Shown here: positions 1 to 64,000 of the stretch, piece by piece | Numbering within the stretch: position 1 is the stretch's first letter | How the letters are laid out: each line of letters starts with the position of its first letter | NCBI GenBank assembly: GCA_903825245.1 | Contig: CAIJZX010000016.1 | Coordinates: 66,100-130,099 of the forward strand | DNA from: Candidatus Kerfeldbacteria bacterium | GTDB taxonomy: Bacteria; Patescibacteriota; Patescibacteriia; SBBC01; CAIJZX01 | Direction: 5' to 3' | DNA: 64,000 nucleotides | The notes under the pieces: generated by a model | What the model was told of the DNA's origin: nothing | The model's database searches: none | Seen by the model: only the letters and a program-made list of their open reading frames with translations | Position numbers and translations under genes: made by a program

Positions 1-339
1 GTCCGTGAATTACTTAATAGCCATCAAGTTCGACACCAGGTGCAAACCCTACAAAACCAAGTGGCCACCGAACAACACCGGCAGCAGCAATTACAAGATC
101 TCATTGACTACCTGGGCAGTCCGACCTTCCAAGAGCAAGAAGCGCGACTGAAGCTGGGCTTGAAAAAAAACGGTGAACAAGTTATTGTCGTACCACCGAC
201 AAATACGACCACTATAAATTCAGCTAGCACTCAGACATCAACTACTACTGACAGTACTGGCGCACCAATGAGTCATCCGGCAAAGTGGTGGCAATACTTC
301 TTTGGATCTCGACCCTCATCAGCTAATTCAAACACATGA
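1..339 (+). CDS. Septum formation initiator (FtsB/DivIC-like), 5'-partial at window edge
   Basis: The frame is open from base 1. It encodes a Gln-rich coiled coil followed by the EARLKLGLKKNGEQVIVV motif typical of the FtsB/DivIC family. Confidence 0.5.
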   Translation, partial: VRELLNSHQVRHQVQTLQNQVATEQHRQQQLQDLIDYLGSPTFQEQEARLKLGLKKNGEQVIVVPPTNTTTINSASTQTSTTTDSTGAPMSHPAKWWQYFFGSRPSSANSNT

Positions 340-1313
340 CAACGTTACCAATCTCTCCGGAAAAGAAACCCACCCGACACTGGTGGCGGATTTCAATTTT
401 GAGTATTCTCAGTGTTGTCGTCGTTTGGTACATTGTTTTGGGAGTCGGTGTCTATTCTGGAACCTGGCGCGGTGGACGAACGGAATCTGTGCTGCGAATA
501 ACACCGCTACCCGTGGCATTCGTCAAATGGCATCCAATCTGGTATAGCGATTACTTGAACCAGCGAACAGCTGTACAGAAATACACCGCTTATCTCGCAT
601 CGAGCACTTCGAGTGGCACTACAAAACCGACAGACGTTGAACTCACGTCCATGACCTTGAACACACTCATGCGAACTGAGCTCAGCAATCAAATCATGAA
701 GACGCTCAATATTTCGGTTGGTACTTCTGATGTTGATCAGGCTTACCAAACGCAATTACTCCAAAACGGTAACGCCGATCAAGTTGCCAGCACCATTAAA
801 CAATTGTACGGTTGGACCCCGGAACAATTCAAAACCAACGTCGTTCGTCCGGCAGTTGTTCGATCATCGATTCAAGAAAAATTGTCATTCGATACAAAAC
901 TGAGTGCGACAGCAAAAACGCAAGCGGATAAAGTTCTCGCCTTAGTCAAGGCCGATCCGAAAAACTTTAGCGACTTGGCAAAAAAGTATAGCGAAGACAC
1001 CTATGGCGCGAATGGTGGCGATCTTGGTTTCGTCGGCAAGAATGAGCAAGATAAGGCGATCGAAGACGCAGCGTTTGGTTTGGAACTCAACACTATCAGT
1101 GATGTCATCCACACCCAATATGGGTTTCATATTCTTGAAGTCACCGAGAAGAAAACCGTTGACGGAAATGACCAAGTTCATCTCTACATGATTACCGTTT
1201 TAGCACCACAAGTCGACACGTATATTACATCGATTGCTAAAAAAACTTCGACACAGGTGTTTGTCCGCGGTGTTCGTTGGGATACCACAAAAGGTCAGGT
1301 CATCGCTCAGTAA
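336..1313 (+). CDS. Membrane-anchored PpiC/parvulin-type peptidyl-prolyl isomerase (PrsA/SurA-like)
   Basis: N-terminal TM helix. C-terminal parvulin motif YSEDTYGANGGDLGFVGKNE...QYGFHILEV. Confidence 0.75.
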   Translation: MTTLPISPEKKPTRHWWRISILSILSVVVVWYIVLGVGVYSGTWRGGRTESVLRITPLPVAFVKWHPIWYSDYLNQRTAVQKYTAYLASSTSSGTTKPTDVELTSMTLNTLMRTELSNQIMKTLNISVGTSDVDQAYQTQLLQNGNADQVASTIKQLYGWTPEQFKTNVVRPAVVRSSIQEKLSFDTKLSATAKTQADKVLALVKADPKNFSDLAKKYSEDTYGANGGDLGFVGKNEQDKAIEDAAFGLELNTISDVIHTQYGFHILEVTEKKTVDGNDQVHLYMITVLAPQVDTYITSIAKKTSTQVFVRGVRWDTTKGQVIAQ

Positions 1314-1340
1314 CTTCGGAGTACTTATTCTATCCTTACC

Positions 1341-1415
1341 TGGAGCCGGTGGTCGGGATTGAACCGACGACCTCTGCTTTACGAAAGCATTGCTCTACCA
1401 CTGAGCTACACCGGC
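1341..1415 (-). tRNA. tRNA-Thr (anticodon CGT)
   Basis: Reverse complement folds as a cloverleaf: acceptor GCCGGTG/CACCGGC, T-stem GTCGG/CCGAC, anticodon loop TTCGTAA, encoded CCA. A 9-bp inverted repeat TATTCTATC/GATAGAATA flanks it at 1326-1334 and 1425-1433. Confidence 0.85.
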
Positions 1416-1480
1416 CCGGGTCAAGATAGAATAGCGAACGAAACGAAAGCACTTGAAATCAGGGTCAAGGATATCGTATT

Positions 1481-2260
1481 ATGCCTTCTTCGTCAATACA
1501 AATCGCACCCGGAGCACAGCCATTTTTCTTTCCTGGGGATTCAACTGGGATTCTCATTATCCACGGCTACGGCGGATCGATCGGTGATTATCGAGACTTT
1601 GGCAATCAACTACATCGTTTTGGCTATACGGTAATGGGAATGCGTTTAGCTGGACACGGTCAAAACTTGCCCATTCTGAAACAAGCCACAATTGCTGACT
1701 GGCAGCAGTCGGTTGATGAAGCGATCGACCATATACGACAACAATGCCAAAATATTGTTATTGTTGGCTCTTCTTTCGGCGGCGTGTTAGCCCTTGATGC
1801 AGTACGGCGAAAAAAAACGATTCACGGGTTGGTTGTCGTTAATACTGCTTTATCGTATCGCGGCGGGGGAGCGATGCAGGGATTTCTTTTACGGTTACTA
1901 CGGTTGTTTACACCATACTATCCGAAATTCGGGATGAGTGGCGCTGAGCGGCGACGCGGACGTGAAGTTGGTTCCTCACCAGCCTGGCCGATTAACGGCA
2001 TACTCGCAACGGCCAAATTTTCGCGTCAAAATATTATCCCAGTTTTACCGACTATTCAAATACCGGTTCTTATTGTATCCAGTAGCAACGATCCAATCGT
2101 TGGTACAGAAAATGGCTCAGTATTGATCGCCAACCTTGGCTCGACAATTAAATCCACAATCGTTGTGCCTGTAGCAACCCATCGTCCATTTCGTGATATT
2201 GCCGCCACGGCATTTCTTGCTGAACAAACTCATGCCTTTATTCAACAGCATCTTGCTTAG
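1481..2260 (+). CDS. Alpha/beta-hydrolase (carboxylesterase-like)
   Basis: GSSFGG nucleophile elbow (GxSxG), with a predicted Asp/His-containing C-terminus. Esterase/lipase fold. Confidence 0.65.
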   Translation: MPSSSIQIAPGAQPFFFPGDSTGILIIHGYGGSIGDYRDFGNQLHRFGYTVMGMRLAGHGQNLPILKQATIADWQQSVDEAIDHIRQQCQNIVIVGSSFGGVLALDAVRRKKTIHGLVVVNTALSYRGGGAMQGFLLRLLRLFTPYYPKFGMSGAERRRGREVGSSPAWPINGILATAKFSRQNIIPVLPTIQIPVLIVSSSNDPIVGTENGSVLIANLGSTIKSTIVVPVATHRPFRDIAATAFLAEQTHAFIQQHLA

Positions 2261-2394
2261 GAAGTATAATTATGGTACAGTACACCAGATGTTAAAACGA
2301 AAAACAGCACAACTATCTCATCGTGAAAAAGAAACAATGCCAAGCACAAGTTTCCGTTTTTTCACACAATCACAAAAAACAGAATGCAGTGTAT

Positions 2395-2415
2395 TGGAGC
2401 GGGTAGGGGGAATCG
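2395..2415 (-). repeat. 21-nt duplicate of the tRNA-Gly 3' end, including CCA
   Basis: TGGAGCGGGTAGGGGGAATCG is identical to the 3' end of the intact tRNA-Gly 136 bp to the right. The upstream body does not fold as a tRNA: no acceptor 5' strand and a degenerate T-loop. Confidence 0.6.
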
Positions 2416-2550
2416 CTCCCATCGTTTCCTCCAAACTCCGTGAGCCGGGGCTCCGGTCGACTGCCACCGGCAATCGTCCTCGCCCGTTCGATTCCCAAGT
2501 CAAACCGAAAATTTCGCCACAGACAAGCATGTTTAGTGAACAAAATATTG

Positions 2551-2624
2551 TGGAGCGGGTAGGGGGAATCGAACCCCCGACTAAACCTTGGGAAGGTCTC
2601 GTTTTACCACTAAACCATACCCGC
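2551..2624 (-). tRNA. tRNA-Gly (anticodon CCC)
   Basis: Cloverleaf: acceptor GCGGGTA/TACCCGC, D-stem GTTT/AAAC, anticodon stem AGACC/GGTTT with loop TTCCCAA, T-stem GGGGG/CCCCC, CCA encoded. Confidence 0.85.
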
Positions 2625-2647
2625 CGACGTCTCGGAGTATACGGATT

Positions 2648-4220
2648 GATGGCACTCTTGGCAAGCCTCATCTTATCTGTTACGCCTGTATTTGCGGACA
2701 ACGCCACGGTGACGACGCATTTTGATGATTCATTAGTTGCGAATGGCTGGACATTGCGATTACCTAACGGAGCGAACGCCACAGTGTTTCCCGGCGTCCT
2801 ACCAAATGCGGCTGATGTTACCTGGTCAGTCAGTTTTGACGCGACACCAACGCTACCGGTAAAAACCGGCCAACTTGGATCGCTCTATCGATTAACTGTC
2901 ACTGGAGCCTCAAGTCTTATAACCACCAAATATAAAATTGCTATCGCCGTGCCGGACGTGACTAGTTACTGGGGTCATGCGTTATGGTATTACGATATAT
3001 CAACAAAAAATTGGACGCAATTATCTACCAAGCTCAATGCCACCACCGGCAAACTTCAAGCTGGCGTAATCAGTCTTGATGGCTATGTCACGATTCTCGA
3101 GGACCATGCCGTCGAAATCGGTAACGCTAGCTGGTACTGCCGCACAAGCTGTTCAAAAAAATATCCAAAACTCCACGCCACCTCCAACGATTTTCCAGTC
3201 GGATCAAAAGTAGTCGTTACCAATCCGACTAATGGGAAATCGGTCACCGTCACCGTCGTGTCAAAGTGGGGTCAGCCGGCTGGTCGTATTATTGATCTTT
3301 CCGGCGCCGCTTATGACGCGCTCAAGCCGACAAACAAAGGTGTTACGCTAGTTCATGTTAGCCTACCATCGGCGATAGTAGTTACGACCCCAAAAACTAC
3401 TCCCGCAACGACACCTGCCGAAACAATTGCCTCACTGACTCCGGTAAAAACCGGTTCGACTGACATTCCTAGCGTCGCCGGAACCGAATACTACGTTATG
3501 GATCAGGGCACAGGTACAGTCTTAGCGTCAAAGAATAGTGCGGCCGCCACGTCGATTGCGAGTCTGACCAAACTGATGACGGCCATGGTGGTTCTCGACA
3601 CTAATCCCGATCTCACGAAAACCGTAACATATTCAAAGGCCGATGTGACCAGCTATGCCTATCTTCGGGTGAATGTCGGCGACAAACTCACCGTCAAAGA
3701 CCTCTTGTTTTCCATGATTGTCGGTTCAGCGAATAATGCCGCGACCGCACTCGTTCGATCAACCGGTATGACCCGTCCACAATTCGTGGCCGCGATGAAC
3801 GCAAAAGCAACGGTTCTTGGTATGACCTCCACGCATTTTGTCGACGTTAACGGACTTGATCCAAATAATGTATCTTCAGCGGCTGATGTAGCAATCATGG
3901 CCGGTCACGCCTTCCACGATTATCCGACTCTACGGAAAGCCGCCGTTGCAACCTCGTACGTCTTTACGACCATCAATACAAAGGTCAAGCACACGCTGTT
4001 AACGACTGATAAAAATCTTCTGAAAAGTGGTTCGCTGGTCATTACCGGTGGAAAAACTGGCTTTCTCAATGAGGCTCAGTATACCTACGCCATGCGAGTG
4101 AAAAATACACAAGGCGCACAAGTCATCGTCGTCATTCTCGGTTCACCGACTACCACCCAGCGCTTTGCCGATGCGGTAAAATTAGCGAACTGGAGCTGGA
4201 ACACCTATAGTTGGAAATAA
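2648..4220 (+). CDS. Fusion protein: signal peptide, RlpA-like DPBB domain and D-Ala-D-Ala carboxypeptidase (PBP5/S11)
   Basis: Start placed at MALLASLILSVTPVFA (signal peptide); the upstream part of the listed ORF reads through two tRNA sequences. DPBB motifs ASWYC...VVVTNPTNGKSVTVTVV...GRIIDLSGAAYDAL. S11 motifs SLTK, SAN and KTG (ITGGKTG). Confidence 0.75.
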
Positions 4221-4226
4221 TCTTCT

Positions 4227-4907
4227 ATGGTCACCCTCGAACATGTCAGTAAGCACTACCAACGAAAGAACGTCGGTTTGGAAGACGTCTCGCTACAAAT
4301 TTTACCCGGTGAGTTTGTTTCGATTGTCGGTCAGTCCGGTTCAGGGAAAACAACGTTAGCAAAATTGATTATCGCTGAGGAACGTCCGGAACGTGGACGT
4401 ATCGTCATTGGTGGCTGGGATATTACCCGCATTAAATACGGCGAAATACCCACACTTCGGCGGCAAATCGGGGTGGTTTTTCAGGATTTTAAACTTTTAC
4501 CGCGAAAGACAATATTTGAAAACGTTGCTTTCGCTCTGGAAGTTGCCGGGGAATCGAATGCTCGAATTTCTTCGGTTGTTGCACAGGTGCTGAAAATTGT
4601 CGGTTTGGAGAAAAAAATGGATCGCTATCCCGACCAAATTTCAGGCGGCGAACAACAACGCGTCGTGATCGCCCGAGCGCTTGTCCATCGACCAAAATTA
4701 TTTGTGGCCGATGAACCAACTGGCAATCTTGATTCAATTAACGCCCAGGAAATTATTTCCTTGCTGCAAAAAATTAACGAGTTTGGCACCACGGTCGTTC
4801 TTGTGACCCACAACCGCGAGATTGTGAACATGCTGAAGAAGCGCGTGGTTACACTTGATCATGGGCACATTATCGCTGATCAGAAAGCTGGCAAATACCT
4901 CCTGTAA
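4227..4907 (+). CDS. ftsE: Cell-division ABC ATPase FtsE
   Basis: Walker [12 protein letters not shown] signature LSGGEQQR, Walker B FVADE. Adjacent to ftsX. Confidence 0.9.
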
Positions 4908-4982
4908 TCCCGTTAGAGCGCCCTATATGTCCTTCACTTTGATGAACCAATCACAATCTCAATTTCTTAACGCTCTAATGAG
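4908..4982 (+). repeat. CCCGTTAGA-family palindromic bridge element (a), between the ftsE stop and the ftsX ATG
   Basis: Arms CCCGTTAGAGCG (4909-4920) and CGCTCTAATGAG (4971-4982) pair 12/13 in the sense RNA including one G-U. The right arm ends directly at the ftsX ATG. Confidence 0.55.
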
Positions 4983-5894
4983 ATGATTACACTGTGGCGG
5001 ATGATTAAATTCGGTTTTCAAGGCTTTGGCCGAAATATTTGGTTATCGGTCGTCACGATTCTCATTGTCGTGCTCAATCTTTTTTTGATGAGTCTGGTGT
5101 CGGGATTGAACGTCGTTGGCCAACAAACACTGACCGCCGTTCGTCAGAAGGTGAACCTATCCGTGTATTTCACGACCACCACGACCGAAGATCGCGTAAA
5201 ACAAGTGCAACAAGATTTGAAAAAATTACCGCAAGTACAATCTATCCGTTACATTAGCCCAGCTGAACATCTTGATGCCTTGAAAAAAGCCAAGGGTGAT
5301 GTGGTCGTCAATGCGATTGCGACGTTAGGAGAAAACCCCTTAGGTGCCGGACTCGTCATATCTGCCACCTCGCTTGATGGCTACACCGCGATTGCTCAAG
5401 CCTTAAAATCTCCGACATATTCCACGATCATTGAAAATACCGGCAATGACTTTTCAACAAATCAATCAATCATCAGCAAACTATCAACGATTGTTGGTCG
5501 TGTCCGTGTCGCTACATATTGGCTGACCGGACTATTTGCCTTTATAGCTATACTCATGGTCTTTAACACCATTCGCGTGGCAATATATTCGCAACGTGAA
5601 GAAATAGCCATCATGAAACTCGTCGGCGCCTCGGATCAATTCGTCCGCGGACCGTTCTTTGTGTCAAGCTTACTCTATGGCATCTTCGCCGGCGTGATCG
5701 TGACCGCCATCCTTGTGCCGCTGCTGACTGTGCTCAATCCGAAATTGCAAATTTTCTTCGCTGGCTACGACATCAACGTCCTTGGCTATGTCCGGGCGAA
5801 CTTATGGGCGATTCTCGGACTTGAAGTTGGTGTTGGTTGTCTGCTTTCTGGATTATCATCGACGCTCGCCATCGGTCGGTACTTGCGCGTGTAA
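4983..5894 (+). CDS. ftsX: Cell-division permease FtsX
   Basis: N-terminal TM, large periplasmic loop, three C-terminal TM helices. Typical FtsX size and position after ftsE. Confidence 0.85.
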   Translation: MITLWRMIKFGFQGFGRNIWLSVVTILIVVLNLFLMSLVSGLNVVGQQTLTAVRQKVNLSVYFTTTTTEDRVKQVQQDLKKLPQVQSIRYISPAEHLDALKKAKGDVVVNAIATLGENPLGAGLVISATSLDGYTAIAQALKSPTYSTIIENTGNDFSTNQSIISKLSTIVGRVRVATYWLTGLFAFIAILMVFNTIRVAIYSQREEIAIMKLVGASDQFVRGPFFVSSLLYGIFAGVIVTAILVPLLTVLNPKLQIFFAGYDINVLGYVRANLWAILGLEVGVGCLLSGLSSTLAIGRYLRV

Positions 5895-5895
5895 C

Positions 5896-6217
5896 TATGG
5901 CCAAACGCAAACAGGATTTGTATGAATCGCTGGACGTCGATACAGTTGATACTCCGGCGGCTAAACAAGTATCGGCTTTTTGTATCTACATTATGCGCAG
6001 TAAAAAAGATGGCCGGCTGTACATCGGTAGCGGCGTTAATGCCGATGAATGCGTGAAACGCCACAACTTCGGCGACTACCGAGCAACCAATGGCCAGCGC
6101 CCATGGAAGCTCATCTACCACGAAGGATTCGCCACCAAACCGGAAGCGGTGAAACGTGAATGGTTCCTCAAGAGCAACGAAGGAAAAGTCTTCGTTGATA
6201 GTTTACATATTAAATAA
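5896..6217 (+). CDS. Small GIY-YIG nuclease-family protein
   Basis: FCIYIMRSKKDGRLYIGSGVNADECVKRHN...EAVKREWFLK matches the GIY-YIG (UPF0213-like) fold. Start moved to the first ATG after the ftsX stop. Confidence 0.65.
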
Positions 6218-6293
6218 CGACACCTTTAGCCAGGTATTTGATACTACCGGGTCTTGATTTAGCATATACGCCGTGGTACACTGGCCGACGTAT

Positions 6294-6367
6294 TCGGGGA
6301 TCGTCTAATGGTAGGACAGCGGCCTTTGAAGCCGTCGATCGGGGTTCGAGTCCCTGTCCCCGAGCCA
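6294..6367 (+). tRNA. tRNA-Gln (anticodon TTG)
   Basis: Acceptor TCGGGGA/TCCCCGA, anticodon stem GCGGC/GCCGT with loop CTTTGAA, T-stem CGGGG/CCCTG with TTCGAGT loop, CCA encoded. Confidence 0.8.
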
Positions 6368-6377
6368 AAAAAATATT

Positions 6378-6455
6378 ATGAGTCGCATCGCCATCATTAT
6401 TATCGCCGCTATGATTATCATCATTGTGGTGTATTTGCTGACGAATCCAAAATAG
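6378..6455 (+). CDS. 25-aa hydrophobic, Ile-rich mini-ORF (MSRIAIIIIAAMIIIIVVYLLTNPK)
   Basis: ATG 10 nt after the tRNA-Gln. No obvious Shine-Dalgarno. A single predicted TM helix. Its 3' end overlaps copy 1 of the 33-bp repeat. Confidence 0.25.
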   Translation: MSRIAIIIIAAMIIIIVVYLLTNPK

Positions 6456-6475
6456 CATTCGATTGGGTGAGGAGG
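6443..6475 (+). repeat. 33-bp direct repeat, copy 1 (GAATCCAAAATAGCATTCGATTGGGTGAGGAGG)
   Basis: 32/33 identical to the copy at 8727-8759. The two copies bracket the beta-helix protein gene. Confidence 0.8.
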
Positions 6476-6521
6476 AGGCATGTGCCATCGACGGCATGGT
6501 AGTTCGATTTTTCGTTAATCG

Positions 6522-8717
6522 ATGATTCAGATACGAACCTTGTTTCCTGATTGGTTTGTATGGTGTATCATCTACATGCATCATATGAAGCACTTAGAAA
6601 CAACAAATCCGACCACCGTCCGCAATCGGTTTACCCTGGCAATCCGGGTGTTTTTCATTGCCACGCTAACATTGAGTAGTGGATCAATTATCCTGGCGGT
6701 TGCACTTATGGTCGCATCGCCTAATGGCGACGGCGGAAGTGGCGGACCGTGTAATGTTCAGATTACCAGTTTGCCGTATAATCTGAATGCAACCGGAAAA
6801 GTTTATTGCCTGGCCAAAAACATTACTGTTACTGCCGCAGCATCAGACTTTACGTTTACCGCTGATAATATCACACTCGATGGTCAGGGATATACTGTTT
6901 CGAGTACGGGTGCGGGTACGAGTAAGATTACTCTATCTGGTCGCCGCCACGTCATCATCAAAGCCCTGACCATTCCTAATGATATTTCGATAACGAATGG
7001 TGACCATAATCAAATACTCAATACCCACAATAGTGGGTTAACAATGACTACCACGAACGACAATACCATTTCGGGGAATACCGTCAATATTCCGGCGGGT
7101 GGTTATGCTGCCCTTCAATTGTCAGGCATCGATAGCAAGTACATTGAAGGCAACACCATTGTCGGGAATACGTTCGGCCAATCATCGACCGGCTACTCTG
7201 ATATGCGTTTTATCCGGATATACTGTGCGCGGAATAATCTCTTTGAGGCCAATACCGTGACCATGACCGGTGGTGGGAATATTATGCAGGCGCATTACGC
7301 GTTTTTTAATACGTTCAAGAATAATATCTATACCGTCAACTACCCGATCACCACGAACGACGGTAGTGAACGATACGGTTGGTACATCCGCGATGGATCA
7401 TCCTATAATACGTTCATTGGTAACACCGTACGTTCCAATCAAGTAGCCGCCCGCATTGGCGGGCCAGGCAATGTAACGGTGCCGTGGGGGCACGATAATC
7501 TGCTGAAAGGGAATAGCTTTTATGGTGGTCTACCGGTATTAGTACCGGGAAAGGCCGATGTTCTATTGCCGACCGCATCGGTTCTAGCACACGACACGAC
7601 GACCGGTAATGATACCTTCGACCATAACCTTTTTTACGCCTATCAAACGGATACAGCAGCGGTGCAAATAGGAGTCGGTGACGTAGGTGCGCCGCCGACG
7701 TATTTTACCAACAATACCATCTACGCCAGACAGGGCACAGGTCTTCGCATTGAAGGATCTGGCAAGGTGTCTAGCCGAAATAATTTGTTTTACAGTTTTG
7801 ATAGCCCCGCTATGTATCTTAAGGACAACGATACCTCGACATATCAAGGGGATAATAACTTATATTGGCAGGTTGGGTCGACCAAGCCGATTACTTGGCA
7901 GCGTAGTTGCTGCGGTCCACAGATCGTGTCCGTACAAACTTTCCGTACTGATAGTGCTAATGCCGGCAAGGATCAAAATTCACTCGGCACAGACCCCTTG
8001 CTGGATCAGACGAACTACACATCACTCGGCTCAGCCAGTCCCGCGATAGATGCTGGTAACCATGCCATTCCGCCGTCGCCGTACGGAGGACCATATATTG
8101 ATATCGGAAAATTCGAATATCCAAAAAATACAGCTCCCGACGTGACACCGCCGACCCTGACTGTTGTCTACCCTGACTTGAATACTCGTTCAACTCCCGC
8201 CGGTCGGTATATTTCATCAACCGGTTTGATAGCCGGCTTGGCTCGCGATAATGGCGACGTCAAGCAGGTGCGAGTGGAGATTGATGGCCGTTGGTATACA
8301 GCCTTAGGAACGAACAGCTGGGGATTATCACTACGGAATGTCTCATTGACGACACTAGCGACACACAACCTGATTGTCCAGGCCATCGATGCCGCCGGAA
8401 ATGCAACCACGAGTCCGGCCATGTCTTTTGTGATCGATGATACACCGCCGACCGGATCAATTACCACCCCAACTACCCCAGCCCTATCAGGGGATGGCAC
8501 CATGTCGGCAGGGGCTAGCGATGCTATTGGAATTGCCTCAGTGCAATTCCATCTTGATGATAATCCGGTCGGCTTCGTTGATTATGATGCGCCATACAGT
8601 GGGGTGACCAATACTAGGATTTATTCCAATGGCACGCATCGGCTGAGCGCCACCATTATGGATACCGCCGGTAATTTCTTCGTCACGCCAACAGTTGTAA
8701 TCACGATTACAAACTAA
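6522..8717 (+). CDS. Large secreted/surface protein with right-handed parallel beta-helix repeats and C-terminal Ig-like domains
   Basis: N-terminal hydrophobic segment. Repeated NxxISGNTV / IVGNTF / NNIYT beta-helix motifs across about 400 aa. C-terminal Thr/Pro linker and Big-like domains. The start may be at 6576 or 6585. Confidence 0.6.
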   Translation: MIQIRTLFPDWFVWCIIYMHHMKHLETTNPTTVRNRFTLAIRVFFIATLTLSSGSIILAVALMVASPNGDGGSGGPCNVQITSLPYNLNATGKVYCLAKNITVTAAASDFTFTADNITLDGQGYTVSSTGAGTSKITLSGRRHVIIKALTIPNDISITNGDHNQILNTHNSGLTMTTTNDNTISGNTVNIPAGGYAALQLSGIDSKYIEGNTIVGNTFGQSSTGYSDMRFIRIYCARNNLFEANTVTMTGGGNIMQAHYAFFNTFKNNIYTVNYPITTNDGSERYGWYIRDGSSYNTFIGNTVRSNQVAARIGGPGNVTVPWGHDNLLKGNSFYGGLPVLVPGKADVLLPTASVLAHDTTTGNDTFDHNLFYAYQTDTAAVQIGVGDVGAPPTYFTNNTIYARQGTGLRIEGSGKVSSRNNLFYSFDSPAMYLKDNDTSTYQGDNNLYWQVGSTKPITWQRSCCGPQIVSVQTFRTDSANAGKDQNSLGTDPLLDQTNYTSLGSASPAIDAGNHAIPPSPYGGPYIDIGKFEYPKNTAPDVTPPTLTVVYPDLNTRSTPAGRYISSTGLIAGLARDNGDVKQVRVEIDGRWYTALGTNSWGLSLRNVSLTTLATHNLIVQAIDAAGNATTSPAMSFVIDDTPPTGSITTPTTPALSGDGTMSAGASDAIGIASVQFHLDDNPVGFVDYDAPYSGVTNTRIYSNGTHRLSATIMDTAGNFFVTPTVVITITN

Positions 8718-8726
8718 CGGCCAACG

Positions 8727-8759
8727 GAATCCAAAATAACATTCGATTGGGTGAGGAGG
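8727..8759 (+). repeat. 33-bp direct repeat, copy 2
   Basis: GAATCCAAAATAACATTCGATTGGGTGAGGAGG lies immediately after the beta-helix gene stop. It contains a -35-like TTGGGT, which with TATAGT (8770-8775) at 17-bp spacing forms a plausible promoter for the antiporter gene. Confidence 0.8.
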
Positions 8760-8775
8760 GGATTTGTGCTATAGT
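8744..8775 (+). promoter_or_regulatory. Putative sigma70-like promoter (TTGGGT-17-TATAGT) for the antiporter gene
   Basis: Hexamers read directly from the sequence. A local palindrome TGTGC-TATAGTAT-GCACA overlaps the -10. Confidence 0.35.
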
Positions 8776-8798
8776 ATGCACAAAGACCAACACTCATT

Positions 8799-8878
8799 CA
8801 TCCCGTTAGAGCGCACCATGCTCAAACCACAAACGAAAATAAACCTACAATGTAACGACGTGCCACTCTAACGGGATG
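8799..8878 (+). repeat. CCCGTTAGA-family palindromic bridge element (b) in the antiporter 5' leader
   Basis: Perfect 13-bp inverted repeat CATCCCGTTAGAG (8799-8811) / CTCTAACGGGATG (8866-8878). The right arm contains the antiporter ATG at 8876-8878. Confidence 0.6.
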
Positions 8879-10558
8879 CATAGCAATATCACCGAATTAG
8901 CAATCCTGTTGTCGGCCACAGCCATCGTGGGCATGGTGGCACGAGTTTTACGTCAGCCAATGATTTTAGCCTACCTGGTGGTCGGCGGCATTATTAGTGC
9001 GTTAGGAATTATTCGTATCAGTTCGAGTCCGCTGTATACGACCTTTGGCGATCTTGGGGTAACGTTTTTATTGTTCCTCATTGGCTTAGAAATCAACGTC
9101 AGTTCACTGAAAAAAGTTGGTCCGGCTTCAATCGTCCTCGGCATCGGCCAAATCGTCATTACCTTTGTCGGCGGATTTTTTCTTGGTCTCTTAATGGGAC
9201 TGAGTCCCATTAGCGCCGCGTACATTGCTATCGCTTTAACATTCTCCAGCACGGTCATTGTCGTCAAATTACTGTCGGAAAAACAAGACATGAATTCTCT
9301 CTACGGCAAACTGTCGCTGGGAATTCTGTTAGTGCAAGACGTCGTTGCAATTTTATTGCTTGTTGTTCTAGCCGGCTTACGCCCGGGTGAGGGGATGACG
9401 TTGGCGCCGGTGGTGTTAACGGTCGGTGAAGCATTATTGTTGTTTGCCTTTACCTACTGGCTGGGACGGACGATCATGCCCAAGCTCTTCGAACAATTCG
9501 CCCGATCAGAAGAATTATTATTCATCACCAGTTTGGCGTGGGTTCTCCTCATGTCTGCAGCCGTGCAAAAACTAGGCTTCTCCATTGAGATCGGCGGATT
9601 CCTGGCCGGACTGTCACTCGCCAATTCATCGATGCATTACCAAATCGCCAGTCGTGTGCGGCCTCTGCGTGATTTTTTTATCGCCTTGTTCTTCATTGTC
9701 CTTGGCAGTTCCGTTGTGTTGTCAAACTTTTCTGATGTCACAATGCCGGTAATTGTTTTTTCACTCTTCGTTCTCATCGGTAATCCGGTGATCGTCCTCA
9801 TCATTATGGGTTTCATGGGCTATCATCGTCGTACCAGCTTTTTAACCGGTATCACGGTCGCTCAAATATCTGAGTTTTCACTTGTCCTAGCCGCGCTCGG
9901 TTTACGACTCGGGCATATTACGAATGCTGATGTGACGATTATTACCGCCGTTGGCGTCATCACGATTGCTCTTTCATCGTACATGATGATCTATGGTGAT
10001 AAGATATATCAGTTCATTACGCCAGTCGTCGCATTTTTTCATCGCGGCCACTTACCGCAGGAACCAATCGAAAAATCATCACTCGATAAACCGATTCTGC
10101 TCATCGGCGCGCACCGCATAGGACGGGCACTCGCTGACCGCTTACACAAAAAAGATTTACTGATTATGGATTTTGACCCCGATGTTATTGTGTCGTTGAA
10201 GCACGATGGCTATCGCACCGTCTTTGGTGACAGTAATGACACTGACTTGATGTCGGAAATACCTTTCAAACACGTGAAATTAATTATTTCTACGTCGCCC
10301 GATGTTGAAGATAATGTACACTTGCTAGCATATTCACGATGCCAACCCGGCGCCAAGAAACGTAAGCTCATTATGCGTGCCGACAACGATTTCGATGCTG
10401 CCACGTTGTACAAACACGGCGTGGATTATGTCCTTCAACCGCAATTGTCGACCGGACAATACCTCGGACGCATGATTCGCAGTGATAAAACATTAAAAAT
10501 TCTCGAACAGCTTCGTACCCACGACCTCTCACTCGCTCACCGCACCGCCCATGAGTAA
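8876..10558 (+). CDS. CPA2-family cation:proton antiporter with C-terminal RCK/TrkA-N domain (KefB/KefC-like)
   Basis: About 12 TM helices followed by a Rossmann-like ILLIGAHRIGRALA motif. Confidence 0.75.
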   Translation: MHSNITELAILLSATAIVGMVARVLRQPMILAYLVVGGIISALGIIRISSSPLYTTFGDLGVTFLLFLIGLEINVSSLKKVGPASIVLGIGQIVITFVGGFFLGLLMGLSPISAAYIAIALTFSSTVIVVKLLSEKQDMNSLYGKLSLGILLVQDVVAILLLVVLAGLRPGEGMTLAPVVLTVGEALLLFAFTYWLGRTIMPKLFEQFARSEELLFITSLAWVLLMSAAVQKLGFSIEIGGFLAGLSLANSSMHYQIASRVRPLRDFFIALFFIVLGSSVVLSNFSDVTMPVIVFSLFVLIGNPVIVLIIMGFMGYHRRTSFLTGITVAQISEFSLVLAALGLRLGHITNADVTIITAVGVITIALSSYMMIYGDKIYQFITPVVAFFHRGHLPQEPIEKSSLDKPILLIGAHRIGRALADRLHKKDLLIMDFDPDVIVSLKHDGYRTVFGDSNDTDLMSEIPFKHVKLIISTSPDVEDNVHLLAYSRCQPGAKKRKLIMRADNDFDAATLYKHGVDYVLQPQLSTGQYLGRMIRSDKTLKILEQLRTHDLSLAHRTAHE

Positions 10559-11948
10559 TCTGACTATCACGTTTTGCGGTGCCGACGGCGCCGTCACCGG
10601 CTCGAAACATTTACTTGATGATGGCCAGCACAAATTGCTGCTCGATTGCGGTCTCGAACAGGGGAGAGATCAGGCACCGCACCAGGATCAATTACCGTTC
10701 AACGCGCAAGAAATCAACGCCGTCGTTATTTCTCACGCCCATCTCGACCATATCGGATTACTCCCGGTACTCGTGAAACAAGGCTTTACCGGAAAAATAT
10801 ATTCTACTGATGCCACCAAAGATTTAAGCGAACAAATTCTTCTCGATGCCGCGCATTTACAGGAACAAGACGCCGCCTATGCCGCGAAAAAAAAGTGGGA
10901 AGGATGGGATCAAATACATCCGTTATATACCGTCGATGACATCGGTCCGGTAATGGAAAAGTGGCAAACAATTCCGTATCAGTTTATCCAATCTGGGTGG
11001 ACAGATGTTTTGCCGAGTGTACAAGTAAAACTGTATGATGCGGGCCACATTCTCGGTTCAGCAGTCACTGTCGTTTCGATGGGCGGGACGACATTAGCCT
11101 ATACCGGTGACTTAGGCCGGTACGATGCACCGCTTTTACGCGACCCAGATCCACTAGCGGAAACAATTGAAACATTGATCATGGAATCAACCTACGGCAA
11201 TCGCTTGCATCATCCCGTGTCGGCAATTAACGATCAGCTCATTCAAGTGGTGAAGAACACCGCGATTCGCGGTGGGAAAATTATCGTCCCGGCATTCTCG
11301 CTCGGCCGAACGCAAGAATTCGTCTACATCATCCACAAACTCACCGACGAAGGATTGTTTCCGCGCATTCCGATTGTAGTTGATAGTCCACTGGCCAGCC
11401 GTATCACAGCAGTTTTCACGAAGCATCAACAGGACTATGATAAAGCCGTCGGCGAAGATTTCTCACGCAAAGGTGAAGATCCTTTGATATTCAGCAACTT
11501 GCGCTACACGCAAACCGTCGAAGAATCGAAAGCGTTGAATACGACACCCGGTCCGTTAATCATTATTAGTGCCTCCGGTATGGCCAGCGGCGGCCGCGTT
11601 ATGCACCATCTCGCGAATAACCTTGCTGATCCAAAAAACACGATTCTCTTTACCGGTTACCAAGCTGTCGGAACACTCGGCCGATCCCTGGTCGAAGGAG
11701 CGAAACAAGTCCACATGTTCGGCCAGAAAATCGCTGTACGAGCCGAAATATCGGTTCTGAACGACCTTTCGGCGCATGCTGACGCTTTAGAGCTTGAACG
11801 GTATTCCGGGGCTATAAACGGCCTCCAGCGCGTCTTCCTCGTTCACGGCGAGCAAGACCGTTCCGAAGCCCTCCGCGACAGCCTCCTGATGCGCCATCCG
11901 CAGTGGAAGGTGATCGTGCCGCATGTGGGGGAAGTAGAGACGATCTAA
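10551..11948 (+). CDS. MBL-fold beta-CASP ribonuclease (RNase J/CPSF-like)
   Basis: HAHLDHIG metallo-beta-lactamase motif. Later beta-CASP region with ESTYG and HADA... motifs. Confidence 0.7.
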   Translation: MSNLTITFCGADGAVTGSKHLLDDGQHKLLLDCGLEQGRDQAPHQDQLPFNAQEINAVVISHAHLDHIGLLPVLVKQGFTGKIYSTDATKDLSEQILLDAAHLQEQDAAYAAKKKWEGWDQIHPLYTVDDIGPVMEKWQTIPYQFIQSGWTDVLPSVQVKLYDAGHILGSAVTVVSMGGTTLAYTGDLGRYDAPLLRDPDPLAETIETLIMESTYGNRLHHPVSAINDQLIQVVKNTAIRGGKIIVPAFSLGRTQEFVYIIHKLTDEGLFPRIPIVVDSPLASRITAVFTKHQQDYDKAVGEDFSRKGEDPLIFSNLRYTQTVEESKALNTTPGPLIIISASGMASGGRVMHHLANNLADPKNTILFTGYQAVGTLGRSLVEGAKQVHMFGQKIAVRAEISVLNDLSAHADALELERYSGAINGLQRVFLVHGEQDRSEALRDSLLMRHPQWKVIVPHVGEVETI

Positions 11949-11961
11949 CAAAAATCTATAC

Positions 11962-12000
11962 AACACGTAGCTGGGGGTTTCAAACCCCCGGCTACGTGTT
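11962..12000 (+). terminator. Perfect 16-bp-stem hairpin after the ribonuclease gene
   Basis: AACACGTAGCTGGGGG-TTTCAAA-CCCCCGGCTACGTGTT. No downstream T-tract. Confidence 0.5.
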
Positions 12001-12156
12001 GACAAAAACCCCGAAATACGCTAGCATCAAGCGTTATTTTGCGTTCTGCAAAATAACCCCGCTAAGGAGCACCAAACGGTGTTCCAGTGTGTCTCTCCCA
12101 GGACACGAGTCATTTCGACGGAGCGGGTTCCGGCTACAACGGCCAGGAGGAACACG

Positions 12157-12618
12157 ATGGGAAACGAGAGACAGTACATTCGCAACTTGGCGCTCAGCTT
12201 GATGGGCGAGCTGAGGGTCGATCAGGAGATCTTCAGTCGGTGGGAAACGTTCCCGCCGCCGATACGGCCAGCGCAAGCGATGAATTCGCACTGCGGTCTT
12301 CTTTTACATCGTAAGATGTGGAAAATGACGCCCACCACATTAGGTCGTATTGCTTCATTTGGCCGACGCGACCTGCGTCCCGAGTTCGAGCCAGTGGGCA
12401 CGACACTGCACGATGTGCTCGGCGAAGACGCGCTCTCGACTTGTCACTGGGGCGGAACGCTTCTTCACATGATCGCTCACGCTACGATCATCGCCGAGAT
12501 GGTCGACATCCTGTTCGAGCAACTGACGCCTGAACAGCGGGAGAGGTTTCGGTCCAAGAGTGATGACAGAATTCCCACTGGTCGTCAGCCTGGGCGCTCA
12601 GTAAACCTGGTCTTTTAA
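12157..12618 (+). CDS. Hypothetical protein encoded by a GC-rich, compositionally atypical gene
   Basis: A strong AGGAGG lies 6 nt before the ATG. Codon usage is visibly GC3-rich, unlike neighbouring genes. No recognisable domain. Confidence 0.45.
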   Translation: MGNERQYIRNLALSLMGELRVDQEIFSRWETFPPPIRPAQAMNSHCGLLLHRKMWKMTPTTLGRIASFGRRDLRPEFEPVGTTLHDVLGEDALSTCHWGGTLLHMIAHATIIAEMVDILFEQLTPEQRERFRSKSDDRIPTGRQPGRSVNLVF

Positions 12619-12645
12619 CCCTTCGGCCTGCAGGCAAAAGCCGGC

Positions 12646-12676
12646 CACCTCGTACGACAGTGCGAGGTGTTTTTCT
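12646..12676 (+). terminator. Rho-independent terminator
   Basis: CACCTCG...CGAGGTG stem followed by TTTTTCT. Confidence 0.6.
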
Positions 12677-12692
12677 GTATCACAAAACGGCG
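12676..12692 (+). repeat. 17-bp direct repeat, copy A (TGTATCACAAAACGGCG)
   Basis: Exact copy at 14068-14084. Both copies sit immediately after terminator T-tracts, and together they bracket the NHL lipoprotein gene. Confidence 0.75.
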
Positions 12693-12821
12693 ATTATGAT
12701 CTTTCAGGAGCATTCTTCTATATGATTGAAAGGATAGCTTCATATATTGACTCCGTATTCACTCAGGTGTAGGGTCGGAATACACCTTGACAATTCACTC
12801 AAACCTCACAGAGGGGGTCGT

Positions 12822-13976
12822 ATGCGCCCGATCTGGCTCTACCTCGTATGGATGTGTTTGGCTACCGTTCTCGTTTGTGGCTGTTCGAAGAAACACCTGA
12901 CGAACCTCACTGAACCAAAGGCAGTCGGGAGTCTTCATGTCTACTGCGCTCCATCAGGGTCAACGATCTATGTCGATGGTCAGGGCGCGGCAAGTGATTC
13001 AGGTTGGTACCGAGACCTTCCGGTTGGACGCCATATCGTTACGGGTCAGGCAAGGTATTTCCTGACCATAAATGATACCGTTATGGTTATGGCTGATTCG
13101 ATTGCGGTGGTTCATCTGCAGCTCGCTCCAGTGATTCGATGGGGGCCAGACGGCACACCGAAATCAGAATTCAGTTATGCCATGGGAATTGCTGTCGATC
13201 ACCATGGAAATATTTTTGTGGCCGACGCCGACGCAAACTTGATTTACAAGTTTGACGAAAATGGCACACCGCTGACAAAGTGGGGAGCAACCGGGAATGG
13301 GGGGACACTCAATTATCCGTTGGCTGTTGCTGTTGACGCCGCAGATAACATCTATGTTGTTGATCACTTCGGCTGGAGCTTGAATAAGTTCTCTAACAAT
13401 GGGAACTGGATAGCTTCTCTCGGCGGATGGATTTCGTATCCACTGGGTGTAGCCCTCGACCCAGCCGGTAACATCTATGTCACCAGCACGCAAGGTTGGA
13501 GTGTAGACGGTGCCGTCATCAAATTCGATCCTACAGGAAAAGTTGTTTCCCGGTGGGGTCCAGAGTCGCTCGGCGTAGGAAGTATGGACTATCCATGCGG
13601 TATCGATCTTGATCGATCCGGAAACATCTATGCTGTAGACATGTTCAAGGGTCGAATCGTCAAGCTCAATCCGAATGGTGCCTACCTGACTTCATTCGGT
13701 ACGCCAGGGACTGGCGACGGTATGCTGACTAATCCTCGTGGAATCGCCATCGATGCCGTTGGCCAAATCTATGTCGCCGACTCCGATAATAATCGGATCG
13801 TAAAGTTCGACCAAAACGGGAAGTTCCTGACCGCGTGGAATGGCGGAGGAGGGGACTTCTTCAGCGATCCGTGTGAAGTAGCGATTGACCCGAGGAATGG
13901 CGACCTGCTGGTGGTCTGTCCTGGCAGTGTCTGGAAGTATCACAAAAATGCCCCACCAATGGCATCAGTACATTGA
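12822..13976 (+). CDS. NHL-repeat (six-bladed beta-propeller) lipoprotein
   Basis: GAGGGGG Shine-Dalgarno before the ATG. Lipobox LVCGC. Multiple NHL-type repeats: GIAVDHHGNIFVAD, LAVAVDAADNIYVVD, GVALDPAGNIYVT, GIAIDAVGQIYVAD, VAIDPRNGDLLVV. Confidence 0.7.
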   Translation: MRPIWLYLVWMCLATVLVCGCSKKHLTNLTEPKAVGSLHVYCAPSGSTIYVDGQGAASDSGWYRDLPVGRHIVTGQARYFLTINDTVMVMADSIAVVHLQLAPVIRWGPDGTPKSEFSYAMGIAVDHHGNIFVADADANLIYKFDENGTPLTKWGATGNGGTLNYPLAVAVDAADNIYVVDHFGWSLNKFSNNGNWIASLGGWISYPLGVALDPAGNIYVTSTQGWSVDGAVIKFDPTGKVVSRWGPESLGVGSMDYPCGIDLDRSGNIYAVDMFKGRIVKLNPNGAYLTSFGTPGTGDGMLTNPRGIAIDAVGQIYVADSDNNRIVKFDQNGKFLTAWNGGGGDFFSDPCEVAIDPRNGDLLVVCPGSVWKYHKNAPPMASVH

Positions 13977-14021
13977 TGGACTACTGGCCCGATTGGAAGG
14001 AAACGAGTATTGCTCCAAGTA

Positions 14022-14057
14022 GACCGATGTATGTACACACATCGGTCTTTTTCTTTT
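14022..14057 (+). terminator. Rho-independent terminator of the NHL gene
   Basis: GACCGATGT...ACATCGGTC stem followed by TTTTTCTTTT. Confidence 0.65.
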
Positions 14058-14067
14058 GAGAATATTG

Positions 14068-14084
14068 TGTATCACAAAACGGCG
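14068..14084 (+). repeat. 17-bp direct repeat, copy B
   Basis: TGTATCACAAAACGGCG merges into the hup terminator hairpin AACGGCGC-TTGC-GCGCCGTT (14078-14097). Confidence 0.75.
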
Positions 14085-14116
14085 CTTGCGCGCCGTTCGT
14101 GGTAAAAACTGCGTAA

Positions 14117-14410
14117 TTACTTACCGAGGATCGAATCCTTGGCTTGTTTGGCGACGCGGAATTTGCAGACCGTCTTGGCTGGGATCTGGATCGTGGCGCC
14201 CGTGGCCGGATTGCGACCTTGGCGAGCGGCGCGATTCTTTTTCATCAGTTTGCCGAGTCCCGGGAGGGTGATTTCGCCGGCAGTCTTAGCCTGCTTATAG
14301 GCGGTATCAACGATTAAATCCCAGAAGGTTGCGACATCCTTCTTGCTCATGTTCGACTTCTCGGCCAGGAAGGCGATGAAGCCCGACTTCGTCATTGGTT
14401 TGTCTGCCAT
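14117..14410 (-). CDS. hup: DNA-binding protein HU
   Basis: About 97 aa with the HU/IHF arm motif RNPATGATIQIPAKTVCKFRVAK. Confidence 0.85.
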   Translation of the reverse strand: MADKPMTKSGFIAFLAEKSNMSKKDVATFWDLIVDTAYKQAKTAGEITLPGLGKLMKKNRAARQGRNPATGATIQIPAKTVCKFRVAKQAKDSILGK

Positions 14411-14545
14411 ACGCGTATGCGTTATTTATTTAGTAAAACCTGAGTTATGCCCAAAGAGTATAGCAAATCCCTAGCAAATTGCCTATGTTTTTACAATCCA
14501 CAACCATCCGATAAAAATACGTGTGCAAGCAATGCAATGAAGAAA

Positions 14546-14561
14546 GCGCTAATCTTAGCGC
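14546..14561 (+). promoter_or_regulatory. Palindromic operator-like site GCGCTAA-TC-TTAGCGC in the divergent hup / trxB control region
   Basis: 7-bp inverted half-sites with a 2-bp spacer, read directly. Confidence 0.25.
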
Positions 14562-14569
14562 AGAGTCTG

Positions 14570-14598
14570 TTTATTTCGTCGATGCAATGTGCTACAAT
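14570..14598 (+). promoter_or_regulatory. Extended -10 promoter (TGcTACAAT) just upstream of the trxB ATG, possibly giving a leaderless mRNA
   Basis: TACAAT at 14593-14598 preceded by TG. The ATG at 14606 lies about 7 nt downstream of the -10. Confidence 0.35.
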
Positions 14599-14605
14599 CA
14601 GGCCT

Positions 14606-15526
14606 ATGAAACACCACAAACTCATCATCATCGGTTCAGGTCCGGCAGGGTATACCGCGGCAATTTATGCCGGACGCGCAGAGTTATCACCACTCGTGGC
14701 GGCTGGTCCGGAACCAGGTGGACAACTCACCACGACCACCGAAGTTGAAAATTTTCCCGGATTTCCGAACGGCATCGTCGGTCCGGATCTCATGCAAGCT
14801 ATGCGCGACCAGGCCACGAAATTCGGAACGGAAGTTGTTGATGCGAGCGTGACGAAAGTCAATTTGAAAAGCACACCACTATCAATCACGATCGGCGACG
14901 AAGAACATACTACCGATTGCGTGATTATTGCTACCGGCGCTTCGGCCTTGTGGCTCGGTCAAACGAACGAGCAACGTCTGCGAGGTAAAGGCGTATCGGC
15001 CTGCGCGACCTGCGACGGATTTTTCTTCAAAGGAAAAGCTGTCGCCGTTGTCGGCGGGGGAGACGCGGCGATGGAAGAAGCGACATTCCTAACAAAGTTC
15101 GCCAATCATGTGACGGTACTCGTCCGCAGTGATAAGCTTCGTGCCAGCAAACCGATGATTAAACGTGCCGAAGAGAATCCGAAAATTACTATTCGGTACA
15201 ACACGGTCGTTACTGATATACTGGGCGAAGCAACTGTCACCGGATTGAAACTGAAACATGTGATTGATAGTACAGAAGAAGAACTTCCGGTTGGCGGATT
15301 ATTCCTGGCAATCGGCCATCGCCCAAATACCGATGTATTCCGCGACCAACTCGAACTCGATCAAAAAGGCTACATCGTTATTCAAAATCAAGTCTTAACA
15401 TCCATACCCGGCGTCTTTGTCGCCGGCGATGTCGCAGATTATCGATATCGACAAGCCATCACTGCGGCCGGTTGGGGATGTATGGCCGCGCTTGAAGCGG
15501 AAAAATTCTTGAGCCACAAGGAGTAG
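14606..15526 (+). CDS. trxB: Thioredoxin-disulfide reductase
   Basis: GSGPAGYTAAIYA FAD motif, redox-active CATCDG, second GGGDAAMEEA NADPH motif. Start moved to MKHHKLIII. Confidence 0.85.
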   Translation: MKHHKLIIIGSGPAGYTAAIYAGRAELSPLVAAGPEPGGQLTTTTEVENFPGFPNGIVGPDLMQAMRDQATKFGTEVVDASVTKVNLKSTPLSITIGDEEHTTDCVIIATGASALWLGQTNEQRLRGKGVSACATCDGFFFKGKAVAVVGGGDAAMEEATFLTKFANHVTVLVRSDKLRASKPMIKRAEENPKITIRYNTVVTDILGEATVTGLKLKHVIDSTEEELPVGGLFLAIGHRPNTDVFRDQLELDQKGYIVIQNQVLTSIPGVFVAGDVADYRYRQAITAAGWGCMAALEAEKFLSHKE

Positions 15527-15527
15527 T

Positions 15528-15833
15528 ATGGCCACTCGGACTGACATTGAAGCCGCACTCAAGAATTGCATCGACCCAGAACTCGGGATTGACATCGTTA
15601 ATCTTGGATTGCTCCGTGACATTCAAATAACTAATGACAAGGTCACGATTACGATGACGCTCACCACGCCTGGTTGCCCATTGATACCATATTTCCATCA
15701 GCAAATCATCGCCATGACGAAGAAAGCTGCCGAAGTTGGTACTGTTGACGTCGTCGTCACATTTGAGCCGCCATGGTCGCCGGATGACATGAGTGCCGAC
15801 GCGAAACGTCAATTGACCATGCTTCGGGGTTGA
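15528..15833 (+). CDS. DUF59/MIP18-family Fe-S cluster assembly protein (SufT-like)
   Basis: DPELGIDIVNLGL...TLTTPGCP motif. Confidence 0.7.
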   Translation: MATRTDIEAALKNCIDPELGIDIVNLGLLRDIQITNDKVTITMTLTTPGCPLIPYFHQQIIAMTKKAAEVGTVDVVVTFEPPWSPDDMSADAKRQLTMLRG

Positions 15834-15867
15834 CGTACACTACACATACACTATTAACACCAACCGT

Positions 15868-16053
15868 ATGAATCATCGCCTTATTTCCATCATCGGACTC
15901 GCCGCCGTGTTGATTGTTCTTGGTGCCGCGTGTTCAAAAAAACAAGCAACCACGACCAATACCGTCGTCAATACCGTTCCCGTGGTAAATACGACACCTA
16001 CGAATTCGATCACGACCGGTACATTTAGCACCACCCCAGAGAACAGCCAATAG
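15868..16053 (+). CDS. Small Thr/Asn-rich lipoprotein
   Basis: Signal peptide with lipobox LGAAC, followed by a low-complexity T/N-rich tail. Confidence 0.4.
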   Translation: MNHRLISIIGLAAVLIVLGAACSKKQATTTNTVVNTVPVVNTTPTNSITTGTFSTTPENSQ

Positions 16054-16055
16054 CC

Positions 16056-16502
16056 ATGATTTATATTGTTTCTGATCACGGCGGATTTGACGCGAAAGGA
16101 CACCTCACGCGCTGGTTAACGTCGCACAAAATTCCGGTCATTGACCTCGGTCCGGAAAAGGTTGACCCAAATGACGATTATCCGATGTGGGCAGCGCGGT
16201 TAGCGAAACAAGTTCAGCGTTCAAAAAAATCATTTGGCATCGCACTCTGCCGATCCGGCGTCGGCATGGCCTTAGTCGCCAATAAATTTTCCGGCATTCG
16301 CGCAGCACAAGCCTTTACTCCGGTTATGGCCGCCCGCAGTCGCCAGGACGAAGACAGTAACGTCTTGGCCTTAGCCGCAGATTATTTATCCCAACGTGAA
16401 TTACGTTCGATAGTTCGCACTTGGCTGACTACGAAGTTTAAAGCCAAGGCACGCTACCAGCGCCGCTTGAAAGAAATTCGCGCGCTCGAACATGGCCGTT
16501 GA
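16056..16502 (+). CDS. rpiB: Ribose-5-phosphate isomerase B
   Basis: RpiB/LacAB fold motifs SDHGG...GIALCRSGVGMALVANKF. Confidence 0.8.
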   Translation: MIYIVSDHGGFDAKGHLTRWLTSHKIPVIDLGPEKVDPNDDYPMWAARLAKQVQRSKKSFGIALCRSGVGMALVANKFSGIRAAQAFTPVMAARSRQDEDSNVLALAADYLSQRELRSIVRTWLTTKFKAKARYQRRLKEIRALEHGR

Positions 16503-17133
16503 ACTCAGTCCGTCAGTTCTCGCGACTACGCCGAAACAATTTCGGGAGCGTTTGAAGCTGGCGCACAAGCTTTCGAAGCACATCCATATTGATATCATGG
16601 ACGGTGTTTTTGTAAAAACCAAGTCGATTGGCATTGGTGCCATGCAAAAAATCACCGTACCGAAGAACTCCAGCATCCACGCTATGGTCGCACATCCCGA
16701 AAACTACCTTGAAGTATTTACAACGTACAAACCGCGTCGCGTTTTTTTACAGGCGGAATTAAAAACAGCATTGCCTCCGGTCATCCAACAACTGCATAAA
16801 CTTCGCATTTCTGTCGGCATTGCAATTTCGCCGAAAACACGATTAAGCCCCGTTCAAAAATTTCTGAATCTCGGCGATCAGGTGCTTATCCTGACCGTTG
16901 ATCCGGGTCACTACCACGGTCGTTATCATCAGCAAATGATCCGCCGCGTTCAACAACTCCGCAAGATCATGCCCAAGACACCGATTGTTGTCGATGGCCA
17001 TATTGATACCGACACATTACCGGCCTACGCCAAAGCTGGTGCAAACGGCGCCGTCGTTGGTTCAGCTGTTATGCTCAACGATCATCCGGCGCAGTCCTGG
17101 CGCGAGCTCAGCAACCTGGCGAAACGACTGTAA
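16492..17133 (+). CDS. rpe: Ribulose-phosphate 3-epimerase
   Basis: HIDIMDGVFV motif plus C-terminal VDGHI...GANGAVVGSAV. Confidence 0.8.
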   Translation: MAVELSPSVLATTPKQFRERLKLAHKLSKHIHIDIMDGVFVKTKSIGIGAMQKITVPKNSSIHAMVAHPENYLEVFTTYKPRRVFLQAELKTALPPVIQQLHKLRISVGIAISPKTRLSPVQKFLNLGDQVLILTVDPGHYHGRYHQQMIRRVQQLRKIMPKTPIVVDGHIDTDTLPAYAKAGANGAVVGSAVMLNDHPAQSWRELSNLAKRL

Positions 17134-17151
17134 TTCTGCTATACTTCGCCC

Positions 17152-17997
17152 ATGCTTTCGACGCTTCAATCTGTTCTCGAAAAGGCACAACGCGGAAAAT
17201 ACGCAGTCGGAGCATTTAATATTTCCGACCTCGAACAAGCCCAAGCAGTCGTTACCGCGGCTGAAATTTTGCAATCGCCGGTGATTATTAACACTTCAGA
17301 AAAAGCGCTCGAATACGCCGGGATTGAAAATTTATCAGCGATTGTTACGTCGCTTGCCAAGCATGTCAAAGTTCCGGTCGTCTTAAACCTCGACCACGGA
17401 CGCGACGTGAAAATCGCTCACCATTGCCTCCAGCAAGGTTGGACGGGGATTATGTTTGACGGATCGAAATTACCGTATGAAGAAAATGTTGCAACGACTG
17501 CCGCGGTAAAAAAATACGCTAAGAAGTTCGGTGTTGGTGTTGAAGGTGAAATCGGTCAAGTGAAATACAAAGAGGACATGAAGATTTCCAAGAAACCAGT
17601 ACTGGCCACACCGGAAGAGGCGGTTGATTTTGTACAACGAACGCATGTTGATGCTCTCGCCGTTGGTATTGGCAATAGCCACGGCCTGCCAGTTCCGGGT
17701 GAACGATTACATTTTGATCTGTTACAGCGAATACATCGAGCGGTCAAAGTACCTTTAGTATTGCACGGCGCCTCAGGCACACCGACGGCGAGCATCAAAA
17801 AGGCGATTCACTATGGCATTTGTAAAATCAACATTGATACCGATCTGCGGCTTGTTTTTACAGCTAGTGTCCGCGAAACATTGAAAGACCAATCGATTTT
17901 TGATCCTCGCGCCTACTTAACTCCTGCTCGACACGCGATCATGGATGAAGTCAAGAAGAAAATAATGATGTTCGGTAGTAATGGCAAAGCCAAATGA
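17152..17997 (+). CDS. fba: Class II fructose-/tagatose-bisphosphate aldolase
   Basis: YAVGAFNI..., LNLDHG and LHGASG motifs. Confidence 0.8.
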   Translation: MLSTLQSVLEKAQRGKYAVGAFNISDLEQAQAVVTAAEILQSPVIINTSEKALEYAGIENLSAIVTSLAKHVKVPVVLNLDHGRDVKIAHHCLQQGWTGIMFDGSKLPYEENVATTAAVKKYAKKFGVGVEGEIGQVKYKEDMKISKKPVLATPEEAVDFVQRTHVDALAVGIGNSHGLPVPGERLHFDLLQRIHRAVKVPLVLHGASGTPTASIKKAIHYGICKINIDTDLRLVFTASVRETLKDQSIFDPRAYLTPARHAIMDEVKKKIMMFGSNGKAK

Positions 17998-18974
17998 AAA
18001 CCTTTGATGTCATCACTATCGGCGCGGCCACTCGGGACGTGTTCTTAAAAAGCAAGGCGATTCGCGTTATTCGTGACGCTGATTTTTCGACCGGTGAAGC
18101 TGAATGTTTTGCCTTAGGCTCAAAAATAGAAGTTGACGATATTATCTTTGAAACCGGCGGCGGGGCGACAAACGCCGCAGTGAGTTTTGCACGGCAAGGT
18201 TTACGATCATCGTTTGCCGGAAAAATTGGAGCACATGACGCGCGCGGTACAGAAATTCTAGCTGCGTTAAAGGCCGAGAAGGTAGATACCTCGCTCGTCA
18301 CCCGCGATACAAAGAAAGCGACCGGGTACTCCGTCTTATTATTGACTCCGCGTGGTGAACGCACGGTTCTCGTCTACCGTGGTGCTTCAGCGGATTTCTC
18401 CATTCATGATTTTCCGTGGTCGCGGATGCATAGCCGATGGATCTATGTTTCATCGCTAGCCGGAAAATTGCCGATTTTGAAAACAATTTGGGAACACGCC
18501 GCGAAACACCATACAAAAATTATCTGGGATCCAGGGAGCGGCGAATTGGCTCACGGACTGGCACGCTTAAAACCGTTCCTGCAACAAACGAGTATTCTCC
18601 ATGTCAATCAGGAAGAAGCGGCGAAAATGATGGGCTATGGGTACGAACAAGATGAAATGAGCTTCGATCGACTACGACAAATTGTCGGCGGTGTCACTAT
18701 TGTTACCGGCGGTACAGAGGGCGCACTTGGCGGCACAACGAAGGAAAGTTGGCGATCCGGAACGCATCCGATTCAGGTTCTTGATACCACCGGCGCGGGG
18801 GATGCATTTACCAGCGGGTTTGCCGCTGCCTTCATTCGTACCAAAGGCGATATACCATATGCCTTGCAGTTTGGTACAGAAAACTCGGAATCAGTTATTC
18901 GCCATCATGGGGCAAAAGTAGGATTACTCAAAACACATCGACTGAGCAAACCGGTTCGGGTCACACGGAGATAA
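17994..18974 (+). CDS. PfkB-family carbohydrate/nucleoside kinase
   Basis: GGGATNAAV and DTTGAGDAFTSGF motifs. Overlaps the fba stop by 4 nt. Confidence 0.75.
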   Translation: MKTFDVITIGAATRDVFLKSKAIRVIRDADFSTGEAECFALGSKIEVDDIIFETGGGATNAAVSFARQGLRSSFAGKIGAHDARGTEILAALKAEKVDTSLVTRDTKKATGYSVLLLTPRGERTVLVYRGASADFSIHDFPWSRMHSRWIYVSSLAGKLPILKTIWEHAAKHHTKIIWDPGSGELAHGLARLKPFLQQTSILHVNQEEAAKMMGYGYEQDEMSFDRLRQIVGGVTIVTGGTEGALGGTTKESWRSGTHPIQVLDTTGAGDAFTSGFAAAFIRTKGDIPYALQFGTENSESVIRHHGAKVGLLKTHRLSKPVRVTRR

Positions 18975-18977
18975 GCT

Positions 18978-20483
18978 ATGCCATTTTTCCTCAACGCTCG
19001 GCGTATCGATATCGACACCGGAGGTGACTCGCAGATTGTCTTACTTCGCGGACGCGATGCAGATTCTTTTGGTATTACGCCAGGTGATCGTATTCGACTG
19101 ACTTCGGGAAAAAATGTCATTACGGTGGCGACCGATGTAACCCACCACTCTATCAGGCACGGTGAAATTGGCATTTTCGCTGATATTTGGAAACTGCTCA
19201 AAACACGCGAACATGCTCCGGTGATTATTGAAGCAATCGCCCGGCCAGCTTCAGTTGAGGCTATTAAAAAGAAACTCCTCGGGCAGGAAATTTCTGACCA
19301 AGAAATTCGGTCCATTATTACGGATATTTCTAAACGTCAACTGAGCACTATCGAAACCACGTACTTTGTCGCTTCCGGGTATGTCAAGCCGTATACCAAC
19401 CGCGAACTTATTTCAATGGTTGCCGCCATGGCAGAAACCGGCGACATGTTCAAATGGGGAAACCGAAAGGTTGTCGATAAACATTCGGTGGGTGGTTTAG
19501 CTGGCAATCGCACCACCATGGTCGCGATTCCGATTATCGCTTCGCTTGGACTACTTATTCCGAAAACATCCTCACGAGCAATTACATCACCATCCGGCAC
19601 GGCCGATACAATGGAGGTACTGGCACCAGTAACCTTTACCGCCGACCAAGTAAAAAATATTGTCCGCCAAGCCGGTGGCTGTTTGATTTGGGGCGGGGGA
19701 TTGAGCATCGCTCCCGCCGACGACCTCATTATTCGCGTCTCAAAACCACTGTCACTCGAACCGTATGATAAAATGATCGTCAGTATTTTAGCCAAGAAAG
19801 TGGCCATGGGCGTACAGTATTTAGTCGTTGATTTACCGTATGGTCCAGGAACGAAAATTCCGAATCGGACGGTTGGAAAATTTATTGAAGATCGATTTCA
19901 GGCGGTTGGTAAAGCATTCCACATGCATATCAAGGTGAAATTTGATGCGGCCAAGCAACCGATTGGTAGTGGTGTCGGTCCAGCGCTCGAGGCCCGCGAC
20001 GTTCTACGTGTCTTGCAACGCTCCGATGATCGACCACTTGATTTAGAACGTAAAGCTATTGGTTTAGCCGCGGAATTATTGGAAATGAGTGGCAACTGTC
20101 GACCAGGACAAGGAACGGCGATCGCCCATCAAGCACTTGCAGATGGTCGGGCATGGAAAAAAATGCAGCAAATTATCGGCTTGCAAGGCGGGCGAACTGA
20201 CATCAAACCAGACGATGTGCTCAAGGGAGCTATAACCTACACCGTGACCGCCAAACACGCCGGCATCATTCGTGAAGTTGACAACCGCGCCATTGATGAT
20301 GTTGCGCGGACACTTGGCGCACCGGATCACAAACTGGGCGGGCTATTCTTACACCGGAAAATTGGACAGCGTGTGAAGATCGGCGATCCATTAGTAATGT
20401 TGTCCAGCCAAAGCGCAGATCGAATGGCGCTTGCTCGACATTCAACAGCATTGCAACAAATTCTGAAATTGCGTGCTGTATGA
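18978..20483 (+). CDS. AMP phosphorylase / thymidine phosphorylase family with archaeal-type N-terminal domain
   Basis: An N-terminal domain of about 95 aa (RRIDIDTGG...IKKKL) precedes a TP-like core with SRAITSPSGTADTMEVLAPV. Length 501 aa. Confidence 0.6.
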   Translation: MPFFLNARRIDIDTGGDSQIVLLRGRDADSFGITPGDRIRLTSGKNVITVATDVTHHSIRHGEIGIFADIWKLLKTREHAPVIIEAIARPASVEAIKKKLLGQEISDQEIRSIITDISKRQLSTIETTYFVASGYVKPYTNRELISMVAAMAETGDMFKWGNRKVVDKHSVGGLAGNRTTMVAIPIIASLGLLIPKTSSRAITSPSGTADTMEVLAPVTFTADQVKNIVRQAGGCLIWGGGLSIAPADDLIIRVSKPLSLEPYDKMIVSILAKKVAMGVQYLVVDLPYGPGTKIPNRTVGKFIEDRFQAVGKAFHMHIKVKFDAAKQPIGSGVGPALEARDVLRVLQRSDDRPLDLERKAIGLAAELLEMSGNCRPGQGTAIAHQALADGRAWKKMQQIIGLQGGRTDIKPDDVLKGAITYTVTAKHAGIIREVDNRAIDDVARTLGAPDHKLGGLFLHRKIGQRVKIGDPLVMLSSQSADRMALARHSTALQQILKLRAV

Positions 20484-21991
20484 ACGTTCGTGTCCGCCGC
20501 CCAGCGTGGGTACAACTGAGTGAATTGACACGATATCGCTGGTTAGAAATGCTGCCAGGATTGAGTGTCTGGGTGACATTAATTACCGCTGTTGTCGTCT
20601 CCATCTTCGCCCCGGTGGTAGCCATTGGCTTTATTGTCGTCTTCGATGTGTTTTGGCTAATTCGCGTACTCTACACGATGAGCTACCTCATTATTGCCTT
20701 CGGCCAGTACCGACGGACAATCACGGTTGATTGGTACCAACGAATGACCACGCTGCCCGATTGGCAAAACATCTACCAACTCATTATAGTTCCGACGGCG
20801 AGTGAGCCATATGAAGTTTTGCGTGGCACGTTTGAATCGTTAGCAAAGGTTGCTTTCCCGCAGCACCACATGATTGTTGTCTTGGCTATTGAAGGACGTA
20901 ACGCTACAACGCTTCGGCCAATCGCTGAGCGACTACGACAGGAATACGAATCCATCTTTACAACCTTTTTAGTCACTGAACATCCCGACTCCATTATCGG
21001 TGAAGTTGCCGGTAAGGGTGCCAACGGGGCTTGGGCGGGCCGAAAAGCCCAAGAGCTGATTGATGCCTTACAGATACCCTACACGAACGTTCTCGTGTCC
21101 ACGTTTGACGCTGATTCCGTCGCTCATCCGCAGTATTTTAGTTACCTGACGTATACCTTTTTAACACATCCGGATCGACATCATACGAGCTATCAGCCGA
21201 TTCCGCTCTTCCACAATAACGTTTGGGATGCCCTACCAATGATGCGCGTCGTGGCAGCGAGCACCACAATTTGGTTGCTCGGTGATGCTGCGAGACCGGA
21301 ACGATTATTAACGTTTTCCTCCCATAGCATGCCGTTTACAGCGCTTGTTGATGTCGGTTTCTGGCAAACGGACTGCGTATCGGAAGACTCACGGATATTT
21401 CTTCAATGTCTTGTACATTATGACGGTCGTTACACGGTTACGCCAATGTTTATACCAATTTCGATGGATACGATTGATGCGCCATCAATCTGGCGTAGCA
21501 TGGTCAACCAATACAAACAAATTCGCCGCTGGGCATACGGTACAGAAAACTTGCCATACATGATCTGGAATTTTCTTTCTAATCCACGAATGCCCCGTCT
21601 GCTGAAATGGCGATATATCTGGAATCAATTTGAGGGCACATACTCTTGGGCCACAGCGCCGCTGTTAATCACCCTTCTCGGCTGGCTGCCGTTTCAATTC
21701 CATAACGCCGCCCTCGACACTTCCGTCTTGGCTCACAATGCACCGATGGTGACCCAACGTTTACTTCTGGGTGCGATGCTCGGCCTCGTGGCCTCAGCCG
21801 TCGTTACTACGGTGATGCTTCCGCGCGAAAACCATCAAGCCCGCTGGTACGAATGGATCATGATGGTTGGCCAATGGTTCTTACTTCCAATAACCATGAT
21901 TGCTTTTGGTTCAATTCCGGCGATTGAAGCACAAACTCGCTTGATGCTGGGAAAATATTTAGGTTTTTGGGTATCAGAAAAAACCCGATGA
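20480..21991 (+). CDS. Membrane processive family-2 glycosyltransferase (CesA/Has/IcaA-like)
   Basis: N-terminal and C-terminal TM helices, DxD (FDADS) and QxxRW (QYKQIRRW) motifs. Start overlaps the upstream stop by 4 nt. Confidence 0.65.
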   Translation: MNVRVRRPAWVQLSELTRYRWLEMLPGLSVWVTLITAVVVSIFAPVVAIGFIVVFDVFWLIRVLYTMSYLIIAFGQYRRTITVDWYQRMTTLPDWQNIYQLIIVPTASEPYEVLRGTFESLAKVAFPQHHMIVVLAIEGRNATTLRPIAERLRQEYESIFTTFLVTEHPDSIIGEVAGKGANGAWAGRKAQELIDALQIPYTNVLVSTFDADSVAHPQYFSYLTYTFLTHPDRHHTSYQPIPLFHNNVWDALPMMRVVAASTTIWLLGDAARPERLLTFSSHSMPFTALVDVGFWQTDCVSEDSRIFLQCLVHYDGRYTVTPMFIPISMDTIDAPSIWRSMVNQYKQIRRWAYGTENLPYMIWNFLSNPRMPRLLKWRYIWNQFEGTYSWATAPLLITLLGWLPFQFHNAALDTSVLAHNAPMVTQRLLLGAMLGLVASAVVTTVMLPRENHQARWYEWIMMVGQWFLLPITMIAFGSIPAIEAQTRLMLGKYLGFWVSEKTR

Positions 21992-22013
21992 TACTGGTCC
22001 GGTTGAGGATACA

Positions 22014-22673
22014 TTACTCGTCTACTGATCCGTATAATGCTTTTTGTTCTTTCTTGTAGTACGCCCAATATCGATCGCCGTATGACCAGTGCCACCATTC
22101 CGCAGGATAATTAACAAACCCAGCTTGAGATAATGCCGAGATTAATATAGTTCGAAATTTTTTTTGCTCCGGCGTTATATTCCGGGAAAGCGTATGCGAA
22201 GTTTCACTATAATCTCCAATTTGAGGTGTGGTATGCGTGGTAGTCCTGAGGTTATATTCCTTTCCCTGGTCATCAACTAACGTAAGATCGACCGCGCCAC
22301 CGGTAGTGTGGGGTGGAATACTCTTCGGTGGGGCAACGAAAATGCTGGCCTCTTTTTCGACTTTTTTCCTAGTCCAATCTGGATGCTCTAGAGATAGTTT
22401 CTGAACATATTCAGCAAAGTATTCTTTCTGCACACGAAGCGGGTGCCAACCTTCATTCACCTTAAAATGAAAATGATTAGGCAACAATAACGATGCAGTT
22501 TTTAACCTTTCTGCCACACCCCGACGTACCTGAAACAGACTAGACGCGTTTTCGGAAGTATCAACAGATATCCAGGATGCATTTTGAAGGTCAACCAATA
22601 TATCGCCATTATCTTGTACAGGTATGGCCAGAATCAATGGATCAGCAATGGATAAAAATGGACCAGGAACCAT
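22014..22673 (-). CDS. Peptidase M15 D-Ala-D-Ala dipeptidase (VanX-like)
   Basis: VanX-type core HTTGGAVDLTL with surrounding His/Asp/Glu residues. Confidence 0.6.
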   Translation of the reverse strand: MVPGPFLSIADPLILAIPVQDNGDILVDLQNASWISVDTSENASSLFQVRRGVAERLKTASLLLPNHFHFKVNEGWHPLRVQKEYFAEYVQKLSLEHPDWTRKKVEKEASIFVAPPKSIPPHTTGGAVDLTLVDDQGKEYNLRTTTHTTPQIGDYSETSHTLSRNITPEQKKFRTILISALSQAGFVNYPAEWWHWSYGDRYWAYYKKEQKALYGSVDE

Positions 22674-22714
22674 TGTAGTTAATATACCTGTAGCAGGTTG
22701 TTACTCAGAGAAGG

Positions 22715-23647
22715 CTACCCTAACAATGCGCCAATAAAGTTCGGATAACTTCCCGGCACAGTTCTTGCGTCTTGTGGTTGGCGTCCGCTGAATTGGATGA
22801 CCGTGGGAATAAAGAGTCCACTGGTGCAGACGATGGCCCACGATCGCTCGTGACGAACAACCGTCCCGGGTTGAGCAATTACTCGCTGCGGCAATGCATG
22901 TGCCTCTAGAATTTTTATTTCCTTACCGTTCCACGATGTCCAAACACCTGGCCATGGGGTATAGGCACGGACATTGCGTTCGAGTTGTAGAGCACTCTTC
23001 CATGTTGCCCGACCATCAGCGCGTTGTAATTTCTGGCAGAGAACAGCACCCTCAACCGGCTGAATTTTCGGTTCAACTTGATCATTGAGCCAACCCAAAA
23101 CAACTTCCTCAAGGTGAGTTGCCGAAAGCTCGGCTAGCCGTTGTTCGAGTTGCGGACGAGTTTCAGTAGGTTCGATGGGTAACGGATACTGTGCAAGCAC
23201 CGGGCCAGTATCGCATCCGGCATCCATCAACATAAATGTCGTACCGGTCACTTGGTCGCCATTAACAATAGCCGCTGCGATCGGACTCGCCCCGCGGTAG
23301 CGAGGAAGAAGTGAGGCATGGATATTAATTGAACCTCGACCCGGCAAATCGAGAATTTCTTGTGGCAGTAGTAATCCATACGCGGCCACCAGAAAAACAT
23401 CAGCTTGTAAGGCAGCGATATCTGCTTGCACCTGATCATCACGTAGTGATGTCGGAGTCAGAACAGGAATATTGTACTGTTGCGCCCATTGAGCTACAGC
23501 TGTTTCCGTTATTGTTTTCTGGCGGCCAATTTCCCGCGCCGGTTGAGTCACCACACCGACAAGGGTTACTTCTTTGCTATTAGCGATCACGTTCAGCGCT
23601 GGAATACCAAATGCACTAGTGCCAAAAAAAACAAGTCGAATACTCAT
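22715..23647 (-). CDS. fmt: Methionyl-tRNA formyltransferase
   Basis: N-terminal VFFGTSAFGIPAL and formyltransferase core. Overlaps def by 4 nt in an operon. Confidence 0.85.
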   Translation of the reverse strand: MSIRLVFFGTSAFGIPALNVIANSKEVTLVGVVTQPAREIGRQKTITETAVAQWAQQYNIPVLTPTSLRDDQVQADIAALQADVFLVAAYGLLLPQEILDLPGRGSINIHASLLPRYRGASPIAAAIVNGDQVTGTTFMLMDAGCDTGPVLAQYPLPIEPTETRPQLEQRLAELSATHLEEVVLGWLNDQVEPKIQPVEGAVLCQKLQRADGRATWKSALQLERNVRAYTPWPGVWTSWNGKEIKILEAHALPQRVIAQPGTVVRHERSWAIVCTSGLFIPTVIQFSGRQPQDARTVPGSYPNFIGALLG

Positions 23648-24159
23648 GGGAGTAAATTTTTTCCTTTAGTAAAACTGGTGGCTCGCGTAATAAACAGAAC
23701 GCCGTCGAGGTGATCCACTTCGTGCTGGATGACCCGTGCCAATAGACCTTCCGCGGACAAGGTAAGCAGTTGAGCTTGTCGGTTATAAGCCTGAACCGTG
23801 ATGATAGTTGGTCGCGGTACATAACCAAACACTCCCGGAATCGACAAGCAGCCTTCTTCCTGAATGTCGTGGTCTACACTTCGCTCAAGAATTGTAGGAT
23901 TCAGTAAAACAAGAGGTTCTTTCAGTCCACTGTCGGCTGAGTCATCAATGACTGCAATTCGAACATTTTGACCAACTTGTGGGGCCGCTAAGCCAATGCC
24001 ATCGGCTTTACGCATGGTCACAATCATACTATCAACCAGTGACTGTGTTACTGATAACTGCAGGTCTGATTCCAAAACCGGACTTGTCGGTTGTTGCAAG
24101 AACGCGTATTCCGCTGGTTCGAATATTTTCCAGATTCGTAATGGTTGCGATCGTTTCAT
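23644..24159 (-). CDS. def: Peptide deformylase
   Basis: GIGLAAPQVG, EGCLS and QHEVDHLDG motifs. Confidence 0.9.
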   Translation of the reverse strand: MKRSQPLRIWKIFEPAEYAFLQQPTSPVLESDLQLSVTQSLVDSMIVTMRKADGIGLAAPQVGQNVRIAVIDDSADSGLKEPLVLLNPTILERSVDHDIQEEGCLSIPGVFGYVPRPTIITVQAYNRQAQLLTLSAEGLLARVIQHEVDHLDGVLFITRATSFTKGKNLLP

Positions 24160-24192
24160 ATAAACAGTGTACCGAATAAAGGAGGTTGGCGT

Positions 24193-25950
24193 CTAGTCTA
24201 ACCACGAGCGAGGAGAGAAATCCACTTGCCACGGATAGGGGAAGTATTCTGACCAAGCAAACTGTGTTTCAGCCTCCGGGGTAAGAAACGTCAGTAGGAG
24301 CCGATGCGGATGTTTTTGAGATACTGGTAGTCGTGTTACCGAAACGCTATCCGATAATGCTGATAAAGCCCGTTGTACGCCTTCCACCGTCGCCATCGGG
24401 CCTCGATACCGAGCAATCCACTGGGTCGTAAACGGTGGTAATCCTAGACGGTGCCGATCGGCTAATTCGTTTTCATACCAAGCACGATCGTCACTGTGCA
24501 GCCAACGCTGCCAAAAAACGTTTTGTGTATCAAACGTTTGAACGAGTATCGTGCTCGTGGGTGACGACGCCTCCAAACGGGACAAAAATTGCCATGCTCG
24601 TTCCGTTGCCGAATAGTCCGGAATGTTTAGTAGGCTGTCACCACTGACAAGAATAATGGCACCGACAGGTTTCATCGATTGTAGATGGTGGTATGCCTGA
24701 TAGGTATCAACCGCAATATCACACAGCACATCAGGACTGACGATCGGCGCCACCGTGTTCTCCGGCCATAATGCCTGCGCCGCGGCCACAATCTGTTCAA
24801 TACCAAGTCCGCGTACTGCCCAACGCGTTCCGCCACAGTTTGGGCAAGCCGCATGAAGTGAAACTGTTGAATGACAATGCTGACAAACTGCATCGTCCTT
24901 CACGCCACGAAACAGCGTCGCTCGTTGTCCACAAATCGGACATCGTTGGACATATTGGCATGACTGACACAATGTCGTACTGGCAAATCCACGCCGGGGA
25001 CCAATGCAAATAACACGTTGATGTGCCGCCAGAGTATCGTTGATTATTTGCCGCGCTTCTTCAGTAAACCATGAGAACGATGCATCCCGATTTAATGAAG
25101 CAATCTGCCGTTGTGGTGAAACCGGCGGCGGAATCGGGTGATTATCACGATAGGTCAGCAGCGTTGGTGCTGATGACGTTATGCTTGCAGTTGCCTGCAA
25201 CGATCGTAAAATTGTTAGTGTATCGTAACGAGGGTGCGCTGCTGTTTGTTTATGACCAATATGTTCTTCTTGATCAAGGAGAATCGTCGGCGTCGAAGGA
25301 AACGGTAAACTCAATGCCCGCAGCGTACCGACAAGAACCAGCCGCTCACCGCAGATGAGTCGTTGCCATAGTTTAGCGATCGCCGTCGGCGTGATTTTAC
25401 TGTGGACAATTTCAGCGACTTGACCTTGTCCGGCAAATACATCAGCAATGGCCTGAATATCTTGAACCGTCGGCGAAAGGATCACTTTTGATTTTTCGGA
25501 CGCTCGAGCTTGTTCAAGCAAATGTTGGATAGCTTGTTGTCGATTGCGATACCAAAAGATGTCCGGTGATGCCGGTACATTTTTGATAGTTGCAAAGATC
25601 GGTACCTCTGAGAAATACTTCGTTAATCCCCGAAGGGTCAGTTTGGGTATACTACCCATCAATACCGTCGTCAAAGACGTCGCTCCAGTATCCGCCATCG
25701 CCTGACTAACACGCATCATCCACGGTGTTATTATTGGTCCAGAGAAATGTACCTGGGAAATTTCTTGAGCGGAATAATTTCCCGATAGTGCCACATTCAT
25801 TTGCCAGACAATGCCAAGAATTTGTCGACCGCGCAACGGTATCGATACCAATTGACCGGGGGCAACTGTCATTGTTGCAGGGCATGTATACGTTAACCAC
25901 TGCCGGTCAGCCGGCAATCGGCGAAGCGGCACGACATTAACGTAGGCCAT
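24193..25950 (-). CDS. priA: Primosomal protein N' (PriA)-like, with apparently degenerate helicase motifs
   Basis: PriA-type N-terminal 3'-DNA-binding region and the CxxC...CxxC Zn-binding insert (CQSC...CPIC...CQHC...CPNC). No canonical GxGKT Walker A. The DEEH box reads DQEEH. Confidence 0.55.
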   Translation of the reverse strand: MAYVNVVPLRRLPADRQWLTYTCPATMTVAPGQLVSIPLRGRQILGIVWQMNVALSGNYSAQEISQVHFSGPIITPWMMRVSQAMADTGATSLTTVLMGSIPKLTLRGLTKYFSEVPIFATIKNVPASPDIFWYRNRQQAIQHLLEQARASEKSKVILSPTVQDIQAIADVFAGQGQVAEIVHSKITPTAIAKLWQRLICGERLVLVGTLRALSLPFPSTPTILLDQEEHIGHKQTAAHPRYDTLTILRSLQATASITSSAPTLLTYRDNHPIPPPVSPQRQIASLNRDASFSWFTEEARQIINDTLAAHQRVICIGPRRGFASTTLCQSCQYVQRCPICGQRATLFRGVKDDAVCQHCHSTVSLHAACPNCGGTRWAVRGLGIEQIVAAAQALWPENTVAPIVSPDVLCDIAVDTYQAYHHLQSMKPVGAIILVSGDSLLNIPDYSATERAWQFLSRLEASSPTSTILVQTFDTQNVFWQRWLHSDDRAWYENELADRHRLGLPPFTTQWIARYRGPMATVEGVQRALSALSDSVSVTRLPVSQKHPHRLLLTFLTPEAETQFAWSEYFPYPWQVDFSPRSWLD

Positions 25951-26726
25951 TACCGTAGGGTAAAAATCGCCGTTAGTAAGCCAACACCAAGCGGTGCCTC
26001 AAACGATAATATCGTGCCGTGCTGAGCGATAGGATGAATGACACTGAGTAGTGTCACCAACGGCCCGAAGCCGCAGGTCGTCGGGTGCGGCGTTATAGCG
26101 ATCGCCGGCGCCGGATCCACTGCCACAATGGCTTGCGACAAAGCGCGTTCTTCCGTCGTCGGTCGACGCTGTACTCCAGGAGTCCGATCACTCCGTCGGC
26201 TCATATCGCACGAGGCAATAATCATCGAGCGCGCGGAAATCGCCTGGAGAAAATCATACAGTACCATTCCCGCCCGCAACAGAATATCCGTCTGCTGAAA
26301 AGGGAGAATGACTGGCAAAACTGGTACATTTGGTAGTGGCGACAAAACAAAGGTTAGCGGTACACTTGTACCGTAATCAAGTTCGGAATAAGTATGCAAA
26401 ACGAGCGACACATGTTCTTGTTCCGCTACAGTTTTTAATTGATGACTATAACCCACCGCACCTCGTGCGGTTACAACAGTGGACATATCGCCAAACTCAG
26501 CGAATCCGCCGTGGTACCGTTCCGCAACATTTACAACAATAGTATCGGTTATTGTTTCGTGATGCGGCGTTAGAACAACCATCAGGTCGGGCTTGGCTGC
26601 ATATCCCATTTCTACCACCTCAGCGATACTTCGTTTTGTTAACGTCAATAATTCACCATGATCCTTCCCAACTCCCGGAATCAGCAGGGGGGTATGAGGA
26701 AGCACTGCCGCGGCGACAATCGGCAT
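25950..26726 (-). CDS. LigB/Memo-like (class III extradiol dioxygenase fold) family protein
   Basis: AAVLPHTPLLIP...LTPHH pattern resembling the AmmeMemoRadiSam protein B / LigB superfamily. Weak assignment. Confidence 0.35.
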   Translation of the reverse strand: MPIVAAAVLPHTPLLIPGVGKDHGELLTLTKRSIAEVVEMGYAAKPDLMVVLTPHHETITDTIVVNVAERYHGGFAEFGDMSTVVTARGAVGYSHQLKTVAEQEHVSLVLHTYSELDYGTSVPLTFVLSPLPNVPVLPVILPFQQTDILLRAGMVLYDFLQAISARSMIIASCDMSRRSDRTPGVQRRPTTEERALSQAIVAVDPAPAIAITPHPTTCGFGPLVTLLSVIHPIAQHGTILSFEAPLGVGLLTAIFTLR

Positions 26727-26734
26727 GGTGGGAT

Positions 26735-28237
26735 TTATTTGCTGGCTACCGTAACCATGTTCGTATCAACGTCGAGGGCTTGTCCTTCCGGATGCACGGC
26801 GAGAGATTTATCGTTGGTTTTAATCAAGTTAGCCATGATTTTATCAAAGCCATACGCCTTAGCGGCTGCAGCTGTTGGAATGGGCAATTTGTAACCATTC
26901 GAAATGAAATACACGGAACCACCAGTTTTATTTTGAACCAATGAACCATCGCGGAACCCAACGTACGCACCCCAAGTATACGTATCAAGTTGCGCGGCCG
27001 TTACTTTGATTGTTTTTTGGGTACCAAATTGGTTCTTGTAAATATCGCTCGTCGGTACCGGATACTTCACACCATCTTTAACATAAAAGACCATGCCGTT
27101 TTTTGTACTCTGCAAAATGGCTCCCGCCGGATACACATCGGCCGTTGTAACCGCTTCACCCTCAGGAAACTGGTTGAGGACATCCCACGTCGTCTTGATC
27201 ACTGGCTTTCCAACTAATCCGGCGGCAATCATAGCCGCTTTTGATTTCACAGGGCGCTTGAGGTCATTGACAAGTAAGTAGACGCCACCTTTCGGCGTCG
27301 ACAACAACGAGTAATTGGCAAAATAAATTGGATTACCTGTGTTGTATTGTGCCAGTGTATCAGCTGTTACAAAAATAATTTGTTTTGTACTAAATTGAGC
27401 CAAGAAACTGGTCTGTGAGGAAAAAGGGCGCTTAATACCGCTTTGGATTATATATACAACAGATGATCCCTTGGCTTGCAGTAAGGTACCATCAGGGTAC
27501 ATCCGATGTTGGTTAAAATTATATCCGTTCCAGATCTTCCAAAAAGAATAATTCCCACCCGGATGCGGCGTATACGTATACAAAATAGACGTCACGTAAT
27601 TGGCCGGGGTAATAGCAATTTTTGTACCCGGAACACAAATGTTTCGACCACCGGCAGCATCACTAGCGATACATAGAATGTTATTTGTTTTTCCTGGCCC
27701 CCATGTATTTGCCACCGCAGTTGTGGTAACACCAATCGTTGCTAAGTTCATCAGATACCGACGCACTAATTGTGCGGCATTGGTAACTTGATTTTCAAAT
27801 CCTTTATATTTTTGGATACTTGGCGTCGTGGTTGTGCAGCTGTCGCAAAAACCATAACCTGTTGCCCAGTCAAGCTGTGTTTGTGATGGACTTGGGTCAT
27901 CAATCAGGCTTTCTTCCTTTTGCAAGGTGGTCAGTAAAAATTTCGCGTTTATTTGGGCACCTTGCGCCGCTTCGTTAATAATCTGGGCCGCACTCTTGAC
28001 CGTACCATCCGCCTCGGTAACAGAATAGTTCTTCAGAATTCCAGGATGGTTGCCTAAATATTCCTGAATAGTACTCTGATCCATACTGGATGTGTCGAGT
28101 AATTGGTCATCGCCAATGATCAGATTTGGATTAAACACTAGTGTTGGTGTCGTTTGAGCTTGAACTGGCGTAACTAAACCCGGCGCAATCATCCCTAGTA
28201 TGAGCGCTGACAACGTTATTGACGCAAAGATACGCAT
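26735..28237 (-). CDS. Secreted protein with repeated modules of about 50 aa (putative cell-wall binding)
   Basis: Signal peptide MRIFASITLSALILGMIAPGLVTPVQA. The motif G(I/V/Y)K(Y/R/L)P(V/I/F) recurs with regular spacing. Confidence 0.4.
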   Translation of the reverse strand: MRIFASITLSALILGMIAPGLVTPVQAQTTPTLVFNPNLIIGDDQLLDTSSMDQSTIQEYLGNHPGILKNYSVTEADGTVKSAAQIINEAAQGAQINAKFLLTTLQKEESLIDDPSPSQTQLDWATGYGFCDSCTTTTPSIQKYKGFENQVTNAAQLVRRYLMNLATIGVTTTAVANTWGPGKTNNILCIASDAAGGRNICVPGTKIAITPANYVTSILYTYTPHPGGNYSFWKIWNGYNFNQHRMYPDGTLLQAKGSSVVYIIQSGIKRPFSSQTSFLAQFSTKQIIFVTADTLAQYNTGNPIYFANYSLLSTPKGGVYLLVNDLKRPVKSKAAMIAAGLVGKPVIKTTWDVLNQFPEGEAVTTADVYPAGAILQSTKNGMVFYVKDGVKYPVPTSDIYKNQFGTQKTIKVTAAQLDTYTWGAYVGFRDGSLVQNKTGGSVYFISNGYKLPIPTAAAAKAYGFDKIMANLIKTNDKSLAVHPEGQALDVDTNMVTVASK

Positions 28238-28276
28238 AGGATTGAATTATAGCATATTCGATGATACACTTCAAGC

Positions 28277-29050
28277 ATGCACCGCCAGACTATCCGGCTT
28301 CTCGACGTCACCTTCGATAATCTGACCCAAGCCGAAGCAATCCATAAAGCTACCGAATTCCTGGAGGAACGACGTTTCCACCTTATCGTCACGCCTGGTC
28401 CAGAATTTTTACTCGAAGCGACCGCTCATCAGCAGTTCCGCGACATCCTAAATCACGCTGATTTATCGATCGCCGACGGCATGGGTATCCACCTTGGCAC
28501 GCGTCTAACTGGACAGCGGCTACGCCAGCGCATTCCCGGCGCTGATTTTGTTCTTGACTTGATGTCAGTTGCGGCGAAAAAAGGATCACGCGTCTTTCTG
28601 TTCGGCGCAAAGAATGGCGTCGCTGAACAAGCGACGAAAAAACTTTTACAGTTGTACCCAACCCTTAATATTGTCGGCATCGAATCTGGCTCGCGCGGTC
28701 ATTGGACAAAACTTCATGACCATCGGATTGTGGAACGAATTCACCTGGCAAAACCGGATATTCTGTTGGTAGCGCTCGGCGCACCGAAACAAGAATTGTG
28801 GATTGATCAACATCGCGCCGCACTACACAATGTCCGCATTGCGATCGGCGTCGGCCGTACCTTTGATTACCTTGCCGGAACGATCAAGCGCGCGCCAAAA
28901 GTTATGCGCGACACGGGATTCGAATGGCTCCACACCTACCTCAATGCCGGGAAATATTACCAACCGGAACATCGCCGTCAACGCGTCACCAATGCCACCG
29001 TCCGATTTATTATAGAACTAGCCAAACATCACCGTGCCCCACGATACTAA
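28277..29050 (+). CDS. WecB/TagA/CpsF-family (GT26) glycosyltransferase
   Basis: GT26 signature region LSIADGMGI.... Confidence 0.7.
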   Translation: MHRQTIRLLDVTFDNLTQAEAIHKATEFLEERRFHLIVTPGPEFLLEATAHQQFRDILNHADLSIADGMGIHLGTRLTGQRLRQRIPGADFVLDLMSVAAKKGSRVFLFGAKNGVAEQATKKLLQLYPTLNIVGIESGSRGHWTKLHDHRIVERIHLAKPDILLVALGAPKQELWIDQHRAALHNVRIAIGVGRTFDYLAGTIKRAPKVMRDTGFEWLHTYLNAGKYYQPEHRRQRVTNATVRFIIELAKHHRAPRY

Positions 29051-30497
29051 TATTCGCGTTCGCTTCGCTCCGTCACCAACCGGCGATCCGCATATCGGCA
29101 GTATGTGGACGGCGCTGTTCAATTGGTTATTCGCCAAACATGTTGGCGGAACATTTATGTTACGCATCGAAGATACCGATCAAAAAAGATTTGTCGAAGG
29201 CTCAACGGAAAAGATTTTTGAAGCGCTTGATTGGTACGGCTTAACACCCGACGAAGGACCTCAGCAAGGTGGCCAGTTCGCACCGTACGTGCAAAGCGAA
29301 CGACTTGATCGTTATCGCCAATATGCCGAACAACTCGTCACCAATGGCAAAGCGTATTACTGTTTTTGCACGCCGGAACGACTCGATCAACTGCGCGCCG
29401 CACAAACAGCCGCGAAACAACAACCGAAATATGACAAGCATTGTGCGACGCTTACATCAGATGAGGTCGCCACCCACAAACAAGCAGGGGAAACATATAC
29501 GATCCGCATGAAATTGCCGGAGTCGGGAATTCTCGTACACCACGATATTATTCGCGGCACGGTAAAGTTCCAGTACAATGTACTCGACGATAGTGTCATC
29601 CTCAAAACGGACGGGTACCCGACATACCATTTGGCGAACGTCGTTGATGATCACGACATGGGCATCAGTCATGTCATCCGCGCCGAGGAGTGGTTGCCGT
29701 CGGTACCGAAACACCTGTTTCTTTACGAGGCATTCGGTTGGACGCCGCCAGTCTTTGCTCACTTGCCGTTACTGCTCGGCACTGACCGGGCGAAGCTTTC
29801 GAAACGCCACGGCGCAACCTCTGCACTATCGTTCCGCGATGAAGGATACTTGCCGGAAGCGTTAACGAATTTCTTAGCGCTCATGGGTTGGCATCCGAAA
29901 GATGAGCAAGAAATTTTTACCCGCGAAAAACTGGTTGAACAATTTTCGCTCGAAGGCATCAATCCGTCCGGTGCTGTCTTTGATCGCACGAAGCTCGATT
30001 GGATGAACGGCATGTACATTCGCGCACTCAGCGTCGAACAGCTCCTTGAACGACTTCGCCCGTTTTGGAAATTGCCTGATGAAAAACACGAAGATTCCGA
30101 ATTACTGAATATCGTTCGATTGATACACGATCGTTTAGTTCGACTAACCGACATTAACGACTTTGCAAATTTTATGTTCCCGTCGGTATGGGACACTGAA
30201 TTGCCAACCATTGATCGCGCAATCTTCGTACCGAAGAAGGGGACAATTGAGGCGACGAATCATCACCTCGAACAAACGGCGAAATGGCTATCAGCCTACA
30301 ACGGCGAATGGAAATCAGCGACACTAAAAGAGCAAATGATTGCTGCGATCGCCAGCATGGGAAAAAAGAACGGCGAAATTTTGTGGCCCTTACGGGCAGC
30401 ACTGAGCTTACGTGCCGCCAGTCCTGATGTTTTTGACCTACTCGAGGTATTAGGAAAAGAAGAAAGTATTCGGAGAATTGAGCATGTTTGCAGATAA
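29034..30497 (+). CDS. gltX: Glutamyl-tRNA synthetase
   Basis: RFAPSPTGDPHIGS class I HIGH motif, KLSKR (KMSKS-type) motif. Confidence 0.9.
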   Translation: MPHDTNIRVRFAPSPTGDPHIGSMWTALFNWLFAKHVGGTFMLRIEDTDQKRFVEGSTEKIFEALDWYGLTPDEGPQQGGQFAPYVQSERLDRYRQYAEQLVTNGKAYYCFCTPERLDQLRAAQTAAKQQPKYDKHCATLTSDEVATHKQAGETYTIRMKLPESGILVHHDIIRGTVKFQYNVLDDSVILKTDGYPTYHLANVVDDHDMGISHVIRAEEWLPSVPKHLFLYEAFGWTPPVFAHLPLLLGTDRAKLSKRHGATSALSFRDEGYLPEALTNFLALMGWHPKDEQEIFTREKLVEQFSLEGINPSGAVFDRTKLDWMNGMYIRALSVEQLLERLRPFWKLPDEKHEDSELLNIVRLIHDRLVRLTDINDFANFMFPSVWDTELPTIDRAIFVPKKGTIEATNHHLEQTAKWLSAYNGEWKSATLKEQMIAAIASMGKKNGEILWPLRAALSLRAASPDVFDLLEVLGKEESIRRIEHVCR

Positions 30498-30568
30498 TTG
30501 CGTTCAGTTCAAGTTCAGACAACGGTATTGACTACAATGCTGATTTTTGCTATGATTGTCACGTCAGT

Positions 30569-31996
30569 ATGAATATAAAACGAAATACAAAACAGCATAT
30601 TTTAGCGCTACTCGCCATCGGCGGGCTGGTTGTTTTACCGTATCAAACAATCGCCCAAACACCACCGGTTAGCCCGGCGGATAACTCATTCAATCGAACG
30701 GCTGACCCGAATCAAGCCGGAACCGGTTGTGTCAACAATCCAACAGCTTGTGCTGAAATCAACGCCCAAATTGCTGAGAATCAACAGAAATTGGACACAT
30801 TGAATCAGCAGAAAAGCCAATACCAGCAACAAATCGATCAAGCGCAGGGCGAAATTTCCACTATCCAATCACAACTCAATGACATCAGCAACGAAATTGC
30901 CTTAACCGAGGTAAATATTCAACAGAGCCAAACGCAAATTGATTCATTACAACTCCAAGTAAAATCACTGCAGCTTTCGATCGACGAGAAAAATGCCCAG
31001 ATTGAGCAGGGGAAGGGAAATTTAGCCGACATGATCCGAGAGCTTGACGCGAACTCTAGAACATCGACACTATCCTTGGTCTTGCAGAACAACAGTTTCA
31101 ATGAATTCTTTAGTGTTGCCCAAGCACAAGCCCAGCTCGGTGATTCATTGAACGCCAGCATTACCACTATCAAACAAGCCAAGAATGATTTGGTCAGCAA
31201 GCAGCAGGATGTAGCCGATCTGGAATCACAAAAACAGGCCGACCAAGCTCAGCTTAAAGTCCAGGAGCAAAGCGCCCAGCAACAAGCGGACTATAAACAA
31301 CAACTGCTTGGAGATTCAAAAAAGAGTGCCTCACAATACCAGCAACTCTTATCTGAGAGTGTTGATGAATCAAATCAAGTTAATGCGGCCATTGATCAAC
31401 TCCAGGTCAACCTCAGCCAGGTTCTCAGTGGTGCCGCTATCGCCGAAGCGCAACAACCAAGTCCAAAAGGATTCATCTGGCCCATCTCACCTGGTGCCAC
31501 CGGCATTTTGATTAACGCCTATTTTCATGAACCAGGCTACTCCAATCACCAAGGAATCGATCTTGATGCCGATCAGGGAACGCCGGTACTCGCAGCGGCG
31601 AGCGGTTATGCTTACCGTGTCAGTGAACCTACAAGTGACCCTCATCAACTGAGCGTCTTCGCTATTCAACACGGTGGAAATATCGCCACGCTCTATCTCC
31701 ACCTTACTGCTTTTGCTCCAAGCATAAAAACCGGTGACTATGTCGTCGCCGGTCAAGTCATCGGCTACAGCGGCGGTATCCGCGGCACGAGTGGCGTCGG
31801 CTGGTGTGGTAGTAATTGGTGTTCAACCGGAGCCCACCTTCACTTTCAAGTGAATGCCGGAGCCGACCTGAGTAAATTACAATCATCGGGACACAGCGCA
31901 CTCGGGTATCCAGTCAAACCGCTTTCGTATTTACCGAGTGGCAGTATTGCTAACCCCAGCATGACTAATCCCGTTCCGGATCCGGTTAACGATTAA
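30569..31996 (+). CDS. Coiled-coil M23 peptidoglycan endopeptidase (EnvC-like)
   Basis: Signal peptide, long Gln-rich coiled coil, C-terminal M23 core HQGIDLDADQGTPVLAAASGYA...HLHFQV. Confidence 0.75.
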   Translation: MNIKRNTKQHILALLAIGGLVVLPYQTIAQTPPVSPADNSFNRTADPNQAGTGCVNNPTACAEINAQIAENQQKLDTLNQQKSQYQQQIDQAQGEISTIQSQLNDISNEIALTEVNIQQSQTQIDSLQLQVKSLQLSIDEKNAQIEQGKGNLADMIRELDANSRTSTLSLVLQNNSFNEFFSVAQAQAQLGDSLNASITTIKQAKNDLVSKQQDVADLESQKQADQAQLKVQEQSAQQQADYKQQLLGDSKKSASQYQQLLSESVDESNQVNAAIDQLQVNLSQVLSGAAIAEAQQPSPKGFIWPISPGATGILINAYFHEPGYSNHQGIDLDADQGTPVLAAASGYAYRVSEPTSDPHQLSVFAIQHGGNIATLYLHLTAFAPSIKTGDYVVAGQVIGYSGGIRGTSGVGWCGSNWCSTGAHLHFQVNAGADLSKLQSSGHSALGYPVKPLSYLPSGSIANPSMTNPVPDPVND

Positions 31997-32292
31997 CAGG
32001 TTAGGCCATACGAAGTCCTTAGCGGGCTTTTTGATATCCCTACAACCCCATGCGGGGGAGTACTATAATTACGATATTCAAAAATCAGAATATTTTTTGA
32101 TTTATTATTTAAGTATTCAAATTAAAAAAAGTACACACAACAACAATGAGTACATTATTCACCTCTAGTCTTTCACTATAAATTAAACCCCACATATTCG
32201 AGGGGAGTGCCCGTTTTCCTTATGTTTCCTGAACACTATGCGTCGCAGAATATACCTTTTACGTCACTAGAGAAGAGCGTTGAGAAGTATCG

Positions 32293-33303
32293 CTATTGCA
32301 CGTACGCCCGTCCCGCGAAACGAACATCAATGATCTTATAGTTCTCGTTCGGCATTGCCATCACCCGATGTAATGTCTGTACAGCTTGTTGTAGGTCTCC
32401 GTGACGGTCAAAATACGCTATTGGCCCTTTCTCGACCTGTACGCGTATTTCGTCGCTGCTGAACTTGAGGGCTGCCACATCACATGGCGGCGTCTCCGGC
32501 GTCGTCGTAACGTTCGTATTGAGGTTGAGAATGCTCACATTGGTATTTGTAGCGTTCATATTAGTGTTGACAATCGAACTATTGGTATTCGCAATGTTTG
32601 TATTGGTTACCACTGGAACCGGCTCAGGACAGGTTGGCACTGGGATAATGAAGTTTTGAATGGGAACATTTACCGTCTGCAAATACCCTGCTAGATCTTG
32701 TACGGCCGTCATCACTTCATGTTTTACGACACTAGCATCAACAGTAAATAGTGCCGACGATGCATCAACGATAAGCGGCAGACGTTCAACAGCTGTCGCA
32801 CGCATATCAATGATAACACCCTGACGATCGATTGAGCCGAACGTCGTTCCGTTCGACCACGTCGCCACCGGTGTTCGTTCAGCCACGACTACGTTTATTG
32901 TATGCGGCGCTTGCTTGGTGATGGTCACGCCCTCGATGGAAAGGCGTTTTCGAATTGCCGTTTCTAAATCTTTCTGTAACCCACTAACCGATAGCACCCA
33001 CATCGTCCGGTTCGGCAGAACCAGCAACCGTGAGCGATCGAGATACTGCTCCGTCACCGTCTTCACGCTCTTCGGTGTAATGAGTCGCGTACCACTGACC
33101 GTGACGGTTGTTATGTGAAATAACGGACCATACGTGAGCCAGCCTGCACCCGCTACTAATAAACAAATCACTGTTGCGGTAATGACTTGCTGTCGAAACG
33201 CTGACCACTTCCCCGGCTCAGTCACGTACATTGGCGTCGCTGATTGGTGCGGTCCAATCAGCTCAGGCTTTGGTACGATGCGTTTTTGTTTTCCGAAAGC
33301 CAT
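32293..33303 (-). CDS. ftsQ: Cell-division protein FtsQ/DivIB-like with an Asn/Thr-rich low-complexity insert
   Basis: N-terminal TM, POTRA-like region (FHITTVTVSGTRLITPKSV), beta domain. Insert NTNIANTNSSIVNTNMNATNTNVSILNLNTNVTT is encoded by degenerate tandem repeats. Confidence 0.55.
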   Translation of the reverse strand: MAFGKQKRIVPKPELIGPHQSATPMYVTEPGKWSAFRQQVITATVICLLVAGAGWLTYGPLFHITTVTVSGTRLITPKSVKTVTEQYLDRSRLLVLPNRTMWVLSVSGLQKDLETAIRKRLSIEGVTITKQAPHTINVVVAERTPVATWSNGTTFGSIDRQGVIIDMRATAVERLPLIVDASSALFTVDASVVKHEVMTAVQDLAGYLQTVNVPIQNFIIPVPTCPEPVPVVTNTNIANTNSSIVNTNMNATNTNVSILNLNTNVTTTPETPPCDVAALKFSSDEIRVQVEKGPIAYFDRHGDLQQAVQTLHRVMAMPNENYKIIDVRFAGRAYVQ

Positions 33304-33306
33304 AGG

Positions 33307-34425
33307 TTAGACGAGAATGCGCGGTAGTGACCAATTGATGCGGGTCGTCACTTCATACGGAATCGTACCACACAACTCAGCCATCGTCGCGGCATCATTC
33401 TTTTCGCCAATGAGGGTGACGACATCATTCGCTTGTGCGCCGGGAATCTTGGTTACATCGATCATACACAAATTCATGCAGATCCGTCCGACAATCGGCG
33501 CGCGCTGTTTACGGATAATGACAAAGCCGCGATTCGATAGTCGCCGATCATACCCGTCGGCATACCCGACTGGCAGAACGCCGATACGCATGGCCTGTTT
33601 GGCAATGACGGTTGAACCATACCCAATACCGGTTCCTGGCGACACAGTTTTCACTTGCGCTAACCTCGCGTACCAGGACAACACCGGCTGGAGTTTTACC
33701 GTGCCTAAATTTGCTCTACACCAATCGCGAGATTCCTGACTAGGCCAAATACCATACAGACCAATACCAAGCCGTACAAGGCCAAATCTGGCCTCTGGAT
33801 AGCGTAAAATAGCCGCGGTACAGGCAATATGCCGCTCTCCTCCCCCATCCGCCCCCACCTCATTTGCCAGTGTCGTAAAACGTTTTAATTGTTCTTGAGT
33901 TCGTTTAGATACTCGTTCCTCGGCATTAGCAAAATGCGAAAACGTTCCAGCAATATTGAGTGCCGAATTCTTCAACGCAGACTTGATAAGATTCACTTGA
34001 TTTGGTAAAAAACCAATGCGTGTCGTACCAGTATCAATTTTGATGTGAACTTGTGGGCGTATCTGGAATTTTTTTCCAGAGCGTACCACTGCTCGTAGTG
34101 ACGATTGGTCCCATACCACAAGTTCGATGCGATTTTTTATCAGTTCTGGTAGCTCCTTTGTTTGCCAGTTACTCAAAACCACAACGCGACCGCGATACCC
34201 GATTGCTCGCGCCTGTAATGCTTCATCACCGTAAGCAACGCCAATACCCCACTGCGATTGTCCACGCAGTGACGACACTATCTCCGCCACGCCATGTCCA
34301 TAAGCATTAGCTTTCACTACCGGCATGATCTTCACCGACGGACCAACCACGCGCTGGATTGTTCGAAGATTGTGCCGCTGTGCTGAGCGCGAAATCTCGA
34401 TCCAGGTTCGTGGCGAATTGGACAT
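33307..34425 (-). CDS. alr: Alanine racemase
   Basis: PLP site VVKANAYGHG. Confidence 0.85.
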   Translation of the reverse strand: MSNSPRTWIEISRSAQRHNLRTIQRVVGPSVKIMPVVKANAYGHGVAEIVSSLRGQSQWGIGVAYGDEALQARAIGYRGRVVVLSNWQTKELPELIKNRIELVVWDQSSLRAVVRSGKKFQIRPQVHIKIDTGTTRIGFLPNQVNLIKSALKNSALNIAGTFSHFANAEERVSKRTQEQLKRFTTLANEVGADGGGERHIACTAAILRYPEARFGLVRLGIGLYGIWPSQESRDWCRANLGTVKLQPVLSWYARLAQVKTVSPGTGIGYGSTVIAKQAMRIGVLPVGYADGYDRRLSNRGFVIIRKQRAPIVGRICMNLCMIDVTKIPGAQANDVVTLIGEKNDAATMAELCGTIPYEVTTRINWSLPRILV

Positions 34426-34433
34426 GCGAAACG

Positions 34434-35684
34434 TTATGGCTTGATAACCTTCAACCCGTGCATGTACGGCTGGAGGACTTTCGGAATTTTGATTGAGCCG
34501 TCCGGCTGTTGGTAGTTCTCAATAATCGCAATCAACGTCCGGCCGACGGCGAAGGCAGTACCGTTCAACATGTGGACGAATTCTTTTTTGCCATTTCGCT
34601 CAATTTTAATATTTAAGGCACGCGATTGATAATCCGTCGTCGTCGATGTTGACGACACTTCGCGATATTCATTCTGCCCCGGCATCCAAGCTTCAATATC
34701 GTACGTTCGCGCGCTTGGCCAGCTGATATCGCCGGTGCAGAGATTGAGTACGCGGTACGGAATATCGAGCCCTTGCCACAATTTCTCCTCAAGCGACAGA
34801 ATGAGCAGATGTTCTTGGTCGGATTGCTCCGGCGTGGTGAACGAAAACATTTCCAGTTTATCAAATTGGTGGACGCGGAGAATTCCTTTCGTGTCCTTGC
34901 CGTAGCTTCCCGCTTCGCGGCGGAAACATGTGGAGAACGACAGATAGCGTTTTGGCAGGTCCGATTCTTGAAATACTTCATCGCGATGCATCGGCCCGAC
35001 GGATTGTTCCGACGTACCGACGAGGTACAGTTTATCTTTGTCGAAGTGGTAGGTTTCATCCTCGCCGCCGCCATTCAAATAACCCATGGCCGCCATATTT
35101 TCCTCTTTAATCATCACCGGCGGCACGACCATGGTAAATCCTTGTTTCAAAATCACCGACTGCGCATACTGCACGAGGGCAAATTCAAGCTGAGCAATCG
35201 GGCCAAGCAGATACCCGAATCGTGAACCGGAAACTTTACTCGCCCGGCGGACGTCAATCAACTCTGCCGGTTCCGTCAGCGCCAAGTAGTCTTTCGGATC
35301 TGCGATGTTTTTTTTCTTGCCAACATCGCGCAGGACAACATTTCCCGCTTCATCGTCCCCTGCCGGTACGTCATCGCGCGGAATATTCGGCATGACAATT
35401 TCCTCGACGCCATTCTTGGCTTTCTTCAAAACAGTAATGCGATCAGAAATAGGTTTTAGTTCAGCGATTTTTTTCTTTTTTTCTTCAACCGAAAGCGTCG
35501 GGATGATTTTGCTGGCTTCATTTACCTGGGCCTGCAATTGTTCGAGTTCCTGCTGGGAATCCGATTGCCCATGGGCAGAATCTGCTTTCAGCGCGCTGAG
35601 TAAACCGACAAACTTTTTTCCCCGACGTGAAATTGCCTGGTAGTATTTTTCCGGATTGTCGCGGTAGTCTTTGAGATCAATCAT
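34434..35684 (-). CDS. serS: Seryl-tRNA synthetase
   Basis: N-terminal coiled-coil arm. Class II motifs FRREAGSYGKDTKGILRVHQFDKLE and GTAFAVGRTLIAIIE. Confidence 0.9.
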   Translation of the reverse strand: MIDLKDYRDNPEKYYQAISRRGKKFVGLLSALKADSAHGQSDSQQELEQLQAQVNEASKIIPTLSVEEKKKKIAELKPISDRITVLKKAKNGVEEIVMPNIPRDDVPAGDDEAGNVVLRDVGKKKNIADPKDYLALTEPAELIDVRRASKVSGSRFGYLLGPIAQLEFALVQYAQSVILKQGFTMVVPPVMIKEENMAAMGYLNGGGEDETYHFDKDKLYLVGTSEQSVGPMHRDEVFQESDLPKRYLSFSTCFRREAGSYGKDTKGILRVHQFDKLEMFSFTTPEQSDQEHLLILSLEEKLWQGLDIPYRVLNLCTGDISWPSARTYDIEAWMPGQNEYREVSSTSTTTDYQSRALNIKIERNGKKEFVHMLNGTAFAVGRTLIAIIENYQQPDGSIKIPKVLQPYMHGLKVIKP

Positions 35685-35820
35685 CCCGTTAGAAGTGAAT
35701 TATAATAATCTATACTTGTCACCATGCTGTACCCTATTGTATTTTCTACTATCTACGAACGATTCATATCGTTTGGGAATTAGAGGTCTGCCTAACTTTT
35801 TTCTTCACTTCTAACGGGAT
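35683..35820 (-). repeat. CCCGTTAGA-family palindromic bridge element (c), between the rdgB-like 3' end and the serS ATG
   Basis: Perfect 17-bp inverted repeat ATCCCGTTAGAAGTGAA (35683-35699) / TTCACTTCTAACGGGAT (35804-35820). The left arm abuts the serS start codon, read on the minus strand. The right arm lies inside the last codons of the upstream gene. Confidence 0.65.
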
Positions 35821-36424
35821 CATGGTAGAACTGTTGAATGTGTGGAAGAAGTTTTAATAATGCTTGACGACGATGATTCAGTTCGGGATGTTCTTTTTTT
35901 GCTTGAACATACCACTGCTGAAACTGCGGTAAGTATAGAAGAACATCGAACGGATAGCCAGGTGTCATCTGTAGGTCGCTTGGCTGTAATACCCCCGGAA
36001 CGACGCCTTCAGCCTGTGCAAACTGATCATCACCAAACATAAACGTTACCACATTCCGAAGTTGCATCTGCCGTTGATCGGCCGGAATAGCTTTCGTTGC
36101 CGCGATGGCCTTGGTTCGAATAACCTCGTCCGTTAATTCTTCCTCACTATCCCAACGCCGCGTTCTAACACCTGGTGCGCCATGGAGAAAGGCAATTTCC
36201 GCTCCGCTATCGTCAGTCAGACAAGGCACGTGCACTCGTTCCCAATAGAATGTCGCTTTGGCTAACGAATTTTGTTCAAAAGTTGACGCATCTTCCGCCG
36301 GTGAATCAGTAATTCCACATTCAACGGGCGTGATGAGTTCAAGATCAAGTCCACCAAGAATAGCTTGGAAATCTTTAAGCTTCTGAGGATTATTCGTGCC
36401 AATCAACAAACGACGGTCCTTCAT
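35792..36424 (-). CDS. Non-canonical purine NTP pyrophosphatase (RdgB/Ham1 family)
   Basis: LLIGTNNPQKLKDF N-terminus and Ham1-like core. Confidence 0.6.
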   Translation of the reverse strand: MKDRRLLIGTNNPQKLKDFQAILGGLDLELITPVECGITDSPAEDASTFEQNSLAKATFYWERVHVPCLTDDSGAEIAFLHGAPGVRTRRWDSEEELTDEVIRTKAIAATKAIPADQRQMQLRNVVTFMFGDDQFAQAEGVVPGVLQPSDLQMTPGYPFDVLLYLPQFQQWYVQAKKEHPELNHRRQALLKLLPHIQQFYHDPVRSEEKS

Positions 36425-37029
36425 AATCCGAGCTGTTCGTGAATAGATTGCATGGCGGTTAAAACAATTTGAAAATGTTCGTCTTCAGAAAGACCGAGCA
36501 GCGCAACGCCTTTCGTGATATCGTCGCGACTGACATTCCCCGCAAACGATTTCTGCTTGAGTTTCTTCTTGATGGATTCGATAGTAACATTAGCCAACTT
36601 TTTATCCGGCGTGACTAAAGCACAAGCGACAATCATTCCCGTCAGCTCATCGACTGCAAAAATGCATTTCTCCATCATCGATTCCGCTACCACACCGGTA
36701 TGCGGCGCATGAGCCAGAATTGCTTGGCGGATTTCTTTTGGAACTCCCCTGCTCTCAAGAATTGCCTGACCTTTCGTCGGGTGCTCTTCGAGCGACGGAT
36801 GGATTTCCCAATCAAAGTCGTGCAACAATCCGACTATGCCCCATTTTTCCGTGTCGCCACCAAACTTCAACGCATACACTTTCATCGCCGCTTCGCAGGC
36901 GTACATATGACGACGCAGATTTTCGTTTTTGACGAACTCATGAACGATCGCTAGCGCTTGGTCGCGGCCAAATCGCGGCTGTGCGGCAACCGCTGTCGGC
37001 CACGGTGAACGCACAACGTACGGACTCAT
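36421..37029 (-). CDS. HD-domain phosphohydrolase
   Basis: H...HD...D motif (LLHDFDWEIHP). Confidence 0.55.
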   Translation of the reverse strand: MSPYVVRSPWPTAVAAQPRFGRDQALAIVHEFVKNENLRRHMYACEAAMKVYALKFGGDTEKWGIVGLLHDFDWEIHPSLEEHPTKGQAILESRGVPKEIRQAILAHAPHTGVVAESMMEKCIFAVDELTGMIVACALVTPDKKLANVTIESIKKKLKQKSFAGNVSRDDITKGVALLGLSEDEHFQIVLTAMQSIHEQLGL

Positions 37030-38498
37030 GGTTGTTCCGGTTTCAAGGTCGGAAAGAGAATCACATCCTTCAGCGCTTTCTGACCGGTGAATATCGCCGT
37101 CAACCGATCGATGCCGATACCGAGTCCGGAGGTCGGCGGCATACCGTACTCCAACGAGCGAATGTACGTTTCATCGATATTTTGGGCTTCGTCATCACCG
37201 CCAGCACGTAACTGCTCTTGCGCCTCAAACCGTTCGCGCTGATCAACCGGATCGTTGAGCTCACTAAACGCGTTGCCAAGCTCTGTCCCGGCCATGAGCG
37301 GCTGAAAGCGCTCTGTATAGTTTGGCTGATCGACCTTCTTTTTCGCGAGTGGGGAAAGTTCAAGTGGGTAATCGTAGACAATAGTTGGTGCAAGAAGTTT
37401 CGGTCGAACGTGCATTTTAAACAGTTCATCAATCATTTTCGGTCGCGACATACCGTCCGGTAAATCGGTTCCTTTTTTGCGGCCGAGTGTCCGTAATTCT
37501 TTACCATCAACGATATCAATATCAATACCGGTAGCATCAAGAATTGCCTGGTGATAGGAAAGACGCGGCCACGGTCGATCGAGTTGGTATGTCGTCTCAC
37601 CAATCGTGACTTCCGGTTTGCCGTTGATAGCTACTGCGACCGCACAAATCATTTTTTCCGTAAAATCCATCATCCAGCGATAATCGGTAAAGGCCGCGTA
37701 ACACTCCATCATGGTAAATTCTGGATTATGGTCGCGGTCGATACCTTCGTTGCGAAAGTTCCGTCCGATTTCATACACCCGACCAAGTCCAGCGACGATG
37801 AGGCGCTTTAAGTACAGTTCCGGTGCGACACGTAAAAACAAGTCGATATCCAAAGCATTGTGGTGGGTAACAAACGGTTTGGCTGTTGCACCTCCGGCAA
37901 TCGCATGTAAGGTTGGTGTTTCAACTTCGATGAAAGATTGTTCATCAAAGAAAGTACGCAATGCACGAAGAATTTTACTCCGAGCGATGAAAACTTTTTT
38001 TACTTCCGCGTTTGTCAGAATATCAAGTTCACGGTAACGGTACCGCGTTTCGACATCGGCTAATCCATGCCATTCTGACGGCAATGGTCGTAACGCTTTC
38101 CCCAGCCAGGTAATTTCCGACGCATCAACCGTCTGTTGTCCGCGCTTGGTGACAAAAGTTGAACCGTGAACACCGATAAAGTCACCGAGGTCGAGAGTTC
38201 CGGTTAGTTCGGCGAACGTGGCAATATTTTTCTTCTGCAAGAATATTTGTACCTCATCAGTTTCATCTTCGATACGTAAAAAGGCTGAACCGCCTTGTAA
38301 GCGAATAGCACGAACGCGTCCAGCTACAACCACTGATTCCCCATCGCTCCATTTCGACAACAATTGTTGAATCGTCGTCGTCCGTTGACTACGCGCTGGG
38401 TAGACATCAATACCGTCGTTGAGTAACTGTTCTCGGCGTTCAACACGAAGTTGTTCTTGATCTAGGCGTGGTTCGTTCATGGGATCAGAATACCGCAA
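37026..38498 (-). CDS. lysS: Lysyl-tRNA synthetase (class II)
   Basis: N-terminal OB fold. Class II motifs FRNEGID..., GLGIGIDRL. Confidence 0.9.
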   Translation of the reverse strand: MRYSDPMNEPRLDQEQLRVERREQLLNDGIDVYPARSQRTTTIQQLLSKWSDGESVVVAGRVRAIRLQGGSAFLRIEDETDEVQIFLQKKNIATFAELTGTLDLGDFIGVHGSTFVTKRGQQTVDASEITWLGKALRPLPSEWHGLADVETRYRYRELDILTNAEVKKVFIARSKILRALRTFFDEQSFIEVETPTLHAIAGGATAKPFVTHHNALDIDLFLRVAPELYLKRLIVAGLGRVYEIGRNFRNEGIDRDHNPEFTMMECYAAFTDYRWMMDFTEKMICAVAVAINGKPEVTIGETTYQLDRPWPRLSYHQAILDATGIDIDIVDGKELRTLGRKKGTDLPDGMSRPKMIDELFKMHVRPKLLAPTIVYDYPLELSPLAKKKVDQPNYTERFQPLMAGTELGNAFSELNDPVDQRERFEAQEQLRAGGDDEAQNIDETYIRSLEYGMPPTSGLGIGIDRLTAIFTGQKALKDVILFPTLKPEQP

Positions 38499-38538
38499 AA
38501 CAGGCTATTCAGCAATCCCAAACGAGTCCAAGTTGCAC

Positions 38539-39003
38539 TTACTCGACCTTCGTGATCGTATAGACTACTTGACCGCGTGGCGTATTGACGCTGACAGTAT
38601 CGCCAACTTTCTTCCCCAACAACGACTGACCGAGTGGCGATTCGTTGGAAATTTTTCCGGCTATTGGGTCCGCTTCGCTTGAACCGACGATGTGGAGTGT
38701 GTGGTGTTGACCATTATCAGCCTGCACAGTAGAGCCAACACGAATAACACCATTCCCCCCGGCATCCTCATCAATGATGCTGACATTTCGTAACGTTGAT
38801 TCGAGATCGGCAATACGGCCTTCGTTGTAGGCTTGCTCGTTCTTCGCTTCTTGGTATTCTGCGTTCTCGGAAAGATCACCGAGTTCTTTGGCTTCTTGAA
38901 TACGCGCCGCAATTTCCTTCCGACGAGTATGCACCAACAAGTTAAGCTCCAGTTCGAGTTTTTCGCGACCATCTTTGGTCAGATAGGTGACTTTATCGGA
39001 CAT
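38539..39003 (-). CDS. greA: Transcription elongation factor GreA
   Basis: N-terminal coiled coil with DLSENAEY, C-terminal FKBP-like domain. Confidence 0.85.
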   Translation of the reverse strand: MSDKVTYLTKDGREKLELELNLLVHTRRKEIAARIQEAKELGDLSENAEYQEAKNEQAYNEGRIADLESTLRNVSIIDEDAGGNGVIRVGSTVQADNGQHHTLHIVGSSEADPIAGKISNESPLGQSLLGKKVGDTVSVNTPRGQVVYTITKVE

Positions 39004-39186
39004 ACGTTTTACGTTTCAAATACGTCCCAAATGGGACGGCAGGGTCTGATGATACTCGTTCTTTATTCGGTTGTCAACAGCCGTGCTGGATAAGGAAAAG
39101 TCTTCTGGACAACTGCCCTGATAGCACAACAAACTTCTGTTCTTTGGTGTTTCAGGTTATCCACAGCACACCTTCACGATATCAGG

Positions 39187-41112
39187 CTATTGCGATTTCC
39201 CATCACCTTGTGTGAAGTACCATTCTAACCCAGCTTTCGCTACCGGCTGAGCAGCAAAATTTCCTTCACCGCCCGCTTCAACTAAAACTACGATCAAGAT
39301 TTGCGGCTTATCATATGGCGCATAAGCGGCATACCAAGAATGAGTTAAACCCTTATTGCCAAACTGAGCAGTACCGGTCTTTCCAGCGCTCGTTACTGGA
39401 AGTGTCAATAATGATTTTGAGGTTCCCGTAAGAACACCTTGGCGCATCCCCTCTTGAACCGTGCTTAACACACTCGCCGGAACAATATGGTCGTTAAGAA
39501 TAGTCGCTTGTTTTGTCTCAATGGTTTTTCCGTCGATATTCTTAACCGACATTTCTAGGTGCGGCTGATAGAGCGTCCCGCCATTCGCCACAGCACTCAA
39601 TGCGGCCGCAATTTGCAGCGGCGTCACCTCAAGATCGCCTTGGCCAATCGACAAGTGGTATGTATCGCCAAGTTTCCACGGCGAGGCGCGTTTTGTGGTC
39701 CGCCACTCCTTCGTCGGTAGGAGTCCGGCAACTTCAGACGGTAAATCGATACCTAACTTTTTACCCCAACCAAATTTTTGCAAGTAGCTGACAATGCGAT
39801 CAACTCCCAAGCCCGTAATGTTATCCAAGCCGCCACCGACCGCATAGAAAAAAGTATTTACCGAATCGGCCAGCGCTTTCGTCACATTGGTAATACCGTG
39901 ACCGCCAGCTTTCCAATCAGGAAAAAAGTCATTACCAACTTTAATACCACCGACGCTGTTTACGGTTGTGTTTGGTGTAATAGTTTTTTCAGTCAGCGCG
40001 GCTGAAGCAAGTAACGGTTTTATTAACGACCCGGACGGGTATTTTCCGGAAATTGCACGATTCAGTAATGGCTGGGAAGCCCCTTGAAGGAGAGATGTTA
40101 TTTCCGCGCTATGGCCAGAGGTAACAAACCAGTTGTCATCATAATTCGGTGCACTGACCATGGCTAACACTTCTCCGTTATTGGGATTGAGCGCAATTGC
40201 TGCACCACCAGGGCTTTTCAAGGAGCTGACCATCGACTGTAGTTGATCAGATAACACCTGTTGCAGGCCGAGATCGAGAGTAGTGATGACGGTATTCCCA
40301 GTTTGTGGGTCATGCTGGGCAATAACCCGCTGAATTTGATTGTGCACATCTCGTTCGACTTGATTAATGCCATCGATACCGGTTAGTGTACTGTCGTATT
40401 GGCGTTCCAAACCCGTCTTCCCGACAATATCGAGCGGATTAGCCGATGGATTCTGCTCCAGTTCAGTCGATGATATTCGGCCAGTATACCCAAGCACATT
40501 CGCACATGTGTTTGCTGTTGGATAGGAACGATTCGGTAAACTGATAATATTGACGCTCAGCATGGCGGCGGTCGAAATTATGTCGCGCATTGCTTCATCA
40601 TACGGAATATGTTCACGAATTGTAATTGGATCTGTCGAACGACGTTGCTTCGAAGCTAATGCTGTTGTGATGTCCATTAACGATGTACCGGTTGCTCCGC
40701 TGATATCCTGCAACATTTTCGAACGTTCAGCGACGTCTGTAGGGAGTTGAGCTGGTGTAATCGTCAAAACAAGATTCGGTGTATTATCTGCCAATACCGC
40801 GCCATGTCGATCAGTGATAACCCCACGCGGCGCCGGTGTGGTAACCGTACGAATACTGTTTCCCGCAGATCGGACGCGATACGTATTTCCTTGGGTGATT
40901 TGCAATTGGGCTAATCGACCAAGTAAAAAAAGGAGCAGGATGAAGCATCCAATAAACATCCCGGCGACGGAACGATGGCTGCGCAACGACATTAAGGATA
41001 TCGTTTCGGTCCCTGACCCGGCGACATCAAGTTCAACAGCATGACGGTATGCCGATCGCTGGAAACGCTCAACCGGGACACGGGTATCGGGTAAAAAGGG
41101 GTCGTGACGCAT
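39187..41112 (-). CDS. mrdA: Penicillin-binding protein 2 (peptidoglycan D,D-transpeptidase)
   Basis: N-terminal TM, dimerisation domain, transpeptidase motifs SLIKP, SxN and KTGTA. Directly upstream operon partner of mreDCB. Confidence 0.8.
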   Translation of the reverse strand: MRHDPFLPDTRVPVERFQRSAYRHAVELDVAGSGTETISLMSLRSHRSVAGMFIGCFILLLFLLGRLAQLQITQGNTYRVRSAGNSIRTVTTPAPRGVITDRHGAVLADNTPNLVLTITPAQLPTDVAERSKMLQDISGATGTSLMDITTALASKQRRSTDPITIREHIPYDEAMRDIISTAAMLSVNIISLPNRSYPTANTCANVLGYTGRISSTELEQNPSANPLDIVGKTGLERQYDSTLTGIDGINQVERDVHNQIQRVIAQHDPQTGNTVITTLDLGLQQVLSDQLQSMVSSLKSPGGAAIALNPNNGEVLAMVSAPNYDDNWFVTSGHSAEITSLLQGASQPLLNRAISGKYPSGSLIKPLLASAALTEKTITPNTTVNSVGGIKVGNDFFPDWKAGGHGITNVTKALADSVNTFFYAVGGGLDNITGLGVDRIVSYLQKFGWGKKLGIDLPSEVAGLLPTKEWRTTKRASPWKLGDTYHLSIGQGDLEVTPLQIAAALSAVANGGTLYQPHLEMSVKNIDGKTIETKQATILNDHIVPASVLSTVQEGMRQGVLTGTSKSLLTLPVTSAGKTGTAQFGNKGLTHSWYAAYAPYDKPQILIVVLVEAGGEGNFAAQPVAKAGLEWYFTQGDGKSQ

Positions 41113-41113
41113 G

Positions 41114-41641
41114 TTAAAATGATTGATAGAGTGACGTCGTCACTCGACCGTAGCGATCACGGCCGAGCACTCTCCAAAGTATCGACAAGAGCACGGGGTG
41201 AGTGACACATTGGCAAAGTGTCGCATACAACATGGTCACCGTATCGACATGGATATGTTGATGGTTGAGTGCCGCTTCGAGTAGACCGATACCGATTACG
41301 AGACCACCGTAGGTCACGGTCCCAGCAATAATTGAAGCCAAAAAACTCGCCGTCGAACGACTGGTCACGACGCGCTGACTTATCAGCCACGTGATAATAG
41401 TTGCACCGAGACAACCAATGACATACATACTCCCGCCCACCGCTGTCACGTACGAAAATAGTAGCCCTATAACCACCGCGGCTATTGCACCGATAGTTAG
41501 TCCATCAAGTACGGTGATAACAATGAGCACTAATACCGGTACATTGATAATCATTCTCCAACCAGAAAACATTCCACCCCAAGCAATATCACCACCAATA
41601 CACAGGAGTGCAACACCATATCCGTACCAACGTCGGTTCAT
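41114..41641 (-). CDS. mreD: Rod shape-determining protein MreD
   Basis: Polytopic membrane protein of about 176 aa. Start placed at the ATG at 41639-41641 (MNRRWYG...), 4 nt after the mreC stop. The longer listed ORF overlaps mreC out of frame. Confidence 0.55.
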   Translation of the reverse strand: MNRRWYGYGVALLCIGGDIAWGGMFSGWRMIINVPVLVLIVITVLDGLTIGAIAAVVIGLLFSYVTAVGGSMYVIGCLGATIITWLISQRVVTSRSTASFLASIIAGTVTYGGLVIGIGLLEAALNHQHIHVDTVTMLYATLCQCVTHPVLLSILWRVLGRDRYGRVTTSLYQSF

Positions 41642-41645
41642 GATA

Positions 41646-42458
41646 TTATCCAATAATAACCGCAACTGTTTGAAGTCCTTGGAGTGACGATGCGGGGTTG
41701 AGAGCGGCGCTCTGAAATAATTCTCCAACTCGTAGAGATATAGCGCTGATAGTACCGATAAGCACTCCAGGCGGGATACCTGCATCCGTGCCACTTGTGA
41801 CGATGGTCTGACCAACCTTAATACTATCGGTTTTTGGGATGTACTCCATCTGGAGCGTTAACCCGTGTTCTCCGTAAACGATACCTGGGCTCTGGACATC
41901 GTTTTGAACACGGGCACTAATAACCGATTGCCGATCAGAGATGAGCAACACCGTACTGGCAGCCTGATGAACGGCAACAACTTTCCCGACAACGTATCCA
42001 TTTTGATTGACCACAACCTGTCCGAGCTGAATACCAGCGGATGTTCCGTGGTTAATGATAATGCTTTGAATACCTGGATCCGGACTTGAAGCGATGACCG
42101 CTGCCGGGACGAGCTGGTGTTGAGTGGATTTCCCATACGCCGTGAGTTCTTGTAGGTTATGCGAAACTTCTATTTTCTGGTTTGCTTCAAAAAGTCGAGC
42201 TGTCAGATCGTCGACTTGATGCTGGAGTTGTTTGTTTTGTTTTTGGATCGACGAAGCCGACGGTGTGAATTGGAAAACTGAATGAATCCAATTGCCAACT
42301 CGGGCGATTGGTTGCAGAGTGCCAACCGCCGCCTGACCGATGAACCCACGAACCAGCGCCAGACTCAATCCGCCGACGATCACGATAACTATCACCAACC
42401 AACGCCAACGAAACCTTGGTCGGATAGCCATGTCAGATTCCCACTGCTTGGTCGTCAC
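41646..42458 (-). CDS. mreC: Rod shape-determining protein MreC
   Basis: N-terminal TM, coiled coil, beta-rich C-terminal domains. Confidence 0.75.
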   Translation of the reverse strand: MTTKQWESDMAIRPRFRWRWLVIVIVIVGGLSLALVRGFIGQAAVGTLQPIARVGNWIHSVFQFTPSASSIQKQNKQLQHQVDDLTARLFEANQKIEVSHNLQELTAYGKSTQHQLVPAAVIASSPDPGIQSIIINHGTSAGIQLGQVVVNQNGYVVGKVVAVHQAASTVLLISDRQSVISARVQNDVQSPGIVYGEHGLTLQMEYIPKTDSIKVGQTIVTSGTDAGIPPGVLIGTISAISLRVGELFQSAALNPASSLQGLQTVAVIIG

Positions 42459-43488
42459 TCGACATCACGAGGACATTCTTCATGACATTTAAATCCTCAA
42501 GTACAATTCCTGTCCCGCGAACAACCGCCGTGAGTGGGTCATCGGTAACATGAACGACCATGTGCGTCTCCGCATGAATAGCGTTCGACAATCCCCGCAG
42601 TAGCGCCCCACCACCAGATAGGACAATCCCCCGCTCGTAAATATCAGCCACGAGCTCCGGCGGCGTACTTTCAATGGTGGCTTTAATGTTTTCCACCATT
42701 TGTCGAACTGTTCGTTGCAAGGCGTCGTACACTTGTTTGCTGGTAATCGTTACTTCTCGCGGTAAGCCAGTGATAAGATCCCGCCCACGAACACGTGTTT
42801 CGACAACATTGCCATCGTCCCAAACTGTACCAATTTTTAGTTTAATTTCTTCAGCACTGCGTTCGCCAACTAATAAATTATATTGTTCACGAGCATATTG
42901 AATAATATCCTGATCCAACTTATTGCCGCCAATCCGAAGCGAACGCCAAGAAACTACACCACCGAGAGAAATAACAGCTATTTCCGTTGTTCCGCCGCCG
43001 ATATCGACAATCATCGTGCCAGAAGCTTCTTGAATTGGTAACCGGGCACCGATTGCCGCCGCCATAGGTTCTTCAATCAGGTAGACTTCGCGAGCACCAG
43101 CGTTGAGCGCCGCATCTTCTACCGCTTTTCGTTCGACTTCCGTAACTCCTAACGGTATGCCGACCACCACTCGCGGACGCGGCGCGAAGCCCATTGCTGG
43201 GCGCTGAACTTGATCAATAAAATACTTCAACATTTTTTCGGTTACTTCAAAATCTGAAATAACTCCGTCAACCAGTGGCTTAGTTGCGACAATATGACCA
43301 GGTGTTTTTCCCACCATGCGGCGAGCTGCTTCACCAACAGCTAGTACTTGATTCGTTTTGGTATTAATCGCCACAACCGATGGCTCGTTGATAACGATTC
43401 CTTTATCACGAACGTAGACCAGCGTATTTGCGGTACCTAGGTCAATTCCGAGATCGTGAGAAAAACGACTAAAAAGGTTATTCAACAT
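42433..43488 (-). CDS. mreB: Rod shape-determining protein MreB
   Basis: Actin-fold motifs DLGTANTLVYV, DIGGGTTEIAV. Confidence 0.9.
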   Translation of the reverse strand: MLNNLFSRFSHDLGIDLGTANTLVYVRDKGIVINEPSVVAINTKTNQVLAVGEAARRMVGKTPGHIVATKPLVDGVISDFEVTEKMLKYFIDQVQRPAMGFAPRPRVVVGIPLGVTEVERKAVEDAALNAGAREVYLIEEPMAAAIGARLPIQEASGTMIVDIGGGTTEIAVISLGGVVSWRSLRIGGNKLDQDIIQYAREQYNLLVGERSAEEIKLKIGTVWDDGNVVETRVRGRDLITGLPREVTITSKQVYDALQRTVRQMVENIKATIESTPPELVADIYERGIVLSGGGALLRGLSNAIHAETHMVVHVTDDPLTAVVRGTGIVLEDLNVMKNVLVMSSDDQAVGI

Positions 43489-43491
43489 ATA

Positions 43492-44586
43492 TTACCGGAA
43501 GAGTAAGCGAATTTGTTCAAGCAATCGGAATTTTGAAACATCACGAATACTCAAGAGAATTATGACCAGTAACAAGCCATAAAATCCGATAGTATGAACC
43601 GTGTTTTCAATTTTTGTGTCAACAGGACGCCCACGAAATTTCCCGATCACGAGAAATAGCGCTCGCCCACCATCAAGCGCCGGCAACGGCAAGAAGTTTA
43701 CGACCGCCAAACTAATTGATAGTATAGCCATAAATTGTACGGTCGCTGCGAAACCATACTGAATGACCTGCCCAGTCAAAACGGCAATCCCCACTGGACC
43801 AGAAACGTCCGAACTAACGCTGGCCGTAACCACGAGATCATGAAGGAGTTTCCAAAAACCTTGCAAGGTCTGACCAATTAATTGGCCAGTCGATTGTAAG
43901 CCATACCAGGGGGCGATGTACCACGCATACCGCACCGTCGTAACATTTTGAATTCCTAAACCGTACCGGGGAAGATTCGGATCCGTGTGTGGCGTGACAA
44001 TAATTTCTTTCGTTCTGCTTGCCCGCTGAACAACAATATGAAATACGGGATAATTATTGGCCTTGGCGTAGGTAATAATCTGGTCGGTCGTAGTAAAATG
44101 TTGATCATTGATGCTCACTACAACATCGCTCGATCGAAGACCGGCAGCAATAGCTGCCCCGCCATCACTAACTTGCACTTCCACGTGAGTGTTACTTTGA
44201 TGGGCGTAACGGTCATGCGGAACGGTCGTGGCGTCAGTTCGAACACCAAGTACGAGGGTAAAAGAAATTAACACCCAGGCCAGCAGCGCATTCATGGTTA
44301 CGCCCGCCGCCATCACAGCCAACTGCCGTGAAAATCGCGCTTGCGAAAAACTATCGGGTCGCTGTTTTTCATCGCCCGCTTCACCCTGCAGTCGCACAAA
44401 ACCGCCAAATGGTATCCAGTTTAACGTGTATTCCGTACCTCCACGTTTCCAACCGATAATACGCGGCGGAAAACCGAACCCGAATTCTTCGACCGCAATG
44501 CCTGAACGGCGAGCAACAACAAAATGCCCTAACTCATGAACGAAGACTAAAATGCCAAGGATGATGACGAACGCCAGAATAGTCAC
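43492..44586 (-). CDS. rseP: RIP metalloprotease RseP (site-2 protease, M50)
   Basis: HELGHF zinc motif, PDZ domain, LDGG motif. Confidence 0.85.
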   Translation of the reverse strand: MTILAFVIILGILVFVHELGHFVVARRSGIAVEEFGFGFPPRIIGWKRGGTEYTLNWIPFGGFVRLQGEAGDEKQRPDSFSQARFSRQLAVMAAGVTMNALLAWVLISFTLVLGVRTDATTVPHDRYAHQSNTHVEVQVSDGGAAIAAGLRSSDVVVSINDQHFTTTDQIITYAKANNYPVFHIVVQRASRTKEIIVTPHTDPNLPRYGLGIQNVTTVRYAWYIAPWYGLQSTGQLIGQTLQGFWKLLHDLVVTASVSSDVSGPVGIAVLTGQVIQYGFAATVQFMAILSISLAVVNFLPLPALDGGRALFLVIGKFRGRPVDTKIENTVHTIGFYGLLLVIILLSIRDVSKFRLLEQIRLLFR

Positions 44587-44587
44587 G

Positions 44588-45133
44588 TTATATCAGCGTC
44601 AGTTCATCATGCTTTTTTTTGACGATCGTTTCGATCAACCGCAATTGCTCCTCAACAGATTGTTGAAGTTTTTTTAATTCTACCTCGAGTACGTCTTCTG
44701 AAATTTCCGACTGATCCTTCGCTTTTCGTAATTGTTTTATAATGTCTTCCCGAATCGATCGAATCCGAACTCGAGCACTTTCGCCAAGTTCATTCGATTG
44801 TTTGGTCATCAGTATTCGACGTTCTTCGGTCATCGACGGGAATGGTAATCGAATAGTTTTTCCGTCAACGACGGGCGTGATGCCAAGCTGCGACTTCGTC
44901 AACGCCTTCTCGATGTCCTTTGTAATACTTGAATCCCAAGGCTGAATCACAATCAGACGCGGTTCTGGTGCCGCAATCGCCGCCAATTGCTGAAGCGGCG
45001 TCATCGTGCCGTAGGCTTCGACCATCAGATCCTCTACTAACGACGGATTGGCTCGCCCGGTACGGATGGACTGCAATTCGTGCTGAAGATGCTCAACGGC
45101 TTTATTTGCTTGTTCGGAAAAATCGTGAACCAT
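44588..45133 (-). CDS. frr: Ribosome recycling factor
   Basis: Typical 181-aa RRF with the C-terminal helical bundle sequence. Confidence 0.9.
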   Translation of the reverse strand: MVHDFSEQANKAVEHLQHELQSIRTGRANPSLVEDLMVEAYGTMTPLQQLAAIAAPEPRLIVIQPWDSSITKDIEKALTKSQLGITPVVDGKTIRLPFPSMTEERRILMTKQSNELGESARVRIRSIREDIIKQLRKAKDQSEISEDVLEVELKKLQQSVEEQLRLIETIVKKKHDELTLI

Positions 45134-45138
45134 AAGAA

Positions 45139-46194
45139 TTATTTTTTGGCAGTAAAGGTAGCGAAGTACAATCGATCTTTGACATTCGGATCAAACGTCA
45201 ATAGCACCGGCAAACGCGAGGTCGGCAACGACACGACTGACCAGTTTTGACCACCATTCGTCGTGTGCTGAATCTGCTGTCCGGAGGTAATAAATATCTC
45301 GGAAGCATTATTGGGATTCACCGCTACGGTTTGAATGGCCACACTACCGTTTGTCACTAAATTATGAATGCTCGCCCAGGTTCCACCATGATCCGTACTC
45401 GCCAACAAACCGTAGGCTGTGGCTAAATACCACCCATGCGGCGTAATATCAATCTGGCGAATATCTGTAGCCCCAGCAAAAGTTTGTAAGGCCGGCGTCA
45501 TGTCCACCCATTCTTGTCCGAGCCTGAGACTATGAAAAATGCCGTTGGTTCGAGTGAAGATATAGAGTTGGTCTGGAGCCTCGGGTGGAATATAGAGTAA
45601 TCGCGGTTGAATTGCGGCCAGTGTATGGATAAGCGTCCAATGGAGCCCATAATCCGTACTCAGAATAATTTTTCCACCTGACGTCGTTGCCCAAATAATA
45701 TTGCCATTTGCCGGACTCACTTGTACGCAGTTCACCGCCTGACCTGGTTGAGGTTCGGTGTAGACCGTTGACCACGATTGGCCACCATCAATGCTCTTGA
45801 GTATAATTTGCCCAGCCGTCGTGTACATCACTTGTGAATTCAGTGGGTCAAAGGCTAAACATTCATAATCACCAGCACGAATGGATGTCGACTTCCAGGT
45901 ATCGCCGCTATTCGTGGTTGACCAAATACCATTCGCCAGGGTCCCAATATATATAGTCCCACTGGCTGAGGGAATAAAATTGAGTGTCCGGGTTGTGACA
46001 TTGCCGATATTTACTTGGCCATTTTTGTTCGTCCCAACGTAATTTTTCTGTTGCCACGTTTGTCCGTGATCATCGGACCTAAAAATACCACCGTCAAGAC
46101 GAGTTGTGCCACCGATGTTGATTGAACAACTTTGCCCCATCAGCACTAAGCCGACGCTGAGCAGTGCAAGTTTAGACCATGTGGAGGTCGTCAT
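45139..46194 (-). CDS. Secreted BNR/Asp-box repeat beta-propeller protein
   Basis: Signal peptide. Repeated S/T-x-D-x-G-x-T/S-W Asp-boxes: DHGQTW, SGDTWK, DGGQSW, DYGLHW, DHGGTW, NGGQNW. Confidence 0.6.
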   Translation of the reverse strand: MTTSTWSKLALLSVGLVLMGQSCSINIGGTTRLDGGIFRSDDHGQTWQQKNYVGTNKNGQVNIGNVTTRTLNFIPSASGTIYIGTLANGIWSTTNSGDTWKSTSIRAGDYECLAFDPLNSQVMYTTAGQIILKSIDGGQSWSTVYTEPQPGQAVNCVQVSPANGNIIWATTSGGKIILSTDYGLHWTLIHTLAAIQPRLLYIPPEAPDQLYIFTRTNGIFHSLRLGQEWVDMTPALQTFAGATDIRQIDITPHGWYLATAYGLLASTDHGGTWASIHNLVTNGSVAIQTVAVNPNNASEIFITSGQQIQHTTNGGQNWSVVSLPTSRLPVLLTFDPNVKDRLYFATFTAKK

Positions 46195-47137
46195 AAAGTA
46201 GTTGTGGTTGAAGCGAATCGGAAAAGGATGAACGTTGGAGGTAGGCTTCGGCGATACGTTGAAGTTTTTTCAGTGGCAGCCTGGTTAACGATATAACAGT
46301 CTCCTCAGGCCACAGTCGGCGCGTGGTACAACCAATGCCCGCTAACAGTACCTCGCGCACGATGAGTTCTTCGTATTCGAGCTGGTGCAAGAGTATATCT
46401 CGTCGATCGGCTGCGGAGCGAGCTGGTGCCGATAAGGTTCCGTTCATAAATCCCGTGCTGAACTCCCGTACACGTTGTCGCTCGTCTGCCGCTTGATCGA
46501 CGTTTTCGACATAGCGCCGTAACCACCCCGGACGACCCGCTGCGCGCTGAGCCGCAACAGATGTTGCTCCCTGGCGCAGGGTTTTTGGATTCACTAATGA
46601 CCATTGGAAGTGCGTCAACCGTGAACGAAGTGTCGGCAGAAGTTGTTCCGGCACTGAACTCGTCATAAGCACACGAACATGCGGTGGTAATTCTTCAAGA
46701 AATTTTAACAACATGTTGCCGGCTTGTTCCGTAAGTCGTTCTGCATCCGGAATGAACAGCCAGCGCTCTTCACTACCCCACGCTACAGTCATATATGTCC
46801 GCAGCGTGGTGCGAATCTCTTCGACACCAATGGAGGCCGCCGATGTCATTCCCAATTCCGCCACGTTTGGATGCTGATGACTAAGGCGTTGTCGGCAATC
46901 CGAACAGGTACCACACGGTCGCAGATGATCACTGTGACACAGGGCATACTGAATGACCCATTGCGCGAAAGTAGCTTTACCTAGCGATCGTGGGCCGCAG
47001 AAGAGAACCGCTTTTGGTAAGCGTTCGTCATCCAGTAAACCAATAAAACGCTGAATAAGTTCTTCGTTGCCGACGAAGTGAAAAGGTCGTGCTTGAGCAG
47101 TCGTAGGAGTCTTCACAGAACGAAATGACTGTACCAT
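46172..47137 (-). CDS. holB: DNA polymerase III delta' subunit
   Basis: AAA+ clamp-loader fold with a degenerate Walker A (GPRSLGKATFAQ), Zn module C..C..CxxC, SRC-less delta' pattern. Confidence 0.65.
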   Translation of the reverse strand: MVQSFRSVKTPTTAQARPFHFVGNEELIQRFIGLLDDERLPKAVLFCGPRSLGKATFAQWVIQYALCHSDHLRPCGTCSDCRQRLSHQHPNVAELGMTSAASIGVEEIRTTLRTYMTVAWGSEERWLFIPDAERLTEQAGNMLLKFLEELPPHVRVLMTSSVPEQLLPTLRSRLTHFQWSLVNPKTLRQGATSVAAQRAAGRPGWLRRYVENVDQAADERQRVREFSTGFMNGTLSAPARSAADRRDILLHQLEYEELIVREVLLAGIGCTTRRLWPEETVISLTRLPLKKLQRIAEAYLQRSSFSDSLQPQLLYDDLHMV

Positions 47138-47147
47138 ATTTGTCAGC

Positions 47148-48350
47148 TTATTGCAATCCAGCGGCCATAAGCACTGCCCGCGTCTCCATAGCAGTGTTTT
47201 CCCAAGTATAACGTCGAACTAGCACTCCACCCCGACGAATAAGTATCTGACGAAGTTCTTCGTTATGATCAATATCCTGTAATGCGGCTACGACAGTCGA
47301 TATATTTTCCGTATCCACAAAGCATGCAGCCTCACCGAGCACTTCGGGTAATGATCCATGACGACTGGCCACCACCGGCACTCCGGCACTGAGTGATTCT
47401 AAAGCCGGAATACCAAATCCTTCATATTGGGAAATAAAGAGCAATGCTCGAGCTGACACTTGTAAAACCGCCACATCATCATCGGATTGCCAGCCAAGAA
47501 CATGAATGAATTCCACAACTGCTGGATCTGTTACCACTGACCGCATAGCGTCCCAACCAAATCCCGGCCGTCCGACTAATACCAGGTCGATTGGATGCGC
47601 TGATTGTTTTCGATACGTAAGATACGCCTGGACTGTGAGGGCGATGTTTTTTTTCGTCTCCAATCGTCCGAGAAACAAGAAGAATGGCCGCGTCAATCCT
47701 AACCGCTTCAATGTTGAAGCACGTGCAACTACTTTCAATGATTGAAAATACTCCGCTTGACGTACGCCTAACGGTGTGACAGTTATACGTTCCGGTTCAA
47801 CCTTGAGGGTGTCAATAATTTCTCGTTTGGAGAATTCCGATACGGTCAGTATTCGACGGCACGCCCGGATCGCCTGTCGCACTGACCAGCGATGATAATC
47901 GCGCTCCGATGCATTGTAACGGCCAAACGTAGCGATTCGTACACACAGTAAGACAAGTGGCCGAAACCAACCCAACCGTCGCTGTATCCGATCCTGATAT
48001 AACTCCGGAAATCGTTCAAAAGCAACATCATGAATCGTGGTTATTGTATTCTTCGGATGGAAAATCGGTACGGTATCAGCCGGAACAAAAAGGATGTCCG
48101 GACGACACCAAAGCATTTCCCACGACAACCGAAGATGCGACCACAAAAATCCTAACCGCCAGTGCAACACTCGCACCTCTGTGTGTATTCCGAGATCGCC
48201 AAAATCATTCCGTAACGGTTCACGAACATACAAACGGACAATATGGTTATTCAGCGTCGGAACAATTCTCCGAATCACTTCCCACGCGTACCGTTCCGTG
48301 CCGGTTCGTTCGGCGACGTTTGCCCGCGAAGCATCAATGCCGATAATCAT
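47148..48350 (-). CDS. Family-4 (GT-B) glycosyltransferase
   Basis: EGFGIPALESLSAGVPVVAS signature. Confidence 0.75.
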   Translation of the reverse strand: MIIGIDASRANVAERTGTERYAWEVIRRIVPTLNNHIVRLYVREPLRNDFGDLGIHTEVRVLHWRLGFLWSHLRLSWEMLWCRPDILFVPADTVPIFHPKNTITTIHDVAFERFPELYQDRIQRRLGWFRPLVLLCVRIATFGRYNASERDYHRWSVRQAIRACRRILTVSEFSKREIIDTLKVEPERITVTPLGVRQAEYFQSLKVVARASTLKRLGLTRPFFLFLGRLETKKNIALTVQAYLTYRKQSAHPIDLVLVGRPGFGWDAMRSVVTDPAVVEFIHVLGWQSDDDVAVLQVSARALLFISQYEGFGIPALESLSAGVPVVASRHGSLPEVLGEAACFVDTENISTVVAALQDIDHNEELRQILIRRGGVLVRRYTWENTAMETRAVLMAAGLQ

Positions 48351-48352
48351 TT

Positions 48353-48495
48353 ACCCCGTTAGACAATAGTGAATAAAAATGATGACGCCGGCAACAACTC
48401 TTAGTACTCGTTGTTTTCCACTTACCGCCTTGCTTGATAGGTGAACCCCCCTGCTCTCCGTACAGAAAACTTTTAATTGTATTGTCTAACGGGGT
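48353..48495 (-). repeat. CCCGTTAGA-family palindromic bridge element (d), between the mreB-paralog stop and the GT4 ATG
   Basis: Perfect 16-bp inverted repeat ACCCCGTTAGACAATA (48353-48368) / TATTGTCTAACGGGGT (48480-48495). The left arm lies 2 nt from the GT4 start codon. The right arm abuts the stop of the upstream gene. Confidence 0.6.
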
Positions 48496-49509
48496 TTACC
48501 GGGTAGCTAAAATACTGCGCTTGTAGGACTCTAAATTATCCAAGGCTATGCCGGTACCGCGCGCGACGCACAACAATGGCTCGTCCGCCACGTACGCCGG
48601 CACGCCGATGGCTTGCGCTAGTAATTTATCAATCATCCGCAATTGCGATGAACCGCCGCTTAAGACCATACCCTTATCCATCACGTCGGCTGAGAGTTCC
48701 GGCGGCGTATCCTGCAAGACGTTCTTTACCGCCTGTATAATACCGGCCAACTCATTTTGAATGGCTTCAGTAATATCATCAGACACAATCACCACCGTTT
48801 TCGGTAAACCGGAAATCATGTCGCGACCACGCACTTCCATGGATAACTTTTCTTCTAGCGGCAAGGCGCTGCCAATGCTTATCTTCACTTCTTCCGCCGA
48901 GCGTTCGCCAATAGCTAGTCCATACTTTTTTCGCACGTATTCCTGAATCGCATAATCCAATTTATTTCCGCCAATGCGAACGGAAGTGTTGACCACAATA
49001 CCGCCGAGAGAAATTACGGCAATTTCCGACGTGCCACCACCGATATCAATAATCATGTGCCCCGACGGCGAACCGATGGGAATGTTTGCGCCGATTGCCG
49101 CGGCGATCGGTTCCTTAATGATGTAGGCTGCCTTGGCTCCGGCCGCGAGCGTCGCGTCAATAACCGCGCGTCGTTCGGTTGAGGTAATGCCGCCCGGTAC
49201 GGCGATCATGACTTCTGGTCGAAAAAAACGAACACCACCGAGCGCCTTATTAATGAAGTATCGCAACATGGCTTCGGTAATCCGGTAATCGGCAATCACG
49301 CCGTCTTTCAACGGACGTGAAGCAACAATAGTATCCGGCGTACGGCCGATCATTTCTTTCGCCTCATCGCCGACTGCCAACACCTTTTTATCAATCAGCG
49401 ACATCGCCACCACCGACGGTTCGTTCAAGACAATACCGCGGCCCGGAAGATGGACCAATGTATATGTCGTACCCAGATCGATGCCGACGCGGCGAGTAAG
49501 AAAACTCAT
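48496..49509 (-). CDS. Second MreB/Mbl-like actin homolog
   Basis: Same actin-fold motifs (DLGTTYTLVHL, DIGGGTSEIAV), about 45% identical by eye to the mreB at 42433-43488. Confidence 0.8.
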   Translation of the reverse strand: MSFLTRRVGIDLGTTYTLVHLPGRGIVLNEPSVVAMSLIDKKVLAVGDEAKEMIGRTPDTIVASRPLKDGVIADYRITEAMLRYFINKALGGVRFFRPEVMIAVPGGITSTERRAVIDATLAAGAKAAYIIKEPIAAAIGANIPIGSPSGHMIIDIGGGTSEIAVISLGGIVVNTSVRIGGNKLDYAIQEYVRKKYGLAIGERSAEEVKISIGSALPLEEKLSMEVRGRDMISGLPKTVVIVSDDITEAIQNELAGIIQAVKNVLQDTPPELSADVMDKGMVLSGGSSQLRMIDKLLAQAIGVPAYVADEPLLCVARGTGIALDNLESYKRSILATR

Positions 49510-49521
49510 GTCGAACGATGA

Positions 49522-51498
49522 TTAGAAGTTAACTGAGATGGATCGATCTTGACTGAGCGAACCGGTAAACGAGAGTGCACCTTGACTGAATTTCGATTGA
49601 TTGTCAAGTCCGTCCGTTGATTTTGGTCGCGCCGATAATCCGGTCACCGACAGATTAATTGTGGGCGTTAACATCCCGGCTTCTTTTTGCCATGCTAACT
49701 TGTACGCGCTTTGTTTAAATTGTGCGGTTACGTTATCTGGCAATTTGTACACCAATTTCAAATCGGAAGTTGTTCCCGGCTCGATTGACTTGAAAGCCGA
49801 GAAGACCGTTTTTCCTAATTCCGTCGTCGTCGTCACCTGCCCAGCAGCGTTCGACTGTTGACGAATTTGCGCACCGGAACTACTAACGAGTGTCGAGCCG
49901 CTCGGAACGTAGACGCGAACAAACGTGTTATACCTCGTTATCAGATAACTTGTTCGCCAATCAAACTTGCCGGTGTTGTGGTAATGAATCGTCAAGGTCG
50001 CAGTTCCCGTTTTCGCGTCGACTTGATAATCGTACGTGCGTTGCATAACGCTATCAGTTTTTAAACTGGCTAAGTTCGCATCCGCGACCAAAATTGAATC
50101 AACGGCCGGTGTTTGGCTGATAGCTCCCCCCCAATTTTGCTGGACAATCAAACCCTGCAGTGCCGTATCGTTCATGTACATCAGGAATTGTTTTTCATTC
50201 AGCTGTTGGCTAAGTACCAGGAATACATCCTTCCATTGGGCAATTGGTAATTTCATTAATCGATCAACCAATTCCTTGGTCATATTGCCGATAATATCCT
50301 TGCGCTGAGCATCGGTTAACCCGGCGACTTTAAAATCCTTATCGACATACTGTTGTAAACGGTCGGTAAAGTTGTCGGCGGTAAATTGTATGCCACTAAC
50401 CGTGATCGGACCTACCAGTTTAAGCAGGGCACTAATCATCGTCGGGGTAATAGCAATCACGCCGTCAACATTTTTCTGTCCGCCTTCACGCTGGTAGAAG
50501 AATAGCGCCTGTGCCGCTGACGTCGGAAAATCAGGCGACCAGTTACTATCACGGAAATACCACACGTTTTGTTTTAGGTATTTCTGCAAGGCATCCGGCG
50601 GCTTGATGACTGATAAACTTTTGGCATTGTCGTCAAGATTGTAACTGTTATCGGTCTTCATGGATACGATTTCTCCCGACGCGACTTTCATGATGCCGTA
50701 GGTGCCAATGAATCCTCCACCCGGACGAATTTCCGTGTTATTTTCGAGTAAGAACAAATACGTCTTTTGCGTTGGATACCCGAGCACCGCTGGTAAAATG
50801 TGCGTGGCTGGAATTGCTTGGTCAAAGGCTTGAAGAATTGCCGGGAATTGCTGTTTGAACGGTACAATGACTTTTTTCAACGGACCGGCTAATCCCTTAC
50901 TCGGAACGTTGTCCAATTTTTTTCCGGCTTCGTGCATCGCGTCGCGCGCGGCTTGCAAATCCCCTTCTTGCGAAGCCATATTGCCAAGCAATATTCCTTT
51001 TTGCTCGGTGGAAATTGTGGCTAAGCTGATTTTCCCCTGACCGGCGAACGGTGCAAATAAATGCACCATGAAGTCAATTAACGGCGTGGCCGCATTAAGC
51101 GACTCTTTCCCGACGTCGACCAGCGCCACGCCGGCTTTGTACTGTGTGCCGATATATGGCCAGTATTGTAATCCCTTGGCTTGTTGCAAATGTTTACCGA
51201 TGACTGCGACATTATTCTGCAATGATTTTGTATCGGCTTTCGCTGCGTCAAAATTTTGTTCACTGACATGCGACGAAAGCAGTTTGGCTGTTACTTTCGC
51301 CTTCTGCGCCTCGTCGTACACAGGTTTCAGCTTCGGATAGTAATATCCGGCAATAATCAGGAACAAGCCTAATACGCCGCCAATGCCGATTGACGTCCAT
51401 TTCATCCACGGTCGCCAGCGACGACGCGAACTTTTCGGAGCTGAAGGATTCAGTCGGAGATTCGGTTTACGGAAGAAGCGTCGCCAAAAGGGAATCAT
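49522..51498 (-). CDS. DUF4012-like membrane-anchored extracytoplasmic protein
   Basis: Single N-terminal TM helix, with the YLFLLENNTEIRPGGGFIGTYG motif recalled for the DUF4012 family. Confidence 0.5.
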   Translation of the reverse strand: MIPFWRRFFRKPNLRLNPSAPKSSRRRWRPWMKWTSIGIGGVLGLFLIIAGYYYPKLKPVYDEAQKAKVTAKLLSSHVSEQNFDAAKADTKSLQNNVAVIGKHLQQAKGLQYWPYIGTQYKAGVALVDVGKESLNAATPLIDFMVHLFAPFAGQGKISLATISTEQKGILLGNMASQEGDLQAARDAMHEAGKKLDNVPSKGLAGPLKKVIVPFKQQFPAILQAFDQAIPATHILPAVLGYPTQKTYLFLLENNTEIRPGGGFIGTYGIMKVASGEIVSMKTDNSYNLDDNAKSLSVIKPPDALQKYLKQNVWYFRDSNWSPDFPTSAAQALFFYQREGGQKNVDGVIAITPTMISALLKLVGPITVSGIQFTADNFTDRLQQYVDKDFKVAGLTDAQRKDIIGNMTKELVDRLMKLPIAQWKDVFLVLSQQLNEKQFLMYMNDTALQGLIVQQNWGGAISQTPAVDSILVADANLASLKTDSVMQRTYDYQVDAKTGTATLTIHYHNTGKFDWRTSYLITRYNTFVRVYVPSGSTLVSSSGAQIRQQSNAAGQVTTTTELGKTVFSAFKSIEPGTTSDLKLVYKLPDNVTAQFKQSAYKLAWQKEAGMLTPTINLSVTGLSARPKSTDGLDNQSKFSQGALSFTGSLSQDRSISVNF

Positions 51499-52304
51499 AA
51501 GCTATGGGGTGGGTTAGGTTGACCGCGATACTTGCGGAAGTATTTTACCCAACTTTTGACATGAAGTCGAGCCGGATAGGAGAAGAGAACACCAAATGCG
51601 CCGACAGAGGCCGATGGACGTTGATGATAATGCACCATTTCCGCCGTCGGCACATATTCCACCGACCACTCTTTCAGCCAAAAGCGCCGACATACGTCAG
51701 TATCCTCGACAAAGAGGAAGAAGTGTTCATCAAATCCACCCACCTCGTCGAGCGCCGACCGGCGCATAAATAGCGCCGCACCGAGTGCCCACCCAACCGG
51801 CCGTTGATCGGCATGATTCCATTCTTTCATCAAAAAACGATTGATTGCTTTCCGCGGACCGGGTAGGTTACCAAACGGCGTGCGCCGCCACAAGGCCATA
51901 AAAAAGTTCGGGAAACGGTAGACCGACAGTTGTGTCGTGCCATCAGGATTAATGAGTTTCGGCACGGCAATTCCCGCTCGCGGATGTTCGTCCATGAATC
52001 GATGCAATGCCACCAGTGCTTCAGGAAAAACCGCCACATCGGAATTGAGGGTCATGACATATCTTCCCGTCGCGATAGCAAAGCCCTTATTCATACCGGC
52101 GCCAAAACCGACATTGCTCGGCGATACGACCAGCCGCACGTGCGGAAAGTGCTGTTGCACGAGTTCGACACTGCCGTCTTGTGAATCATTATCAACGACG
52201 ATTATTTCATACTCAAATGGTAACGAACATTCGCTAATGCCGCGCAGACACTGCTTGAGCAAGCCTTTCGTTTTATAATTGACGATGACAATCGAAAGTT
52301 CCAT
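51495..52304 (-). CDS. Family-2 glycosyltransferase
   Basis: LSIVIVNYKT...VDNDSQDGS GT-A N-terminus. Confidence 0.75.
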   Translation of the reverse strand: MELSIVIVNYKTKGLLKQCLRGISECSLPFEYEIIVVDNDSQDGSVELVQQHFPHVRLVVSPSNVGFGAGMNKGFAIATGRYVMTLNSDVAVFPEALVALHRFMDEHPRAGIAVPKLINPDGTTQLSVYRFPNFFMALWRRTPFGNLPGPRKAINRFLMKEWNHADQRPVGWALGAALFMRRSALDEVGGFDEHFFLFVEDTDVCRRFWLKEWSVEYVPTAEMVHYHQRPSASVGAFGVLFSYPARLHVKSWVKYFRKYRGQPNPPHSL

Positions 52305-52318
52305 AGTTGTGTCTTGTT

Positions 52319-53356
52319 CTAGCTCTGTTCGCCGATAAACCAGCGTCGGACCTCAAGCGCCGAACGTTTGGCTTGGTGATTGATAACCTTTGCTTTGCGA
52401 CGCATTTTTGGCCATAACCGGATCGCATCCAGTATAGCATTGATACTTGGCTGGCGGGTAAAGGTTAGAAAAACGAATTTCTTCACCTCATACACCTTCA
52501 TCCATAACATATCACGCCACAATGTTGACCATCGTTCGTTCTTCATCAGTACCAAATAATGATTTCGATAGGAGTAGTAACTATTCAACCGCGTTCGACT
52601 GCGATGATTCTTCGCTATCAGTCGATCGCTCGTCGCGGAAACGCCTTTGATGCCGCGATAATGCCGCGCCACCGCTCGCGGATCGTACCAGGCATTCCAA
52701 CCCATACGTTGCAATCGCCAGCTCAAATCAAGGTCGTCTTTGTAGGCGAAGATGTCATTATCAAACACTTCATCAAGATACGTCACGCTTTCGAGTGCCG
52801 ATCGGCGATACATAACGCAAGCGCCGCTGAATCCGAATACTTTTCCCGCTGTGTCATACTGGCCATGATCTGTTTCCCCGCTTCCCCGGTCGGTCGTGTG
52901 ACGATTGCGGCGGACGAGCAATCCGCAACTGTCTATTATATCGGATGGCACTACATCTTTCATATCGTCGATGGTATACGAAAAACGTAACGTCTTGCCA
53001 CCAAACGAACTTGCGGTTGCATCATGTTTCAGAAATTCTAAACCGCGCTGAATCCAATTGTCGCCCAGAATAACATCCGGGTTGAGCACCAAAACAAATT
53101 CACTTGAAGTCAATCGCAGCGCTTGATTGTGGCTCCGGCAGTAATGCCAGTTTCGCGTATTTCGCAGGAGGTGAAATTGCGGATAGTGTTCGGCAATCCA
53201 CGGCACCGTTCCGTCAATCGATGCATTATCGACAATCATCACCTGCATCTCCGGCGTCAATTGTTTCGCCACCGCATCAAGGCAAGCCGCAATGTGCGTC
53301 ATGCTGTTCCAGGTAACGATGTGGATGGAAAGAGTAAACTTAGACGCCATAGGCAA
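52319..53356 (-). CDS. Family-2 glycosyltransferase
   Basis: LSIHIVTWNS...VDNASIDGT GT-A N-terminus. Confidence 0.75.
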   Translation of the reverse strand: MPMASKFTLSIHIVTWNSMTHIAACLDAVAKQLTPEMQVMIVDNASIDGTVPWIAEHYPQFHLLRNTRNWHYCRSHNQALRLTSSEFVLVLNPDVILGDNWIQRGLEFLKHDATASSFGGKTLRFSYTIDDMKDVVPSDIIDSCGLLVRRNRHTTDRGSGETDHGQYDTAGKVFGFSGACVMYRRSALESVTYLDEVFDNDIFAYKDDLDLSWRLQRMGWNAWYDPRAVARHYRGIKGVSATSDRLIAKNHRSRTRLNSYYSYRNHYLVLMKNERWSTLWRDMLWMKVYEVKKFVFLTFTRQPSINAILDAIRLWPKMRRKAKVINHQAKRSALEVRRWFIGEQS

Positions 53357-54734
53357 AAATCGCGGTCAACATCAGCCAACCCAATCCAAGCGGATGATTG
53401 AGGTACGGCGTAGTCAAGTGAATGACTAGTAATGCAATACCGCCAATCATGAGCGGCAACGCCCAAGCTTTCGTTTTCATTTTTCGAAAGAGCGTGAACA
53501 GCCACCACACATACAGCACCATCCCGAGCAATCCGATCTTCAGCCACAGATCCAGATAACCGAGCTCGAAGGCAAATGTCGTGCGCCAGCCGTGAACAGT
53601 CGGATCGGTGCTGAAGTATGTAACGGTTTGGCCAAAGCCACTGCCGATAACCGGATGGCGGCCAATCGCTTTCAGTAACGGTTTGAATTGCTTCGTCCGA
53701 GCGGTCGCCGCATTTTCCGATCCGGAACCGTTGAATCGCGAACCGACCGCAGCGTCACTGCCGTGAAGAGAAAATGCCGGCCAGCTAATCGCCCAGACCA
53801 TCATCGCCCACGCAAATATTCCCAGCGGCACGACAATCCACCATTTTTTCAGTTCGCGCCATGAACGGCGACGTAAACTGATGACGATAAGCACGATTCC
53901 AGCCGCCGTTAAACCAAGCCAAAAACTTCTCGACAAACTGATGTACACCGCCAACGCCGAAAACGCCATCGGCACCAACCACCACCGCGGCGTACGCTGA
54001 CGTAGCCAAATGGCCAATGAACCGAGCACAACAAGCACGCCATAAATTTGGCTCTGCAAAAAAACCCGATAAATATTGTTATTGATGTACGTCACTTCAC
54101 CTAAACCACTGTTACGAATCCAAGAGTACCAATGATGAATGTTCGGCAATGTTCGGGCGAACAGCAACACGAATACCCAGCTCATAAGTCCAACAATTGT
54201 TGCTCCACCGAGCAAGACCGCGATGACCAGTTCTTTCCATCGTTCGTCTTGGCGAAGCAATACCCACCACGCCGGAAGCAATGCCAGAAACACAAACGCA
54301 TTCGCATCGCTGTAGATTGCACCGAGATGAATCCCGCGAACGAGCGCAACGACAATGGCAACAATTAACCAACCGATAAAAGCAAGAAAAGCATTCGAAA
54401 GAATACTTTTCCGTAATTCACTCCATTGCTTCAGCACCAAAGGAATCGCTGTAATCAGAACGATCGCAAATACTATCATCCGCAGTGAAATGTTCGTACT
54501 GCCAAGATGCAGTGACAATACATATCCTTTCCCGCCAGTCACTAGTTCACCGATCGACATCAATGCTAACCACGCCGGTCGTTTCCAAGCCACAACCGCA
54601 CTTGTCAAAATTGCCAGTATAGCAATCGATTGCGCCCAAACAAACCCATACGTACCAATCCACGACAAAATCAACAGCAACACTGCAACACCAATCACCA
54701 TACAATACTGTTTGAATGAAGGAAGTCGAATCAT
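53340..54734 (-). CDS. O-antigen ligase/polymerase-family polytopic membrane protein
   Basis: About 11 TM helices plus a large loop with Wzy_C-like periodicity. Overlaps both flanking GT genes. Confidence 0.55.
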   Translation of the reverse strand: MIRLPSFKQYCMVIGVAVLLLILSWIGTYGFVWAQSIAILAILTSAVVAWKRPAWLALMSIGELVTGGKGYVLSLHLGSTNISLRMIVFAIVLITAIPLVLKQWSELRKSILSNAFLAFIGWLIVAIVVALVRGIHLGAIYSDANAFVFLALLPAWWVLLRQDERWKELVIAVLLGGATIVGLMSWVFVLLFARTLPNIHHWYSWIRNSGLGEVTYINNNIYRVFLQSQIYGVLVVLGSLAIWLRQRTPRWWLVPMAFSALAVYISLSRSFWLGLTAAGIVLIVISLRRRSWRELKKWWIVVPLGIFAWAMMVWAISWPAFSLHGSDAAVGSRFNGSGSENAATARTKQFKPLLKAIGRHPVIGSGFGQTVTYFSTDPTVHGWRTTFAFELGYLDLWLKIGLLGMVLYVWWLFTLFRKMKTKAWALPLMIGGIALLVIHLTTPYLNHPLGLGWLMLTAIFAYGV

Positions 54735-55591
54735 CGCGGTTTAAACAAACTCTGTATGATAGTTAGTACATAACTGATTGGCATTAACACATACAACACC
54801 GCGACTTCCCATGGTTGCCAATATTTTTTTGCATACCGTAATAAGCTTTTCAGTAGCCAGACGTGTTTTGCTAGGCTGACGTGTTGAATAAAGCTTTTTC
54901 CACCGTGATGAATAATCTGGGCAGTCGGGAGATAGACAATATCCTTGCCTGATTGTTGAATTCGACTGCAGAGATCAACTTCTTCAAACCAAATCCAGTA
55001 GCCTTCATCAAACGTGTTACCGGCGAGCAGAACACCACGCGGTATAAACAATGCCGCGCCCATCAATTGCTCAACAATTTTCGGCTCCTTGTCGGTCATC
55101 GGCACATCCGCCATGTACCGTTTCAACGGCGGAATAATTTTGTAGAGCATCCGCAGTTTCAATAGCACAAAGAACTGATCAGCGAGGCGCGGAAATCTTC
55201 GCACCGACGGTTGATGCGTTCGATCGCTATTCAACAACTCCGGTCCGATACAACCCGCTTTCGGATGCGTGGACGCATATTGTACCAGCGCCGGAAACGG
55301 ATCGTTGATAAACTCGGTATCCGGATTGAGGAAAAAGACATACTTGCCTGACGTTCGTTCCCAACCTTGATTATTCGCGCGCGCAAAACCGGCATTGGTG
55401 GCGTTAGCAATGACCGTAACGTTTGGAAATTTCTGGCGTACCATCTCGACCGTCTCGTCGGAGGAATGGTTATCTACCACAACAACCTCGTGCGGCGTCC
55501 GTACGAACCGTTCAATGGACTGTAGGCAATCGATCAGGAGATCGCGGACATTCCAACTGACAATGACGATACTGACCTCGGGATCAGACAT
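54731..55591 (-). CDS. Family-2 glycosyltransferase
   Basis: VSIVIVSWNV...VDNHSSDET GT-A N-terminus. Confidence 0.75.
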   Translation of the reverse strand: MSDPEVSIVIVSWNVRDLLIDCLQSIERFVRTPHEVVVVDNHSSDETVEMVRQKFPNVTVIANATNAGFARANNQGWERTSGKYVFFLNPDTEFINDPFPALVQYASTHPKAGCIGPELLNSDRTHQPSVRRFPRLADQFFVLLKLRMLYKIIPPLKRYMADVPMTDKEPKIVEQLMGAALFIPRGVLLAGNTFDEGYWIWFEEVDLCSRIQQSGKDIVYLPTAQIIHHGGKSFIQHVSLAKHVWLLKSLLRYAKKYWQPWEVAVLYVLMPISYVLTIIQSLFKPR

Positions 55592-55633
55592 GCTGAAGCC
55601 ACTTTAGCACGCCATAAGCCTTTCGGCAAGTCA

Positions 55634-55736
55634 ACCCAGCACCACAATGGGGACGGCTATGGTCATCAAATTAGGAGATTTAAAAACAAAATACACATTT
55701 TTTGAAAAACACAAATTTTGCATTGTGGTGCTGGGT
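55634..55736. repeat. Perfect 16-bp inverted repeat (ACCCAGCACCACAATG / CATTGTGGTGCTGGGT) around a 71-bp AT-rich spacer
   Basis: Arms at 55634-55649 and 55721-55736 are exact reverse complements. The repeat sits at the left edge of the AT-rich island. Confidence 0.8.
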
Positions 55737-55802
55737 CAAGCTAGCACCACTATGGCTTAATTGAAATGACGTACTAACGATTCCCTTTTTGCTCGGTTAT
55801 GC

Positions 55803-57377
55803 TTATTCCAGCCGATCTTTAAAAAACTGCCTTAACTCAGGATCAACAATATATACATATGTTCCTTCAATTCCACGAGTCAAAAGAGTTTTATATATAT
55901 TGATTATATATCGCTCAAGTTCTTTTGGGTCATCTGTTCCACGCTTACCATTCATATCAAAATATTTTTCGACGTGTATTTCAAATTTTCGATATGTCTT
56001 GTTGTAACTAATCTCTGGGCCAATAATCACTCCGGCATAATTTAAATCGTAGCCCTGAACCGTATGAATACAACCCACTTCATTAATAGCGTTTTTAGAA
56101 TTAACCCAGTTTTGATTAACACTATTCCACTTTAATTGCACTCCATCAATTTCAATGTCATGCATACTTGGATCTTTTTTTGAAATCCAAGGCCAAGCAT
56201 ATCCGGAAATAACCCTGCATAACTCCATTTCTCTATCGCGATGCTTAATATCTGACACCATTTTCTCAATATTGTCGTAAATCTGAAAATCATATTTGGT
56301 AAACGTCTCGGGTTTAGCGTCAACAACGTCAAATATATTTTGAATAAAGCTTATGTACTTTTCACCTTCTTCCCCCGCTCCAACTCTCATTTGAGTATTC
56401 AGAGTATACTGCTTAGCTTTTAACCTAGGATAAATTTCGTGATTGATGTCGGATGGTCGAACATGTTGGCCTTTATCGTAAAACAGGATTTGTTGTTTTG
56501 AGGAGCGCAGAATCCAATCAAGTTCGTTGCCATTATTTCCTAACCCAAGTTTTTTATTAGTAATATCAAAACTGGCGTAATTGGTGATATTTTTTCTTTG
56601 ACGTAAACGATGTGCTTCGTCAATAAGCAATAAATCATATTTTTTGTTAACTACTTCGTTCGGCCCAATAACCATGTTCGATTTCAATCCAGTAACATTT
56701 TGGAATACTTTTTTTAGTGTTTGACGCAAAGACGTCATTGGCACTACTAATGCAATTTCAAGATTTTTTGTTTCTTGAATTTCCTTTAGCGATTTCATAA
56801 GAAAGGTCGCCAAAATAGTTTTTCCCGTGCCAGGGCCACCGTTGATGATAAAAGTCGATGATGTACCCATTCGGATTTCTTCGAGTAGTGAAGTAACAAT
56901 CTCTCTTTGATCGTCTGTAAGTGCTTTATACGGTGAATATTTAAATACGTCACTATTCTTTATTTGCACTAAATCTTTCTTTGCTAATGACATTTCTTGT
57001 AACTGAACCCATAGCCGTTCAAACTTAGCCTGGTACTTCTGGCGATCAAAATAATTATGGTTTAACAATCCCTGATTTCCATTCTGCAACGTAAAAAGTC
57101 CATCAGCAGCCATAAACTGTATAAGCGATGATTCTATATCAAGTGTTGCGGATTTATTGTATTCTTCATCGGTTATTATATGCATTCTGTCGAGCTTGCG
57201 ACGCTCGGGATTATCATAGTGTTGATTGCCTCGGTTGAACGCATTTACAGTTTCTCCGATGTAAATCTCTTTTTTATTTTCTAATATATAAACAACGGGC
57301 CAGTTGCGCCCGAAAGTATACGAACGAATTTTCTCGAATTGCTCCTTGCTGAAGGAAAATGTTTCTATCTGAGACAT
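55803..57377 (-). CDS. GIY-YIG nuclease domain fused to a DUF2075/SF1-helicase-like P-loop ATPase
   Basis: N-terminal WPVVYILENKKEIYIGETVNAFNRGNQH (GIY-YIG). Walker A INGGPGTGKT, Walker B LLLIDEAHRL, C-terminal helicase-like region with HTVQGYD. About 33% GC against a window background near 50%. Confidence 0.7.
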   Translation of the reverse strand: MSQIETFSFSKEQFEKIRSYTFGRNWPVVYILENKKEIYIGETVNAFNRGNQHYDNPERRKLDRMHIITDEEYNKSATLDIESSLIQFMAADGLFTLQNGNQGLLNHNYFDRQKYQAKFERLWVQLQEMSLAKKDLVQIKNSDVFKYSPYKALTDDQREIVTSLLEEIRMGTSSTFIINGGPGTGKTILATFLMKSLKEIQETKNLEIALVVPMTSLRQTLKKVFQNVTGLKSNMVIGPNEVVNKKYDLLLIDEAHRLRQRKNITNYASFDITNKKLGLGNNGNELDWILRSSKQQILFYDKGQHVRPSDINHEIYPRLKAKQYTLNTQMRVGAGEEGEKYISFIQNIFDVVDAKPETFTKYDFQIYDNIEKMVSDIKHRDREMELCRVISGYAWPWISKKDPSMHDIEIDGVQLKWNSVNQNWVNSKNAINEVGCIHTVQGYDLNYAGVIIGPEISYNKTYRKFEIHVEKYFDMNGKRGTDDPKELERYIINIYKTLLTRGIEGTYVYIVDPELRQFFKDRLE

Positions 57378-57382
57378 CAGGA

Positions 57383-57769
57383 TTACAGTTCGTTGTACTT
57401 TTTATCACTATCCTTCGCCTTCTCAATAGGATATTTCTTTGCGTTCAATTCCATTTTCTGTTTAAACGCCGATTTAATATCAATACCGAGGTCGTGGCTG
57501 AGGAGCAATACCCAATACAAAACATCACTTAGTTCCTCACCAAGATCTGTTTTATGTTCTTTTAGATATTTTTCTAAATGTTCGTTATTTTTCCACTGAA
57601 AATGTTCTAATACTTCGGTCGCCTCAAGTACTAAAGACAACGCCAAATCCTTCTCGTTATGAAACTGCTTCCAGTTCCGATCGTTTCGAAACTTGAGGAT
57701 AATATCGGTCAGTTCCTGAATATCAGTCATACTGCGTAAAGAACTCGTCGTTCTTTGCCCGTTTGGCAT
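57383..57769 (-). CDS. MazG-like all-alpha nucleoside triphosphate pyrophosphohydrolase
   Basis: EATEVLEHF and ELSDVLYWVLLLSHDLGIDI motifs of the MazG/HisE-like NTP-PPase fold. Ends 5 bp before the downstream ATPase gene on the same strand. AT-rich. Confidence 0.6.
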   Translation of the reverse strand: MPNGQRTTSSLRSMTDIQELTDIILKFRNDRNWKQFHNEKDLALSLVLEATEVLEHFQWKNNEHLEKYLKEHKTDLGEELSDVLYWVLLLSHDLGIDIKSAFKQKMELNAKKYPIEKAKDSDKKYNEL

Positions 57770-57912
57770 TGGTGAGATTGCTGTTAGCCATAAGGAAATG
57801 GTACGCCTTTTTCGCTAAGAAATCAATAAAAACTACTTATTGACAAGCCGATGCTTTTGGTGTATCATTCCTCTACTAAACGTAGGCCGGATATCTCGTA
57901 TGTCCGGCCGGT

Positions 57913-58542
57913 TTATTTGTGCTCAAATTTGAGTTCGTGTTCAAGACGAACGAAGTCTCGAAAATTTGATCCGGCGAACTGCTTAATCTCTCGTGCCGTA
58001 CGCGGCCCACGAGCGAGAACGATAACTTCTTTACCTTGCTGTTGAATGTGTTTCAAGACCGCTAAAAAATCGCCATCTCCGGAAAGCACAAGTACTCGAT
58101 CATAGTCGGGCAAATCGCGCATCATGGCGAAGGTCATGTCAACATCGCAATTCGCCTTTCGTTTTACCGAACCATCGTCTTGATGATAGGTCTTCACTGG
58201 TTTGAGCACGAGATGGTAACCAAACTGTTCAAGCAGTAAGTAAAACCGGACGCGCTGAAGGTGTTTGCCAGCAATCAGTAACTCAGCTTCATTCAAGTTT
58301 TTGCCTTGGCGCTTGATATTGTCGGCGAGATGACGTTCTAGGTCTTGTAACGGTACGGTCTCATAATGAAGATAGTCATTATGAAAGTTATTCGTTTCAA
58401 CGCCACCAAAGTAATAAACCCGCGTAACATCGTACTTCTTTCGTAAATATAGTAGGAGTTTTTTGTAATCGATTTTCCAGCCTAAACTTTTCTCTCCGCC
58501 ATAGAAGAGGTTTGAGGCATCAATATAGACGTAGGTTTTCAT
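57913..58542 (-). CDS. NYN-domain (LabA/DUF88-like, PIN-related) predicted ribonuclease
   Basis: YIDASNL...VLVLSGDGDF acidic motifs of the NYN fold. Confidence 0.6.
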   Translation of the reverse strand: MKTYVYIDASNLFYGGEKSLGWKIDYKKLLLYLRKKYDVTRVYYFGGVETNNFHNDYLHYETVPLQDLERHLADNIKRQGKNLNEAELLIAGKHLQRVRFYLLLEQFGYHLVLKPVKTYHQDDGSVKRKANCDVDMTFAMMRDLPDYDRVLVLSGDGDFLAVLKHIQQQGKEVIVLARGPRTAREIKQFAGSNFRDFVRLEHELKFEHK

Positions 58543-58653
58543 GTTTTTATGATACCCGAAGAAATACCGAATGTCAAATAGTTCCCTACGTTAACCAAAA
58601 TGCCTATATTGAGTACAGGGTATGTGAATAAATAACAAGGCGTATTTGAGAAT

Positions 58654-60438
58654 TCATACGTAATGCAAACCATGCTTCTCTCGGATCACCCGTTCCGCTT
58701 CCCGATACTTGGCAATATTTTTGTTGCCTTTCCCCTGCCCGATAAACGGTAAGCGATAGACGAATGATGGCACCCATGCGCTCATGCCGATCTTTTGATC
58801 ACGCTGAGTAACGGTGAAAAGCATTTCCGGAATCCACATTGCCTGCTTCTTGTGCTCAGCCATCGTCAGCCATAAATCCCAATCCTGAAAACGTTTCAAG
58901 GTTTCATCAAATCGCGGAAAGGCCGATCGTCGCATCAGGCTTGAGGTGTGAATATAATTCATTTTTTTCAAATCCGAAACAGAGTATTCATGTAGATGAA
59001 ATTTTTTCCAGCCGAACGTGAAATCGCTATATACCATGTCGATTTTTGGATGCGCATCGAGGGCACGAACCATATGTTCAATCGCTTTCGATTCAAGCAC
59101 AATGTCGGCATCGAGAAAAATAACATAGTCACCATGGCTGGCATCAAAACCGGTGTTTCGGGCTTGCGGCGCGCCGCCGTTTTCCTGACGAATGTATTTC
59201 ACCGAAGATGCAAAGGGTTTCAGTGCGGCCGCAAGATCATCAGTAGAACCGTCATCAACAACGATGATGTCAATATTTTTATACGTTTGTGATTGCACTG
59301 ATTGCAACGTGGCGGCAATCGTTGAAGCGGCTTGGTATGCCGGAATAATAATGGAAACCTTATGTTGTTGCTCAGAAATTATGAGCTGTTTCAACCGCGC
59401 GACGCGAACGGTATCGGTGAACTCTTTCAGAACGCGCTGTCTCCCCTGTTCGCCGATTCGATGCGCATCACTCGGCACATCAAATAACTGTGCAACTTTT
59501 TTTACAATAGCATCAGTATCGTTTGATTGGACGAGAAAACCTGTGACGCCGTCAGCAATGGCATCGCGAATACCGCCGGTATCACTGCCGATCACCGGCA
59601 AACCAACCGCTGAGGCTTCAATATACACTAATCCAAATCCTTCAATATCGCGACCGCCTGCTTCAATCGTCGGCGTCATGATAAAAACATCCGCATGCGA
59701 AAGCAATTTCCACTTTTCATCCTCATCAATAAAACCATGAAATGTCACAGCATCACCAATGCCAAGTTCCTGAGCTTTTTGCTCTAACGCTTCGCGTTCC
59801 GGTCCATCGCCGATAACATCGAGCGTACAATCGGGATACGCTTTTCTCAGTTGAGATACGACATCTAAAAGCGTGGTGATATTTTTTCGTTTCACTAATC
59901 GCGCGGCGGTGACGAGCTTGCGACCCGCGACTGCGGAACGCGATTCCAGCAAAACGCGATTAGCGCTGACATACGGATGCGCCTCAACAATACGCGCTTT
60001 CGGAACGCCATGATGATGGACGCGGTTAGCCATAAATGAGCTATTGACGGCAATCCACCGCGCGCGTCGTAACAGGTAATTCATGATCGGCCGCATGTAC
60101 CAGCGCCGCTCATCTTCAAGCAGATCGTTACCGTGGACAAATATGGCAAACGGTATACCGGCAATACCAGCCGCCAACACTGCACGGCTCCAATGGCCGA
60201 AAATAGCGAGCTCGAGCCCATCTGCTTTCGCGCTGTTGAACCAACTTACCAGCCACCACCAACTCGGTCGCGACGTGCCGGAAAATAACGACCGGCGGAT
60301 ATGCTGTTCGTCAGATGCAACATGCGGTGCGATTACCGTTACATCGTCGCCGAGACTTCGCGCAAATAGTTCAAGGGTCGATTGAATACCGCCGATATCC
60401 GGCGGATAAAATTCACTGAGCAAGGCAAACCGGGTCAT
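58654..60438 (-). CDS. Bifunctional GT4 (N-terminal) and GT2 (C-terminal) glycosyltransferase
   Basis: GT4 signature EASAVGLPVIGSDTGG, followed by the GT2 block VSIIIPAYQ...VVDDGSTDD. Confidence 0.7.
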   Translation of the reverse strand: MTRFALLSEFYPPDIGGIQSTLELFARSLGDDVTVIAPHVASDEQHIRRSLFSGTSRPSWWWLVSWFNSAKADGLELAIFGHWSRAVLAAGIAGIPFAIFVHGNDLLEDERRWYMRPIMNYLLRRARWIAVNSSFMANRVHHHGVPKARIVEAHPYVSANRVLLESRSAVAGRKLVTAARLVKRKNITTLLDVVSQLRKAYPDCTLDVIGDGPEREALEQKAQELGIGDAVTFHGFIDEDEKWKLLSHADVFIMTPTIEAGGRDIEGFGLVYIEASAVGLPVIGSDTGGIRDAIADGVTGFLVQSNDTDAIVKKVAQLFDVPSDAHRIGEQGRQRVLKEFTDTVRVARLKQLIISEQQHKVSIIIPAYQAASTIAATLQSVQSQTYKNIDIIVVDDGSTDDLAAALKPFASSVKYIRQENGGAPQARNTGFDASHGDYVIFLDADIVLESKAIEHMVRALDAHPKIDMVYSDFTFGWKKFHLHEYSVSDLKKMNYIHTSSLMRRSAFPRFDETLKRFQDWDLWLTMAEHKKQAMWIPEMLFTVTQRDQKIGMSAWVPSFVYRLPFIGQGKGNKNIAKYREAERVIREKHGLHYV

Positions 60439-61910
60439 GATCGGCGTATGCGCGCAGCTAAATGCTCAACATCCTGACGGGAAATAATCTGGAATACAAA
60501 CAGTAGCACCAGGTACACCGCGCCAAGAGTTGCTGCAACGAAGAAAACCCCGGACATGTTTTTTGTGTAGGCCAGTAGTCCTAAACCAATCGCACCGAGA
60601 ATTAATCCAGCCGCGATTGTTTTTCCGAAGGTGAAGAGTAGTTCGCGAATCGGAAATTGAATTGTTTTTCGCGCATAATAGAAACCGAGGGAAAATAACA
60701 GCAACGATGTACAAACGGAAATAATCGCCACCGAATAGTACGAATATTGCCGAATAAAAATTAGGTTTAATCCGATATTGACCAACACCGTGATCGCAAT
60801 ATTCCACGTATTCCGCGTTTGTCGATTGGCGGCATTCAATAAATAGCCGATCGGATAATGTAAGAATAAGAACGGCAAGCCGATTGATAAAATACGCAAC
60901 GGCCAGACAGCGTCAATCCATACTTTTTTGTAAAGCAACAGGACGAGCGGATGCGCCAGAAGAATAATCACCACCATGATCGGGACGAAGACAATAATCA
61001 AATATCGCATAGCATCGAGGAAAAGACGCTGCAGTTTTTTGCGATCATTGATAAACGCAGCGCTCATGGCCGGATAGATAGCACCGACGAGCGCGGCCGG
61101 AACAATTTGGAAAGCAATCGCCATTTTGCTTGCCGTGCCGTAGAGACCGACGTCGCGATGCGTTTTAAAGATTTGCAATAGGAATGTGTCGCTGTTCGCG
61201 TATAGCGCCGTGAAGAGCGCCGCGACGGCGAAAGGAAAAGCAATTTTCAGCAATCGCTTCATGACTGTCGTATCCCATTTCGGGCGCCAGCTCATTCCCT
61301 GGCGCCACAGATGGAACGAAACATATAAGAAGTTAGCGGTACTACCAGCAACGAGCGCGATGATAACCACAATCGGCGGGGCGCCGAGATGAAGCGCTAA
61401 TAATCCTACCAGCATCACCACCACGCGGTGAAGCACTGTTCCGACCGATTCGAACTCTAGACGCTGTAATCCGCGGAAAAAACCGTACCCGGTGGCCGTA
61501 ATGGCGTCGATGGCCATGCCAATTGCCGCCCATACGAGATATTGGGATGCCGGATGCGATAAACCGGCCTTGGAAAAAATATAAACCGTCACCGCTAACG
61601 CACCAGAAACGACCACCGCCATCAGTATCTTAAACGTAATAATGATATTGTACTCGTTTTTTCCTTCCGTTGGATCGCGAGCCACCTGGCGAATGAAGGC
61701 CGGGAGTAATCCTAAGTCGACGAAAATGGCGAAGATATTGATAAACGACAACGCGCCCAAATATTCGCCGATCGCCGACGGACCAATCAGTACCGCCACG
61801 ACCGGAATATACAACGCCGACAACACCTTTTGCCCGAGTAGGGCTAAAGTTAAGTAGGTCGTGTTTCTTGCGACCCGTCCGCCGTTGACCGTCGTCGGGG
61901 CTGCCGTCAT
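60435..61910 (-). CDS. Wzx-like oligosaccharide flippase (MOP superfamily)
   Basis: About 12-14 TM helices. N-terminal TYLTLALLGQKVLSALYIPVVA matches the polysaccharide biosynthesis protein pattern. Confidence 0.65.
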   Translation of the reverse strand: MTAAPTTVNGGRVARNTTYLTLALLGQKVLSALYIPVVAVLIGPSAIGEYLGALSFINIFAIFVDLGLLPAFIRQVARDPTEGKNEYNIIITFKILMAVVVSGALAVTVYIFSKAGLSHPASQYLVWAAIGMAIDAITATGYGFFRGLQRLEFESVGTVLHRVVVMLVGLLALHLGAPPIVVIIALVAGSTANFLYVSFHLWRQGMSWRPKWDTTVMKRLLKIAFPFAVAALFTALYANSDTFLLQIFKTHRDVGLYGTASKMAIAFQIVPAALVGAIYPAMSAAFINDRKKLQRLFLDAMRYLIIVFVPIMVVIILLAHPLVLLLYKKVWIDAVWPLRILSIGLPFLFLHYPIGYLLNAANRQTRNTWNIAITVLVNIGLNLIFIRQYSYYSVAIISVCTSLLLFSLGFYYARKTIQFPIRELLFTFGKTIAAGLILGAIGLGLLAYTKNMSGVFFVAATLGAVYLVLLFVFQIISRQDVEHLAARIRRS

Positions 61911-61920
61911 AGATTTTCGA

Positions 61921-62451
61921 TTAACGTTTTTGCCACTGTGGCGCGCGTCGGGCGCGCTTGAGGCCGTATTTTTTGCGTTCTTTCGCCCGCGGATCGCGGC
62001 GCATGAAACCGGCGCGCTTCAAAACGAGGCGTAAATCCGGATCACCTTTGACGAGGGCGCGCGCAATACCGAGACGAACCGCTTCTGCTTGGCCGGCGAC
62101 GCCGCCACCATTCACTTTAGCAGTCATATTACCGACCGTCGTGTTGTTCGTCGCGACTAATGGTTGCATGACGGCGAATTGAAGTTCGAGCGTCGGGAAG
62201 TACTGCGTCATCGGCCGTCCGTTGACGGTAAAAGCCGGGGCATCGTTGGCGTGCCAACGAACGCGAGCGACCGCTTCTTTTCGGCGTCCAACAGCGAAGA
62301 TGTATGTCGTCTTAGCGTGCGGGGTTGTCGGCTTGCTGATGACATGGTGCGCCACTTTTTCGGCCACAGGTTTCGCAACTGTCTTGCGGACAGTCGGTTT
62401 GCGGGTCGTTACTTTCTTGGCCGTAGGTTTTTTCTCAGCGGTTGTAGGCAT
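61921..62451 (-). CDS. rpsI: Ribosomal protein S9 with a Lys/Thr-rich N-terminal extension
   Basis: C-terminal GGGVAGQAEAVRLGIARAL...RRAPQWQKR. About 45 extra N-terminal residues. Confidence 0.85.
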   Translation of the reverse strand: MPTTAEKKPTAKKVTTRKPTVRKTVAKPVAEKVAHHVISKPTTPHAKTTYIFAVGRRKEAVARVRWHANDAPAFTVNGRPMTQYFPTLELQFAVMQPLVATNNTTVGNMTAKVNGGGVAGQAEAVRLGIARALVKGDPDLRLVLKRAGFMRRDPRAKERKKYGLKRARRAPQWQKR

Positions 62452-62453
62452 GA

Positions 62454-62801
62454 CTATTGTACTTCGAGGATGAGTCGTTTCAAAATGCGATCGCGGAGCT
62501 TATTGTCCGGTAACATCCGCTTGACGGCCAGTTTCAATAACCGTTCCGGGTGTTTCTCACGGACTTCAAACAATTTCTTCTTTTTTAAGCCGCCCGGATA
62601 GCCGGAGAAATTGTAATACATTTTCGTGCGTTCTTTGGTGCCACTAACAACAACTTTATCGGCATGATGAACAACAACTGTTATATCAGCTTCTCGATCA
62701 GGTCGATAGGCGGTCGTTTTTTTCCCGCGAAGCGTAATTGCGATGTCCGACGCTAATCGGCCGAGGATCTTATTGGTAGCGTCAAATTCGATGGTCGTCA
62801 T
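62454..62801 (-). CDS. rplM: Ribosomal protein L13
   Basis: IDATNKILGRLAS... conserved N-terminus. Confidence 0.85.
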   Translation of the reverse strand: MTTIEFDATNKILGRLASDIAITLRGKKTTAYRPDREADITVVVHHADKVVVSGTKERTKMYYNFSGYPGGLKKKKLFEVREKHPERLLKLAVKRMLPDNKLRDRILKRLILEVQ

Positions 62802-62803
62802 GG

Positions 62804-63160
62804 CTATTCGGTAATGAATTCAAGCAACACTTTTTCCGCGCCATCGCCGGATCGAAATCCGACTTTGATACTGCGCAGGTAACCGCTCTGGCGTTTCGCG
62901 TAGCGCGGTCCAAGCGTCATGATGAGCTTATCGGCGGCTTTGGCGTTGTTCAACGCGGCCATCACCTGTCGGCGAGCGTGTAACGTTTTCGGTTTCGCCG
63001 CGGTCACTAAGCGCTCCACCATCGACTTCGTCGCTCGCGCTTTGGCCGCCGTGGTGGTAATGCGTTCATGCGTAATCAAGCTAATCGCCAAATTGCGCAT
63101 TAACGGTACCCGCTGTTTAGCGGTTCGGTCGAGCGTTAGTTTATTCTTACGGTGTCGCAT
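62804..63160 (-). CDS. rplQ: Ribosomal protein L17
   Basis: MRHRKNKLTLDRTAKQR...HERITTT signature. Confidence 0.85.
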   Translation of the reverse strand: MRHRKNKLTLDRTAKQRVPLMRNLAISLITHERITTTAAKARATKSMVERLVTAAKPKTLHARRQVMAALNNAKAADKLIMTLGPRYAKRQSGYLRSIKVGFRSGDGAEKVLLEFITE

Positions 63161-63169
63161 GGGAAAATA

Positions 63170-63985
63170 TTAGGCTTCGTCTTCGTCAGATTTCTTCTTG
63201 GCAGTCTTTTTCTTCTTCGGTTCGTCATCAGCTGATTCGTCTGTTGTTTCAACCGGTTCTTCCACCGTTTCGACTACCGCTTCCGTGGTGACCATGCCAG
63301 CGGCATTGTCGAGGACGAAACTAAAGTGATCGACGAGGATTTTGGCCGCCTGTTGCAATGCTTCTTGCGGCGTCACGGTACCATCGGTCGTAATATCGAG
63401 TAACAATTTATCGTAGTTGGTCATTTGGCCGACGCGGACGTTCTCGGTCGTGAAATTCACGTTCTTCATCGGCGTGTAAATCGCATCGAGAGAAATCGTA
63501 CCAAGCGGCAGGCGTTCTTTTTCGCGATTTTCTACCGGGACATAGCCGCGGCCTTTGCCGACGGTCAATTCCACTTCGAACTTGGCTGCTTTATCGGTTA
63601 AGGTGGCGATGTGTTGCTTCGGGTTGAAGACTTCAACATCAGCATTGCCTTTAATATCGGCGGCCGTCACGTCGCCGGCTCCGGTCTTGGAGATGGTTAC
63701 CGTTGTCGGTTCGTCGGTATGAATCTTGAGGCGGACGAGTTTCAGGTTCAAGAGAATATCAACCACGTCTTCCTTCACGAACGGTAGGGTCGAAAATTCA
63801 TGCGTCACGCCTTCGAATTTGACCGCGGTAATCGCGCCGCCAGCCAAGGACGATAGTAAGACGCGTCGCAAGGCGTTGCCGACGGTCATACCATAACCTG
63901 GGTAAAGCGGTTCGACGGTGAACGTGGCGCGGTGATTGCGCTGTTCGTCCTGCGTCAGGGATGTTGGGAGTGGTAACGTTTCCAT
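63170..63985 (-). CDS. rpoA: RNA polymerase alpha subunit (N-terminal domain with charged tail; no canonical alpha-CTD)
   Basis: Alpha-NTD dimerisation motifs (EPLYPGYGMTVGNALRRVLLSSL). Ends in an acidic/Lys tail after about 240 aa. Confidence 0.75.
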   Translation of the reverse strand: METLPLPTSLTQDEQRNHRATFTVEPLYPGYGMTVGNALRRVLLSSLAGGAITAVKFEGVTHEFSTLPFVKEDVVDILLNLKLVRLKIHTDEPTTVTISKTGAGDVTAADIKGNADVEVFNPKQHIATLTDKAAKFEVELTVGKGRGYVPVENREKERLPLGTISLDAIYTPMKNVNFTTENVRVGQMTNYDKLLLDITTDGTVTPQEALQQAAKILVDHFSFVLDNAAGMVTTEAVVETVEEPVETTDESADDEPKKKKTAKKKSDEDEA

Positions 63986-64000
63986 AGTTCTGACCCTTTA

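Follow-up and report, generated by a model that had tools for sequence, protein, structure and literature searches.

Nhi of S. epidermidis (SERP2475) and the Nhi-like proteins (Millman et al. 2022) are experimentally supported defences, in which a nuclease at the N-terminus and a DUF2075/SF1B helicase behind it are encoded by a single gene (bioRxiv 10.1101/776245; 10.1101/2022.05.11.491447). The nuclease of Nhi is of the PD-(D/E)xK type. Small (d)NTP pyrophosphohydrolases encoded beside DNA-targeting nucleases have been noted in two other settings. Bell, Wolf, and Koonin 2020 (bioRxiv 10.1101/2020.08.06.240630) show MutT/Nudix genes beside nuclease-helicase type IV restriction genes of the SauUSI type, and Jablonska et al. 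2017 (PMC5714182) describe HNH genes, their 'group 23', with MazG genes as neighbours.

The enzyme MazG of E. coli is encoded in mazEFG beside a stress/toxin module and hydrolyses NTPs and ppGpp. It belongs to the all-alpha NTP-pyrophosphatase superfamily (PF03819), and is composed of two tandem domains with a total length of about 263 residues. The mammalian enzyme DCTPP1, also called RS21-C6, is a dCTP pyrophosphatase. Phage T4 combines gp56, a dCTPase of the MazG superfamily, with the GIY-YIG endonuclease II, and employs them against the cytosine DNA of the host.

Here we describe a gene pair from a Candidatus Kerfeldbacteria bacterium, located in a stretch of DNA of 64,000 nucleotides, which we call the window. 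A MazG-like gene lies directly upstream of a nuclease-helicase gene, the product of which has the same order of domains as Nhi and Nhi-like. However, its nuclease is predicted to be of the GIY-YIG type, and members of its clade are almost always encoded together with an upstream MazG-like gene, whereas the described Nhi and Nhi-like systems consist of one gene each. The placement of a small (d)NTP pyrophosphohydrolase beside a DNA-targeting nuclease is shared with the SauUSI/MutT and HNH group 23 neighbourhoods, but the fold of the enzyme is Nudix in the former and the nuclease is HNH in the latter, and a MazG-DUF2075 pair is described in neither of the two papers.

Organization of the gene pair

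The MazG-like gene was originally predicted to span positions 57383..57769. An open reading frame with these boundaries is present on the minus strand and is given in the ORF listing of the window with 128 residues from its first ATG, but this ATG at 57769 is an upstream in-frame codon, and Met14 (57730) is more likely to be the start. The Met14 start is favoured because nearly all homologues of the small protein have 115 residues and an N-terminus aligned with Met14, and because the DNA homology to the closest relative, locus L172, begins at 57723, just inside the Met14 ATG. The real coding sequence is most likely 57383..57730 (minus strand), encoding 115 residues; matches to PF12643 and to PDB entries further define it as a MazG-like gene. 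It ends with the stop codon TAA at 57385-57383, which is followed by the five-nucleotide spacer TCCTG (57378..57382, minus strand) and the ATG of the nuclease-helicase gene at 57377 on the same strand, in agreement with the predicted gap of 5 nt.

The GC content is 0.368 in the MazG-like gene and 0.359 in the DUF2075 gene, whereas it is 0.48-0.49 in the flanking glycosyltransferase genes and 0.484 in the whole window. The low GC content ascribed to the pair (0.36-0.37) is thus borne out. The lack of a Shine-Dalgarno motif is uninformative about translational coupling, because one precedes only five of the window's 52 long ORFs. The scan of the locus for promoters and terminators yielded counts at or below those expected by chance, and no structured RNA or tRNA was found in the island. 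A weak TTGATT-17-TACCAT sequence is located upstream of the MazG-like gene at 57826-57798; it is below the threshold of the scan, and we make no claim for it.

The NYN gene located upstream of the MazG-like gene (57913-58542) was considered as a third component and rejected. It has an intermediate GC content of 0.435, and is excluded from the region of homology to L172; of 160 loci, only 2 have an NYN gene in the vicinity of the pair.

The nuclease-helicase

The nuclease-helicase gene (55803..57377, minus strand) encodes a protein of 524 residues, which can be divided into an N-terminal GIY-YIG domain and a helicase of the DUF2075/SLFN-g3 SF1B type. The helicase core is formed by residues 153-524 (55806..56921, minus strand), and the protein matches PF09848 (DUF2075, now SLFN-g3 helicase) with a score of 223 bits, compared to a cut-off of 24 (E=7e-66). 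The Walker A motif GGPGTGKT (56817-56840) and the DEAH motif of the helicase are invariant among homologues. The AlphaFold model (AF2) of the protein has a pLDDT of 79, and its Foldseek matches include Dna2, RecD/RecD2, SLFN11, Dda, and Upf1, which belong to SF1B. Dna2, Dda, and Upf1 are also the structural neighbours of Nhi (bioRxiv 10.1101/776245).

The nuclease domain comprises approximately residues 1-110 (57048..57377, minus strand) and was delimited using a family profile and invariant residues. The Pfam GIY-YIG model scores 16.7 bits on the N-terminal 110 residues, which is below its cut-off of 22.6. A profile built from 23 homologues of the domain matches T4 endonuclease II (PDB: 2wsh) with an E-value of 7.5e-4, and UvrC and I-TevI weakly, with E-values of 0.08 and 0.2, respectively. 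The GIY-YIG signature residues Y30, Y39, G41, R49, H53, E82, and N99 are invariant in the homologues. Judged by its profile and signature residues, the N-terminal domain belongs to the GIY-YIG nuclease superfamily.

The PADLOC models Nhi (E=3.6e-16) and AbiO (E=3.8e-15) produce partial matches to the first half of the helicase. The Nhi match covers only residues 143-373, which correspond to profile positions 174-366 of 470, and so does not extend to a full-length Nhi. A search of the nuclease-helicase for domains that read modified bases found none.

The small protein and its active site

The small protein was proposed to be a MazG-like NTP pyrophosphohydrolase, and its match to the Pfam family MazG-like (PF12643) upholds this assignment, with 65.3 bits compared to a cut-off of 27, an E-value of 5.9e-18, and coverage of 84 of the 85 profile positions. 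The match to MazG (PF03819) is weaker, with 26.8 bits and a cut-off of 22. Among solved structures, it is most similar to 4qgp, an archaeal pyrophosphatase (3e-18), and to mouse DCTPP1 (8e-16). The DCTPP1 entries 2a3q and 6sqw match residues 18-128 of the 128-residue reading frame, a full-length alignment, with E-values of about 8e-16.

The active site of DCTPP1 (PMC13291643) was mapped onto the small protein via the structure-match alignment, and the equivalent residues were counted in 155 homologues. In the numbering of the 115-residue protein, the first metal-binding motif, E36-x2-E39-x2-E42 (LEATEVLE; 57605..57625, minus strand), aligns with E63, E66, and E69 of mouse DCTPP1. The second motif, E65-E66-x2-D69 (EELSD; 57524..57538, minus strand), which would bind metal and deoxyribose, aligns with E94, E95, and D98. 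Residues E36, E39, E66, and D69, the equivalents of the metal and deoxyribose ligands E63, E66, E95, and D98 of DCTPP1, are present in 155 of 155 homologues, and E42 is present in 154. The EExxE metal-binding glutamates expected of an enzyme of this type are present in the small protein and invariant across the 155 homologues.

The small protein shares its metal ligands and several residues of the base and phosphate pocket with DCTPP1/RS21-C6 and 4qgp. The equivalents of DCTPP1 residues Trp47 and Phe50 are retained in all 155 homologues, those of Trp73 and Phe41 in 154, and those of His51 and Tyr129 in 152. The C-terminal KY-x-x-L motif is also common to DCTPP1/RS21-C6 and the small protein. 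In DCTPP1, Trp47 and Trp73 sandwich the base, and His38 and His51 constitute the dyad responsible for cytosine selectivity (PMC13291643). The equivalent of His38 is Ile, Leu, or Val in 153 of the 155 homologues, and the positions of Ile101 and Tyr102 are occupied mainly by Tyr and Trp, respectively. Because His38, Ile101, and Tyr102 are substituted, the base specificity cannot be read from the sequence. The small protein further differs from DCTPP1 in its bacterial origin, its length of 115 residues, and the location of its gene in a nuclease-helicase cassette. As indicated by its residues, it is predicted to be a catalytically intact dNTP pyrophosphohydrolase of the DCTPP1 type.

The original prediction also considered alarmone nucleotides as a substrate. 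We do not favour a role in ppGpp hydrolysis, because the closest characterised relatives of the small protein are mouse and human DCTPP1 and not E. coli MazG. The small protein has a single domain of the DCTPP1/RS21-C6 type, in contrast to the two of E. coli MazG, and scores 15.7 bits with the E. coli-type MazG equivalog NF007113/PRK09562, the cut-off of which is 208. Genes mazE and mazF are not adjacent to the small gene, the neighbours of which are the NYN gene and the DUF2075 gene.

None of the PADLOC defence models matches the small protein with an E-value of 0.01 or lower, so that it has no catalogued defence homologue in PADLOC, including the known nucleotide-depletion defences based on dCTP deaminase and dGTPase. 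Among PHROGs, it matches only a generic 'pyrophosphatase' family.

Conservation of the gene pair

The conservation of the pair was analysed in two scans. The MazG-seeded scan used the MazG alignment and one genome per GTDB species, and the closest 80 loci, mostly from Patescibacteria, were kept. The helicase-seeded scan used the GIY-YIG/DUF2075 alignment and metagenome contigs, and 80 loci with identities of 45-69% were kept. In each scan, 78 of the 80 loci were assessable.

A nuclease-DUF2075 gene is located directly downstream of the MazG-like gene in 56 of the 78 assessable loci among the closest 80 of the MazG-seeded scan. Nineteen of these 56 partners are of the GIY-YIG type, 36 have a different N-terminal domain, and one was matched in the helicase region only. 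The second type of N-terminal domain has about 240 residues, a D...ELK motif, and weak NERD/PD-(D/E)xK matches; its designation as PD-(D/E)xK is at the level of this motif and of the NERD matches, the best of which has an E-value of 0.0026. A C-terminal Peptidase_S24 domain is present in 16 of the downstream partners from the MazG-seeded scan. Such domains, of the LexA/UmuD type with a Ser/Lys dyad and a Cys-Gly site, are found in about 40% of the partner proteins.

In the helicase-seeded scan, the MazG-like gene is positioned directly upstream in 71 of the 78 assessable loci and is present in the locus, within about 2 kb, in 77. In five further loci the MazG-like gene lies either about 1.1 kb upstream or immediately downstream, and in one it is encoded on the other strand. 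Among loci of sufficient length, a single one has no MazG-like gene. Dependence between the two genes is asymmetric, in that MazG accompanies the helicase clade almost without exception (77 of 78 loci), whereas MazG is found without the helicase in 22 of 78.

Eighteen of the 78 close MazG-like genes have no adjacent DUF2075 gene and occur in other contexts. Motif inspection of the downstream neighbours that lack DUF2075 identified type I HsdR, a type IIG enzyme, a DNA methylase, Fic, and RadC. The proximity of such MazG-like genes to other nucleases or restriction-modification genes lends support to a defence role. In four of the MazG-seeded loci, the MazG-like gene overlaps by 4 nt with a gene for a protein of 350-370 residues, which has a weakly EVE-like N-terminus and a Hjc/PD-(D/E)xK-like C-terminus. 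The EVE match of one such alternative partner, 366 residues long, is weak, with E-values of 0.09 for PDB 2p5d and 0.18 for the EVE family of Pfam, and we regard it as a lead and not a result.

The distance between the stop codon of the MazG-like gene and the start codon of its partner has a median of 2 nt in homologous pairs with the GIY-type nuclease (n=90) and 2.5 nt in those with the PD-(D/E)xK type (n=36), and overlaps of 4 nt are frequent. These short conserved spacers fit with co-transcription and coupled translation of the pair. Across loci, the closer MazG is to the protein from the window, the closer its partner tends to be as well (Spearman 0.71 for the identities, n=86). Of the two, MazG is by far the better conserved, and remains 60-76% identical while the nuclease module is exchanged between GIY-YIG and PD-(D/E)xK/NERD-like. 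The MazG tree, which is built from 115 residues and poorly resolved, is without segregation according to the type of partner.

The pair is maintained down to helicase identities of 26-33%, in Bacillus and on Lactiplantibacillus plasmids. A gene annotated as 'nucleotide pyrophosphohydrolase' is positioned directly upstream of the DUF2075 gene in plasmid pBMB431 of B. thuringiensis HD-1 and in an L. plantarum plasmid. In Bacillus sp. PGP15, a gene with the same annotation directly precedes a GIY-YIG nuclease gene, which is followed by the matched DUF2075 gene. Bacillus loci with HNH, MazG-like, and DUF2075 genes together were also found. Distant DUF2075 genes without a MazG-like partner were found in Lysinibacillus, L. 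fermentum, Methanosphaera, Hymenobacter, and Streptomyces. Together with the 18 of 78 close MazG-like genes that are located away from DUF2075, several of these distant genes weigh against the reading of the pair as one defence cassette.

The original prediction asked whether MazG-like and DUF2075 genes are adjacent in other genomes. They are, in considerably more than 100 genomes and metagenome contigs besides the window, and their adjacency is retained in over 125 independent loci from different phyla. The near-obligate linkage and the short spacers substantiate the view that the MazG-like enzyme and the nuclease-helicase constitute a functional unit. The chance juxtaposition of the nuclease-helicase gene with an unrelated housekeeping pyrophosphatase, in favour of which only the occurrence of some close MazG-like genes in unrelated contexts can be cited, is effectively refuted by these more than 125 loci, by the spacers of 0-5 nt, and by the survival of the association when the gene order is swapped.

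Mobility and genomic surroundings

The closest relative, L172, has a helicase 90% identical and a MazG 77% identical to those from the window, and an identical 5-nt spacer. The L172 cassette is inserted between another DUF2075 gene and a Fic gene. The DNA of the two loci is 81% identical only over positions 57723-55842 of the window, and the similarity ends at both gene ends, beyond which the flanks differ. Because the identity is confined to the two genes while the flanks are different, exactly these two genes are the unit of transfer.

Copies of the cassette are carried by megaplasmids and occasionally by viral contigs. The helicase clade was detected on only 5 of 2.9 million viral contigs, and thus the cassette is not mainly a phage gene pair. 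In all five of these contigs the MazG-like gene is adjacent, and in two of the five the gene order is reversed. Patescibacteria (CPR) carry the cassette particularly often.

A Pfam scan of 148 ORFs flanking 74 cassettes identified Fic (7), RadC (5), RhuM (4), Mrr (3), DUF3800 (3), NUDIX (3), the SduA_C domain of Shedu (2), zeta toxin (2), and C5 methylase (2), and ExoVII was also present. Genes of this sort are what variable defence or toxin-antitoxin islands typically contain. The 148 flanking ORFs form a diverse mix, in which the Pfam scan found no recurrent third partner.

Proposed function of the cassette

The pair is a conserved, mobile, and tightly coupled two-gene cassette, which combines an intact DCTPP1-type enzyme with a nuclease-helicase of Nhi/Nhi-like architecture; this description is robust. 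On balance, we consider it probable that the cassette is a co-translated, mobile anti-invader system, the two products of which act in an 'exclude and destroy' partnership. The genes would be transcribed together and translated in tandem. As its architecture suggests, the nuclease-helicase would unwind and cut invading DNA. The small enzyme is predicted from its active site to hydrolyse a particular dNTP to dNMP and pyrophosphate, and this dNTP may be non-canonical, for example one with a modified pyrimidine base. The enzyme would keep the nucleotide out of the DNA of the host and away from the replication of the invader, while the nuclease-helicase would degrade the DNA of the invader. A defence role of the cassette is likely by analogy, whereas the substrate and the division of labour between the two proteins are what we infer.

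The conservation of MazG, irrespective of the type of nuclease, suggests that it acts on an invariant small molecule and not on a co-evolving protein surface. The pattern of conservation, the asymmetric dependence, and the presence of MazG beside other nucleases favour house-cleaning or exclusion of a non-canonical dNTP. A more specific form of the partnership, which we put forward tentatively and would not call likely, is an immune system of base exclusion and restriction, in which a phage-type non-canonical dNTP, such as a 5-modified dCTP or dUTP analogue, is destroyed. The genome of the host would never acquire the base, the phage would be starved of the same base, and the nuclease module, whether GIY-YIG, PD-(D/E)xK, or EVE-linked, would destroy the DNA containing it. 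By analogy, the cassette may be a host-side mirror of T4 gp56 and endonuclease II, with which it would share the logic 'hydrolyse the dNTP of a base, cut the DNA containing it'; the likeness is one of presumed function. In T4, the enzymes are encoded by two separate phage genes, whereas the genes considered here make up a cassette of cellular genomes, in which a helicase is joined to the nuclease in one protein.

Several observations bear on these readings from the other side. Nhi, as characterised, acts on its own and has no known dependence on modification, and the nuclease-helicase has no recognised domain for reading modified bases; both points speak against exclusion. The small protein has no PADLOC model, and the S24 domains point to RecA/DNA-damage control, which would fit a role in repair as well as one in defence.

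The MazG-like enzyme was originally suggested to be a nucleotide-depletion effector. It would drain canonical dNTPs, for example dCTP, upon infection and starve the phage, and the nuclease-helicase would be a second, independent effector or a sensor. The depletion of dNTPs by dCTP deaminase or dGTPase is reportedly an established defence strategy, as Tal et al. are said to have described in 2022. The active site of the small protein appears intact, and homologues of DCTPP1 hydrolyse dCTP (PMC7162842; PMC13291643). However, the small protein, with its 115 residues, has no regulatory or sensor domain to keep it off in uninfected cells, and it has no PADLOC match. Close MazG-like genes that stand alone in ordinary contexts suggest that the enzyme is harmless when produced constitutively, and therefore a house-cleaning enzyme with a rare substrate suits the data better. 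We consider depletion unlikely.

The regulatory partnership that was proposed as the other possibility, in which the MazG-like protein restrains or tunes a potentially self-toxic nuclease-helicase in the manner of a safeguard or antitoxin, is more doubtful still. The restraint would be exerted through removal of an activating nucleotide or through direct binding. The layout of the cassette, with a small, tightly coupled upstream gene, resembles that of toxin-antitoxin pairs; the asymmetric dependence of the helicase on MazG is in keeping with such a role, and E. coli mazG belongs to the mazEF operon (PMC5714182). Nevertheless, MazG is conserved across the types of partner and unsorted in the tree, which argues against a co-evolving inhibitor interface, and the invariance of the catalytic residues indicates that chemistry matters, and not just binding.

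Equally doubtful is a module of DNA repair or the SOS response, in which a UvrC/Cho-like GIY-YIG nuclease-helicase would remove lesions and the MazG-like enzyme would sanitise damaged dNTPs like MutT. The fusion of S24 LexA/UmuD-like domains to many of the partners is in line with this possibility, as are the RadC, NUDIX, and ExoVII genes among the neighbours of the cassettes and the function of DCTPP1 as a genome-integrity enzyme. Against it stand the patchy distribution indicative of horizontal transfer, the atypical GC content, the variable flanks rich in Fic, Mrr, Shedu, zeta, and RhuM, the copies on megaplasmids and occasional viral contigs, and the architecture, which is that of the Nhi/Nhi-like defence proteins.

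Implications

The literature searched, in the contexts of DUF2075, Schlafen, PF12643, defence, and anti-phage systems, yielded no description of the MazG-DUF2075 pair. The Nhi-like architecture of the nuclease-helicase is known, but its near-obligate dNTP pyrophosphohydrolase partner is probably undescribed in that literature. Catalogues list nuclease-DUF2075 proteins such as Nhi and Nhi-like, which are prokaryotic relatives of human Schlafen helicases, as phage defences of one gene each. In a large clade of these proteins, a DCTPP1-like enzyme is nearly always encoded alongside, and for this clade both genes should be cloned, annotated, and tested. The pairing links the sanitation of the nucleotide pool to DNA-targeting immunity, and provides bacterial PF12643 proteins, annotated only as 'nucleotide pyrophosphohydrolase', with a testable biological context. 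The defence repertoire of Patescibacteria is poorly known, and the cassette is common in these bacteria.

Surroundings of the cassette in the window

The MazG-like gene (57383–57730, minus strand) and the GIY-YIG/DUF2075 nuclease-helicase gene (55803–57377, minus strand) are directly preceded by a gene for a NYN-domain, LabA-like ribonuclease (57913–58542, minus strand). The product of this gene matches the PADLOC NYN model with an E-value of 8e-16, its GC content of 0.435 is intermediate, and the gene is not a conserved neighbour of the cassette. Its promoter-like site is located on the minus strand at 58577–58549, and the hexamers, TTGACA and TATCAT, are identical to those of a second site in the region between the NYN and MazG-like genes. 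This second site (TTGACA-17-TATCAT, 57840–57868, plus strand) is near-consensus, with 11 of 12 positions matching, and faces a GC-rich hairpin and its trailing T-run (57885–57909). The plus-strand site together with the hairpin and T-run may produce a tiny antisense transcript or represent a bidirectional terminator. The closest relatives suggest that the source organism probably belongs to a Patescibacteria-like lineage. Shine-Dalgarno sequences are barely used by it: a GGAG, GAGG, or AGGA motif at positions −20 to −4 is present in only five of the 52 ORFs of at least 150 amino acids in the whole window.

The 211-nt gap directly 3' of the nuclease-helicase stop codon contains three copies of a 16-nt repeat. 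Two of them form a perfect inverted repeat, ACCCAGCACCACAATG (55634–55649 and 55721–55736), the arms of which are separated by a 71-nt AT-rich spacer, whereas the third copy, located near the perfect pair at 55739–55754, is degenerate. The repeat has four matches in the window versus 0.44 expected, and the RNA fold has an energy of −41.7 kcal/mol (z = −4.2). The inverted repeat may mark the boundary of an island, serve as an unusual terminator, or belong to the small mobile repeats.

Variation of the cassette at other loci

In four genomes, the MazG-like gene has a 4-nt overlap not with a nuclease-DUF2075 gene but with one encoding a protein of 350–370 amino acids (L004:6345–7442, L011:6348–7397, L019:2588–3697, and L035:6348–7454). 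The N-terminus of this alternative partner is weakly EVE/PUA-like (PDB 2p5d, E = 0.09), and its C-terminus is Hjc/PD-(D/E)xK-like (E = 0.0085), an architecture shared with modification-dependent restriction enzymes.

At some loci, two DUF2075 or GIY-YIG genes flank or accompany a single MazG-like gene. The order is DUF2075, MazG, GIY-DUF2075 in the closest relative of the cassette (L172, GCA_009885115.1 VFLH01000058.1, 184–4132), and MazG, GIY-YIG nuclease, DUF2075 in Bacillus sp. PGP15 (L164, 2036–6662). These arrangements hint at tandem duplication or stacking of MazG/nuclease-DUF2075 cassettes. In two IMG/VR viral contigs the order is reversed, with the helicase gene followed about 20 nt downstream by the MazG-like gene (L179:3188–5031 and L180:3520–5363); the MazG-helicase linkage persists through rearrangement on these contigs.

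Approximately 40% of the nuclease-DUF2075 partners at other loci carry a C-terminal LexA/UmuD-type Peptidase_S24 domain (L018, L021, L025, L037, L042, and others; proteins P0123–P0128 and others), which is absent from the nuclease-helicase in the window. The partner domain features a GDSM serine and a lysine, together with a Cys-Gly site resembling the UmuD cleavage site. Its presence suggests that these partners may be controlled by RecA*-triggered self-cleavage.
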